Shown piece by piece: positions 1 through 62,628 of a stretch of DNA of 62,628 nt. Positions within the stretch are counted from its first letter, which is position 1, and each line of letters starts with the position of its first letter. Below the pieces are notes generated by a model. It had not been told where the DNA came from. It did not search any database and saw only the letters and a program-made list of their open reading frames with translations. Origin of the DNA: Tubiluchus corallicola (taxonomy: Eukaryota; Animalia; Priapulida); NCBI GenBank assembly GCA_030141605.1, contig JAQGDQ010001102.1, forward strand, positions 1 to 62,628, written 5' to 3'. The translations under genes and the position numbers were made by a program.

Positions 1-1226
1 TACCACCAAGTATAAGTAGTAAACGAATTATGGTTAAAATGTAAGCCGGTTCAGAACATGAGTATATAGTGCTTTCAAATTTAGATGAAATCTGTAATTT
101 TCCCAATTTTTTTAGAGCTACGTATTTTAGATTGACATGACGCATTTGCCTTTTTAGGAAGTACACAGAGTTAAAAATATTTTTTACAAGTGGTTGAACG
201 TCATAATTAAAGTTAAAATGATTAAAATCAGGCCAATTTTTAAGTTTAAAAATATGATAATTCTTAATTATTACAGGTAAGTTGGTATTGCCATTGTACA
301 GCTGTAAGATGCATATCGAAGCAATAAATAAAATTTTATGGGAATTACATTTAGCTTTTACACATATGAAAATTTTTGAAATATAAATTAAGATCTGTAT
401 TACAGTACTTATTAAGTCAAGAGTATAAAGCACAAAATCAGGATTAAGACAACATGGGTCCACTAGTAAAATATATGAAGGTATTACGCTTAAATTTATC
501 AGCACCATAATTAATTTACTATTGTGTGACTTAGAAAGAGTAACGTAAATTATGAGAGTTAGACTGATTGCCAATAGGCTAATGTTAACGATAGGCCTAT
601 AACATGCACACATTTCATCATTAGTGGGTACATTATATGAAGTACAGGCGGCACTAAATAGTAGCATAAATAGCAAAAACGTTATTTTTAAACTGAACAT
701 AAAACGTCAATACCAATGAAATTCAATCGGGAAACTCGAAATAAATTTGTTTGCTACAACGGGAGCTTCTTAGATACAATTTTAATTACAGGAAACTGTT
801 TAAGAACTTTTTACAGCGTTGCTAATGAGCTCATTCAATTGTTCTTTCTTTTCAGCGTCACAATTTGATGCAGGCGAGCCAGTGGTTGGGGTGCTAATCT
901 GTTTTGGTTGTTTGTGTAGTACCTGTGCGTATGTGCTACCTGTGCGTATGTGCTAATGTGTTGTTTATTATTCACGAGTAGGTCTTGATCAGTGGTTTTG
1001 TTGTTTGTTGTAGTGTAACAATCCTGATCAGGTACCGGCGTTGGCAGCAAAGCCGGTCTTCTCAATGTTTGCTGTAGTATAAAATGATCATTCATTTCCT
1101 TGCTTTGTGTGATTGACGCTGTTTGTCCTATAATGGGCTTTACTGGCCTACTATTATACCGTTTAGGCGCAATCCACCTTTTATTGTCACTGGTCAAGCA
1201 GTGAGAAATTACCTGGGTTAATTTAT
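1..1226 (-). mobile_element. Second, inverted copy of the same LINE (ORF1 tail + ORF2 N-terminus), running off the window start
   Basis: 1-963 is the reverse complement of 1227-2174. I counted 14 substitutions and no indels or stops over 1-700 vs 1475-2174. There is a private 17-bp duplication near 920-955. Confidence 0.95.
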
Positions 1227-1388
1227 CAACACAATAGCACATACGCACAGGTACTACACAAACAACCAAAACAGATTAGCACCTCAACCACTGGCTCGCC
1301 TGCATCAAATTGTGACGCTGAAAAAAAAGAACAATTGAATGAGCTCATTAGCAACGCTGTGAAAAAGTTCTCAAACAGTTTTCTGTAA
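1227..1388 (+). pseudogene. Probable C-terminal remnant of LINE ORF1
   Basis: Open frame QHNSTYAQVLHKQPKQ...KKEQLNELISNAVKKFSNSFL* ends 86 nt before the ORF2 ATG; the frame continues further upstream in the inverted copy (964-1226, - strand). Confidence 0.55.
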
Positions 1389-2104
1389 TTAAAATTGTAT
1401 CTAAGAAGCTCCCGTTGTAGCAAACAAATTTATTTCGAGTTTCCCGATTGAATTTTATTGGTATTGACGTTTTTATGTTCAGTTTAAAAATAACGTTTTT
1501 GCTATTTATGCTACTATTTAGTGCCGCCTGTACTTCATATAATGTACCCACTAATGATGAAATGTGTGCATGTTATAGGCCTATCGTCCACATTAGCCTG
1601 TTGGCAATCAGTCTAACTAGCATAATTTACGTTACTCTTTCTAAGTCACACAATAGTAAATTAATTATGGTGCTGATAAATTTAAGCGTAATACCTTCAT
1701 ATATTTTACTAGTGGACCCATGTTGCCTTAATCCTGATTTTGTGCTTTATACTCTTGACTTAATAAGTACTGTAATACAGATCTTAATTTATATTTCAAA
1801 AATTTTCATATGTGTAAAAGCTAAATGTAATTCCCATAAAATTTTATTTATTGCTTCGATATGCATCTTACAGCTGTACAATGGCAACACCAACTTACCT
1901 GTAATAATTAAGAATTATCATATTTTTAAACTTAAAAATTGGCCTGATTTTAATAATTTTAACTTTAATTATGACGTTCAACCACTTGTAAAAAATATTT
2001 TTAACTCTGTGTACTTCCTGAAAAGGCAAATGTGTCATGTCAATCTAAAATACGTAGCTCTAAAAAAATTGGAAAAATTACAGATTTCATCTAAATTTGA
2101 AAGC

Positions 2105-2194
2105 ACTCTATACTCATGTTCTGAACTGGCATACATTTTAACCATAATTCGTTTACTACTTATACTTGGTGGTATCGAAACTAACCCTGGACCC
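2105..2194 (+). other. 2A-like (StopGo / ribosome-skipping) peptide, ...IIRLLLILGGIETNPG|P
   Basis: Codons 2168-2194 read GGIETNPGP, preceded by a hydrophobic Leu-rich run. Matches D(V/I)ExNPGP except D->G, and lies just upstream of the APE domain. Confidence 0.75.
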
Positions 2195-2203
2195 ATTTTG
2201 CCA

Positions 2204-2252
2204 AATAATAATAATAATAATGACAATAACAATAACACCAACAATAATAATA
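2204..2252 (+). repeat. (AAT/AAC)n low-complexity tract encoding poly-Asn
   Basis: NNNNNNDNNNNTNNNN directly after the 2A proline. Confidence 0.85.
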
Positions 2253-5200
2253 CCAGTGATGAGCTAAAAAAATTCATGATTACTTATAAAAAGAACATCA
2301 AATTTCTAAATATAAATATTCAAAGTCTCATCAAAAAACACTGGCTGCTGAAAGATACAATTCATGCCACCGAAAAATCTGATTGTAGGCATAACAGAAA
2401 CTTGGCTACATAAACAAAGACTTAGCAACACTATAGAATTACCTAATCACACATTAACAAGAAGAGATAGATGTAAAAATAAGAAAGGTGGAGGGGTTGC
2501 GATGTATATACCTTCACACCTGAGACCACAAGAAATGAAAGGCATCAGAACTGGCAAGATTGAATCTGTTTGGTGCAGCATTGAGAACTATGTAATAGGA
2601 ACCATATATAGACCACCCAATCTCAAACACAAAACATTTTTCAAATACTTTAGTGAAGAACTAGAATGCAGTGTTTTCGAAAATAAAAAAGTTCTTATAA
2701 TGGGCGATTTCAACCTTGATATTTTAGCTACAAACACACTGGCATACAAAACATACACAGAGCTCTTAAAACAATATAATGTCCACATACTTAACAACAA
2801 TAAACCTACTCGAATTTCTAAAACATCAGCCACAGTAATCGACCATTTCATTTCGAATAGTAACAATAATTTCGTAGCATATGATACTTTCCCGTGTGAT
2901 TATTCAGATCATCATTTCACAATATTAGTAGATAAAATGACCCCACAGCATAACAATAACCAAAATTCAGTCTGGCACTTAATGAGAGACTACGCCCAAT
3001 ACAACAGACATTCATACTTAATCGACTTAGCAAAAATGAACTGGACCTCCATATATATGACTGATAAAATAGATACACAAGTTAATATTCTGATATATAA
3101 TGTCGAATATTGCGTTAATGTACATGCACCATATAAAAACGTAAAGCAAATCCCACAACAAAGCAAACTCAATAACAAAAGTACCTGGACAACACCTGAA
3201 CTTGACAAACTAAGAATAGCGAAAAACAAAATGTATAATATATGGGAGAAGAACAAAACTAAAAACAATCATAACAATTATAAAAAAAAGAGAAATCAAT
3301 TTAATAATCTTAATAAATGCTTGAAAAATAAACATATACAACAACAATGTAAAAACGCAACAAATACTAAAGAAAAATGGAAAATTATTAACAATGTAAT
3401 AAATAAATGCCGTATCAAACTAACGCGTGTTGACGAAATTAAGATCAACAACACTGTTACTACAAAACCCAAAGATATTGCCAACGCGCTAAATGCAATA
3501 TTCCTGAATCTTGGAAATTTTAAGGGAGTGGCTTCCCATATTAGCAATAATATAATTAATAAATTAAAAAACAAATCGTCTAACACAGTATTCTCATTCA
3601 AAAGCGTCACAGTAGGAGAAATTAATGACATATTAAATAACCCAAGTTCCAACAAAGGGAGTGGACCATCAGATATTCCTATCAAAATTCTAAAAGATAG
3701 TGCATCTGTAATTGCTAATCAGATAATTATGAGAGGCGAATTTCCAACGGTATGTAAAATGGCAAACGTGACTCCAATCCATAAAAAAGATCCAAAATGT
3801 GATCCCATGAATTAGCGCCCAATTTCCGTAATCCATTGTTTTGGCAAAATTTGGGAAAGGATAATTTACGATCAGATAAATTCATATGTAAATAAACATG
3901 AACTTTTATCAAAACATCAGTTTGGCTTCTGTAAACACCATTCAATCATTGACGCCCTAATACACACAACAGAAAATTGGAGACATAGTTTAGACAACAA
4001 GCAATACATTTTAGCAGCATTTTTGGATTTAAGTAAAGCATTCGATAGCATTAATCACGAACTACTTTACGATCATTTAAAACAAATCGGATTAGATTCG
4101 ATATCGTTAAAACTTATACAAAATTATCTCAAAGATAGACAACAACGAGTAAAGTTAGATACAACCAACTTTTCTGACTGGGCCACGTTAAACAGAGGTA
4201 TACCGCAAGGAACACTACTAGGTCCGTTATTATTTTGCCTATATATAAACAACATATCCAGTGTATTAAAACACTCACAAATAACGCAATACACTGATGA
4301 CACTACAATCTACATAGCCCATGAAAATGTCCAAACTGCAAAAAATTATTTAGAAGAAGATATAAAAAATATAAATATGGCATTTATTCATTACAAGCTA
4401 AAAATGAATAATGACAAAACAGAATTCATGATACTGTCACCCTCATTAAATACTAATGATGCATCATCAACCACTTTGACAATAGATAATGCTGTAATCA
4501 AACAAACTAACAATGTTAAATTCCTGGGCATACAGGCAGACAATAATCTTTCATGGGATGAACAGTTTAATAACATATACACAAAAATGGCATCTAGCAC
4601 ATCATATCTCCGACAAGTTAAAGGGCAACTAACAAAGGAAACTAAACACTAATATGTAAAACTTTAGTTCAACCACACTTCTTATATGGATGTACGCTAC
4701 TTCAAAAAACCAAAAGAGAAAATTACTTAAAATTAAATCCCCTTCAAAACTATGCGTTGAGATTGACAGCTGGATACCCATACAAACATAAGGCAGGTAG
4801 ACAAAAATTCAAAGCTTCAACAACTAACCTGAGAAAAACTTTAAAATTCCCAATCATTGAAGCACACAAAGAATATTTTACTCTGCTTTTTATATTTAAA
4901 TACATTAACAACATCAGCAAACCATTCCAGAATAACAGATTTATCTTTTTTCCAAATCCTATCGTTAATTCCAGAACAAGCAATCTAAAACAAATTAGGA
5001 CAAATACCCACTATGGAACGAACTCTGTAATCAAACAAGCAATTTTACTTTGGAATTCTCTACCATTACAGGTTAAACAAATCAAGTCCCTATCAGCATT
5101 TAAAACAAAATTAAAATCACTAATATTAACCAGATATGAAATACCATCACACCAGTACGACAACATACACACTAATTCAGAATTCATATACCCACGGCCA

Positions 5201-6189
5201 TATTAATTAAATCATAGTTTTTTTTTCATTTTTTGTGCATAGTTGTAAATATGTTTGATTTTATTCGTCATTACTGCACAGTAGTTTAGATTGCACTGAC
5301 GCATTTGCCTTCAGCAGTGTAAGTTTTTATTAACTAATACTGATTGATTATCTCTGTAAAGTTTTTATCAGTGATTATCAATATATTTTAATGGCAAATA
5401 AAGATTATTATATATATATATAAGCATTAAATAACCGTAGTATTAACACGGCTTAATTTCTTGTAAGTTATTACATTCTAGTGTTGAAGAAAAGCATGCA
5501 TTGCTTGTCGTTTTCTACTTTTAATATCAACTTCGGTATTTAGAAAAGTGCCCATATACTTGCACGTTTTCCCAGATTGATTATTTTAGGATTCATCTTT
5601 CAAAAAAGTATCAGGTTTCAATATGGGAAATCATAGCAACGCAGTCCGTTTGTAAGGCGCAGAGTACGCCACTAGACGAAGCAGGACACTAAAGTGCATA
5701 AAATGCTAATTCTGTCGAGAATCGAGAATTATGACATAATAAAACATAAAACTAAATTTGTTTTAGAAAAAAATAAATTTATAATAATGAGGGATAGTTC
5801 TCGACAATTTACAAATGTATTTTTACAATAATATTATCATTATTATTAGTGCCATTAATATCATCATATCATTAAACAAAGTATCTACTATCTAGTGCTT
5901 TGTAGAGAGAAACTATGCACACAGTTATTACAGAAATAATTGCAAATTTAAAAAATGAAACTTTTACTTAGTAGAAAACAATTATTTGTCCAAGAGGTAG
6001 CGAAATGGATCACCTGTCTGTGAAGCAAGGCAAAATAAAAAATGATATACCTTAAGCAAATGTTGGGATCGCCTAAAAAGCGGGCTTATTTTACTTCAAA
6101 AAGACTAATATCGAAGCCGAAATTCATATTGGGCCGTTCTACTAGCTCAGAATAAGGTTATTTTATTTTACCAGATGTGTAATAAATTA

Positions 6190-6480
6190 TTCAGCACGAA
6201 TTGACGTTTGCAATTATTATTATTAAATAAACAAGGAAAACGGACGCTGTCGGTACAGTTAACGACTCAGTTCGTGACCTGTGTCTAGTGCCTACTTGGG
6301 CAGCCCATGTACGACGCGTCCTACTTGGGCTAGCCCATGTAAGCCAATTGTCTACGTCAGCTGCTGTCCTACTCTGTCCCAACAACTTCGTAAAGAATTC
6401 TTTATTAGGTTGTCACGTGATCTCTCGCGACGTTTGGTTCTAAACTTGAATGCTGGACTGAACTAGTAATACGAAGTTAA
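6190..6480 (+). promoter_or_regulatory. Candidate promoter / first non-coding exon of the kinesin gene
   Basis: Locally CpG-rich. CCAAT (~6344), TACGTCA CRE-like (~6353), GTCACGTGA E-box (6412-6420), TCTCGCGA (6423-6430), CHR-like CTTGAA (6445-6450). First coding exon has an acceptor at 10181, implying an upstream exon. Confidence 0.5.
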
Positions 6481-6619
6481 GTACCGGCACCGTTTTAAAT
6501 ATTTTACTGATGCTTGTGAAACGTTTATTTCGTTACCATTTCGCTTTAAGCAGTATTATTTAAATTTAGTGGTATAAATTCAATTGCGATTTTCGACTGT
6601 GAGTCAATGGTAAGCCCTA

Positions 6620-7370
6620 CAATACTAATATTATGATAGCGATCGCAACCTGGACAAATATAACGAAAGAAGAATGGTAACTAATAGAAAAAATACAGAA
6701 TAAAGCCCTAAGAAGAATCTTAGAACAAAAGAAATTACTTCATATTGGGGTATGAAGGGAGAAACAGGAATATGGCCAATTAAAAAGCATTGCGCAAACA
6801 ACTACTATACTAAGCACGGCTGGTATGAAAGCAAGGAAGAAATAGAAAATAAATATAGTTTAGATGTAAGTGAACAGTCTTTAGATGAAAAAAAGAAATC
6901 ATTGTGGAAAAAGGAAATTAAATGTGTGATAAACGAGTATTTAGAGAAAGAGTATTAAAAATTAGAAGCAAAACAAAGCTGCGATTTTTGAATAATACAT
7001 GGAATAGTGGGGTAAACAAATAAAATGTGTTGTACAATATGCAGAAAAATCAGTTAACGAAATTACAGAGTGGATAGATTAATTAAATATGGTCAGATTT
7101 TAGGCAAATTATGAAAATAAGTTCAAATGATATGTCAAATGCTTATTATGTGGAAACAGTGAAGACACTACAGAACATTTATTAACGTGTGAAAAACTGA
7201 ATGAAAGAATGTGTGCAAGTAATGTTGCAATTGATGATTTATATGTTGATAATACAGATAAACTGAACTATTCATAGTTCATAGATAAACTGAACGAAGT
7301 AAATATCAGAATCAACCAAGCCATAAAAGTAAGAAAGTTATTGGGGGCTGTTTTTGAGATATGAAAAAGA
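6620..7370 (+). mobile_element. Decayed non-LTR retrotransposon 3' fragment with CCHC knuckle
   Basis: IEKIQNKALRRIL...GETGIWPI, then KCLLCGNSEDTTEHLLTCEK (7137-7196). Confidence 0.65.
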
Positions 7371-7399
7371 AGACAACGTTACAAGACTAAGTTAGGCTT

Positions 7400-8070
7400 G
7401 CACTTAAAGATAAGTGCCTTCAAGACTGGAAGATAGGCCAATGTGAAACCGCGCCAATGATAAATAGAATTCAATACAGAAAACGAATGTTTTTGTATAG
7501 CTTAGTCTATCAATGATTATGATGAAAGAATGGCAAGAAAAGTGTGAATGGTGCTTAAAGAACAAGATTATGAAAAATATTGGTATAAAGCAGTTAAGAA
7601 AATAGTGATCCAGTATGACATTGACTATGACGTAGAGCATATACAAGGAGTAAAAAGTCTACCTGGAAAAAATACTAAAAAGCAAAACAAAAGAAAGAAA
7701 AGAAGAGTTTGAAATCAAGGTTGAAACGATGACAAAATGAAGGTTTTTAAAGAGGGCGACAATTGGAAAGCAAAAGTATATAATATAAAAAAGTGTGGCG
7801 TTAAAGAGAGAAGTCTTATTATGAAAATAAGGTTAACTAGAATTGGAAAATAACTATAAAAGTACAAACGGATAATGACAAGTGTTCTTTGTGTTCACAA
7901 GAGATTGACACAACCGAGCATTTATTTGACTGTAAATGCTTGTCACATTTAAATAAAGGAGTTCATTCTGAAGATCTAATTGAAACAAATGTATAAGTGC
8001 TAAGGCGAATTAAAGCGGTTGCAATGATTATGATGGAATACCGGAAGCAACAATTAAAGAAGTAGACAAC
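7400..8070 (+). mobile_element. Second decayed non-LTR 3' fragment with CCHC knuckle
   Basis: DKCSLCSQEIDTTEHLFDCK (7877-7936) in an A-rich, broken frame. Confidence 0.6.
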
Positions 8071-10194
8071 AAAACTTACAGTGTTTTGTGCCTTTCACCC
8101 TAAGAATGGTTGCCATATGGTAGAGAAAGCACTGCGAAAACAGTGAGTGACCGACTTACTCATCTTCGTCTCATTTAGGAGGGCACCTAATGTGCGAAAT
8201 TTACTTTTAAACATGGACCTTTTAGTTGTCCTTTCTCACTTTAATGTGTTTGTTCATCTTTTTTTCTGTACTTTATACTCATTTACCAAGGTACTGAGCA
8301 CCATTAATTCTTGTAATGTGTAGGGTGTGGCGACCCTGCCTTGAGGATCATAGGATTTCTGTATCTCACTATCTGTTTTCTTACTGCACCACTATTAATA
8401 GTTTTTTGTTCTGGGTGAAGTTTCATGCTGCATGACATTCACAAAGCTCAGAGCACATTCATGTGTTAAAACCTTCTATTTGATGATGAAGAAGAAGTAA
8501 TATTTCTGGGTTAAGCACTTTTTTCCACTCTCCATATTCAGTGCAGTTCAGTGAGCATTCTGTGGTATGTTTAATATCTTCTTCTTTCAAGCAAATTGGG
8601 CACTGGAATTCTTGGCTGGTTCTTGAATCCGTTTTTGTAATTCTTTTTAGCCTTTAGCTTTAATGTCTGTATACCTTTTACTTTTGATTTGCGTACATGT
8701 GTCAATTGTAGTCTTACTGTTTCCACTTTCCACCCTGTTTTTTTAAGAACATTAATTTTCTTTTGTATTTGCATTTTCTATACATTTTCTATCAAGCGTT
8801 CAATTGTACATTTTGTTTCTCTCAGTGTCTGAGATAAGAAGCTGCACACTAGGTATAGAGAGCATTGTTGCTCACGCAGTGCCAATCATGTTGTACAAGT
8901 GTAACGTAGTGTTTCTTTTTGACTAAATTTTCTTTTTATATGCTTGTTTCATTTTACACAATATTAAAACAATGGCTAAAAACTTTTTGAAGCAGCACGT
9001 CCACTAATTTTAACTAAAAGCTGCCACTGGTTTCTCTTCCACTAGGACTTCTTCATGGATTTCATCGTCTCTATGTCATGTCTACATTTTACTTTCAGTA
9101 GCCACTCCAATGCTAATTCATTATGCAATGATCTTTCACCCTCATTCATTTGTAGTCTTAGTGCTTCTGATGCTAATCTGCCAGTTTCCTAATTCATAAA
9201 TGTCTGTAAAACACGAATCTCCTATAATTTACTTTATGCTTTAAATGCCCAATTCCGTAACTAATAGGATTGATTCATTCAGATTAAATAATGCTTTTAA
9301 TGCACTGACGTCACTTACAACTTCTCACACTCAGTAGTTGTTAAACTGATTTGAGTTGTTAAGATCATTTAATTTCATCTTGTTTGTTTTTCCCAATGGT
9401 TTTCCCTCACGACGAGTCGAATGCGTAACATTCTATTTATCATGAGTATTTTTATAAGTATTAAACACTAATTTTAACGTGATTTATGTCTAAACTAAAA
9501 AAATAAAAGAAGTCCTTAATTCTAGTTGAATGCAAGTTAATGTTTTCTGTTCCTGTTCTCTTCTCATCACATGTGATTTCGTGGCCATAACTAACAGTGA
9601 AATTTAATATATACAACAAAAAGTTAATATCTGTCAAGTAAAAGGTTGGTAATTTCTATTTTGTAATGAGTTATTCTTTAATTTGTTAAGTTTCTTTTCA
9701 TTTGAGATCTGCCTATACATGACAATTAAATTATTTGTTTTTTTACTTCTACAGTATTTTGCCTTGACATTGCAGGTATTGTGGGAGCATGATATACTAT
9801 AGCTTTAACAAGTCATATGTAAGAAAATTAGAGTTTCTCTAACAGCAACTGTAGAAGTTTACTGTCGTTAAAGTTATTGTGTTGTGTATAACCAGTGCCG
9901 ATGGAATTTTTCCAATTTTTGTATTTTTGAGTTAGAACAAAATGGAATGCTTATGTTGTGTATTTCACATGTTGTATGTGAAAGTTGTTTGATAAAAGTT
10001 TCTTTCTGATTATCTAAAAAGTTTCTTTTGAATTGCTTAGCATTGTAGCCTAGCACTGACCTCTGCCTTATTTTCATTTGCCTCATCGATATATGGGAGT
10101 TGTATGTAGAACTGATTTGCAATTATCAATATAATATGGGCTTTACTAATCTAAACGTTCAGTAATAGAATCTTTTTTCAGTCTGAGTGTAGAA

Positions 10195-10491
10195 ATGCCG
10201 ATTACTTCATCTAGAAAAAAGATTCTTACTGAAGTAGAGACAAAGAGCAAAAATTCTCTGATTGGAAAATCTACTCTTTTAAAACCAGAGAAGGATGAAA
10301 GTATACCCAAAGTGCATGATTTGCTTGAACGAGAAATCTGTTTTGCTGCTGGTCATTTGTTAGATTCTTCAAGACAGTCAACTGAAACATCATGTGACAC
10401 AATGAATGTAGTTGAGCTGAGTGCCAGTGTTAAAAAGGAGCAACAGATGGACTGTGTTACAACGGCAAATAAAAGCGTGGAGAATCTACTT
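10195..10491 (+). CDS. KIF14: KIF14 coding exon 1
   Basis: Acceptor ttttttcag at 10181, ATG 10195, donor gtatgt; phase 0. Confidence 0.7.
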
Positions 10492-13400
10492 GTATGTATC
10501 TAAAGTGGCAATTTTTGGTAACTAACTTCATATTTATTTAGTGTACAGACTTGTTCCAGCATCGTCAGTGCACAAACAAAATAACCAATTTGATGATGAA
10601 GTAATAATTGGTGCGTTAAATAAGGAAGATGTTAACTTTAATTTGAAATACTGTACTTTTAGTGGCTGTAGAATTTTTTCGAAGTTCATCAGAATATTAG
10701 ATACTGTTTCAGTATCTTGTTATGACATATGTTTTTGTAGGAAAACTGTTGTTTCAAACTTGAAACTAATGTAAAAGTTTCGATTAATATCTTGCTTGAT
10801 ATATCATTAAGGTTCATGTATCGGGACTCGAGACAATAAGTTGCAAAATTGAGACTTAGTCTTGACATGAGACTTGAACTTTTGTAGGACTTGGCTTGAT
10901 TTGACACTTGACCAAGTGACATGACTCAATTGGTTTGCCAGTCTTTACTAGCTGTTTAAGAGTTTATATCAAAAAAAGTACACCAGTTTTTAATCTTTTA
11001 GAATCATATACTAATTAACGGGATAAGTAATGCTTCTGTTATTGAATTACAAATTTTGTGTAATGTTAGAAGTGCAGCCCATAATTTACCTTCATACTGT
11101 CTTATCTTATAGTCAGTGTAATAGTAGTGGAATGTCTATTCTTGGTTAACGTGTAAAGACAAGTGACAAATTTTGAGGTGATGTAGGCCACACATTTACA
11201 GTTACGTAATTATTGAGATATGTGATTTGCAGATGCAATGCATTTGTTTAGCTAATAATTTAGAAGTTCATAAATAGCACTAAATTTGATTGCACAAGTG
11301 TTTGACACTACTCTATGCTCTTTTGGTTCTGGTCATTTAAATGTTCTTGTGTGCCGTTTGTTTCTGTCGTAGGACGTACTCTATTTAGACTGTAAATGTA
11401 GTGTAGTTTGACATGTAAAAGGAATTATCAAATAATCTTTTTGTTTTTAGAATTACATAATTATAGTTAGTACTGAATGTGTCTGCGGCTGATAATCATA
11501 AATATTTTTATATAGGTTAGTAGTTCTGTATGTCATGTAAAGAAGAAAAGTCCAACAACACGTGCCAGTCTCTTAAAAACTTCTGCTTGTGTAAATGATA
11601 GACACCGATATAATTTACATTTTTGATGTCTTAATCTTTTGCAATTAATTTTAATAAACTTTTAATTTACCTGTTGAAGTTGATTTTAATTTTTCTAATG
11701 TCTTTGTAGAGTCATCATATGCAGAAGAAAAGTCCATGCCGTGTAAGAAGTTCAGCAGAATTGGCTGAAGTAAAATCTTGTAACCCACCTACTGATGAAA
11801 GAAATGATTCTTCACATTCACAGCCGCCAGCTGTAGGTGTGGCAACATCTTGTCACTCACCATTGCCCAAGAAACGCAAACCACAGACACCAAAAAATGA
11901 TAGACAAATAAGTAACATGTTGACAGAATTGTCAACACCTAAGGATATTTCACAATCTCCTGATGTTGCACCAAGAACTTCAGTAACCAACTCACAGTGT
12001 ACACCGAGTACACCCAGAAGAAAAGTTTTGGCAGAAGTTGGTATGCTGAGAAACAAGATTCAGTCTCCTAATATAAAACCAAGAACATTAAGAAATTTAT
12101 GCAAACCAGTGAGTTCAGAAAAAGGACACAGTCCAGTTGTTACACCAAGAAAGTCAAAAAGTAATCTTAAAGCTAACGTTGGTATAGAAGCTTCTTGTTC
12201 TACTAGGAATGTGCATGTGCAAGGCAGTAAGCATAATTCACAGAATACTCCTAAAAATAGGCTCAACCTAGACAAACCTTTGTCTCGTGGTTGTATGAAC
12301 TCACAAGAAGACAATAAGTGTCAAGTAAGTTTATTTTTTGTTTCTTTATTGAAGTAACAGTTCGGCCTTATCATTGTTTTTTCAGAAAAGTTCAAGGTGC
12401 ACGTTGTAGAATGATATTGCACTCGATTTGTAAAATAATCAACTACATTCAAACTTCTTTATACCACCTGCTTTGGGACAAGAAAAAAGTTGGCGTTATA
12501 GCAAGTTTGGTATTATAACAAGGTGTGTTAAATTTTGGCAAAAATAAATCACAAAACAGTCAGATGAGTGCACAGATTCGAGTCCTCAATTTTCGCTCTA
12601 AAGGTTAATGAATTAAAGAAAATTATTAAATTAATCATTTGTGAACTGAATTAATGACTCACTCAGAATCAGTCATCTTTATTAAAAACCATTTTTTACA
12701 TAATAAACGTGTTCTGTACTCAACTACATATATAAAAGACTGTAGGTCAACTGCTTCATTAAATATGTCTGTATATAAAAAAAGGTTAAGTCATAACTAC
12801 GAATTTCTTACTGATGAAAAAAAGCCACACGTTTTCTTGTCAGTTTCCGTTATGACTACATGCCATTATGTGGTGCATTCATTTTGATTATGCAATGTGC
12901 ATTATAGCTTGCAAGCATTAAAAATGTGATGACGTGCATTATTTTATACAACACGCGACGTTTAGCCAGTGACTGCAACTCGGCTGGGCATGTAGCAACC
13001 TCGTACTGTGGGCATTATATCAAGAAGCTGCTGGCATTATTTGAGAGACTGAGACTGCTGGTGATATTTTCTCAATAACACCTATATTAACTTGCCTGGC
13101 AGATGGTGGGTAATGGGGTGGCACATTTATATATAAAATATTACCTATATTAATTTGCCTGGCAGATGGTGGGTAATGCGGTGGCACATTTATATATAAA
13201 ATATTACCTATATTAATTTGCCTGGCAGATGGCAGGTAATGGGGTGGAGCGTTTATATACCTGGCGGTATACGGTATATATAACGGGTTATTTTTATATA
13301 CAGTCGAATACAACCGTTTTGTTCCTGGCCATTTTGTAAGCGGTAGACGAGTTTGGCTTTATAACGGGGAGTGGTGTAATGAGGCTTGACTGAAATTATA

Positions 13401-16400
13401 TAATTAGATGCTTTTACCTTTGGGATAACTGTTTTCTCGACAGTTGAATGCTAATGTTATTTGAACAAGGCTGAGGAAACTACTTTATACTTAAATAATC
13501 CTGAAAAATCTGCACATTTTGGTAAAAAAACTCAGCTTCCGATGATGCACAGTTACATGCGGCAATACCATAAGGCACAGTGACTCATAGGACTACACTA
13601 TGCAGTCATAAGCCTGGAACTACCAAAACAGTTAATAGTTAATAAGGTGTAGTCAAAGGTGAGATTTCTTCTTAAAATAGAAAAATTATTATATTTTTTA
13701 AAAGAGCTATTTTAAACAGAAAAGTTTCACATTCAGGTTGCTTAAATAAACAGTTACTATTGTATAGTTAACCTCTTGGAAAAAAATCACATTTTTGTTT
13801 TCACACGTTTGTGCTCCTCTCCCCCAACCCCATTGGGAAAAGTAGTTTGCTAGGCTTTCTGTTGCATTCTGTTTCTGTTTAAATTTATGCTTCTAGGCTG
13901 GAATATGAGAAGCTAGATAGGAGTGGATAGCATAAACACAATTAGCACATGCATTTACATAAGTAGCTTTGTGTTTGATGTAATATGTGCCAAATACATG
14001 TATTAGCCATGTAGCTTCATTAGGACAAGTTAAAATGTGCTAAAGTAGTGACTTACTGATCTGACAATTAATTCAGATCAATTAATTTGTAACTTTGTTG
14101 TATAGCATTTAAATTGACAGATTTTTACATTAAAATACCTTTTCAGTAGAAATAAACAGTTGGGTATTAGGTTTAACAATTATGTGTAAAAGCAGTTGTT
14201 TCTTTTAGTAAATGCCTTGTAAATATTTGTCAAATTTAATAAAAATTAGTAACTTCTTAGAACTTCTAATATGTATAAAACTTTTAGTCCAGGTACATGT
14301 GCTAGTACCAGTACTAGTACTAGTTAATAAATGCTTGAATTAGCTTAAATTTGTGTGTAGCCATAATGTAAATTTCTCATCAATTGTGCTTGTTTCTGCA
14401 ATAACAACGGTTGCTGGTCTCTACCCTGACGTCAGACTACACAATATGGCCGAAATTTATCAAGTGCAAAACCCGCAGTTATATTACCACGATTATCAAA
14501 CCACCGTTGTAGTTGTTGTGCGCATGAAAATATTGAAATTTGATTTTATTTCGTTATTTCTGTTTTTCACCAGTAGATAGTTTTTGCATCAAGAATGTCT
14601 AGGTTGTTTACTTTAAATTACGTAAATTTGAAATGCTTTAATGCAAAAGTGATAAAATGAAGTAGAATTAGAAAACAGAGGATCTAAGATGATGTAATAC
14701 TTTAACTTATCATTTAGTAAGAACTAGCAGTGACATGTTCTGTCTAATATGAGCTAGTAGTCAGCATTATCTCAGTATTACATCTTAGTAATTTAATTAC
14801 TAAGTTGTTAATGAACTGCTGACTTGAATTTTGTCATAAAATATATAATGATGAAATCCAATCAGCTGATAATTTAATCCTTATCATCCAACCTCTGACT
14901 AGCCACAAAGCCCAGAACAAGTTTGCTATTATTCTATAATTTTGTGTAGCTTTCTCTCCCTCTTTTGCAGTTTTGCAGTTTTCTTCTAGTTAATTATAAA
15001 AATGTGAATACGGCAATGTATGAGATAATTTGTGAATATATTTCTCGATGTATCTCCTTTAAAATTTAACTAACAGAATGTTAGCATACACCAGGTTGGT
15101 CGCTTGCTAATTTAAAATTATTTAATATGGATGGGAAGTGATTCAGAAACAGATTCAAACTGTGTCTGTTTTCTGCATCATAGTGAAATTTTGTTTAATT
15201 AATAACAAGTAGAAAGCAACACTTTTCTGTATAACTACCCACTTTTGATGACTGCTAAATGATAAAGAACTAGAATATTTAACAGTAAATGATCAAATCC
15301 ACCGGGCTGACATTTAGTATGGATCTGCACAGAAGCAAAATCCCGAGTAAAATGTGTGAAAAATGTTAGATTGCTTTAACCTAAAAAAGTGTTTACTTTG
15401 TTGTTAAATTTTAGTTTTCACTACCTGAGAAAGGAGATGATGAAGTAGATTGCAGTGTAATTGTAGGTGTTAGAGCTCGGCCATTTAACAACAGGTATGT
15501 CACTATGTCTTCAATTCCAATTAGAGTAAGTCAGGTTGGCCTGAAGGTCTCTCTGTTTTGTGAAAATTTTGTCTTCTGCTTCTTCGTTAATTAACATAGC
15601 TAATGTTCATTTTGTCCATTTCATTATAGATTAATGGAAGCATGAACTGTCACCATAAATTTTCTCTACATTTATTTATTGACTTCTTTTTGATAAACTG
15701 AGCAGGTGTGTTTGCTGCTGCCCAAGTACACAAATTCTCTAGTAAAATGTATTGCTTACATGATACCCTGTAATGGTGGTGCTTTTATAGCTTTTTACTC
15801 TTTTGTGGCATTTAATATTCTTGTTTTAGGGAATTACTGGAAAGGCATCTAAGATGCATTGTTCAAATGACTGGAAACCAAATAAAGGTCACTTCTGATA
15901 CTGGTGCAGAGAATTATTTTCGTTATGACCACTGCTTCTGGTCTTTTGATAAGAAGGAGCCAACCTATGCTGACCAAGAAAGTGTTTACTGTTCTATTGG
16001 GAGGCCATTGCTGCACAAGGCATTAGAAGGTTACAATGTGTGTCTCTTTGCATATGGTCAAACATCTTCTGGAAAGTCTTATAGGTATTAATTTAGCATT
16101 GATCATTCAGGAGAAAAGTGCAGTCATAATACATTTTAAAATCATAACTATTATTTATTGACCACAAGTTTCAGTCTACAGGCTTTTAGATGATTTACAG
16201 ACATGGGTTTCGAAGGATTTAAAGCACCAAAAAACCTTCAATTGTTTGAAATTTTATTTCATCTGTACACCACCTTATTACGTATACAGCTTGTATTAGC
16301 AGCAACACTGCATAAAGCTTGAAAATTTAAATTCTCGTGGTGACCGTTAGGCACAGCCATTTTGATATTAGGTCATTTGAAACACGTTTAAATAACATTG

Positions 16401-19400
16401 CAAAAGTTTGGGAAAAATAATTAGAACATTCGTAGCACTCACTTCAGTAACTAAGCAATAGTATAAATTACTGCCTCTTGTCAGTAAAATTAAAAATACA
16501 TTTTTTGGTGAGTCAGTGGTCATTTTACCAGGTGACACAAACATTTTAAGTGACTACGAATTTTCTTTTCTAATTACGTAAGTCTTTCAAGCAGCTAAGA
16601 GTAATTCTGTTGTATAACTTTGTGTGGAATGTTTATCGGGACGTATTTTAAAATTGTCTTTTTCCCCCTTTAATTATTTACTACATTCATAAATGCATTA
16701 AATTTCGGTCAGTGCTACTTTTGTTTTTTGACATGTACTTTGGCATACATGTCTCTTGCACTCTACTGAATAACATCATTCAAATATGCTAAGCCATACA
16801 TTTTTGTACTAATTACTTGTCAAAAAATTACATGTACTAAAAGAAATGTCAAGTCAATGCACCAGAACATCAAGCAAAACATAATTTTTAACAATAGGGT
16901 TGGTTCCAATGACAATACGAGCTTTTGGGCAAGACATATTATCTAGGGTATACACACAATTTAAGAGGAATCATGCTAATTAGTATTTTTAATTTCATGC
17001 AGCATAATGGGTGAGCTTAATGAGCTGGGAATCATACCCAGATATTGTAAGGAGCTATTCAACAATGTCAAGTTGGACACATCTGTAGTTTGTGGTTTTG
17101 AGCTTAGCTATTTTGAGATCTACAATGAGAAAATTCATGATCTACTTGCTAGCAATGAACATGGAAAAGTTAACGTAAGTATTGATTATTTTTGTACAAA
17201 TTTTACTGCTGCATGACTGTTGCACATAGTTTCGCATATTAACTACTTAAAGTAAGTCTACAACGTGTGACTATGCAGTATATTTAACTCTATTCCAAGG
17301 GCGTAAAAATGTCTGCTGATTGTGTAATGTATCAATGCATACCATTAAATGTACACCAGCCCACCTGCTGTCATGTACTATAGGAATCAACATTCGTAAT
17401 TTTTTGAGTCACTATAAACTTCATCCTAATGAATGTTTTACTTGAACCTGGTAAGAAATTGAGATTTGTTGTAAGAATTATCAGTAATATGAATTAAGCT
17501 GTATCATCATTGCAGACGTACTATTGAATATTTCTAATTTGTCTGGCATGAGTTTGTATCATTTTGTTTCATTAACTCAATTTCAAGAGGCACACGTAAC
17601 ATTATGAGATTTCTTGGAGACTTAAGCTGACATATTTTTGCTATTTTGTATTTATTAGGCAGCAGTCTTTTTAAATTGTATATTGACTTACTTTGTCTTA
17701 AGGTAAAAGTGTTACATCTTGACATACGTATGACGTGTTTTTAGTGAAAATAATTAAGCAGTTTGATATGACATGGGATGTGACTCTTTGCAAGTGGCTT
17801 ATTCATTAGACTAACATACTGTATTATGAGCTTTCTTGAGATTAACAATCTTTTGCTACTATTTCATAACTTTATAACTGTATTTTATAAACATGTCCAG
17901 AAATAAAGTAGATTTGTAATTGCTTCTTTTTTGGTTATCCTACTCTTTTCTTGTTAAACTGAATATTTTAGTTGAAAGTAAGAGAACATCCGGTAATGGG
18001 TCCATATGTTGAAGATTTGACTAAAGTTCCTGCAGAGAATTTTGATGATGTGAAGGTAAGAGTAGACTGCTTTTATTTATTTTACTTATTTTACATTTGC
18101 TTGCATATACTTGGAGTGCAGTATTGACATTATCGACTAACAGCGTTAACATGCAGTATGACTTACACAACCTTGTGGGAAAGAGAGCATTCAGTATGCT
18201 TTCCAACCCATTTCCTAAACTATGCTAATAAGGAAATGCCATTAGTGCAAGAGTAGCAGGAACTACAATAAAAAATTGCAGACTTGGAAACTCAGTCAAA
18301 TTAGAAAATGAATGCTTCGTCCTTTACAGATCAGTCCAAGTTTTTTTATCTTAAGTTTACCTATCATTAGAACTCAAAACTAAAATGGTAACATGTATAA
18401 CTTGAAATGAAATGCGGGCACAGGTCCTGAGGGCATGTGGGGAACATGTCTCGAACATTAATTCTGATTGGGTGGGACCAGTATAATCCTAAAACCGTAG
18501 TGAGTATTCCTGATCCAAGAACTTGCCATCTGATCATATTACAATCATATTTCATCATATTGTAAGTGGGAAAAATATTTGCTTTCCAAATCGATTCTGC
18601 GACTTTTGTGCTAATGGGGTTTCCTCATAAAATTAATGTGTTTTAGAAATCAGGCAGTTTCTGCTGGCAGACAAGCTAAGCTGTAGCAGTTGCAATTTCA
18701 CTTGTGATAGCTGTATCACAATCAGTTCCAATGTGTCCTTCAGAAACCTCAAATGTAAATGGATAGACTGTTGTTGTTGTTGATAGTAACATGTTATGTT
18801 ATTTATGGTTCCTACCTCTTCCTCCTACCTGGAATACCTTATACGTGACTGACTGCTTCACTTACTTGGAATCACCATGACTGACCTCTTCACTTCACTC
18901 TTATCTGGAATCACCATGACTAACCATTTCACTAACCATATAGAAAAAACTCTTTATAGTTAGCTAGCTAAACCATTTTTATTTCAGCATTTGGAAATTG
19001 TGTTTTGATTTGTGTTTCTGTGGTACTGCATTAGACATTAGAAGAATTTATGATTGTGTTTTTTGAAACAGTTGCATTTTCTGTTGGAATAGCTCTTGTT
19101 TATGTTACTTTCATTATTTTGTTATCTATTAGATGTGGCTGGAGATGGGAAGTAAACAAAGAGCAACAGCAGCTACAGGAATGAATGACAAGAGCAGTCG
19201 ATCTCATTCTGTGTTTACTATAGAGCTGACTCAGAAAAGGGTAATCTCTACCAACTGTGTGATACTCTTTATTTTTATTAGAAGCTTAGAGTAGAAGCCC
19301 AGAAGCACTATCGTTTTTTTCAAGAGTTCAGGAAACATGTTTTGAAAGAATATTTCAATCGATTTTGTAAAATAATCAACTAATTAAATAAGTAATTAGA

Positions 19401-22400
19401 TGATTTTGTCTTTCACTAACTGTTTTACTGAGCACACCATGCAGACGTCGTCACAGAAAGGCTTGCAGTCTGTTTAGCTCTTTATCAAGGGTGGGCTGGC
19501 CCACCCAGACATCCAATTTTTCTGTTTAGGTCTTTTTACTAAACAAAGTAAGCTATTCCGTTATAATCTCCTGGAAATTGTGCACATTTTGGTATAAAAG
19601 TCAACTTCCTATAATATATGGTTCTGAAGTTGAGCGCAGTTAAACGGCAATGCTTGCTACATAGCACACAGACTAATAGGAATATTCTATGCAGTCATGG
19701 ACTTTCGAATTTGTAGGTAAAGAGATGTAGTCAAAAGGGTGAGATCTTCTTAAAGTAGCAACAATTCAGTAAAATATTCTATTTAAAAGAGTTACTATAA
19801 ATGGTAAAATTAATATGTGCAGGAAATGTTTGCTAATCTGGTGAGGAAGGCCCAAGATGCATAAATTGCACTGTGTAGTACTTAGTCGTTGCTGGCTTTT
19901 TGCAGCAGCATGTCAACTTTTTGTGACGGTAGGACTCCAGTTTATGAAACCATAAAATACTGGTACGGTTATCTATGTCAGCACACGTGTCAGTTATTAG
20001 CTAATGAAAGGTATCACTTATTTTTATTGCTTTGTGTCACTGAAGTTGCTAAACGTAGTACAGTGTTATCTGAATGCTAGTATACACGTGACAGCAGGCA
20101 CTGGTATACCAGCTAAATAGTACATACATTATTCATTAGCAGTGGAGGTTAGAGCAAGTAAGAATCCGTAAACTGTGATTTACCAATCTGACTAATGATT
20201 TATAATTTTATTGTATGGCAGGTACATTTTTAAGTTTATAATCATTATTATCAGTAAACCTTTTTATTGTCTTTTACAGATTATATCTTGATAATGATTG
20301 GCAAACTGTTGTTCTAGACTAAACATACCTGCCAGTTTGCCATCTGTTATAACTATTGCTTTTTGCTTAAAAAAATGACAAGACCTTGTATAATTAGGAC
20401 GGCTCCAGATCTAAATTATTTTGTAGAATATATCTTTCTAAAGACCTTAAACGAGTGTCCACTGCTTTTCTGTTTAGAGCGTTGAATTACCTTGATAAGC
20501 AGAATAAATCTGTAATGTTTTCAATTTTGTTGGCCAGTCTTTCACACTGATTGATTGATGTGCACCACTGCAAACAAAATAACTTTGGATAATTATTTAT
20601 TTTTTAATATCTCATTAAGTACTTTAGCTTCACACTATTTTTATTATTTTTTTAATTGATCACATTTCTTTCAAGTTAATTGGAGCATTGCCTGTTGCTA
20701 AGAAAATAATTTTTTGTTGTTATTGTATTGCTTTTTCTTGTAGTTTACCTAAGTTTTTGTTGGTTGCTGTAATTTTTGTGTCACAGTACCTTTGTTTCAG
20801 GTGGAACTTATTAATGATGTCAAGCACGAGTCGAGTAGGATAAGCAGAGTAAACCTTGTTGATTTAGCTGGTAGTGAGCGTGCAGGGCTTGCTAATACTA
20901 CTGGTGATAGATTTAAGGTAATCTTATTTTAAGCTTCCAGTTCCCAGTGCAAGAAAAAACACAAAAATACAAAATACATCTGATAATCAGTTATATACTA
21001 TCTAGTTCAAAGTAGTAAATAAACTGCTGATATATTAATATAATTGATATGTACAGTAAAATGTAGTCAACCGTTGAGACAGAGAGTAAGAGGGCAGCCA
21101 GAGAGGATAACTTCATAATGTGTAAGGTCATACCTTTTTTAAATATCTTGAAGGCATGCAGTGCAGAAATAAATTACCTGTTTGTTGTTGCTTTCAACAT
21201 ATTTGACATGTACAGAGTATCAGGAGTAGTAAAAGATGTAGAAAATTTTAGTAATCATCCTTGATTAAATGTGCCTTTCAGGAAGGAGTGAATATAAACA
21301 AATCGCTAATGATGCTGGGTAAAGTCATTCAGCAGCTTGCAAACCGTACCAGCAAGAAGAAGGTGTTTATTCAGTACAGGGATTCTGTTCTAACCTGGTG
21401 AGTGATGCAGAAAAAACATGCGCCCACATGTTATAGGGATGCTTAGTGGCTACAAATGATTTTTGATAAGTACATTGATAATCGAACAGTTACTTTGGCA
21501 GCATATACTGCACACGACATGTCAAACATTTGGCAATTGTAATCACTATTTTTCATTCACCAATAAAAAAAACTTGGCCAAAACTGTACTATACACTTTT
21601 TGTTATCAGGCTTTGCCAAATGATCTCGGCCGCGAGATTGCACGTAGGTTAGTGTTTTTGCTTAGCTGTTGCATAGATTTTGAATTTTTGTTTTACGTGT
21701 TTGTCAGGGTGGGACTTCTGTTGAATGAGTTTTTTTGATTAAAATGTAATTAGAGATGCAAAGGATGGAGCATTTTACCATTCACCTTTGACTTTTCCTG
21801 TTTATACCCATGTCAGGTAGAGAAGGAATTTCAAGGTTTGAGTCTACAATTAAGTTTTCTTGACTGAATCAATACATTCTCTGTGTGTAAGGCAGAGGTT
21901 GAACTTCAAGGATTGTTTACTGAAAACTTGAATGTATGCTCTTTAGAAGCATTTGGCTTTGATCTTTGACTCTTCAGTTTGGTATTATGCCCGTTTTGTG
22001 ACATTTGAATCAATAGTCTCTGAATTTCCTAATCAGTGTAGCTGTTGTACTTGGTCATTCTAAAAGTATTATCCACACCCTCACTAAATCTGTGAGTGGT
22101 TAAAATTTTGTACTATTTGTTCACAAAGTATGTGCACTTTGCTTAATTTCTTGTTGCAATTTGTTGTAAATTGGTAAATTTGTTTATTTCATTTTTGTTT
22201 TAGGCTGTTGAAGGAGAGTTTAGGTGGCAATTCAAGAACTGCAATGCTTGCAACTATTAGTCCTGCTAATATTCATTATGAAGAGACTATGAGTACCCTC
22301 AGGTATGCTCGACAAGCCAGGAATATTGTCAATACAGCTCATGTTAATGAGGATCCGAGTGCTATTATTATCAAAGGTAAGGTTGCATGGATATATTAGT

Positions 22401-25400
22401 ATACCTGTGTACAGTAGTAATGGCTGTAGTCAAACTGGACTGATTTTTTTTGTACCATGATATCTTTTCTGTGTACAAATGTTTCATTTTAACAAGGATT
22501 GGTCTAATTTTGCATAATCCATTGCTTTAGAGATCTATTTTCGATTTTGCTTAAAGGGGTAAGACATTTCTTGTTGGTGTTGTTGAGTTGCTAGTAGCGT
22601 AAGACTACCACAGTTGTGCTTTTTTCGCTAACAATTTGCTACACATTGACTTGTTTTATCATTATAAGTTTTAAGTAACCCTGTAATTTTTGTTAAACTA
22701 CTTAACTTTGTACAATGGAAATGTACACTATCTTCTATAGTTACGAAATCTGCTGTAGAACTTGTATGGAGTCTTCAAGCAGGACTTGGCATGGCTAAAA
22801 CCCAGAAAGTCTTGAATGCATTCTCTCATATCAAACGGCAAGAATAGAATTGTACACTTTCTTCATAGTTTTCCAGATTTTCCAATTCTTACACATGTAG
22901 CATCTTTTCTAGAGCATCTTGTTACTCTCGATGATAGAGCCAAGCGTGGTGCAAGCCTGACATAAAATGCCTACCTTGGTCAGAATGATTCATTTTTTTT
23001 AAAACAAACAACGATGAATGCATGCAGACTTTTGGTATGTGCGCAGCTGCTGAATGGCTTTTAGATAGCGTGTTAATGCACATACGCTAGTTAATATGTA
23101 TGAATTCAATACCTTTCATAGCTTTCAGGTTTTTTTGACAGTCATTTTACTAAGTAGTTCGTGGAAGGTTGGTACAAGATGAAGTTTATTATATTTTGGT
23201 TGGCCTTCCAATCGTGTGATAAGTGTGACGATTTGTAGCAATCTATCACATCCTTTCCAATGGTGTTTCCAATAAAAGTATTCCAAAGTACCATTGTTCA
23301 CCCTTTTGTGGACAGATAATGGGCAGCAGTCAAGGTCAATGAAAGGTTTCTGGTTTATCACTAGTGGCTTTATCTCTTCAGCAAGTGTAACTGGCTGAAA
23401 CATCTTGTTAAATAGCATTAACAGGGAAGATAGAGTTGACTTGACAGAGTTTCTTAAAAACAGCTGGTTTAATTCTTTGTTGCCAGTGAAATCATTTACA
23501 AGCAACAGAAATTTTCTGCGTAGGAAGAGCAGGACCGACACCTCCAGTAACTGGACCTGTTATTAAGTTTGATGGAGGTTAGCTTCATCTGTTTTGCTCT
23601 TAGTAAAAGATTTAAGTATTTCCTCTCTGAATACATTAACATAGTATTAGAGTTGCCGTGGAGATTTAGCAGCATTGGCAATAGATTTGGAACACTTCTT
23701 CTTTCCTGTTTGAGACCTTAATTTGAAGATCAAACGACTTTTCTTTTAGAAGGAGGCACAAGTTTTGTCCAAACTTAAAACAAAGGCCAAGCCAGCAACA
23801 TGTTATTTTGAAATTTCAGTTCTCATTATTTAGAATAACTTCTAAATCGTTTTGTTCACTGACACTGCTAATTTCTAGTGTACCCAAGTAATTACTCGCT
23901 TTGTTTATTACGCGAGCCTAATATTTCTATCCCGGTTCCAACAATGAAAATGCAGACATTATTTCTATAATCCATTCTTGGGGAATTTGAAATTTAAATG
24001 CCATCTTCTGTTATGCACTTCTACAGTAAGTATGATAGTATACTAGCAGACTATATTACATATAGCTGCTGCTTTGGCCACTAACAAAGATACAAATTAA
24101 ATGGATTATTAACTTCAACAGCACACAAAAGGGTAACACAGATTACTTTAGTCCCGTATTCTCTACACTGTATTAATGGTGCTCAGTGTGGTACCTAGGC
24201 TGATTTAGATGACTCATTGACAAAGCTTGCTATGAAGTAATTAAGGTCTGTCTAGCAGATAAAAACTCCGAGTCAAATGCTTTGTCTGGAAAAATACTAA
24301 CTTTCGCGATTTACAGCTCCTGTGTTCAGGCTTTCAGGGTGTAATAAAAGAATGCTCATTATTAACATAACAGTGCTGTTAGTTAAAATGCACCAGTGGT
24401 TATTTTTATTTGTGAATATAAATGATTACAGTTTCTTCACTGAATTTTCACAATCGGGTACCCAGGTACCCTTTGGGTATAAAGAAGAGGGTATCTGAGT
24501 GTGATTTTTGCTAGGCCACTACCCGTGTAAACACTACTAATTTCACTGCTGTTCAATATCTACCTAAGGCTTTGTGCATTACGACTGCCTATGTGCATTA
24601 GTTTGCATTTAAACTCGTTGAAGCAAGGTTACCACTTAACAGGATTTGCATATTCCGTCAGTATCTGTTTGAAAATTCATTGTAGAGGTGTATCATCTTT
24701 TAAGCACATAGATATCTTTGTATCATCAGCAAATATATGGATAGTGTGTTGCTGACAATCTCTGGCAGATTCCGCTTTCCACCATAACCCAGTGTGAGTG
24801 TTTGCCATTGCCGTTTTTCCTTTAAAGCCATTTCAGTAACTTACTAGTTACACTGTACGATTCGAATTTTAGCAGCAATTGTCTATGTGGCACTGAATCG
24901 GATGTCCTATTAAAGCCTAGGACATCTCCTGGTATGCTGGCGTCTAATGAAACAGTCCATTCTTTCAAAACACTTAGTAAATGCATCATTACAGATCAAT
25001 CTGGGATAAATCCTTCTGCCAGATTTTGATCTGCTTATAAAGAATCGTCATAATTATGACGAATTAGGTTGCCCTGTACAAATTTTTGAGTGACTTTCTA
25101 CTGCAGCCGCTATTTTACCTAGTTACTAAAGTAAATAATTTTCACCTGTGTGTTAAGATTTGTTGTCAATGTGTATAATGCTGAAAATCGAGGTTTCCCA
25201 AACTATTATTCAATCTAATCTTGTTGTCAATGCCATTGCTAACATAAACAGTAACTATGGCAACCAGTTTACAAGAATAACATTTTATATTATTCCGCGA
25301 GACATATATGGTAACCTTGGCTTGATGGGCATTAGGTAGGTCGTTAAAAATAAAAAGATCAGTAATGACATGGTTGTTAAGGCTGATCTGCATGGGGCAG

Positions 25401-27972
25401 TTACTTGAGCTGAAATAAGTTCCTGTTTTACACATGGATAGATTTCAGAATTTAATCTAATGTAAATGTAACGAGTATCATTTATCACATAAACATGAAA
25501 GATTTAAGCTGGTAAAATGGAAATATGCATTAAAAGTCAGTGTCATCATATTTTTGGTAATGTTTTAATAGAATAGAGGTGCATTATCATAGCAGTGAAT
25601 CATAGTTGGCCAAGCAAAATGATGCAATGTTTTCACTTGAATGTTGAACTTGAATTTATTTATTTAGTTATTTGGCAATGCAAATACAATACATAGGAAC
25701 AATGAGAAAAATATACAGTCAATAATAATGATTTGATATGAGAGCATGCATATAATAAATGGCAAGAACCAGCAGTAAAACTTGTTAGGTGCTTGCACCG
25801 TTGCAACATGTCCAAATAATAAATTAATAATTGAAAAAAGAACAAAAAATGAGAGTTTTACACAATTTAAAATGAAAAAAATTGCGCAAAACAAGGATAG
25901 AAGCGATGGCTAAAAGAATGTTTCAAGGAATAGGAAGAGTGGTTTGTGAAGATTCAGCCCAATGAAATGACGAAGCACTCTGGATTCTACTCTAAAAAAA
26001 GAACGTAAGGTTATGACTGATGTGTCACACAGGAACAATAAGTAGTTATCGAGACTAATTTATACAAGTACCAAACGGATGTCGTTTAGCTGACAATTTA
26101 AAGCGGTAAATGATATACTGGCACTTTACATTGGGTGATAGTGAGTTCCAAAGTTTAGGCCTGCTATAGCTCTTGAAATGTTTTGCAATATTGGTTCTGC
26201 AGTCATTACAGGATTCTTGAAGTAGGTAGGCAATAGGTCATTGTTAGTTTTATAAACAAAAATGGCAGTGTTATAGGAAATCCATCTATTGTTAGTATTC
26301 TACACTCACTATAGTGCGCATATGATACAATAGTTTTATAAACAAAAATGGCAGTGTTATAGGAAATCCATCTATTATTAGTATTCTACACTCACTATAG
26401 CACTCATATGATTTAGTAACTGAACTGAATTTGGATAATCTGTACAGGATGCGTATAAATTCACTTTACAAGCTGTGTTATGTAAATACTAATGGTATTA
26501 ATCTATTGTCCTGTAAATGGACTGAAAACTTTCTTATGGGTCGATTACAAAAATATTACAAAAACGATTATATTCCTGTACGTCTGTTTTGGCGTTCTCC
26601 AAGGTACTATTTGCCCTCTGCCGTTCATTACTTTTTGTCAATGACATACCTAATGTAATCGGCAGTGCACATTGTAAAATGCAGCTAATTGATATTTAGT
26701 TATATATCAAATACTATTGTCCAGATACTGGTATAAGATAATTTTGCTGTATGGATAAGAAAGTGGTAACTTCCCATTTTTATAAACAATTATAAATAAA
26801 TGTGGTGTTTAAGATATTGAGTCAGGATGTTCAACGGAAAGTGTAATTCTATCCTCTGAGGACTAGGTTAAGGACTTATGTGTAATAATTGGAAATAACC
26901 CAAAATTTTCAACACATTTCATTAACATAATATAAAAAAGCTGATCGTGTTAGCAACATCGTGTTATTAATTAATTAATACTAATTTATTAGCCTCAAAT
27001 CCACAAAAATCTCTAGGGCTTTACAGTTAAATACTGTCTTGATGCTTCGCCATCCCTAATAAAAATAGTTTATTAATTGCCTGCAAAACTTACATTCCTG
27101 CTTTTAGTGAAATATTTTACCCCAAATGGAACTCTATTTACTAAAAGACCTTAATTTGGTTGAAAACGTTGAGCGCTACTTCACTCGCAGTTTAGGCGCG
27201 CAATCTTGACAACATGTCATACCTTGAGTCTCTGACCATTATCATTTTTAAATTTTAAGCCATTCGAACATGGACGAATAAATGTGTTATTCAATATTAC
27301 GCTGTATGCTGTAGACAAAGATCATATTTTTTAGTAAAGACCTCTGTCTAATGTAAACAGGAGTAATAGATAATTCACTGTAGACTTGATTGTAGAATCA
27401 GCCCCCAAAGTCTTTGTCGTGCCCCATGGTCAAAAACGTTTCAAAAACGTTTAGTAGATATAAATCTTAATAATCGTCTACCACCTACCAACGGGTATCT
27501 AATTAAAGTATCAAATTTGTATCTAATTTTTGTGCAGTTTTCTTCTAATTAGATTTTTTAGCTGTACAACTTTTATTTTCTACTGTATGTATGCTTTATC
27601 CCGGTTCATATTATACATTTTTGTAAATATGATCACTATGTTTTCAAAATAAGATAACGCATAAAAATATTAGAAATATTTAAAATCGATTGAAAATGTC
27701 ATTCTGGGTGGAAGCAGCTGACATGCACTACCTACTGGTATGAGAAAGATGCTAGTGGATACTAGACTTTACTAGTTGCTTGTAGATAAGATAAGATGCA
27801 CTTTATTGCAGGTAAAAACCGCTAATATCAATATACATAAAAATAAAAACTGCTACATACGTACAATAGCCATTACGTCACACAGACGCACGTAAAACAC
27901 TGTCGGAATAAAATTATTTACAGACAAAAGTGTGTGTCTGTGTGTGCACGTGCACATGTGTGCGTGTGTACT

Positions 27973-28014
<42 letters not shown>

Positions 28015-31000
28015 TGTGTGCATCTTTACGAAGTTAAATTCAGAGCTAACAGAGTTAACTGTTTTCACTGAGAAGACATGTTTAGATCACAAATACAAAC
28101 TTCATGCATCATAAATTAAACCAGTCATACTACACAAACCATAAAAAACTATGCAAATTAAATTGGCATGATTAACTAAGTTCATATGAGCACCAATAGT
28201 TTTGACAAGCAGCCTAAACAAATTTTGACTACAGTATATACAGGAAGTTGTAATGTCATCAAGGAATATTGTAATAAAAATTAGCAGTGAGACAAAATTA
28301 AAATATGGAAACATAACAGAATTTAGCACGTGAAAACATATAGAAAGTATTTATATCGTGAGCTTGGCGTTCATGCAACCGAAAATATAAAAATCTGTAA
28401 CATAATACAAACAAAATCAACAAAATATTTGGCATGGGCATATTGCTGTTAATTTTATGAGCACTAGGACTGGTATGCAACTGAACTATAATTATTTTGG
28501 TTGGTAAACATTAATTTACTAGTTAAAAAGTTTCAGATTCATTCCTTTACATTTTGTTGTGGCACAAATGGATATTGAGTACCTATCACTAAGTTGGATG
28601 CTAAAACATTTTCTAAACTAATTTCAAATGTTAGGAGAGTGATTTTGCTTCTCCACATAGCCCATGGATTTTAGTTTTTGAACAGAATTTATGGCAAACT
28701 TTATATGAGTCATATATTTTTCTCATCGTAATTTTTCCATACCTAGTCCACAATTACTTATAGCTAAGCTGTTTTTTGCACTGTCGTGCATGATACAAAA
28801 TAGTTCAATTATGTGTTGCAAGACTCATTGCGAATAGTTTGTTAGTAGCTGTAAATCCAATATCACTTGCAGAATTGATGTTTTTCTTGAATCATTAATC
28901 TTGTCTCGGTCCTCTCTTCTAGTAAATTTGAATATTGTAGGCATTGGACTAGTCTGGCTTTGGCAAGCGAGGAGCTGTGCTGATATTGTTAAGGTTCATT
29001 TGTACTCCTGTTGCTTTAATTTGACTTAATTTGAACACCCTGTCATTTTGTCGATGGTACTAGAGAATGTATATTTGAATGTAGATCGATATACATTAAT
29101 AAATGGGGATTTTCTGTGCAAGATATAAGTGAAAACAATGTAGATACATTGAGTAAAGTTCGATTATATGTCACAGAGCTGTTGCAAGGAAAGATAAGCA
29201 GACAGTGAAGTGAAAAAGGGAATGTGTATAAAGTGAAAAAATACGTGTTTTTGATTTTGCAAACTGGCAATTTTTATTGAAGTCAGTTTGCTCGCTTATT
29301 TGGTGAAGAGGATCTTGTGTATCCACGGCACCCAACGTAATAAACTGGTGTTGAATTAAATGTTATGGTCGGAAGGTGGGTGATGTTGCATTAGGAAACA
29401 TGTCTGCCTTCATCAAAGAAGAAATTGCTGATGATTTTAACAATTTTTTACTGCTGCATCGGCCGCAGTTGGAATTATCCGGTGTCCCAAAACACTATTG
29501 GGCATCCCTGTTACACAAACTTGAAAATGATGTATTCGACGCTGGTAACGCCTTCAGCATGATGCAACTAGAAGATGCAAATGGGATTTTTATGGGTTGG
29601 AAAACTGTAGTAAGTGGTGATAATGTTGTAAATGTTGAAGATCCGCTGCAAATTTATTTAGTTGACCATGCTTGGACATACACAGTGGACTATGCAAAAA
29701 AGCAATTAATCACCTGTTCTACTTTACTTCGGCGTATGGCATTATTGATGAACGTGAATGCTGATAATGTTGATACAAAAGAATTAGTTGAAACTGTATT
29801 ATCTGAAATGTGGAAATTCAATCAGACGTACCATCTCGGAAACCTTGAGGCACATGCTGAAATGCGTCTTCCCGTTTGGTATGTGATGGATGAGTTTGGG
29901 TCACGAATTCAACACTCTGATTTGCCTAATGCCAAAATGGTACCATTTTACTACATGCCGCAGCAGAGTGGTTTTACATTATTGTGGCCTATCAAGAACA
30001 TTTCACCTGGGGAAGAGGTCACAAGAGATTATGTTCAGAATTGTTTTGAACCACCCTTAAGAAAAGCTCGCTTGCTCCCTTGGTGTAAGACTGATTTAAC
30101 TTCTGTTAGTGCAAAACAAAAAGAGCCCGAAGAGTCTTACTATATGATTTCTCGTCAAAATGAGACATTGCCAGATACTTCTTGCCTTAAATTAAGAAGC
30201 TTGGAGATGAACAAAGAGCTGTATAAAATCTATACAGACTATGAAGTGTTACATAAGTTTTTAAACCATCCACAGTTTAGTTTTGTTGAGCATTTGGAAG
30301 AAGCTGATGTTTTGTGGATTCGCAGTCACTTCACTGAGTATAAGACATTCAGTCAAGCAAGTCCTGCTAAGTTTGTAAATCAGTTTCCCTATGAAAGCAT
30401 CCTTACTGTTAAGGATCTACTAGCCTGTGTTTGCAGGCGTGCTGTAAAAACTGAAGACTGTTTTGATGAGGATACTCTGGAGTGTATCCCAGCCTGGCTA
30501 CCTGTAACATACAATATTTCTACTGAACTTTTGCAGTTTATTTCGTATTATCAACAAAGGCAGAGGAGAGGATTAGACAATACATGGATCTGTAAGCCGT
30601 GGAATCTTGCTAGAGGTTTAGGTATAGTAATCTCTAATAATGTGAACTGTATTGTGAGACTACCTGAAGGTGGACCAATGATTGCTTGCAAGTATATTGA
30701 AGACCCTGTCTTATTTAAACGAGATGATGTAGGCAAGGTCAAATTTGACATTCGTTTTGTCGTGCTGCTTGTTTCAGTCAGACCACTGGTTGTTTACTTG
30801 TACAAAAACTTCTGGTTAAGATTTGCTAACAAGGAATTTTCCTTGAATGATTTAGATGACTATGAAAAGCATTTTACTGTCATGAATTACAAGAAAACTG
30901 TTGACTTAAAACAAATGTATTGTGATGATTTCATTGTTGAATTTGAAAAACAAAATCCAAGTCAAAAGTGGAGAGAGATCATGGGTGAAATCTGCTCAGT

Positions 31001-34000
31001 GATAAAATCCATGTTTGAGTGTGCAACTGTAGTACCGCCTCCTCGTGGGATAGCTCATTCTCCTCAGTCCAGAGCCATTTATGGAATTGATATGATGTTA
31101 GCTTGGAAGACTAAGAACAATGTTAGGTGTATACAGCCAATGTTGTGTGAAGTGAATTACATGCCAGACTGTGAAAGAGCTTGTCTTTATTATCCACAAT
31201 TCTTCAATGATGTTTTTAAAGTCTTGTTCTTGAATGAGCGGAATACAGAAAGTGTAATTGAACTGTAGTTTGATGTCTATTCATTGAACCTAGAATGTAA
31301 ACTTTCAGAACTTTGTACAAAGCAGTTTGGTTGTTACTTTCCAAAAATTATTTTAGTAAAACCAGTTTTTATTTTTCAATTACGAGTGACTAAAAGTTAA
31401 TGTAAAAATATTATTTGCTATTTAGTTATCTTTGATATCTTTGTTCAGATCATATTTAACTGCTGTTATATAACCAGTTACCATATTAAAATTGATTTGT
31501 TGCAAAATTAAAGAATTGTATGAGGTACATTGTGATAAAAATGTTTTAAACAATAAATGTGTGTAGTGTACGGGCTATGGAATTTTAAAATTTAAAGTTC
31601 GCTTGTTTTATGTTTTTGCTAATAAATCATACTGTAACAAGATTTACATATTTCCCTTTTCTGTGGAAAATGTGATACCGACTAGGCAATTAAAAATCGT
31701 TTTTTTATTTAAATAAATAAGTAAGTAAGATAATAAGTAAGAAAAGTAAAAATAATTACAAGTTATTATGCATTGAATTTTGAACAATTGGCACTTCCAG
31801 TTAGTTGATTTCGGCCTTGTGGTTTACAAATGTGTTCTAGTTCAATTATTTTTCACTTATGATAGATTTTCGCAACATTTGCATAGCTGGGACCTATATT
31901 TCAAATAAAGGGCTTCAATGAGGGGCCCCTATTTCAGATAGAGGGCCTCAAGTAAGAGATTCGTTATCTCAAATGAGGAGCCACTTTAAATTTGGATTTT
32001 CAGATTTTATGCCCACCAATTTTATTTTAAGTTATCTGAATTATTCAGCAGCCCAAACTCGAGGAGCCTTACACTGAGCCTATACCAGCCTACAGGGTAA
32101 TCCAACCCTGAACAGAATAAGTTTTTTCCATATTTTTATTTTAATTTTACTAAATATTACGTTTTGAAATTTTGTGTTGTGTAGTAATTTTAAATCGCTG
32201 TTGTAGTATTAACTGTATATATTTTTTCGTACAATGTCAAGCACATATTTGTATGGATTTTGCATTATAAATAAATAAGTAAATAAACTTAAACTTATTA
32301 TAAAATTTTTTCTCAGTTTTGAATGGTAATTTATTTTTTCAAAGGACTTGTACTCTATGCAGCTGTTATTCATTTCTTTTAATGCTCTTTCATTATTCTT
32401 TTATTTAATGCAATAACAAGAAAGAAGCAAGAAATTTAATTTTTTACGCACACAGTTTTGCTTGAAGCAGTTGTTGCATATTACAATGTAAATTTATACT
32501 TATATATATACTATTTGCAATGTTTTTTTCTTATTTTACATTGCAGCATTGCAGAAAGAGATTGAAGTCTTGAGAGCTATGTTGGGTGAAGTGCATTGTG
32601 ATGTAGACACTGCTACTGTTTCTGAAATTACTGAGTTAAATCAACAGTTAGCAAATTCCGAACGTCTCATGTCTGAAGTGACACGAACATGGCAAGAAAA
32701 GTTAACACAAGCTGAGAAAAGAAAAGCCATTGAATCTTCTGAGCTAGCAGTATGCCATGAAGTTTTTTCTCAAGTGTTTTCTTGTTTGTTCTTACAATAA
32801 TAATAGTTTTCCGTTTCCTTTAATTATAGTAAGCAGTCTTACTGGTTTTACTTTTTTTGTTTTGAGGTGGTTTCAGCTCTTCAGTATAACTGAGTTTTAA
32901 TCTATTTGGGATAATATGCTAGGTCATCGTGCGTTGCTCATTGCCACTGTAAATGAGTGATAGTAGAATTCGCTGACTTGTCTTTTCTTTTTATTGCATT
33001 GTTGCTCTCTTTGTTCATTGAATACTGTAACTTTAAGTAACTGAATAACAGAGTGTGTAGTAGGAGAGTACAGTTGGAGACCATAATTATAATGAAAACT
33101 GGCTACTTCTAAATACAACAATTCATTCATTTTTTTATTTAGTCACTGCTAACATTGTTATAATGTAATTATTGGAAAATTCATAGGCCACCGAGTGGAT
33201 TGAAGAGTATGCCACTCTTGAAAAATGTTCGTTTTTCTTTTACAGAACATTGGCATAGCAGTAAAAGTAGATAGCAGATTGCCATATCTAGTGAATTTAA
33301 ATGAGGATGCACAGTTATCAGAGACATTACTGTATTTGTTGAAAGATGGTGAAACAACTGTTGGTAGAATGAGTAGCTGTTCTAAACATGATATCAAGCT
33401 CTGCGGTGCACTTATAGCTGATAATCATTGGTGATTATTCATAGTACTGAATTTAAGTATATATTAATTTTACTTTTTTGTGTCTGGTTGGATTTATTTA
33501 TTTATATGTGATCTCTGTGGCTACAGCTCCAACTGAAGGTTTATTTTTTAAATCAGAGTGAAAAACCAATAAAAATGGCTCTTTGGTCCATTTTTGCGCA
33601 AATTTTGTACTCCTTAGTTTGCGAGAACGGAAAACCAGTAATGGTTTGAATATTCGTACGTGGGTGGGTGCACTAGAGCTTTTTAGAGTTCGTGAGAGGC
33701 CAGTGGGTTCCTACGGTCAGCATTTTTCCAAACCAACTACCCATTTTTTGAGATTTTGACAAAACAACATGTAGAACAAGTAGTCTTGTGGCCTCTTAGT
33801 AGGTTTTTTAGTTCTTTTGAAAAAGGAGGAACTGGGCTACACGATGACATGAGTTTCTTTTACGAGTGCTTCCAATAGAATGGGAAAATTCTAAGATCTT
33901 TCTTATGAGTTTCTCATGGGGAAAGTATAGGACACAAAGTTATTGTTAGTGATGTCGCCCATTATATTCTGCCTACAGACTTTGCTTTAGTATAATAATT

Positions 34001-37000
34001 AAACTGACCGTTAATGTTACTTGTATCTGTTTATAGTTAACTTACGTTACCATTGGTATGAAAACAGTAAGCAAGGACTATGTAGAAGGTACATGCATTA
34101 ATGATAATCAGTGCATGGATTTAATCAAATTTGTCCAAACTATGTACAAACTATGAACAAAATGTTTTGCATAGTTTCTTTAGCTGTTGTTGTCACCGTC
34201 ATTGTTGCTCTGTCATACTGGGCCTTTTGCTGGAGCCACGCAGAGCAGCTGCTTGGTCCCGGTATTCTGAATGTGCTAATGAATGTGACATACAGATTTG
34301 TCATTCACAAAGCAAATACCTGCATTTATTAGCCATTCAAATTAATACACTTCCAAAATTACTTTCGCGCCATCTTAAATCTAAAAGTAAGAGTGCCTTG
34401 CATATTTTTCTGCTGCACGGCAATAGTGATGAAGGCACACTCACAGAAGCCACTTTTGCTGCAGAAAAGTTCAACAGCTACTTTGCTAGTGTGTACCAGT
34501 TTGAGGATACATCCAGTATGCCTGATTTGGTTTCCCATACTGATGTTGAGCTATAACTGATTGACTTTTCTCCAAATAACATTGCGCATATTTTGAGGAA
34601 TCTCAAAGTTGATTCCTCACCTGGACCTAATGCCATTCCAAACCTAGTTCTCTCTAAATGCTACTTTGCTCTCTCCAAGCCACTCTCACAATTGTTGACT
34701 AAATCATTTCAACATTCCACACTTCCTGCTGATTGGTCAGCAGCAAGTGTACATCCTGTTTACCAGAAAGGTTCTATTAACCCTTCAAATTTCAAGCAAT
34801 CGGCTTGACCTCATCATGTTGCAAGGTCATGAAACCGACATCAAAAACAGACATGGATTTTACCAATGCCAATAATCTTATTTCTCATCACAATATGGCT
34901 TTTGAAGTAAAAGAACAGCACAAGGTGACCCAGCATCTAGTTAATGGACTGCCTGTTGATGCCGTACTTTTAGACTTGCAAGGCCTTCGATGTTGTCCTA
35001 CATCAATTGCTAACTGATAAATTAAGCCTTTTTGACATTAAGACTTGATGTGTTTGCTCTAGAGGATGATGTAAATTATGTTAGTGATTGGGTTCATCGC
35101 TAATTGATGACAAAATGTATTACTTTATACTTTCGATTGAACAATCCGGAATTTCAGTATATGGTCGATGATGAAATGATCACTTCTGCTACTTCTGAAC
35201 GTTACCTAGGCTGTCTCATTTCATCTGATGCTAAGAGAATTGTCAAAAACTTGCATCAGATGTCCAAGCAGTCATCAGCTACATACAACGCTGTTATGGT
35301 CTGTTAGACAAATAGTCATTTTTACTTATGCATCAGTCTCTAATATACTGGAAACTTGAGTATGTGTGTTGCATTTGGTCGCCTTATTACCCACGAGATA
35401 TTGAGCTTTTGGAAAATGACGAATGTTGTGCCACACACATAGTCTCTTGATTATCCAAATTTAATTGTAAGGAACGACTTTTTATGTTGTTTCTTCACCC
35501 TCTGTACATTAGGCATCAATGAGCTGACTTAATTCTTACCTATCAGTTGTTCCATGGCCTTGTACATTATAACTACAGACTTTTTTTGTGTCGTCTAGTT
35601 GTGCAAGGCTTTGTGGACAACTTTAAACTTGCAAAGCCTCATGTACATCTGTACAGGTTTGCTTATCAAGTTATAAATTTGTGGAATTCTTTGCCATTTG
35701 AAGTTGTAAATGCCTCTAATCTAAGTACCTTTAAAACTCGCCTTCACAGTCATTGCTATCAAAATTTGTAATTTTTTTATAATTTTGTATTTTCTATTTA
35801 TAATCTGTATCAATTGTTAATGCTCTAAATATGCAAAATTTAGCACTAATGTACTTATATTATTGTGCTGCATGATATGCTTCACTATGTTGTCTCTTCT
35901 GTATGGGGACTACCTTTTAAGCCAATGTACTCTGTTTTATAACCCTTGCTTACCAGTAAAGATACAACTACCCATAAATGATAATGACAGTTGCTGTCCC
36001 GTCGGTGCTGAAGGCCATGCCTTGGTAGGGTGTGGCATTAGTGTTGTGTGCTGTAGATAGTGTGGTGTGGTGTGCAATGGGTAGTGTGGCATGGTAGGTA
36101 CTCTGATGTGATGCGGGTAGCATGGTGTGGTAATGGTGATATGTTATGCGTGGTGTGGTGTTTGGTGATGCAGTGTAAGAGTAAATGTTTCATAGCATGT
36201 CATTTAACTATAGAATTTTCTATGATGCATTTATTATTGTACTATAATTTTATCTTATGTGTAAATTATGCAGTTATGTTTTATATATTGATTATTACAG
36301 CACTCTCATAAACACTAATGGCCAAGTCACGGTAATTCCTTGCGAAGGTGCTGATTGTTACATCAATGGAGCTTCAGTATCTTCGTCTATGAAATTAAAC
36401 CATGGGGACCGCCTAATTTTAGGCAGCCATTATTTTAGATTAAATAATCTTCAAGGAACAACTACAAACAGAAAGAGCAGTATTCTAAAGGACTTTGATT
36501 ATGCTCACAGGGAGTTGATACAGGCTCAAAATGCCAAGTAATAATTGTTTTTTAATGTTTTTGTTTCAATTAGCATTCTGATATACATATCAAAATCTTC
36601 TTGTTTTACAATCCATCTATATACTATTTAGTATTACTATTTATGTATTTTCTGCTGTAACATTTGAATAAGTGGCATAGTGAACAGTCACCTTAGGTCA
36701 AATGATTGGACAGAGAACATTGGCCAGTTTTTCAATTGTTGCTCAATTTTGGGATAGATGTACAGTAAGTATTCTTTAAAAAGTGAGCGTGTCCTAATTA
36801 TGTGGCAGGAGCCAAAATCAGTGCCCATGAAACTCATATAGTATTGGTTTTGCATGTATGGGCAGCCAGGAGACGTCGATGTGCATTACCTATTTTTTAA
36901 AAAGTGGACCTGACCATGTCACATGACATGGAAAAAATACTATTACTGCAAGGCAAAATTACTTGAGTACAAAAATTTTAATTTTCTGGAGATTTTCTTA

Positions 37001-40000
37001 AATTTTATGTAAAATAACTTTCTTCGCGATGTTGTATTTTGTCAGCGGTTTGTGCGCTATGGTGTCGAATGGCCAGTACTGCAGTTGGCATGAAATTACT
37101 GTTGAACATGCAATATGTTCTGTGTGCAATCAAGTTTACTGTTTTTGTGTAAATACTGAGTCTTTTCTCTAGATTAGAAGAAGAAATGCGAATTGCTGAG
37201 GAAAAAGTACAGAAAAAGGCAATGCAAGAGATAGAAAGAGTCGAGAAAACTCTTACTCACGACTTAAGCATCCAGAAACATAATTATGAAGAACAACTCA
37301 AAGACCTGCAAGATGTTCTGGTTTGTAACACTACTATCACTCTGACTCATTATATTTGAAAGTTGGTTATTTAATATTACAAGTATTATAATTGCAATTA
37401 CCAAGGTTAGGAAATGTAAATATCCATACCTCTTTACTGCGAGCTCTCTTGAAATTATGTTTTATTCTCACAGTTCTATAATGAAGCATTTTTTTGTACC
37501 TTTGTATGATATTAATTTCTATTTAAAGAACAGATCATAATTTTTATAATAATATAGTATTCAAAAGAAAAACATCGCAGTCACGGGCACAGATAACGTA
37601 AATTTTAATTGAAAGAATATGTGCTATAGTGGTGTGCTATCTGTGGTTGTACTAGTTGTTTTATATATTCCAAGCCTAAGTTTTTCAAACGGCACACTTG
37701 CATTTCATCTATGTCTTTAATTAAGTTAATTTTGTTAAAGGAGGAGCAGAAGAAGGAGTATTTAGCAAAGGAAAGCCAGTCTGAGAATAATGCTTACCAA
37801 ATTATTATGGAAAAACAGGTAAAGCATATATAACATTTATCAAAGCACTGTTGTTGAAGAGTGGAAACATTCTGAGTTAAAAAAGTCTTAGCATTCTCTG
37901 AAAAATGTTATTAGAGTTATCACATAATTTGCCAAAACTTACATAACCTTTTTGATGCAAATAATTATTCAAACAAATATATAAAAGTAATTGGTTTAGG
38001 TGTGTATAGTAATTAATATGTTTTCGTTGTAGTCAAATGGCTGGCATTATGACCAGTGTAAATGACTAATGTAAGCAGTAGCATTAGATTTTAAATTATA
38101 AGACTGTATCTTATAAGACATCCAGCATTAATAAACAAAATATAATCATATTTTAGCTGTAAGCTTGTAGGCGTCGTGTTTATTGCTTTTAATGGTTTTG
38201 AAATCCTTATTGGGTAATATGTGTACCTAAGCCTGCTTTAAACGTGTTAATGTTTTGCAACTTATGTAAAATGCATTTGTTCATTTTAATGTTAGTATTA
38301 TATTTAATAAATTATCATTATTAACTTGCATTCTCTTGTAGCTCATGCAGTACAAAAAAAAATATGAAACTTTTGAGTCAGTATACAGTAATGTTTCGGT
38401 TTGAGGAAATTTGTTTGTTTAGCATCTTTAGCATTTCATTACTACTGTACTTACTCCATCACTGCAGTGGTGTGCTACTTCTGCACTGGTAGTGCCACAA
38501 ACACAAAACACCAGTTTAATAATAGCTAAATAAATTTTCATTGCATGTTGCTAATGGCTCAAAACAAAAATTAATAATTTAGGCTTGACTGTTGTGATAT
38601 AGTAACTATGTTAATTAAGGTTTTAACACACTTTTCTTTATGAGAACTATAGTGGAGCCTTACAGGGGTGAATTATGCATATATGTAGTTTAAATTTTGC
38701 TGTTTATTACAATAGTTTTTTTTTTTAAAAAAGAATGTAGCCCTCACTACTTTCTTTTTAAAAAAAAACTATTGCAATAAACAAAATTCAAACTACGTGT
38801 ATATATGTATAAGCTATATGTATATACACTGCCTACTTATTTACTATGGTTATGGTTGTTGCACCTGAGTGCAGCAACATAGCTAAGATGAGATACTGTG
38901 CCAGTATTGGAAATGTGTTTACTTTTTTAGCTCTTTTACTTGATCTTATACCTGCTATAATTTTATTTTTAGATGCTAGAAGCTGAAATAGCAAAGAAGG
39001 ATCTGCAATTGAAAATTTACACTCTAGATGAGGTTTGCCAACTTTCTTAATCAATTTATTTATTATAATCATTAAATAATATGCTGTTTATTATCAGTTA
39101 AACTTTATATGCTGTTTATATCAGTTTAACTTTATTTGTTTTAAATTTTACTAACACAGTAAGTCCTCACTTAACGATTCTTTGCATTGACAGTTCATTT
39201 TTGTGAGCCTCAACTTTTTACACATTTTTCTTTAGTGTTCACTTTAGTAATTCTGGTTTTAGTGTTACTGAAATTTTTCTTATTGAGTTAACACTTTATA
39301 AAGAAGCCAGGACCAATCGAAAGCAAATGTCAATTTCAATTCATTTAAATAAACCTAAGATGAGTCGAATGTCGTCTCAAATTTCTAAAGTGCATCAAAG
39401 AGGCTTTATTTAGCTTGCCAATGGAGCACCTAAGAGAACCAATGTTTTAACTTTTCATTTTTGTTAATGTGGCTATGTCCACAAAATCACATCGTGGTTA
39501 TATGTAAAGACATTTCACTTGAATAAAGTATTATTGACGTTGATCGAGAAGTTACATAGTTCTAATCTACTAGTCAGGTCTAATGCTGAAGTTCGTTAAA
39601 ACTTTTATTGCAAAGAAGTTGAATAATTACAGTTTAATGCATTTATAAACATAAAGTAGTTTAAATAAATGAGAAAAACCCAAGGGGTTTGTAACCAGCA
39701 CTTTCTTGTTCAAAGCAATGTATGTAGCTGAACAAACAAGATGTCAGTTAAGCACCTGGTCATATCACTTTATTTGTGCTTGCCAGCTGTATTTCTCATA
39801 TATTTTGTCTTCACCACACAGGTTGCTGTACTGTCACAAAACTGCAATCTAAAATGAACAGTTTTATTTCAGAGTGCTGGCCAGGCTGAACATGCATTAT
39901 GGAATATTGTTGAAGAACTAGAAACAGAAGTGAAACACAAAAGTTTGCCAGAAGCAAAAGTCTGTCAACAAAGAAGTAACTTAACACCATCATTGATGCA

Positions 40001-43000
40001 TAGTTTAGGAGTTAAACTAAAGCAAGCAAATGTTATAAGTAGTGCTTTAGACAAACAAATGGTAAGTTTTAATATTAGATTTGTACTGTGTTTCCTCAAG
40101 TTGCATAAGTTTGCATTTGTTCAAGTTGTTTTTATCTCTGCTTTGCTTTTGCCCGTGTGTGTGCGTGTATGAGGGTGTGAGTATGCGGCAGTAGTGGTGG
40201 GCGTGGGTGAGTGGTTGGACGGGTGCGTGTGTGTGTGCACATATGTAAAACGTATTTCACAATTTTGTGTTATTAGATAATTGTGTCTATTTTTACAGGA
40301 ATTTTCTTGTGAGGATAAACCATCAGAGACTTTGGTTAAAGTTTCTAATAAGAAACTAGGATTTCACACTTTTTGGTCAATCCCAGAATTCAATCAACGT
40401 GTACTACAAATGCAGGATTTATTTGAGGTAGTTTTATTGTCACCAATATTAAGCTTTATGTAATAGCTAGAGTTTTTGTTTTAAAGTAATATATACTGAA
40501 TGTTTTAGAACAATAGTTACCAGGATTTGAACACCCAGTGTTTGCTTTAGCTCACTGTATCGAGAAGCTCAGTAAGCTTTCTCTCTCTGTTGTTCTGGAA
40601 ATAGATATCTTTCTGTCACTTTAAATTTTTTGGGTTTATTAAAACTGAAATAAAACTGTTCTTGTATTTACTTCAAACTTTTAAACTGAATATGGTTAGT
40701 CTTAGCATGTTGAAATGATTACAAATTGCAACTAAGTTCTTGTCTTTTTCTTAATGACACAACCTAGGTCTGGGTTTTACCAGTCATGAGAATCATTCGT
40801 CCGTAATCCGAAGAACATTATATTTGTTAAAACATTTTTAACAAATCTGGACATTTTGAATACATGTTAATATAAAAAATAACAAAATATCCACAAAGAT
40901 GATATAGTAATTTCAACAAAGTATGCAAAATTCATTATCGGTATATAAGATATTATAATTACAAGAAAGCAAATCATGTATGTTTTGACGGCCCTATTTG
41001 TCTATGGTGCTTCACCTCAATACCAGCATCAGTTTGTGCTATATTTGCCCTTGCACCACTGTTTTTATTACTGTTGTTACTCTGTAGCTACCTCATATTA
41101 GCAACGTAGCTGTTTATAGCTACCTGGTATGAGCGTAGATAGTAACAGGTATTTAGTTTGCTTTAGCTTCTCCCACCTTTCAGTGGTAATCGCTTATTAA
41201 ATGAATCACGTGTTTGACATTGACCTATTTGCTGATCGCCATTTCCTGCGTTGAAATAAATAAACAGTCTTGATGGAACAAACAGAGTCGTTGCTTGAGA
41301 GGATTCCCATTAGTGAACCACAAGTTAACCATTAGTGACGCTTGGAGTTTCCAGGACCAATGGCGAGAGTACGCTAGTGGTGAGTGACAGATACCAGTCG
41401 TCTGGAGCTCCTTTCTTGCTCTTTATGGTGAACAGGACTTGTTGAGAAACCTTGTTGAGATACATAATTAGTGCATAACCTGGTCTGCATAACATTACCT
41501 ATTTGGCTTTTGTTAACTACTTAGGTAATGCATACTAGGCTCTGCCTATATAAACTTGTAATTTGTAAATTTGTAAATTTACCATTGATGATGACAGAAG
41601 TAGTCTGTCAAACGTTTGACATTGTTTTAACTGTGTAAAGTAAAAGTTTAATAAAATTGTGTTGTTTTACCTATAAATATTTTTAAGTGCATATAGTAAA
41701 AAAGTGAGTTAAAATTGTCATGTCAAAATACATCGTTAAACTTAAGCTTAACATTTATTATTTATGAATGAAGATGTAATCGATACCTGATAACTAAGCG
41801 AGTAACATTGTGAGAACCCTCTGTAGCTATAAGCAGTTATCACGCTTGGCTAGTAGTCAGCTCTCAGGTACTTCCTCACACCAAGAACCAACCCTATTAT
41901 GCCGTCACATACCCTATTGTTATGCTTATTTTTATTTTGCTGACAATAAAAAAGAAAATTTTGAGTTTGCTGTGCTGCCTTTTACCAATCACCTAAACAA
42001 TTGGCGACGGCACTGTAAGTGTGTTATACAGGCGTTGGTTAGTTAAATTGAACTTCTTACAATAAATAGTCAACCACCTCAACATTTTTATCTTTGAAAC
42101 CAGACTGTAACTGCCTCACAATTCTTTGTTGTAGTTATTTTTCCATCCAAACTTTTGTAATTCTTTCTTTTCCAATTTCTCCTTTTTTTAATCGTACAAC
42201 CTAACCCAATATCGACACCAAACCACATCTGCATATTGGTGCTAAAATTTGACTGACCCCTTGCTGAATAATTATTACCAGAGTTTGATGCCGTCTAAAC
42301 ATGCGTCCGTTTTTAGACTGACAGTTTTAGTTTGACAGTTTAAAACTGATCGTGTAAATAGTGCAGTAGAAGACATAATGAGCAATACCGTGGTATAATG
42401 ATAATTATGTTAGAGTTTTATACACTCACTACAAGCGGGGCTGAGTTGCACTTCATATTTGCATATGGAAAGTTGGCAGTATTTCTCTTATATTGATGAT
42501 TACTTATTCTGACGAAATATTTTGTTTTTTTACTGTGGCTGTAAAAATTTTTGCTATAACTCCTTTCTTTGAGGTCCAAAATTGAACAAATTAATGCTAT
42601 AGTACGCCTCGTATCCAAAGATTGTTTCTTATGTACCTGTAATAAACTGATTCTGGACAAAAATGCCATGTTGTACATTGCAGAGATTTTTGTCTCCGAA
42701 ATTATTTGTAGTCAATGGTGCAGTAGCTAGATTAAGTTATTTGCTAAATCTATTACTGGTTGTTTGTTTAGAATGATTTACTGATCACATTAGTTTTTAG
42801 AGTGGGAATCACATTCTTAGAGTTTTTTTTTAGAGTGGTGATCAGAAGACAGGAGACGAAGTATTCTATAATTTAAAAGATACATGGTATAAGGATGGCC
42901 ATGCTACTCCCCTGGAAAGCCCTTTCACGTAAGCTCGCAGTTATAAAATGTTTTATTGTGGTATTTTTACTTAGAAGTAAGCTAAGAATGACTGTAGTTA

Positions 43001-46000
43001 TGTCAATTTCTGAATGATGTTTATGTCTAATGTAAGCACTTTGCATTTTTGAAGATAGTCTTAGACAACTGTTATTTAACTGTTATGCAACTTCTGTCTG
43101 CATCTGAGCCATTTTCTGTGAAAGTTGTGATTCAAATATCAGTCTATAGTCTCTGTATAAGAGCTAATTTGTCTCGAGTTTGAGAAGTTTCTAACATTTT
43201 TGAAACAATGTGCTAATGCAATGCTAGATATATTTTTATATTTGCTGACTAACTTGTAGTTTAAAAGTTTGTATACTGTGTTTTAGAGAATCATATTTTA
43301 TATTATGGTATTGAACAGCAAATGGCAGTTGAACAAACTTTGCAGTATATAAAGTAGTTCTGAGAGCTGCTAACATGTGTTGCATTAGATCGTTGTTTCT
43401 TACTCAGTTTAATAGGTTTTAATGTTGCCAAACCATAACTATAATTCGTATTTACCATCCATCACAGGTTTATATGCACTTACAGATATTTTGTGAGTTA
43501 TAATATCGATAACGTGCCTGCAGTAAGCTTAATATCAGTGTAACTATAAACTGAGTAAGCAAGTGTTTAGTGGGCTACCAACACTTAAAAGACAAGAAAA
43601 GGGGCACCTGAAGTTGTTTCAGAAAAGTTGCTTTAAAAAATTATACTACTTTGTAACAATTTTATGCATATTTCGTACTCGCGTTGAAACGATTTACGAA
43701 TTCTTAAATGTAAATTCTTCTACCGCAGCAGGTAAGGTAGGTTTATATATTCGCAACTCATTTGAAGTTATTGTAACTAATGAAAATTAACTAACAACAA
43801 GTTTTTCTTGTGAGAAAGCGAGACAAAGTACTTTACCTGTAACTATGAGTGAAATTCAGGTTGAGCACTTATTTATTGAGATATAAATGCCAAATAGCAA
43901 ATCTCCAATAATTTTTGGTCTGATGTACATTCACCAAAATCATTTAATAAATGCAGTTTAATAAAGAAATGGAAAAAGTACTCAAACAAATTAATTCAAC
44001 TGGTCACATAGCTTAGATATGCAGCGATATAAATATAAATTTGCTGCATCATAGTGAAAATGCATCTATTTTCAATTATCTTAATGTGTTATACGAAAAC
44101 TGTTTTTTTCCTGCCATAACACAACTTACGCGAATGACCCTCAATTCAAAAACTCTCATCGACCACATGTATATAAATAATCTTCAACACCCACTTACTA
44201 CAGGCATTGTCACATGGAAAGCACCAAATAAAACAGTCAAAAGGGACACTAAATTCTGACCATTTCCTTACTGATGTGAAAGAGCCATTGTCCAGGCCAG
44301 TAATTCTGAAGCTGACAACATTAATACTGCATTTGAATATTTTATTGATGTTTTCTCTCGTACATTGGAACATCGTGGCCCCCACTTGCACGCCAATAAG
44401 AAGAGAATCGAACACTTTTCACAAACCGTGGATCACTTCTGACATCCTAAAAGCAATCCGAACAAGAAGTTGCTTATTTAAAACTCACAAATTATCAACT
44501 CTGCATGCAAAAGAAACTACTATAAAACTTACTCATACAAGCTCAATCATGTTAAGTCCTCATCAAAAAAGAAATACTATGATAACTTATTTCAGCTATA
44601 CCAAAACAACGTGAGAAAAACATGGAGAACTATGCGATAACTAAGAGATAAAAACCATAACATTCCTTCACAACTTGAAGTGAATGACAAAAGCTATAGT
44701 GATCCTTCGTCAATAGCAAACAGCTTTAAACATTTTTTCAATCGATCCTTCAATATTACCTCTAATATGGCTAAACACATACCACCTGCCACTACAGAGT
44801 TTCGAAGTTACTTGGTGGCTCCAAATTGCAACTCTGCCTTTTTTCATCCCGCAACTAATTAAGAAAGAAAAAGTGCTTTAGCTAAATTCAGGACTAATAA
44901 ATCCCTTGAACCTGATAATATTCCAACCAAATTTTACAAATTGTCAATCAATATAATTGCTCCAATCCTAACCAAACTGATAAGTAACTCCTTAGCTCAT
45001 GAAAACTATCCCATCTGCCTAAAAATAACCAAAGTCACACTTATTTACAAATCTGAATCTCCGCTAAACCCATCCAATCATTGGCCAATATCAAATCTAT
45101 CTCTTGTCTCAAGAATTTCTGAAAAAGTAATCTTTAAATGCTTGAATAACTTCTACTCAAACAACATTTTATCAAAATTCGAGTTTGGATTTAGAAAAAT
45201 CCTTCTCTACAGCCCTCGCTATTGCTGAATTTATCGAAAACTTGTTGCGGTACCTGGACAAAAATTCTGATCATGTACCATATTTTTTGATCTGTCGGAA
45301 GTATTAGACACAGCTCAGCACCATATTTTACTTTATAAATTAAAAAAACTATGGCTTAAGAGGCATACCTCTGAATCTCTTTTAATCATACCTGCATAAT
45401 CATCAGCAGTTCATTTACGTGCACTAAACACATTCACCTCAACTCCCCGTAACATGTGGCATTTCACAAATATGATCTCTGTTTAATTTAAAAAATAGGT
45501 AACAACGACTTAATTCAAACCAACTGCATAAAGTATCTTGGACTCCAAATTGATAGTAACATGAAATGGAAAACTCACATTGATACTATAACAACAAAAC
45601 TAAGTAAAACTGTAGGGATATTTACAAAACTGTGTTATTTTATTAATACAACAATCCTCAAAATGTCATATAACACTTTAATATATCCCTATTTACAGTA
45701 TTGCATTTTGTGCTGGGGAAAAACAAAGCAATACATATTACAATCACTTATCACTGTATAAAACAAAATTGTTAAAATGCTTACATTTTCTTGTTACACA
45801 GCACATGCTACACCTTCTTACAACCAGTTAAATATAATACAAGTTTACATTATATATAGTTTGTTACTCTTTAAATTCATAGCTACAAAACGGATTATTT
45901 GCCAGGCTTATACAAGAATTACTTTTTAAAAATAAAAGAAGTCCATTCATATTCCACGAGATCCCACTATTTTCAAAATAGGTTCAGACTCAATATGGTT

Positions 46001-49000
46001 TGAACTCTTTTCACCATAATGGTGTCATTCCTTATAATTGTCTCCCTTCTGATATCATAGATTGCCAAAACTGCAGTAAAAAAATTTCATTTCCATCTAA
46101 TTTGAAACTACACTATTTAGCTAACGAAATTCAGTAAGAAATTTTTGCTACCCATTTAGTCTGCTTATTTGCTTCATTTCTAAATTATTACTAGATTTTT
46201 TTTTCCATCTGTCACCTATTCATTATGTATCCCCATAGTATGAAAAAAAAATTCGGCATTAAGCTTTTATTCTTTGCCACTATCTTTTATGCACTCCAAT
46301 TTACCAATAAATAAATAAATTACTTGGGTCACAATTAAACTTAAACTTGATGTGTTACTTCATACTCTTTTATTATTGTTTGATCATTGGATTCGTTTAC
46401 TTCTTTCTTGCCTAAACTATTTTTAGTTTAATGATTTTCAATTTTCACAGTTTGATTTTGCTTTCATTCTTCGGTTCTTCCGGTGGATTGAGTTGCTTTA
46501 AATTCAAATTTTTGTTTTGTTAATTTTAATTTTATTTCGTTTTATCTGTCATTTATTTATTATTTGCCATTTTTAATTTTAACCTTATTTAAACTCATTA
46601 TGTTAGTTTTTACCAAGCTATCCTTATTTTTCATTTTTGTTTTCAAATTGTCGATTTATATTTATTTGTTTATACCTACTTAACAGGTCAATTAATTTTC
46701 TTTAATTTTTGATGGGGTGGCTTTTTCGCCATTCCGTCTCTTATCTTTTTTATTATATTTTTGCTTTTGTTTATTGTCATCCTGTAAAAAATTCAGTGAC
46801 AAATTAATTATTTACTTACTCATACACACACAACGTAAATCCGGGGTAGAAAAGGAAATGTTAAACTATGTCCCAAAAAAGTTTTCGTGCAAAACTATAT
46901 TACTTAGCATTTTGCTTGCCTGTTTGAAAGACTTATGTAACTGGAAAAGAAAATCATTAATTATTTAAAATGTTTTCACCAATTGGTAAAATGTCATTGA
47001 CTCATTTCGAGGGTGCACTACTCACTAACCAAAAAGCGTATTTTTATTCTTATTGACAAGATACAGTAATATAAATTTTACTTAGGTAACGACGTGTGCG
47101 CTACAAATGCTCTAATTATTTTTTCAAACTTTACTCAGCATTATCTAAATTGTTTGAAATGACTTAGCCCCCAAAATAGTGTAGATTTTTATCTCTGTTT
47201 AAAAGCCTAAGTGTCATAGAGCAGTCTAGCAGTGTATTGCCACAGTAGATTTTGCCATTTTAGTGCATGAACTGGTTTTGAACAACTAGGATGTGTATTT
47301 CACTGTTGTTAAATCTGTACCCAGTAGCAAATGTCTCAGGACAATAGTTATTATAGTTTTTACACTCCATGTTTTTTGTTATTATTTACGCTTTTACTGT
47401 ACTGTATGTATTTTAGTTTATTTATTTTTCTTTCGTTTATTTAGTCTAGCTGGCATGCATAACAGCCGATTAGATTCTAGCACAGTGCAATCTCCTTTGT
47501 CTTTATCCACTAGTAGCTGGCAGTCAAGCAGCAGACGAGGTAAATTAATTTTATAGGTTTCTCTCAGATGTCTGTGTACATCTTTTGCGCAAAGTTGTTT
47601 TTGTACAAAAGTTGTTTTTTCTGGCTGTTTGAAATGTGATACATGCATAATTTTTCTGGTTTATTATCTTTGTTTGTGTCTGTTTTTAACAGGAAAGTGG
47701 CATTAGTACATCTATCAGTATTCTTTAATGTAAATTTTGAAATATGGAGCATTTTCTTTAATGTCTACTTGTTTTGTAAGGCCTGTAAATGGCAACTTTT
47801 GATGTTATAGTCCAGTCTTTTTTGCAGTGATTGACACAGAAGATGGATAAGCACTCAGTACATGTATATAGAATTTGTAAATTACAATTTAGTTGATATT
47901 AAATTATGGCACATTAGCTGAAATAGTTTTATTTAAAAGACTCAGATGTTTTCCCCTGCACCTTCACTGTAACATTTCAAGCCAATTTATAAGGATGACA
48001 GCTTTTAAAACAATAGTGAAAATAGTAATTATTGTTCTTTTAGATTTGAACTATATTTTATACAAAAATATTGTGTATTTCAAATAAAGTTACAACTTTA
48101 TGTTGTGCAGGTTCATTGAAACTGAATGATTCAATTGTTCTGTCAAAGTCTGGAATGAGTAACAGTTTGATTGGTGATGCTAACAGTAACTGCTTAGCTG
48201 CTGTTACAACAGCTTGTTCACACTTAGTTTCAGATGCAGTGAATCGGTTATCAAAAGGTTGGTGTTTTCAATATTGTTTAAAGAGCAGCTTAATTTTTCA
48301 GCAGTTATTTTAAAATGACCAAGTAAACTGTAGGGCATTCAGAACTGGTCCATTGAAAGTTACTTTCTGATTGTAAGATCAGATAGCAGCACAGTGATTT
48401 ACCTATTAAATGTAGTTTATTTACTTTCATTATCCCTAAAGTGTTTGGTACACTTGACACAGCTTTGTTTAATGATATGTATTTTCAGACAGTCAGCTGG
48501 AAGATACGCTGGCTGATAAAACTTTAGCAGTATGTCAAAGATGTTATGCTTCTGTATCTTCACTACACACATATTTTAATTGCCATGATTCCTCAAAAAA
48601 TGTGGGTAAGTTTGACTTGATAACTTTGTGCAAACAAAACTTTTCAGCAGTCCCTAATTATTCAGATGATGTCTAGGCTATAAGTAAATAATCTATCATC
48701 AAATGTGTAAAACACATTTAAGTCTGTATTATAACATACCATTTTTTATACGACATATAATACATTTGCGATCGATGGACTGAGGAAAATTAAAAAAACA
48801 TCTCTTAATATTATAGCTTGCTTAATAAAAGCTATTCCAGTGATTTTTGTTGGTACTGTCAGTCTTGGCTAAATCTGTTATGCTCATCAGTCTTTCATCC
48901 AATTCTTATTTATGGTTGGTTTAATGGTTGTTTTCGATTTCATTTATAACATTCAGTTAGTGAAGCCAAATTTTAATCAAAGTAGTCTATTCATATCGAA

Positions 49001-52000
49001 CCTGTAAATTAAAGAATTGGTTTATTTAATTGATTTTATAGTAATTTTTGTAAACTAGCTGATACTGAGTTGAGCCATGCTTTAATCAACTGAACCTGAG
49101 TATTTTCACAAAACCTGGAAAGTAGAAACATTATATTTTAGACGAAATAATTAGGCAAACTTAATTTGACGATGAAGTCTATCTATACGGATCAATTTGG
49201 GTTTGAGAAATGAAATTCTTTTTGACTAATTTTCGAGGTTTTCTTAAGTTTGCTTATTATTAGTTCTTTATTCATTAAGTAAAACCAGTGGTTCTGGATT
49301 CTAAGATGAACCAAAGGGACCAAGAAGTTGCAGTACTTCTGTAAAGTCGAAATTTTGGTTATGCCACTGCCAGTGTTTTTTTATTTCTTAGCATTATGAC
49401 TAGAAAAATTATCAACAAAATTTAGAAACCCTACATAATCTTAGGTAGTCTGAACCTCACTGGATGGCAAGGCCAGGATTGCTCAGAACATGAATTATGC
49501 TTTAACTCTATAATCTGCTTTAAAATCAATCGGTTTATCTTTGTGGTATAATTACTAGCATTCCATTAAGTTCTGGAGTGTATAGTAGACCTTGATAACA
49601 TTTTTGATCTTTCACTATCGTTTTATTATTATTGCCATAATAATCACTGTTATTATTCATATTGTGTATTTTCAGTTCTGTTCTATTGTCATGAAATTTA
49701 ATGAAAAACTGAATATGGTTGTTATACTGTTTTGTTGTCTTTGGGTAAAACTTCAACTTTGATATATTCAGACAACAACAATATTTAACGGGTTTAATTT
49801 GTTTCGTTGTGGTTTCTTTCTTTATTAAATATTTTTGTCTTTGACTTATATGGTTTTGTAATTGTCACTGTCATGCATAAATAATAATATGTCTATGATG
49901 AAAATTTTATGGCTTTCCTAATGTCATGAACTGTTTCTATCCTATAGGTATGGATGTGTTAATAGAAAATGTTATACAGTTATCTGCATGTTACCAATCC
50001 CTACAGCATGTAATTGATGATTGGAGGTTAGAGACAGAAAATTCCTACCATGAACTGCATTCTTGTCTAGTAGCTAATGTGAACAAATTTGGCCATAACA
50101 TCATTCATTTATTAGTGGTGAGATATATCATTGGGTTACTTCATTTGTTGTACTTAATGTACAGTATTATTGTTTTTGTGTTTCAAACTGCATGCATGAA
50201 GTGATTTAAACTTTGTCTAGCTTTTTACAGTACTAAGACTGCAAATTTATATTAAAATTTCACTTTAAATAATTTGAAAAAAGCACATAATATTCAGCAG
50301 CAGAAAAACAGAAAAGAAGTTTTCAGAACCTGATATTGATAAGCCTCATTTTCCTGACAGAACTGACAGTAGTTTCCCAACTTAGCATAGAAAAAGGCCA
50401 GTTAGGGTGGTAAAACTAGTCCTTAAACATTTGGCATCCTTTTTAGAAGACAGATGTTCTAACCACTGAGCCACTATTTGTTTGGCTGAAAAACAAATTT
50501 TTCGCTGCCATCTACAAGAGCTTACGTTTCTTTATTAAAATGAATGAAACATTTCGAGAAAAAGTTGATAACCTACCTACATGAGTTGCTTAATAAATTG
50601 CTAATTACATCTTATTAATATGATTCACCCAGTATGAAAACACTATTTTTACTCAGAGAACTTCATTGCTTGCTTAAGCAGTATAATTAGAGTAAACAGT
50701 TTTGTTGTGGTACTAGAGTTTCAGCACAACTTACTATCAAGTGATCGGTAGTAATTTGAAATTTTTATTTGTTTTACAGGCTGTAGAAAATCAGCAATGT
50801 AGTTCAGCTGAGGAGCTGCAGGCAACAGAAAATGCAATTTTAAAAGTGTGCTGTTTTGCTGGAGAAGTGGCCTGTGCGATGGAAATTAGTCCAAAACATT
50901 TAGACCCTGCAGACATTGAGGTTACAATCTTTCTGAATATTAAATAGTTATATTTAATTAGCCATTAATTAACTGAGACATGATTTGCATCAAAACTACA
51001 AAAAAAAATTTTTTTTCTAGATTTTTATAATTTTATTAGTCGTAAGCTCTGTTATCCCAATGACCTGAAACAATATTTTTAAATGCACAAGAAAAGTTTA
51101 GTGTTTGTGTGGTATTTTAAATTGTAGAATACTGTGCAATTTTAGGTAGTCTGATCTGTTTCAGTTCATTACTATTATGAAGTTAAAAACTCATTAATAT
51201 CAATAAAATATGTGCACATAAGATTATTTTTGGACTTTTCCCCACAAGTTCTAGTGTTCTTTTAAAATTCAGTTTTTTCCTTGTTTATCAGTGTTTTGTT
51301 TAGTGGCAATTCATTTTGCACTTTGCTAAAATTTTACTGTCAATTTCCTCACTGAACTACAATCTTATAGCACTTAACAGTACGTGTCAGGCTGTCAAGT
51401 CTATAATAACTGTTGAAAGTGCAAGTTGAAGGTTTAAAATTTTGAAGAATTTGTACTGTATAAAAATGAACTGCTTTCTTAAAGGAAAAACCAACCCTCA
51501 ATAACATTTACTGCATTTTAATCACTTAAAAATGTAGAAATTACTACATAATATACCTTCCCTAATAAAATACGTTCCTTAACAATGCAAACTCGCCAAA
51601 TGAACCTTGCTGCGGGCATATTTGAAAAAATAACGTAAACTGGTGGGACGTGCAGCATGAAGGCAAGTATAACAAAACTTCTGCAGTTCACTCAGAAGTT
51701 CCGTGTTGTGTTTAACTATGTTATATAAAAATTAAGCATCAGATCAGTTTGCAATAACATCAAAGAGCGCTTATACAGCTTTAATCCACAGGATTTTAGT
51801 TCAAAATGTGTAAGTACTATACATTATAATTATAGGTATAGAATTCTGCAAGGCTGCAAGCATACAGTTGGTAGTGGATAGTTTACTTTTCTTAAAGAGT
51901 TCAGTTTTAGTTTGTTAAAATAATTGTTGCTTTGTTGGCATTAATTAGCACCTGGTGGGATGAGTGTTTATATTGAACAGTAACCGGAATACATGAGTTT

Positions 52001-55000
52001 TTGTTCAAAATGAGTGCATCCAAGCGTGAAATGATTGTGACTTTAACATAATTTTACTAATTACGTGAGGTGCTTATCATAATTTTATTACTGATACTTC
52101 TAACAGTTTTTTCAAATATTAAAATAAGCTAATCTTCCTGAGAGCCTTGGTTTTGGTTTTGATTGTAAAATTTTATTTACTTGTGGAACATTTAAATCAC
52201 ATGTACATACAGCGTTATCTGTTACATTTATCAATTGCCATTTCGTTTGTATTTGAGCTGTCACAAAGCAGTTTAGTACCATAGAAAAAGAATTGCTTAA
52301 AAGACAAGAAAAGAGAAAATGAAACTTGTAAATTTAAATGCCCGCATAGACAATTAGGCGCAGCCATTTTAATGGTCAGGTATTATGTAAAAAATTCAAG
52401 CAGTTTAAAAAATAAACAAAAGGAAAAAAAGTCACAGCATTTGTAATACATGCTTCACTAACTATGCAGAGGCATCAGGTAGATTGTCAATGAGCCAGTG
52501 GTGCAAAGTGACAGTAAATCAATGATGTTTTACTAGTCGGCTTGAGCATTTGTAATACATGCTTCGCTAACTATGTAAAAGCATCACATAGATTGTCAAT
52601 GAGCCAGTGGTACGCAGAGACAGTAAATTACTGAGAATTGTCTTTCCCAGTTACAAAAAAAGTCTGTCTTAGTGAGTGTAATGCTAAGCGATAGAAACTT
52701 TGGATAAAATATCAAAAAAATCTAAAATTCTTTCTTTTACCCTTTAAGTAAAAAAATATGAAGAACTCCATAATACTGTCGTCTGAAAAGTAGTAATAGA
52801 ATGGTTACAGGTGTTATTAATGTTCTAATCTGTATTGTTGATATGTTCACAGATACAGTTTATGTTTAAAGCATATATACATTAATAGACATTATATGCA
52901 TGGTGTTGTAGAAGAATAATTTAAATCACTAGTACTTGTTGCAATAAACTGTTAACATTCGGATTGCCATTTTTATTACTTCAGATGTTTCTATCAGTGC
53001 ATCAGGCATTTCTGCAAGGTGCCATGTCTTTTGTCGACAAAACATTAGCTAGCAGCTTGAAGTCAGTAAACAAGAGTCACAGCCAACTTCAGTGCAGCAT
53101 GACCAATGTTAATATGCAGGTAGAACATATCTAAAACTTTGATTGTAATAGGTTTCAAGCATTTTAAGATTCTGTGTTACAATGTAAAAATATGGTCATT
53201 TCAGTACAGTGAAGTCTCGTTATAACGCCAATTCACCGTTTATAATGCCAACATCGCTTAACACCCAAATGTTTGGCAAAACAAAATGTCTATATTTGTG
53301 TAGACATGTATGTATTAATCCAGCTCGTTACAACACCAACTCGCTTAACATCAACTTTTTTGGAGCTACACAAATTTGACTGTAACTCATAAATTATAAC
53401 AGCTGGGTCTGTAAATTTGTAAGGGTAGGGACCTAAGGACTGGAGTGCGAGTGTTGTGTCTTTACCGTCTGGTGCCCTTATCTTAAGGCATAAAGGTCAT
53501 TGACAGCCACGCACTTCATCTTGGAATTCAGGAATTTAAAAACTGTGCAAGTATTAAAACTGATAAGGCAGGTATTGTAGCAATACCTCATTGAATTTTA
53601 ACGTTGCCAAAGCTCGACAGTCACACACAAAAATTCAAAATGAACAACGTGAGTCAAACAAAAATGTAGTATTAGTGTATATAAATTAAAAGGTGTTAGT
53701 GTTTTTCATATACATCTAGTGTAAACAGATGGGCAATGAAGCAACTCGAGTCACTCTGTAAAATCTTCTCTTTATAACCTTGTGATACATGTTCTAGTTT
53801 CGTTTCATATTTGTTGTTCTTTACTAGATGCTCTGGTATTTGATTGTTAGAATATTTATTTCTTCTTAAAGTCACTTAACTTTATAATGAGCATCTGAGA
53901 ATTTTGTAAGCTTACAGTAGTGAAACAAAATACTGTTCTGATGCTCGTGAAACTAATTTGGATTATTGAAACCTATGTGGATGCATTGCAGGTTTTACAA
54001 ACTTATTTTCATTGTCAAAGATTATAACTAAGTTCATTTAGTTTGGTGTAATCTCTGATTTTTGTTTTCGTATTTTCATTTATTGACCAGTCATTGTTGT
54101 GAATGTTGTGTTTGTAATAGCAGTGCTAAATTTAATGAATGAATATAGATTTGCAGTAAATTTCTCCTACAGAAGGAATTGCTTCAACTCAGACTAGAGA
54201 ATTTCTGTTCAGTATTAAATGATAGCTTAACTTATTACTGTTTTTGTACTAAATTATTACTATACTTTTCCATTCGTACCATGGTAATAGATCAGTTGCA
54301 CATTTTCAGGCATACCTGGAATCTGCCAATGAACTCGATACAATATTATCAGCATCTCACCAACTCCTTGCAGAGTTATGTCACTGTCATCAGGTATATA
54401 ATGTTTTGCATATAATAGATGGTCTTGTGCTTATTTTGGTTTAAGAAAAAGAATTAATTCAGTTATAAACATGCAACATTAATAGTGTACTGTCTGAATG
54501 ATAGAAAATAACTAAATAAGAATGGACAAGTTAATATAGAGGCTGTTCAGGTTCTTATATTTCAAAATAATTTTTTTCTAGTAATGCACTTTTGTGATTA
54601 AGAAGATTATTTGCAGAAGTCATGGGACGAAAGAGTATTGAATAATTGCTTTATGTGGCTTAATTAACATTAATCATTTATCTGTTTTTTGTTTTCTTTT
54701 GACAAGAGAACATTTTAAATGCACGGTGGAGATTAATTTAATGCCAAAATGGAGTGATGAACAAGATATTAAATTTTTGTACGTGTACATTACAATACAA
54801 TTTGAAGATATCTGTATTTTTAAATATATTTAAGTATTAGATCTTTTCTTTGCTTAGAATTTATGCAAATTTTGGTACTTTATGAAGGAAAAAAGTGCCC
54901 AACAATAGACCACAATGCAAAATGATTTACTGTTCATAGTATCTGAAGTGCATTATCAAACAGATGAAAGACAGAATGTGAAAGATTCCTGTCATTAAAG

Positions 55001-58000
55001 AATTGTACACAATTTATTGCGAACTCTTTGATTTAAGTGTAAGAATTGATTTTGTTAAATAGTATCAGTAATAATTTATATGCTTTGTTTTGCAAAAAGA
55101 GTTATGATGTAAAAAATTTGCCTATTTTTTTAGAGAAAGAGTAAAAAGATAAACCCAAAAGTTTCAATGCTATATATTTTGCTGATGTTTTAACAAGCAG
55201 TGCACAGCTAGTTTGTTTATTTATTATGTGATTTTTTTGATATCACTAGGAGTATACTGCAAATTTGAGGGAGCACGACTTTTGTGCCGATGGAAACAGG
55301 TTTAATAATTTTCAAGCCTTTGCTAAAGCAGTTATTCAGCTTTCTGGAAATCTTAACATTCTGACGAACAGTATCTTGGAAATAAGTAAAGGTGAATTTT
55401 TGTGTAATATAAATATACTGTTGCATGTACTGCCTAATGTACTATGCTAATAGGCAATTATAGTATATGATTGTTACTACAATAATTACAATGGTAATTA
55501 TAGTACACAGTGATAAAGATCTCCAATTAAAATAAGCCGAAATGACCTATTCGTAAAGGGCAGTATATCTGCGACATACTGACCAGAACTAATGACATGA
55601 AAATATTCCATTACAAAGGTTACTACGCATAGTAGATTCTAGCTTAATGATGCCTTGATTAGTTGGAATTCATTTTAATGTCTTCGCTACACATTTTCTC
55701 ACTGGACTAATGTTTCTCACTGATGACAAATTATTGGCCTTATTTATTGTGTACTTGTTTTCTGTGATTGCAAAGTGACTATGTTTTGCATGATTAGTAA
55801 TTGAGCAAATGATTTTGTTTCTAAACAGATCAACTATGTATATATTATCTTTATTCGTATTTTAGTTTGTAATTTGCATAGTAATTAAAATCGTGGAGCA
55901 CAATGATAAAGATCATCATTTAAAATTACCCAAAATTACTCACTCCCAAGGGGCAGTATATCTGCAATGTACTGACCAGATCTACTGGCATGGAAATACA
56001 AAGGTTACTACACACATATATGTACTACTTCAATATTAAAACATATACATACATTAACGTGCATATGTGTGTATATATGTATATATATATACATATTGGT
56101 GTCTAATATTAGTCCCTTTTATGATACCCATGTTGTGATTCGCAAAATCATAATCTAAAGATTCATGTGACTATATAAAAAAAATGAGTAGAACAACAGC
56201 CTTCTAACTGAGGTACTTAGTGTTAGTTAAATCCATAGTTACGAGAGCAGAAATTCTCAGAAGAAAATAGCTATGCATTTATTCAACAAATAGGTTTACC
56301 TTTAACTGGAGGAGGATACGCACTGGCAATTTAATTTATTTAATGCGATTTGTAGAAAAAATGCATTGCTCTCTATCTTCTGCCAATATTTGTTAGTGAG
56401 AAGAAGATTATGTAACATTGAAGTGATTTTAGCTGATAAATTCATAGTCACATAATATAGTATGTTATAAAAACTTTGTATATCATGATAAAGTGTTAAA
56501 TACCACATTTAGTTATTTTTTGGAAGGAGTTTACAATCCCCCGCACAATTTACGTACCTATCCCATATCCCTAACCCTAACCTGACCCTAATGTTAATCC
56601 ACTTCACAAACTATAGTATTTTTGATAATATTAACTAGCTCAATAATTCCAGAAAACATTGTAGTAGGTAATGAGCAATGTAGCTATAATAAGAGACTAA
56701 ATGATTTTGCATCTTAGCTCTTATATTACATAGGGGTGGGAAAAGATACGTAATGCAAATGCCAACTTTGACAGTGTAGCTGCTAGCTAGTCGATCCAAA
56801 ATTAACTCAGTCGTTCAGACAATTTGTTGTCATGATAGATTGTGAAAATAACATTTAAACATAATTTCAGGAGAGAAAAAAGATTTAAATGGTGTACGTC
56901 GTGTGGTGAGTGCTCTGCACAAAATCTTGGAGAAATTGTCATTTATAATAGGACTGACTGATGCTGATACAGAATCAAGCTCGGAGTCCCAGTGTGACAT
57001 GTACCAATTATCTAAAGACCAGCTAATGAAACAATATCACATAGTTTCTTCAATACAGCAAGGTAGGTAAATGAAAGTCACAAACTTTTTATTAATAATT
57101 AAATATATGCTATCAAACCTTGAATGATCAAATTTGACCAAAATTTGATTTCGCATTAATAGTAAAACTCTGCAGGTAGCTCATTTCTGTATATAAATGT
57201 GAAATAATGCTTATGCTCAATATGTCAATGCAAGAATAGAAAAATAAGTGGCTAGTAAAATTATTTAGGGCCTACTTAGAAAAGTGAAATTTCAAAATTG
57301 TCTCCATTAATTGTTGACTAGGCCAACATCTTGAAATATGCTTCTATGAAGTTCTGATGGCATTTTTTTCTTGGCAAAATACAAAATGGCCACCAAGTTT
57401 TTGTGCAAAACAATATACCCCCGTATATACTCGCATATAAGCCGAATTTAGAACTATAAAATACAATACTGAAATCAGGGGGTCGGCTTATATGCGCATG
57501 AAACAAAATGAACACAAGGACAGACACTAATGCCAATTTTTTTTGTGAATAAATAGAAAACAAAATATTTTCTTCTTTATTCATATCAAAATGTATAATT
57601 TCTTCTATTTCTTCTAGTATGTAACATAAAAGTAAGCATTTTACATCTTTATAGTAAAAAATTTCTATGAACCAAAAATACCCAATTAACAAAATGTGAC
57701 AAAAAGGGATCAATTTTGTTGATTGGGTATGGAGGAAAATTAGACAAGTTGATGGTCGGCTTATATACGGGTTTTTTGTAAAAACTGGCCATTTTAAAGC
57801 AGTTTTAGGGGGTCGGCTTATATGCGATGTAGGCTTATATGCGAGTATATACGGTAAATCAAAAGAAATTCCCAGGAAATTAACATTAAGAGGCGATTAT
57901 TACATCAATTCCAAGGTAGTTGGATCTAAGGTATCCATTTCTGTTAATTTTATTTGAAAAATGCCATTGTTTTGAAAGATGGCTGCAGCTGCTTGTGTAA

Positions 58001-59189
58001 TACGTTAGCTATATTGTATGTTCTAAGGCAAATAGGATGATGGTCTTCAGGCTCAGGCTTCATGGGTCAGGAAATTAGGGTAGTATCGATCATGGCCACC
58101 GTTTCAAATTATTTTTTTTTAGTTTATTTTTTCATTTAATTAACATGTACTCATTTTATCGGTTGAATTTAAACCTCACAATCTTTTATTTAGTGGATTA
58201 CTGTGTACATGCATGTAAAATTTGCATAATTTATAAGTTGTATTTCGTGTTTTTCTTTTTTTATGTTTATTTATACTATTTATTGTTTTAGGAACTCGAC
58301 CTGGATGTAAAAGAGCATATGGCTCATTCTAGCTATCGAATTTAAATAAAATTCTTGTCTTATAATCACTTCTTAATATTAATTGTCTTTGAATCTCTTT
58401 TGATTTGTGCAAAAACTTTTTCATTTTGGTTTTTGCTTTTTGCTTTTTTGACCCCTTTTCGACAATTTTTCAAGCTAGCAGCAGCTTTTTAACAATGTCA
58501 AATTGATAAGACTGGCTATGTTGCCCACTTTTAGAAAAAAATGCCCCCAGGGTCCCACTTCTGAAAATTGGTCCAGTCTATTGATTTTTGCACCATTTAT
58601 GACCAGTATCTTCCAATGTTAAATTCATATTGAAAGAAGCTTAATGTCAGTATTCGTTTAGTTGAAAATGCAGAAACGTCTGTGTCTCATGAGGAAAAGT
58701 CACCATTTGTAAAAAATTCAATTTAGTACATTGTATATTGCCTTGTATTCTGTAAGGTATGAATAGATGAGGCTTTTTATTTTTTTTATCTAAAACAGAA
58801 ATGGTTATTGAAGAAACCTCATTCTTTGTCAATTGAAAGAAAAAGTATAGAGATATTAAAAACTCTATTAGAGTTATTAGACTTTGTTTTACACAGCTCT
58901 ATAAACATTATAATGTTTTTTAGCTACAGCACAGATGAGTACTCTGATCACTCGACAGATTGAGTATTCCCACCTGAATTTAGCTTTCAGGTCTCCAGTT
59001 AAGCCACATTGTATGCAAATACCGGAGTCGTCAGAATCGTCACAGTTTATTAGTTTGATTAGACCAAGTAGACAAATCCAGCGTGGTGGACGAAAGCGAC
59101 TGTCGTTGGTACAAATGGTACTAGAAAAAACCAGTGCTGGTATAACCAGTGAAATATCTAAACAGAAATCCTGCAGCTTCAAAAAATAA
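10195..59189 (+). CDS. KIF14: Kinesin-3 family motor, KIF14 orthologue (32 coding exons, ~1674 aa: disordered N-terminus, motor, coiled coil, FHA, helical tail)
   Basis: Hand-spliced GT-AG exons with consistent phases total 5025 nt. KIF14-typical strings: [59 protein letters not shown]. Long N-terminal extension before the motor. Confidence 0.9.
11516..11590 (+). CDS. KIF14: KIF14 exon 2 (75 nt, could be skipped in frame)
   Basis: tatag|[25 protein letters not shown]|gtaaat; phase 0-0. Confidence 0.5.
11710..12324 (+). CDS. KIF14: KIF14 exon 3 (Ser/Pro/Lys-rich, many S/T-P-x-K/R CDK-type sites)
   Basis: tttgtag acceptor, gtaagt donor, 205 open codons. Confidence 0.8.
13081..13260. repeat. 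63-bp minisatellite, ~2.8 copies
   Basis: Units start at 13081, 13144, 13207 (cctatattaa(c/t)ttgcctggcagatgg...). Confidence 0.9.
13495..13740 (+). repeat. Dispersed repeat, diverged copy 1 (copy 2 at ~19563-19820)
   Basis: Shared blocks tgcacattttggta, ctatgcagtcat, gtagtcaaa..ggtgagat..ttcttaaa. Confidence 0.65.
15415..15494 (+). CDS. KIF14: KIF14 exon 4 (motor start)
   Basis: [14 protein letters not shown]; ttttag / gtatgt. Confidence 0.88.
15830..16084 (+). CDS. KIF14: KIF14 exon 5 (P-loop)
   Basis: FRYDHCFWS...[19 protein letters not shown]. Confidence 0.93.
17003..17174 (+). CDS. KIF14: KIF14 exon 6
   Basis: GIIPR...[14 protein letters not shown]. Confidence 0.93.
17972..18055 (+). 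CDS. KIF14: KIF14 exon 7
   Basis: [16 protein letters not shown]. Confidence 0.92.
19133..19240 (+). CDS. KIF14: KIF14 exon 8 (switch I)
   Basis: [12 protein letters not shown]. Confidence 0.93.
19563..19820 (+). repeat. Dispersed repeat, diverged copy 2
   Basis: Same blocks in the same order as 13495-13740. Confidence 0.65.
20801..20917 (+). CDS. KIF14: KIF14 exon 9 (switch II)
   Basis: [13 protein letters not shown]. Confidence 0.93.
21282..21397 (+). CDS. KIF14: KIF14 exon 10
   Basis: EGVNINKSL...[11 protein letters not shown]. Confidence 0.93.
22204..22376 (+). CDS. KIF14: KIF14 exon 11 (motor end / neck)
   Basis: [21 protein letters not shown]...STLRYA...VNEDP; phase-1 donor gtaagg. 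Confidence 0.93.
22740..23720 (-). mobile_element. Probable highly decayed LINE remnant
   Basis: Broken minus-strand frames with FIDL and LGSII-like traces; no intact motif. Confidence 0.35.
24560..25080 (-). mobile_element. Decayed CR1-type RT fragment
   Basis: [25 protein letters not shown] and IFADDTKI on - strand. Confidence 0.75.
26030..26460 (-). mobile_element. Decayed CR1/L2 3' fragment with an internal 86-bp tandem duplication (26245-26412)
   Basis: [13 protein letters not shown] and GPKLWNSL on - strand; duplicated unit starts at 26245 and 26331. Confidence 0.7.
26460..27660 (+). mobile_element. Decayed 5'-truncated CR1-type LINE
   Basis: GVLQGTIL...FVNDIP, KDL.VII, VERYFTR remnants in broken frames. 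Confidence 0.65.
27977..28011. repeat. (TA)n microsatellite
   Basis: ~17 TA units. Confidence 0.95.
29400..31268 (+). CDS. TTLL12: Tubulin tyrosine ligase-like protein 12 (SET-like + TTL-like domains), single coding exon, 622 aa, nested in KIF14 intron 11
   Basis: [83 protein letters not shown]. First ATG at 29400 (the track start 29376 is GTG). AATAAA at 31552 and 31621. Confidence 0.95.
   Translation: MSAFIKEEIADDFNNFLLLHRPQLELSGVPKHYWASLLHKLENDVFDAGNAFSMMQLEDANGIFMGWKTVVSGDNVVNVEDPLQIYLVDHAWTYTVDYAKKQLITCSTLLRRMALLMNVNADNVDTKELVETVLSEMWKFNQTYHLGNLEAHAEMRLPVWYVMDEFGSRIQHSDLPNAKMVPFYYMPQQSGFTLLWPIKNISPGEEVTRDYVQNCFEPPLRKARLLPWCKTDLTSVSAKQKEPEESYYMISRQNETLPDTSCLKLRSLEMNKELYKIYTDYEVLHKFLNHPQFSFVEHLEEADVLWIRSHFTEYKTFSQASPAKFVNQFPYESILTVKDLLACVCRRAVKTEDCFDEDTLECIPAWLPVTYNISTELLQFISYYQQRQRRGLDNTWICKPWNLARGLGIVISNNVNCIVRLPEGGPMIACKYIEDPVLFKRDDVGKVKFDIRFVVLLVSVRPLVVYLYKNFWLRFANKEFSLNDLDDYEKHFTVMNYKKTVDLKQMYCDDFIVEFEKQNPSQKWREIMGEICSVIKSMFECATVVPPPRGIAHSPQSRAIYGIDMMLAWKTKNNVRCIQPMLCEVNYMPDCERACLYYPQFFNDVFKVLFLNERNTESVIEL
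32547..32749 (+). CDS. KIF14: KIF14 exon 12 (coiled coil)
   Basis: LQKEIEVLR...RTWQEKL; phase matches exon 11. Confidence 0.9.
33246..33430 (+). CDS. KIF14: KIF14 exon 13 (FHA, first part)
   Basis: [10 protein letters not shown]...GETTVGR...IADNHC. Confidence 0.92.
34340..35790 (+). mobile_element. Decayed, internally deleted CR1-type LINE
   Basis: [65 protein letters not shown]. Confidence 0.85.
36028..36176. repeat. GT-rich imperfect (GTGTG)n simple repeat
   Basis: Visible pentamer-like periodicity. Confidence 0.7.
36301..36537 (+). CDS. KIF14: KIF14 exon 14 (FHA, second part)
   Basis: YINGA...[15 protein letters not shown]...[13 protein letters not shown]. Confidence 0.92.
37173..37320 (+). 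CDS. KIF14: KIF14 exon 15 (coiled coil)
   Basis: [20 protein letters not shown]; phases 2/0. Confidence 0.85.
37741..37818 (+). CDS. KIF14: KIF14 exon 16
   Basis: [10 protein letters not shown]...MEKQ|gtaaag. Confidence 0.78.
38973..39032 (+). CDS. KIF14: KIF14 exon 17
   Basis: tttttag|[20 protein letters not shown]|gtttg. Confidence 0.7.
39873..40061 (+). CDS. KIF14: KIF14 exon 18
   Basis: tttcag|...[17 protein letters not shown]|gtaagt. Confidence 0.82.
40299..40427 (+). CDS. KIF14: KIF14 exon 19
   Basis: [24 protein letters not shown]. Confidence 0.85.
41500..41680 (+). mobile_element. Penelope-like pseudo-LTR remnant containing a degenerate hammerhead ribozyme core
   Basis: TATATAAA (~41547), ttgatga-t-gacaga/agtag/tctgtc-aaacgtt (41585-41616), AATAAA (~41650). 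Confidence 0.55.
42834..42928 (+). CDS. KIF14: KIF14 exon 20
   Basis: [18 protein letters not shown]; tttttag / gtaagc. Confidence 0.8.
43640..46320 (+). mobile_element. Decayed CR1/L2-group LINE (APE through 3' end)
   Basis: [58 protein letters not shown]; (AATA)n tail ending at ~46320. Confidence 0.88.
47445..47539 (+). CDS. KIF14: KIF14 exon 21
   Basis: Ser-rich open frame; phases 2/1 fit neighbours. Confidence 0.72.
48111..48257 (+). CDS. KIF14: KIF14 exon 22
   Basis: gtgcag acceptor; [13 protein letters not shown]; phases 1/1. Confidence 0.72.
48489..48605 (+). CDS. KIF14: KIF14 exon 23
   Basis: ttttcag|..EDTLADK..|gtaagt; phases 1/1. Confidence 0.75.
49948..50117 (+). CDS. KIF14: KIF14 exon 24
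   Basis: ctatag / gtgaga; phases 1/0. Confidence 0.72.
50300..50476 (-). mobile_element. Possible tRNA-derived SINE head
   Basis: Minus strand tagTGGCTCAGTGGTTAGAacatctg = Pol III A-box-like; B-box degenerate; no full cloverleaf. Confidence 0.4.
50780..50920 (+). CDS. KIF14: KIF14 exon 25
   Basis: ttttacag acceptor; 47 open codons. Confidence 0.7.
51479..51895. mobile_element. Possible TTAA-flanked (Kolobok/T2-like) MITE
   Basis: ttaa-aggaaaaaccaaccc ... ggatagtttacttttc-ttaa; imperfect inverted ends. Confidence 0.3.
52436..52629. repeat. Tandem duplication, period 110 bp
   Basis: agcatttgtaatacatgcttc...gattgtcaatgagccagtggt...gacagtaaat at 52436 and 52546. Confidence 0.9.
52985..53119 (+). 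CDS. KIF14: KIF14 exon 26
   Basis: acttcag|[13 protein letters not shown]...MQ|gtagaa. Confidence 0.7.
53207..53382. mobile_element. pogo/Tigger-like MITE remnant
   Basis: TA-cagtgaagtctcgttataacg ... tttgactg-TA; internal tcgcttaaca repeats. Confidence 0.55.
53911..53991 (+). CDS. KIF14: KIF14 exon 27 (boundaries uncertain)
   Basis: 27 open codons, weak splice sites. Confidence 0.45.
54173..54211 (+). CDS. KIF14: KIF14 exon 28 (39-nt micro-exon, uncertain)
   Basis: Strong acceptor tttctcctacag, weak donor gtatta. Confidence 0.45.
54310..54393 (+). CDS. KIF14: KIF14 exon 29
   Basis: ttttcag|AYLESANEL...HQ|gtatat. Confidence 0.68.
55250..55391 (+). CDS. KIF14: KIF14 exon 30
   Basis: cactag / gtgaat; phases 0/1. 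Confidence 0.68.
55490..56011. repeat. Diverged direct repeat pair (~55490-55627 and ~55880-56011)
   Basis: tgataaagatc...gggcagtatatctgc...tactgaccaga...tacaaaggttactac occurs twice. Confidence 0.8.
56871..57062 (+). CDS. KIF14: KIF14 exon 31
   Basis: tttcag / gtaggt; phases 1/1, open frame. Confidence 0.72.
57421..57854. mobile_element. MITE (Tc1/mariner-pogo superfamily type) with perfect 23-bp TIRs
   Basis: ccgtatatactcgcatataagcc / ggcttatatgcgagtatatacgg; TA on the right flank; internal tcggcttatat repeats. Confidence 0.9.
58924..59189 (+). CDS. KIF14: KIF14 terminal exon 32
   Basis: ttttttag acceptor, phase 1, TAA at 59187-59189; AATAAA at ~59807 and ~59848. Confidence 0.72.
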
Positions 59190-60536
59190 ATAATATGAAA
59201 TAATTTATGTGCTTCATAGATCATAAGTGTTAATCTACTGCTTAAAGTAATAATTGTAAAATAGGTAAGTGTTTTTATCATGTTCCTGCATGTGTCTAGT
59301 TGTAAACATTTTTTAAGCTAGTGGACGAGTTCTGGGCTTGTTTACTGGCCTAGCTCTGGACAATTGTTAACATTTTTCACAACTCTTACATGCACATTTG
59401 TAAATTAGACTAGTGTCATTTATTCATTTTTTTCACAATAGCTGTGTGGTTACTGCAAACTGTATTATAAATTATGTAATTTACTAATTTATTGTCAGTT
59501 AGAGTAAATTATCAAGTTGGTGTTGTGCAGAAGGTGATATGTTCAACAGCGGACAGTGGCAATGAATATTATAGTAAACTAAGGAAGCATAGACTAAAAT
59601 GGAAAACAAGTAAACAAATGTGATTTTTTGTTCTGGAGAATTCATTTTATTTCTGCGTTCATAAATTTTGTTTGTGAATTTTGTAGCAGATCTGCAGAGG
59701 TACACTGAGCGATTGAAACGGCTGTAAAATTTAGTTATACTGTAATATAAATGAAAGAGATTGGTGTGACAACTCCATAAGTGCATTTATAAGAACCAAT
59801 AATAATAATAAAGTAGTTTTCTATAATACTAATAATAATAATAAGGATAATAAAGTAGTTTTTTATAAAATGATCAACCATGCTAAAACTGTTTCATTTA
59901 CACTTGTATAACAGCAGAATGTCATAATGTAATGGCTGCCTCTGTTGATGGGCCACACATTTTTACAATTCTCTGTTCCTTCTTCATTACCGCAAGTAAT
60001 AATTATTATTAAGGTGTTTCTAATTATGTGCAAAATATAGGCTAACAAATATTTATATATACAAATACGTTCTGAAGGCATATTAGTGATTTCTTATAAG
60101 AGTACCAGTAGTTATAGATGCCATTTGATTTTTCCTCAAGTGTTCGCTGTCTTTTGATATTTAATCATGCCTGGTGGTTTGACTAAACTGACAGTGAATG
60201 TAGTTTTTAATGATGTCCAGAAATTCTGAAACGGGATCCCTGGAATGATAAAAATTCAATCAGTGCAGTAGTTTTGCTAACACATTTTGATGTACTATAT
60301 TATATTATATGGTATTTAATAAGAGATGCATTTTGCCAGTGACGTTAGACCAGTTGGTGTGAACATATTAAATTACTAAAACTTTTCTAATTGCGTAAGT
60401 GTTTCAAATAGTTAGTCGTTAATGCTAAGTAATATAACTTTGAATGGAAAGTGCTTTGAGATATACTTTGAAAATTTCTTTCTCCCACTTTAATATCTTC
60501 ATCCATACAGTACAATTCACTAACAGGACTACTGAC

Positions 60537-60750
60537 TTACGCTAGCAGCTTGGTATCATCCATGGTTTCTAAGAGAGGAATAGTTAATGTTTCTGGTAGT
60601 AAGAGGCACATCAGTCCTGCCAATATTGCTAGAATGCCAAATGTAATAAATATTGCTTCCGGTGCTATGAGAGACAAAGTATTGGCTGCAAATGGTGCTA
60701 TAACTGCTCCCAATCTTGCAGACGTCAATGACAATCCGACGCCTGCATTC
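60537..60750 (-). CDS. SLC22 / organic cation transporter-like MFS protein, last exon (TM11-12)
   Basis: cacacag acceptor; RNAGVGLSLTSARLGAVIAPF...LLLPET. Confidence 0.88.
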
Positions 60751-61146
60751 CTGTGTGACAAGAAGGGTTTAGTTTTAGACTTAACTGCGAAAGATGATGG
60801 CCATTATGCAACTGTCAGTAATCAAGGACGAAATGATAGAATAGCTGAAAAAGTTAAATGTATCAAAATGAGAAAGGCTAGATGGCATGCACCCATGGTT
60901 GTTATGAAACTAGAAGTCGGAATTAAAAAGCCCCAAACCACGATTTTTAACTAATCGCTTGTTGCAGGAGTTTTACCGCAAAAATGGAAAGAGGACAGAA
61001 TATCTGTGATATTTAAAAATGGTAATAGAATAGGCATTAAGTATTCATATTTAGTTTGTAGTTTTGTAGAACACAAGAGTTCATTGAACTTTTTTGTCAC
61101 TACCTTTTTATAAACTGGTAAAATTTGTTGCTGTATCAAAGCTTAC

Positions 61147-61267
61147 CTGACTATAGTAGGATATATTTCATTTATTAACAGAAGCGCTGATGCGAACGAA
61201 GCAGTAATTCCGAACTTTCCAGTAACATTCAAGATAGTTTGAACCCACATTGTCTCTTCTTCGCTTG
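61147..61267 (-). CDS. SLC22-like transporter, penultimate exon (TM10); rest of the gene lies beyond the window
   Basis: WVQTILNVTGKFGITASFASALLLINEIYPTIVR; gtaagc donor, phase 2 matches the last exon. Confidence 0.88.
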
Positions 61268-61472
61268 CTTTTCGATATTTGAAAAGAAAAAAAGTGCAGC
61301 TACAGCTACTACAATTAGAATGAATATAACTGTAATCAAGTTGGAAAGTTCAAAGATAAAATCATGAAAAGTAAACTTATTTTATGTATGTATATTTTCA
61401 GATTAAGTGTAACATAATTTAAACATATGAATTTTTTGCTGCATGGGATTTCGAGAAAAAAATTGGAAATTT

Positions 61473-62628
61473 TCAAAAAAGTTTCAGATGTTCTGACAAA
61501 AATTCCGTGCATCACTTTTCCTTGCGTTCTCACTGTGAAATGGGCCTTAAGTAAAGAGAATGCACATCAATTTGATGATTAAGGATTAAATTATTGCCTC
61601 AGCCAGGGAGCCAAGTTATTTAGAACATATCACGCTATGATCAGCTGATGTCTGACCTACTTAAGAGGACACGTCACAATTATAGATCGTAGCTCCTATG
61701 CACGGAGATCCAGTGCGCATTAAGAGATTAAACAAAAGGAGTTGGATCCGGCAATGTGCAATTTGTGAAAAAAAGACTCGTCGGTTTGGCATGTCCTCTC
61801 AGCTGTTCACAACGCAGTACGTCACGAGCCAATACACCGACAGCGGCATTAAAAACAATAAACAGCAGCTATAAACTCTTACTAACTCACTTTCTTTTAC
61901 TCCTTAGTCTTCAAGGAACTTATAAGCAGCAGCAGTGTGGAAATTCAAGTGTCGAGAAAATGACAATCAACAATGTAGACTTACTTAAATTCATTATATA
62001 TTTATGTGTGTCTACTATTTATATCATAATCAACATTTTTTACCTTACCATCAACTGCTGCAGCCGCTAAACCTTAGTTTTACAAAAGGCGAGTACACAC
62101 TATCTGGGTTAGTTTTACAAAAGGCGAGGATACACTATCTGGGTCAGTTTTACAAAAGGCGAGGATACACTATCTGGGTCAGTTTTACAAAAGGCGAGGA
62201 TACACTATCTGGGTTAGTTAGAGTTTATAGCTGCTGTTTATTGTTTTTAATGCTGTTGCCGGTATTGCTCGTGACGTACTGCTGGGTGTTGTGAATAGCT
62301 GAGAGGACATGCCAAACCAACGAGTCTTTTTTCACAAATTGCACATTGCCGGATCCAACTCCTTTTTGTTTAATCTCTTAATGCGCACTGGATCTCTCTG
62401 CATAGGAGCTACGATCTATAATTGTGACGTGTCCTCTTAAGTAGGTCAGACATCAGCTGATCATAGCGTGATATGTTCTAAATAACTTGGCTCCCTGGCT
62501 GAGGCAATAATTTAATCCTTAATCATCAAATTGATGTGCATTCTCTTTACTTAAGGCCCATTTCACAGTGAGAACGCAAGGAAAAGTGATGCACGGACTT
62601 TTTGTCAGAACATCTGAAACTTTTTTGA
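61473..62628. mobile_element. Long foldback / palindromic non-autonomous element in an SLC22 intron (runs off the window end)
   Basis: 61473-~61887 is the near-perfect reverse complement of ~62213-62628. Confidence 0.9.
62076..62219. repeat. 35-bp minisatellite x4 in the loop of the foldback
   Basis: agttttacaaaaggcgaggatacactatctgggt(t/c) at 62076, 62111, 62146, 62181. Confidence 0.93.

Follow-up and report, generated by a model that had tools for sequence, protein, structure and literature searches.

Many invertebrate LINEs keep a 2A peptide in front of their endonuclease; the reason for this, and the function of the peptide encoded upstream of the 2A, have been in question since the work of Odon et al. 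(2013). The matter is raised again at the start of the window, i.e. the whole stretch of 62,628 nucleotides of Tubiluchus corallicola DNA analysed here, where the ORF2 of a LINE opens with a leader of 240 codons that ends in a 2A-type motif. The original prediction was that this leader is a separate membrane protein which the 2A peptide would release from the endonuclease and reverse transcriptase (EN-RT). Its premise, that 2A-like peptides occur ahead of the APE domain in some non-LTR elements, is already known from the accessible parts of the literature (Odon et al. 2013, PMC3708506; Luke et al. 2013, PMC3894237), and cargo domains preceding the 2A have been described as well (PMC13405545). 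A signal or transmembrane (TM) leader in a LINE ORF2 was not found described in the open literature (Repbase and closed journals being outside this scope), nor in the accessible parts of recent 2A surveys. As set out below, the layout is common to other 2A-bearing LINEs, and the window leader is an exceptionally long case of it.

Structure of the element and its two copies

At the start of the window, one LINE is present twice in head-to-head orientation, as copy A on the forward strand (1235–5420, 5'-truncated at 1235) and as the inverted copy B on the reverse strand (1–1234); the two are 97.8% identical over 940 nt. Copy A comprises, all on the forward strand, the 3' end of a probable ORF1 (1235–1388, stop codon TAA at 1386–1388), an ATG-free spacer of 86 nt (1389–1474), the leader (1475–2194), an in-frame (AAT/AAC)n microsatellite that encodes a poly-Asn linker (2199–2255), the APE endonuclease (2276–2930; Pfam Exo_endo_phos_2, E 1e-6) with an in-frame Met at 2276 just upstream, the reverse transcriptase (RT, 3816–4535; Pfam RVT_1, E 5e-35), and the C-terminal region of ORF2 (stop at about 5204–5206) followed by the 3' UTR, an AATAAA signal and an (ATT)n/(AT)n tail (4650–5420). 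In copy B, what is left of ORF1 (about 1232 to 790) precedes the spacer and the leader, which begins at 700 and exits the window at position 1, at leader codon 233; since contigs of the family carry other sequence past 1232, this copy is 5'-truncated there. The ORF1 frame of copy B holds about 100 more open codons upstream of a 17-nt duplication that is absent from the contigs of sequencing runs X1, X3 and X4. As the Pfam search with the probable ORF1 was without match, this label is given by position alone.

With APE followed by RT in ORF2, the element is an APE-type non-LTR retrotransposon (LINE), and we take it to resemble the CR1 group (CR1/L2/Crack). It has the simple-repeat 3' tail (ATT/AT) and the frequent 5' truncation of LINEs: Truncated 5' ends were found, and read depth climbs steeply toward the 3' end of the element, as expected for 5'-truncated LINE copies. 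Copy A is dead, with a frameshift near 2373, stops at 3813–3815 and 4650 and a later change of frame. The extra base near 2373 is absent from the contigs covering this site in all four runs, and the APE frame of the family is therefore continuous there. The proposal of one ORF from leader to EN-RT thus describes the family but not copy A, whose frame is broken; the continuity between leader and APE is directly seen in copy A only, the AAT repeat at 2199–2255 being bridged by no contig.

The junction at 1232–1235 joins head-to-head 5'-truncated copies that share at least 940 nt of content (window 1–2174). The start of copy A is exactly the 17-nt unit (920–936) that is duplicated in copy B; this points to a template switch within a single insertion event. 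A-type alleles were present in run X1 and B-type alleles in X2–X4, i.e. separately. The depth of run X1 rises about fourfold across 2199–2280, which includes the AAT/AAC microsatellite; 5' truncation or other 5' ends may therefore cluster in this interval.

Elsewhere in the window, an uninterrupted, intronless ORF of 622 aa with SET_TTL and TTL domains (29400–31268, forward strand), presumably TTLL12-like by its domain order, is possibly a retrocopy or a compact gene. A low-complexity ORF of 212 aa without Pfam match (11719–12357, forward strand) is perhaps one exon of a host gene. At 61473–62628, inverted arms of 265 nt (99% identity) flank a 35-nt tandem repeat; the end of the window cuts this element, which looks like a non-autonomous DNA transposon.

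The open frame of the leader

The frame opened by ATG 1475, the first ATG after the ORF1 stop, runs through ...LLLILGGIETNPG/P, the P being codon 240 that ends at 2194, and through the poly-Asn linker into the start of APE. Given the base composition of the leader, a frame of 240 codons should contain about 17 stops, and the chance of having none is about 2e-8; none of 20,000 shuffles of the leader stayed open, and the other five frames hold 9–31 stops. The open frame is far beyond chance. Between copies A and B the leader differs by 14 substitutions in 700 nt, 6 of them synonymous, with no stop or indel, exactly as counted by hand in the original prediction. The indels that it had noted in the adjacent DNA are one-base indels, located in ORF1 and in the run of T immediately upstream of ATG 1475, and none lies inside the leader in either copy. 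Its statement that the frame is open in both copies stands for these 700 nt, but not for the 2A core, which is unseen in copy B because this copy ends at codon 233.

ATG 1475 lies in a weak context, and the in-frame Met at 2276 is a possible direct start of APE-RT. In the four runs, which derive from at most two samples, contigs over the leader show several variant forms; depth ratios give roughly ten copies in X2–X4 and about two in X1, a rough estimate in which depth does not equal copy number.

Hydrophobic segments and predicted topology

The signal-like start, the hydrophobic segments with Cys-containing loops, the basic tail and the NPG/P motif that had been reported were all recovered, five hydrophobic stretches being counted with the signal-like start included. 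Judged by hydropathy alone, residues 1–19 (1475–1531, forward strand) form a signal-peptide-like N-terminus; three segments of TM length (residues 36–56, 63–81 and 90–114) and a short fourth (123–135) follow at 1580–1879, and the mean Kyte-Doolittle values of the five stretches are 1.8–2.4. The basic tail (residues 136–215; 1880–2119) contains 11 K/R and 4 D/E. The loops are alternately acidic with Cys and basic, the Cys residues lying in the predicted lumenal loops, and K/R make up 5 of 14 residues in the two predicted inside loops, compared with 1 of 24 in the two outside loops (p 0.018, with loop borders drawn by eye). These charges fit a signal peptide and three TM helices that leave the C-terminus in the cytosol. 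In this arrangement the basic tail and the 2A would be cytosolic, provided that the fifth stretch of 13 residues does not span the membrane.

The original prediction had cautioned that AT-rich DNA readily translates into hydrophobic strings. The leader contains 38% T versus 25% in APE-RT (0.42 versus 0.30 in RT at third codon positions). Of 3000 random open frames with the leader's composition, 165 (5.5%) had at least four hydrophobic segments, each counted as 19 residues at hydropathy 1.6; the number was 322 of 3000 for residue shuffles and 0 of 3000 at the composition of APE-RT. Relative to the leader's own composition, the hydrophobicity of residues 1–19 is not significant (P 0.14–0.22). 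The features of an SRP-targeted multi-pass protein, i.e. N-terminal stretch, TM-length segments and positive-inside pattern, are present, and taken alone this leader is only marginally more hydrophobic than its composition predicts.

A single-sequence AlphaFold2 model shows the segments as helical at low confidence (pLDDT 45.5, pTM 0.29); with this uninformative model, the structural search by Foldseek against the PDB, which had been suggested as a check of the membrane module, returned 55 matches, none of them at E <= 0.001, and is likewise uninformative. Retroviral and errantivirus Env proteins and viroporins likewise have a signal-like start, hydrophobic helices and a basic cytosolic tail. 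In contrast to these, the window leader lacks a large ectodomain, a furin-type site (by eye), homology and a fold match; with predicted lumenal loops of 8–16 residues, which are too small for an envelope-type ectodomain, the leader does not qualify as an env or fusogen.

The 2A-type motif

The 2A/StopGo-like peptide (2120–2194, forward strand) consists of a Leu/Ile-rich helix followed by GGIETNPG/P. In its motif G-I-E-T-N-P-G-P, a G stands where the classic motif has D; the peptide consequently deviates from the class A core D(V/I)ExNPGP of Odon et al. but conforms to the expanded core (D/G/C/N)(V/I)ExNPGP with a Leu-rich helix and a G before it. The published core allows G in place of D (PMC12846837), and in the accessible parts of two papers G is given as equally frequent with D there among viruses and as functional (PMC12846837, PMC6249498). 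Among 15 GGIE peptides in a human-cell screen, 9 were classed as skipping, 2 as fall-off and 4 as non-skipping (PMC13405545, supplement 3, as far as accessible); the three judged closest to that of the leader belong to the fall-off (2) and non-skipping (1) classes, one D/G peptide pair skipped with D only, and 59% of the tested ORF2p 2A peptides lowered protein abundance. Entry into the ER can, moreover, inhibit 2A skipping for some upstream sequences (PMC2978324). By analogy with these peptides, the motif of the leader is likely to give mixed outcomes rather than an established clean release.

Searches for relatives of the leader

Among 1.84 billion representative proteins the leader had one match, P0121, which covers the 2A alone, and no homologue was found among longer proteins. 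An Atlas search with the whole leader or with residues 1–140 gave no usable match; the leader belongs to no Pfam family and had no relative in metagenome or viral contigs. The collecting search for 2A-bearing ORF2s returned the query alone.

Among the best 120 of 143 ORF2 relatives, six carry a 2A-type motif. In a quick tree of 120 rows, the RT of the window forms a clade with P0001 and P0031 as sole other members (SH-aLRT 99); both have a 2A and a hydrophobic leader, of 107 and 91 aa, respectively. No relative of P0031 was found in genome contigs.

Recurrence in other 2A-bearing LINEs

The scan for canonical 2A cores in 6 of 64 parts of a metagenome collection yielded 120 loci (121 sites). 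A LINE ORF2 lies downstream of 42 sites, of which 16 have a Met-started leader of at least 60 aa; the other 26 LINE-confirmed sites were left out as broken, cut off, short or Met-less. The 16 leaders represent 9 lineages, one cluster having been divided by eye; of these lineages, L084/L092, which would count as a miss, and L108, which would count as a hit, were dropped as cut off. Addition of P0001, P0031 and P0116 (P0057, P0074 and P0102 being excluded as short or partial) resulted in 10 lineages with leaders of 81–127 aa.

A hydrophobic segment within the first 50 residues, defined as 11 residues with a mean hydropathy of at least 2.2 by a cut-off set after seeing the values, was present in 9 of these 10 independent 2A-bearing lineages versus 0 of 108 Met-started ORF2s without 2A (6 of 114 having been dropped as Met-less). 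The count of 9 exceeds residue shuffles (2.6 of 10 expected, P 1e-5); against a base-composition null, 6 of 7 were seen versus 2.7 expected (P 0.006). A further lineage is represented by L127, one of 8 loci from a scan of genome contigs for G-type motifs, which combines a G-type 2A, APE and a hydrophobic leader.

In a family of 11 loci, the leader gave a dN/dS of 0.34 and its first 22 residues one of 0.43, compared with 0.14 for the 2A and 0.13 for APE; a pair from a second family gave 0.34 (leader), 0.05 and 0.13, and a third pair was saturated, these pairwise estimates being mutually non-independent. For 9 loci of the first family (two near-duplicates dropped) the pN/pS of the leader was 0.59 (95% interval 0.51–0.67), and residues 3–16 are still hydrophobic at 28% identity. 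As the leaders of the relatives are not alignable to that of the window, their dN/dS does not transfer to it. The window leader is the longest Met-started and most hydrophobic LINE leader of those compared; the comparison leaders from DNA loci contain at most two hydrophobic segments of 19 residues. A long ORF upstream was present in 2 of 8 loci checked (L003 and L043).

Several further arrangements were observed in the course of these scans. In eight of the 26 sites left out (L004, L024, L051, L061, L072, L073, L081 and L116), a Met-less open stretch of 85–117 codons precedes the 2A, possibly as a result of decayed starts or of non-AUG initiation. A multi-copy family (L012, L017, L048, L066, L075, L076, L082, L083, L105 and L115) contains a conserved, Met-started ORF of about 122 aa that ends in a canonical 2A, with a stop usually 15–55 codons later; no APE or RT was found downstream of it, which makes it an orphan unit of leader and 2A. 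The motif M-x(5-9)-(W/H/Y)R-x-x-IG starts the unrelated 2A leaders L003, L043, L124, L128, P0102, P0116 and P0121 and is absent from the window leader. L124 and L128, both on contigs of bacterial metagenome-assembled genomes, show a leader, a G-type 2A, a coiled-coil ORF1-like region and, about 1 kb further on, APE/RT; here the 2A lies ahead of the ORF1-like region, and host DNA was probably binned into a symbiont genome.

Selection, variants and a second subfamily

The 6 synonymous changes among 14 between copies A and B are not significant (p 0.06–0.18), in line with the earlier reservation that 14 changes are too few. This comparison was dropped as a test of selection; besides the small number of changes, the copies are not clearly independent, the start of copy A being the duplicated unit of copy B. 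Among the 40 of 127 variant rows listed, 34 lie in the leader, with 12 synonymous and 21 non-synonymous changes and 1 stop (p 0.04–0.23 for 12 of 34 at a transition bias of 1–4, the observed bias being about 2.5). Of the listed leader variants at 25% of depth or more, 7 of 24 are synonymous (p 0.24–0.54). In residues 1–140 the share is 9 of 20 (p 0.02–0.08; the split was chosen after seeing the data), and in residues 141–240 it is 3 of 14 listed variants, which is near neutral. Purifying selection on the leader in this family is not significant.

Stops and frameshifts across copies had been named as observations that would speak against a function. They do occur: Of the 12 leader indels listed among at least 31, 10 are frame-breaking. 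Nearly all of these have a low share of depth, those at 1771 and 2062 reaching about 8–22% in some runs. Low-share indels of this kind are as expected of decaying copies and neither refute nor support a function. LINE copies decay neutrally after insertion, and for this reason only a comparison between subfamilies can decide on selection in the leader. A second subfamily, present in all four runs, joins at 2023: The end of the leader, approximately 57 codons, and the 2A are common to both, and upstream of this part the second subfamily differs, falling below the 80% cut-off. Its 30 letters upstream of 2023 comprise nine whole codons that are stop-free in the ORF2 frame (by eye), and its two versions differ there at two third positions only, a hint that the ORF2 frame is kept.

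Comparison with known systems

The 2A-bearing LINEs of Odon et al. (2013, PMC3708506) and Luke et al. (2013, PMC3894237) possess the same Leu-rich helix and 2A, in frame ahead of APE/RT. According to the accessible parts of these papers, the 2A of the LINEs of Odon et al. lies about 40–80 aa from the N-terminus of ORF2, compared with 240 aa in the window, and most of these LINEs are without ORF1, whereas the window element has a probable ORF1 like the exceptions CR1-26_BF, CR1-53_BF and CR1-1_LG; signal or TM features upstream of the 2A are not mentioned in these parts. The ORF2p cargo described in PMC13405545 (Josephin/OTU deubiquitinases and repeat domains) is likewise a sizeable module before the 2A, in one frame with APE-RT. 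However, this cargo consists of recognisable soluble folds, in contrast to the membrane-like leader without homologue found, and in the accessible text of that study the word "transmembrane" occurs solely in a reference title.

Two destinations from one ORF, by ER targeting and skipping, are known from the 2A-like signals of sea urchin NLR proteins (Roulston et al. 2016, PMC4981915); there, however, the 26-aa 2A is itself the signal and the genes are host genes, whereas in the window a retrotransposon carries its signal-like stretch 200 residues from the 2A. In yeast, a signal-2A-GFP construct delivered the upstream product to the ER and the downstream product to the cytosol (PMC2978324). For yeast Ty1, Doh et al. 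(2014, PMC3945221) showed experimentally that RNA and Gag are targeted to the ER in dependence on SRP, and that translation of the RNA on SRP nucleates the sites of Ty1 assembly. We infer a delivery of the RNA to the ER for the window LINE; unlike the latter, Ty1 is an LTR element without 2A or dedicated leader.

Role of the leader

In the interpretation that we favour, and to which we give an even chance of being correct, the leader is a likely ER-targeting, dose-limiting device and not a conserved accessory protein. Ribosomes would reinitiate after ORF1 at ATG 1475; the N-terminal stretch might bind SRP, whereupon the complex of ribosome and RNA would dock on the ER or the outer nuclear membrane. 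According to hydropathy and charge, three helices would insert and the basic tail would stay cytosolic. At NPG/P, if the motif behaves like the tested look-alikes, some ribosomes would skip and set free APE-RT beside its own RNA, while others would fall off or read through to give a membrane-tethered enzyme. The released leader would be largely disposable, and for this reason its length and sequence could drift as long as the open frame, the hydrophobic start and the 2A are kept. The bolder generalisation, namely that 2A-bearing LINEs are a broad undescribed class replicating on the ER or nuclear envelope via such leaders and that in this family the leader has become a three-pass membrane protein which, set free by the 2A, delivers or tethers the RNP as an accessory factor beyond the usual two-protein LINE model, appears unlikely to us at present.

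The excess of T, which is found at third as well as at second codon positions, would also suit a different origin, one that we think improbable but worth its weight: A T-rich spacer was absorbed into ORF2 and kept stop-free for the passage of ribosomes, the 2A cuts off a useless appendage, and the hydrophobicity is a by-product of composition. Segments not clearly above the composition null (P 0.055–0.11; 0.14–0.22), shared variants near the neutral expectation and the lack of a detected homologue or fold are compatible with such an origin. Against it, an open frame of 240 codons is hard to gain from non-coding DNA, the loop charges alternate as in membrane proteins, and in other lineages the hydrophobic start beats both nulls and the leaders are under purifying selection.

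A stable membrane accessory protein of 239 residues, acting as a pore, a nuclear-envelope tether, a vesicle-packaging factor or an antagonist of host defence, would account for the length of the leader, about twice that of any of the 10 comparison leaders (81–127 aa), for its higher number of hydrophobic segments, for the coherent topology with Cys in predicted lumenal loops and for the mild enrichment of synonymous changes in residues 1–140, and the deubiquitinases ahead of the 2A (PMC13405545) provide a precedent for folded cargo. Nevertheless, the leader has no relative beyond its 2A in the 1.84 billion representatives or in the other collections, its model (pLDDT 45; weak, from a single sequence) has no Foldseek match at E <= 0.001, its lumenal loops are too small for an envelope-type ectodomain, and the sister subfamily is too divergent upstream of 2023 at the 80% cut-off. 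We consider such a protein distinctly unlikely, and the env- or viroporin-like accessory factor of the original prediction found no backing, with neither homologue, fold match, large ectodomain nor significant purifying selection. Least probable of all, and by our estimate quite doubtful, is an attenuator. Most ribosomes would stall at the motif and drop off there, or the fusion would be degraded at the ER, and the little APE-RT produced would come from Met 2276, directly before APE, or from rare resumption. Down-regulation by 2A was proposed by Odon et al. (PMC3708506) and Luke et al. (PMC3894237), and the fall-off or non-skipping of the most similar peptides and the reduced protein abundance with 59% of those tested agree with it (PMC13405545, accessible parts), but 9 of 15 GGIE-type peptides skip, and the attenuator does not account for a hydrophobic segment that recurs across lineages at the N-terminus, 200 residues away from the 2A.

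For the 2A-bearing LINEs as a group, the recurring signal-like leader under purifying selection suggests that ORF2 is translated at the ER and that the 2A frees or rations the enzyme there. If true, this ER-targeting role of the leader would bring a membrane stage into the life cycle of LINEs, for which the window element, with its 240 aa, several TM-like segments and an ORF1 also present, would be a useful extreme case.
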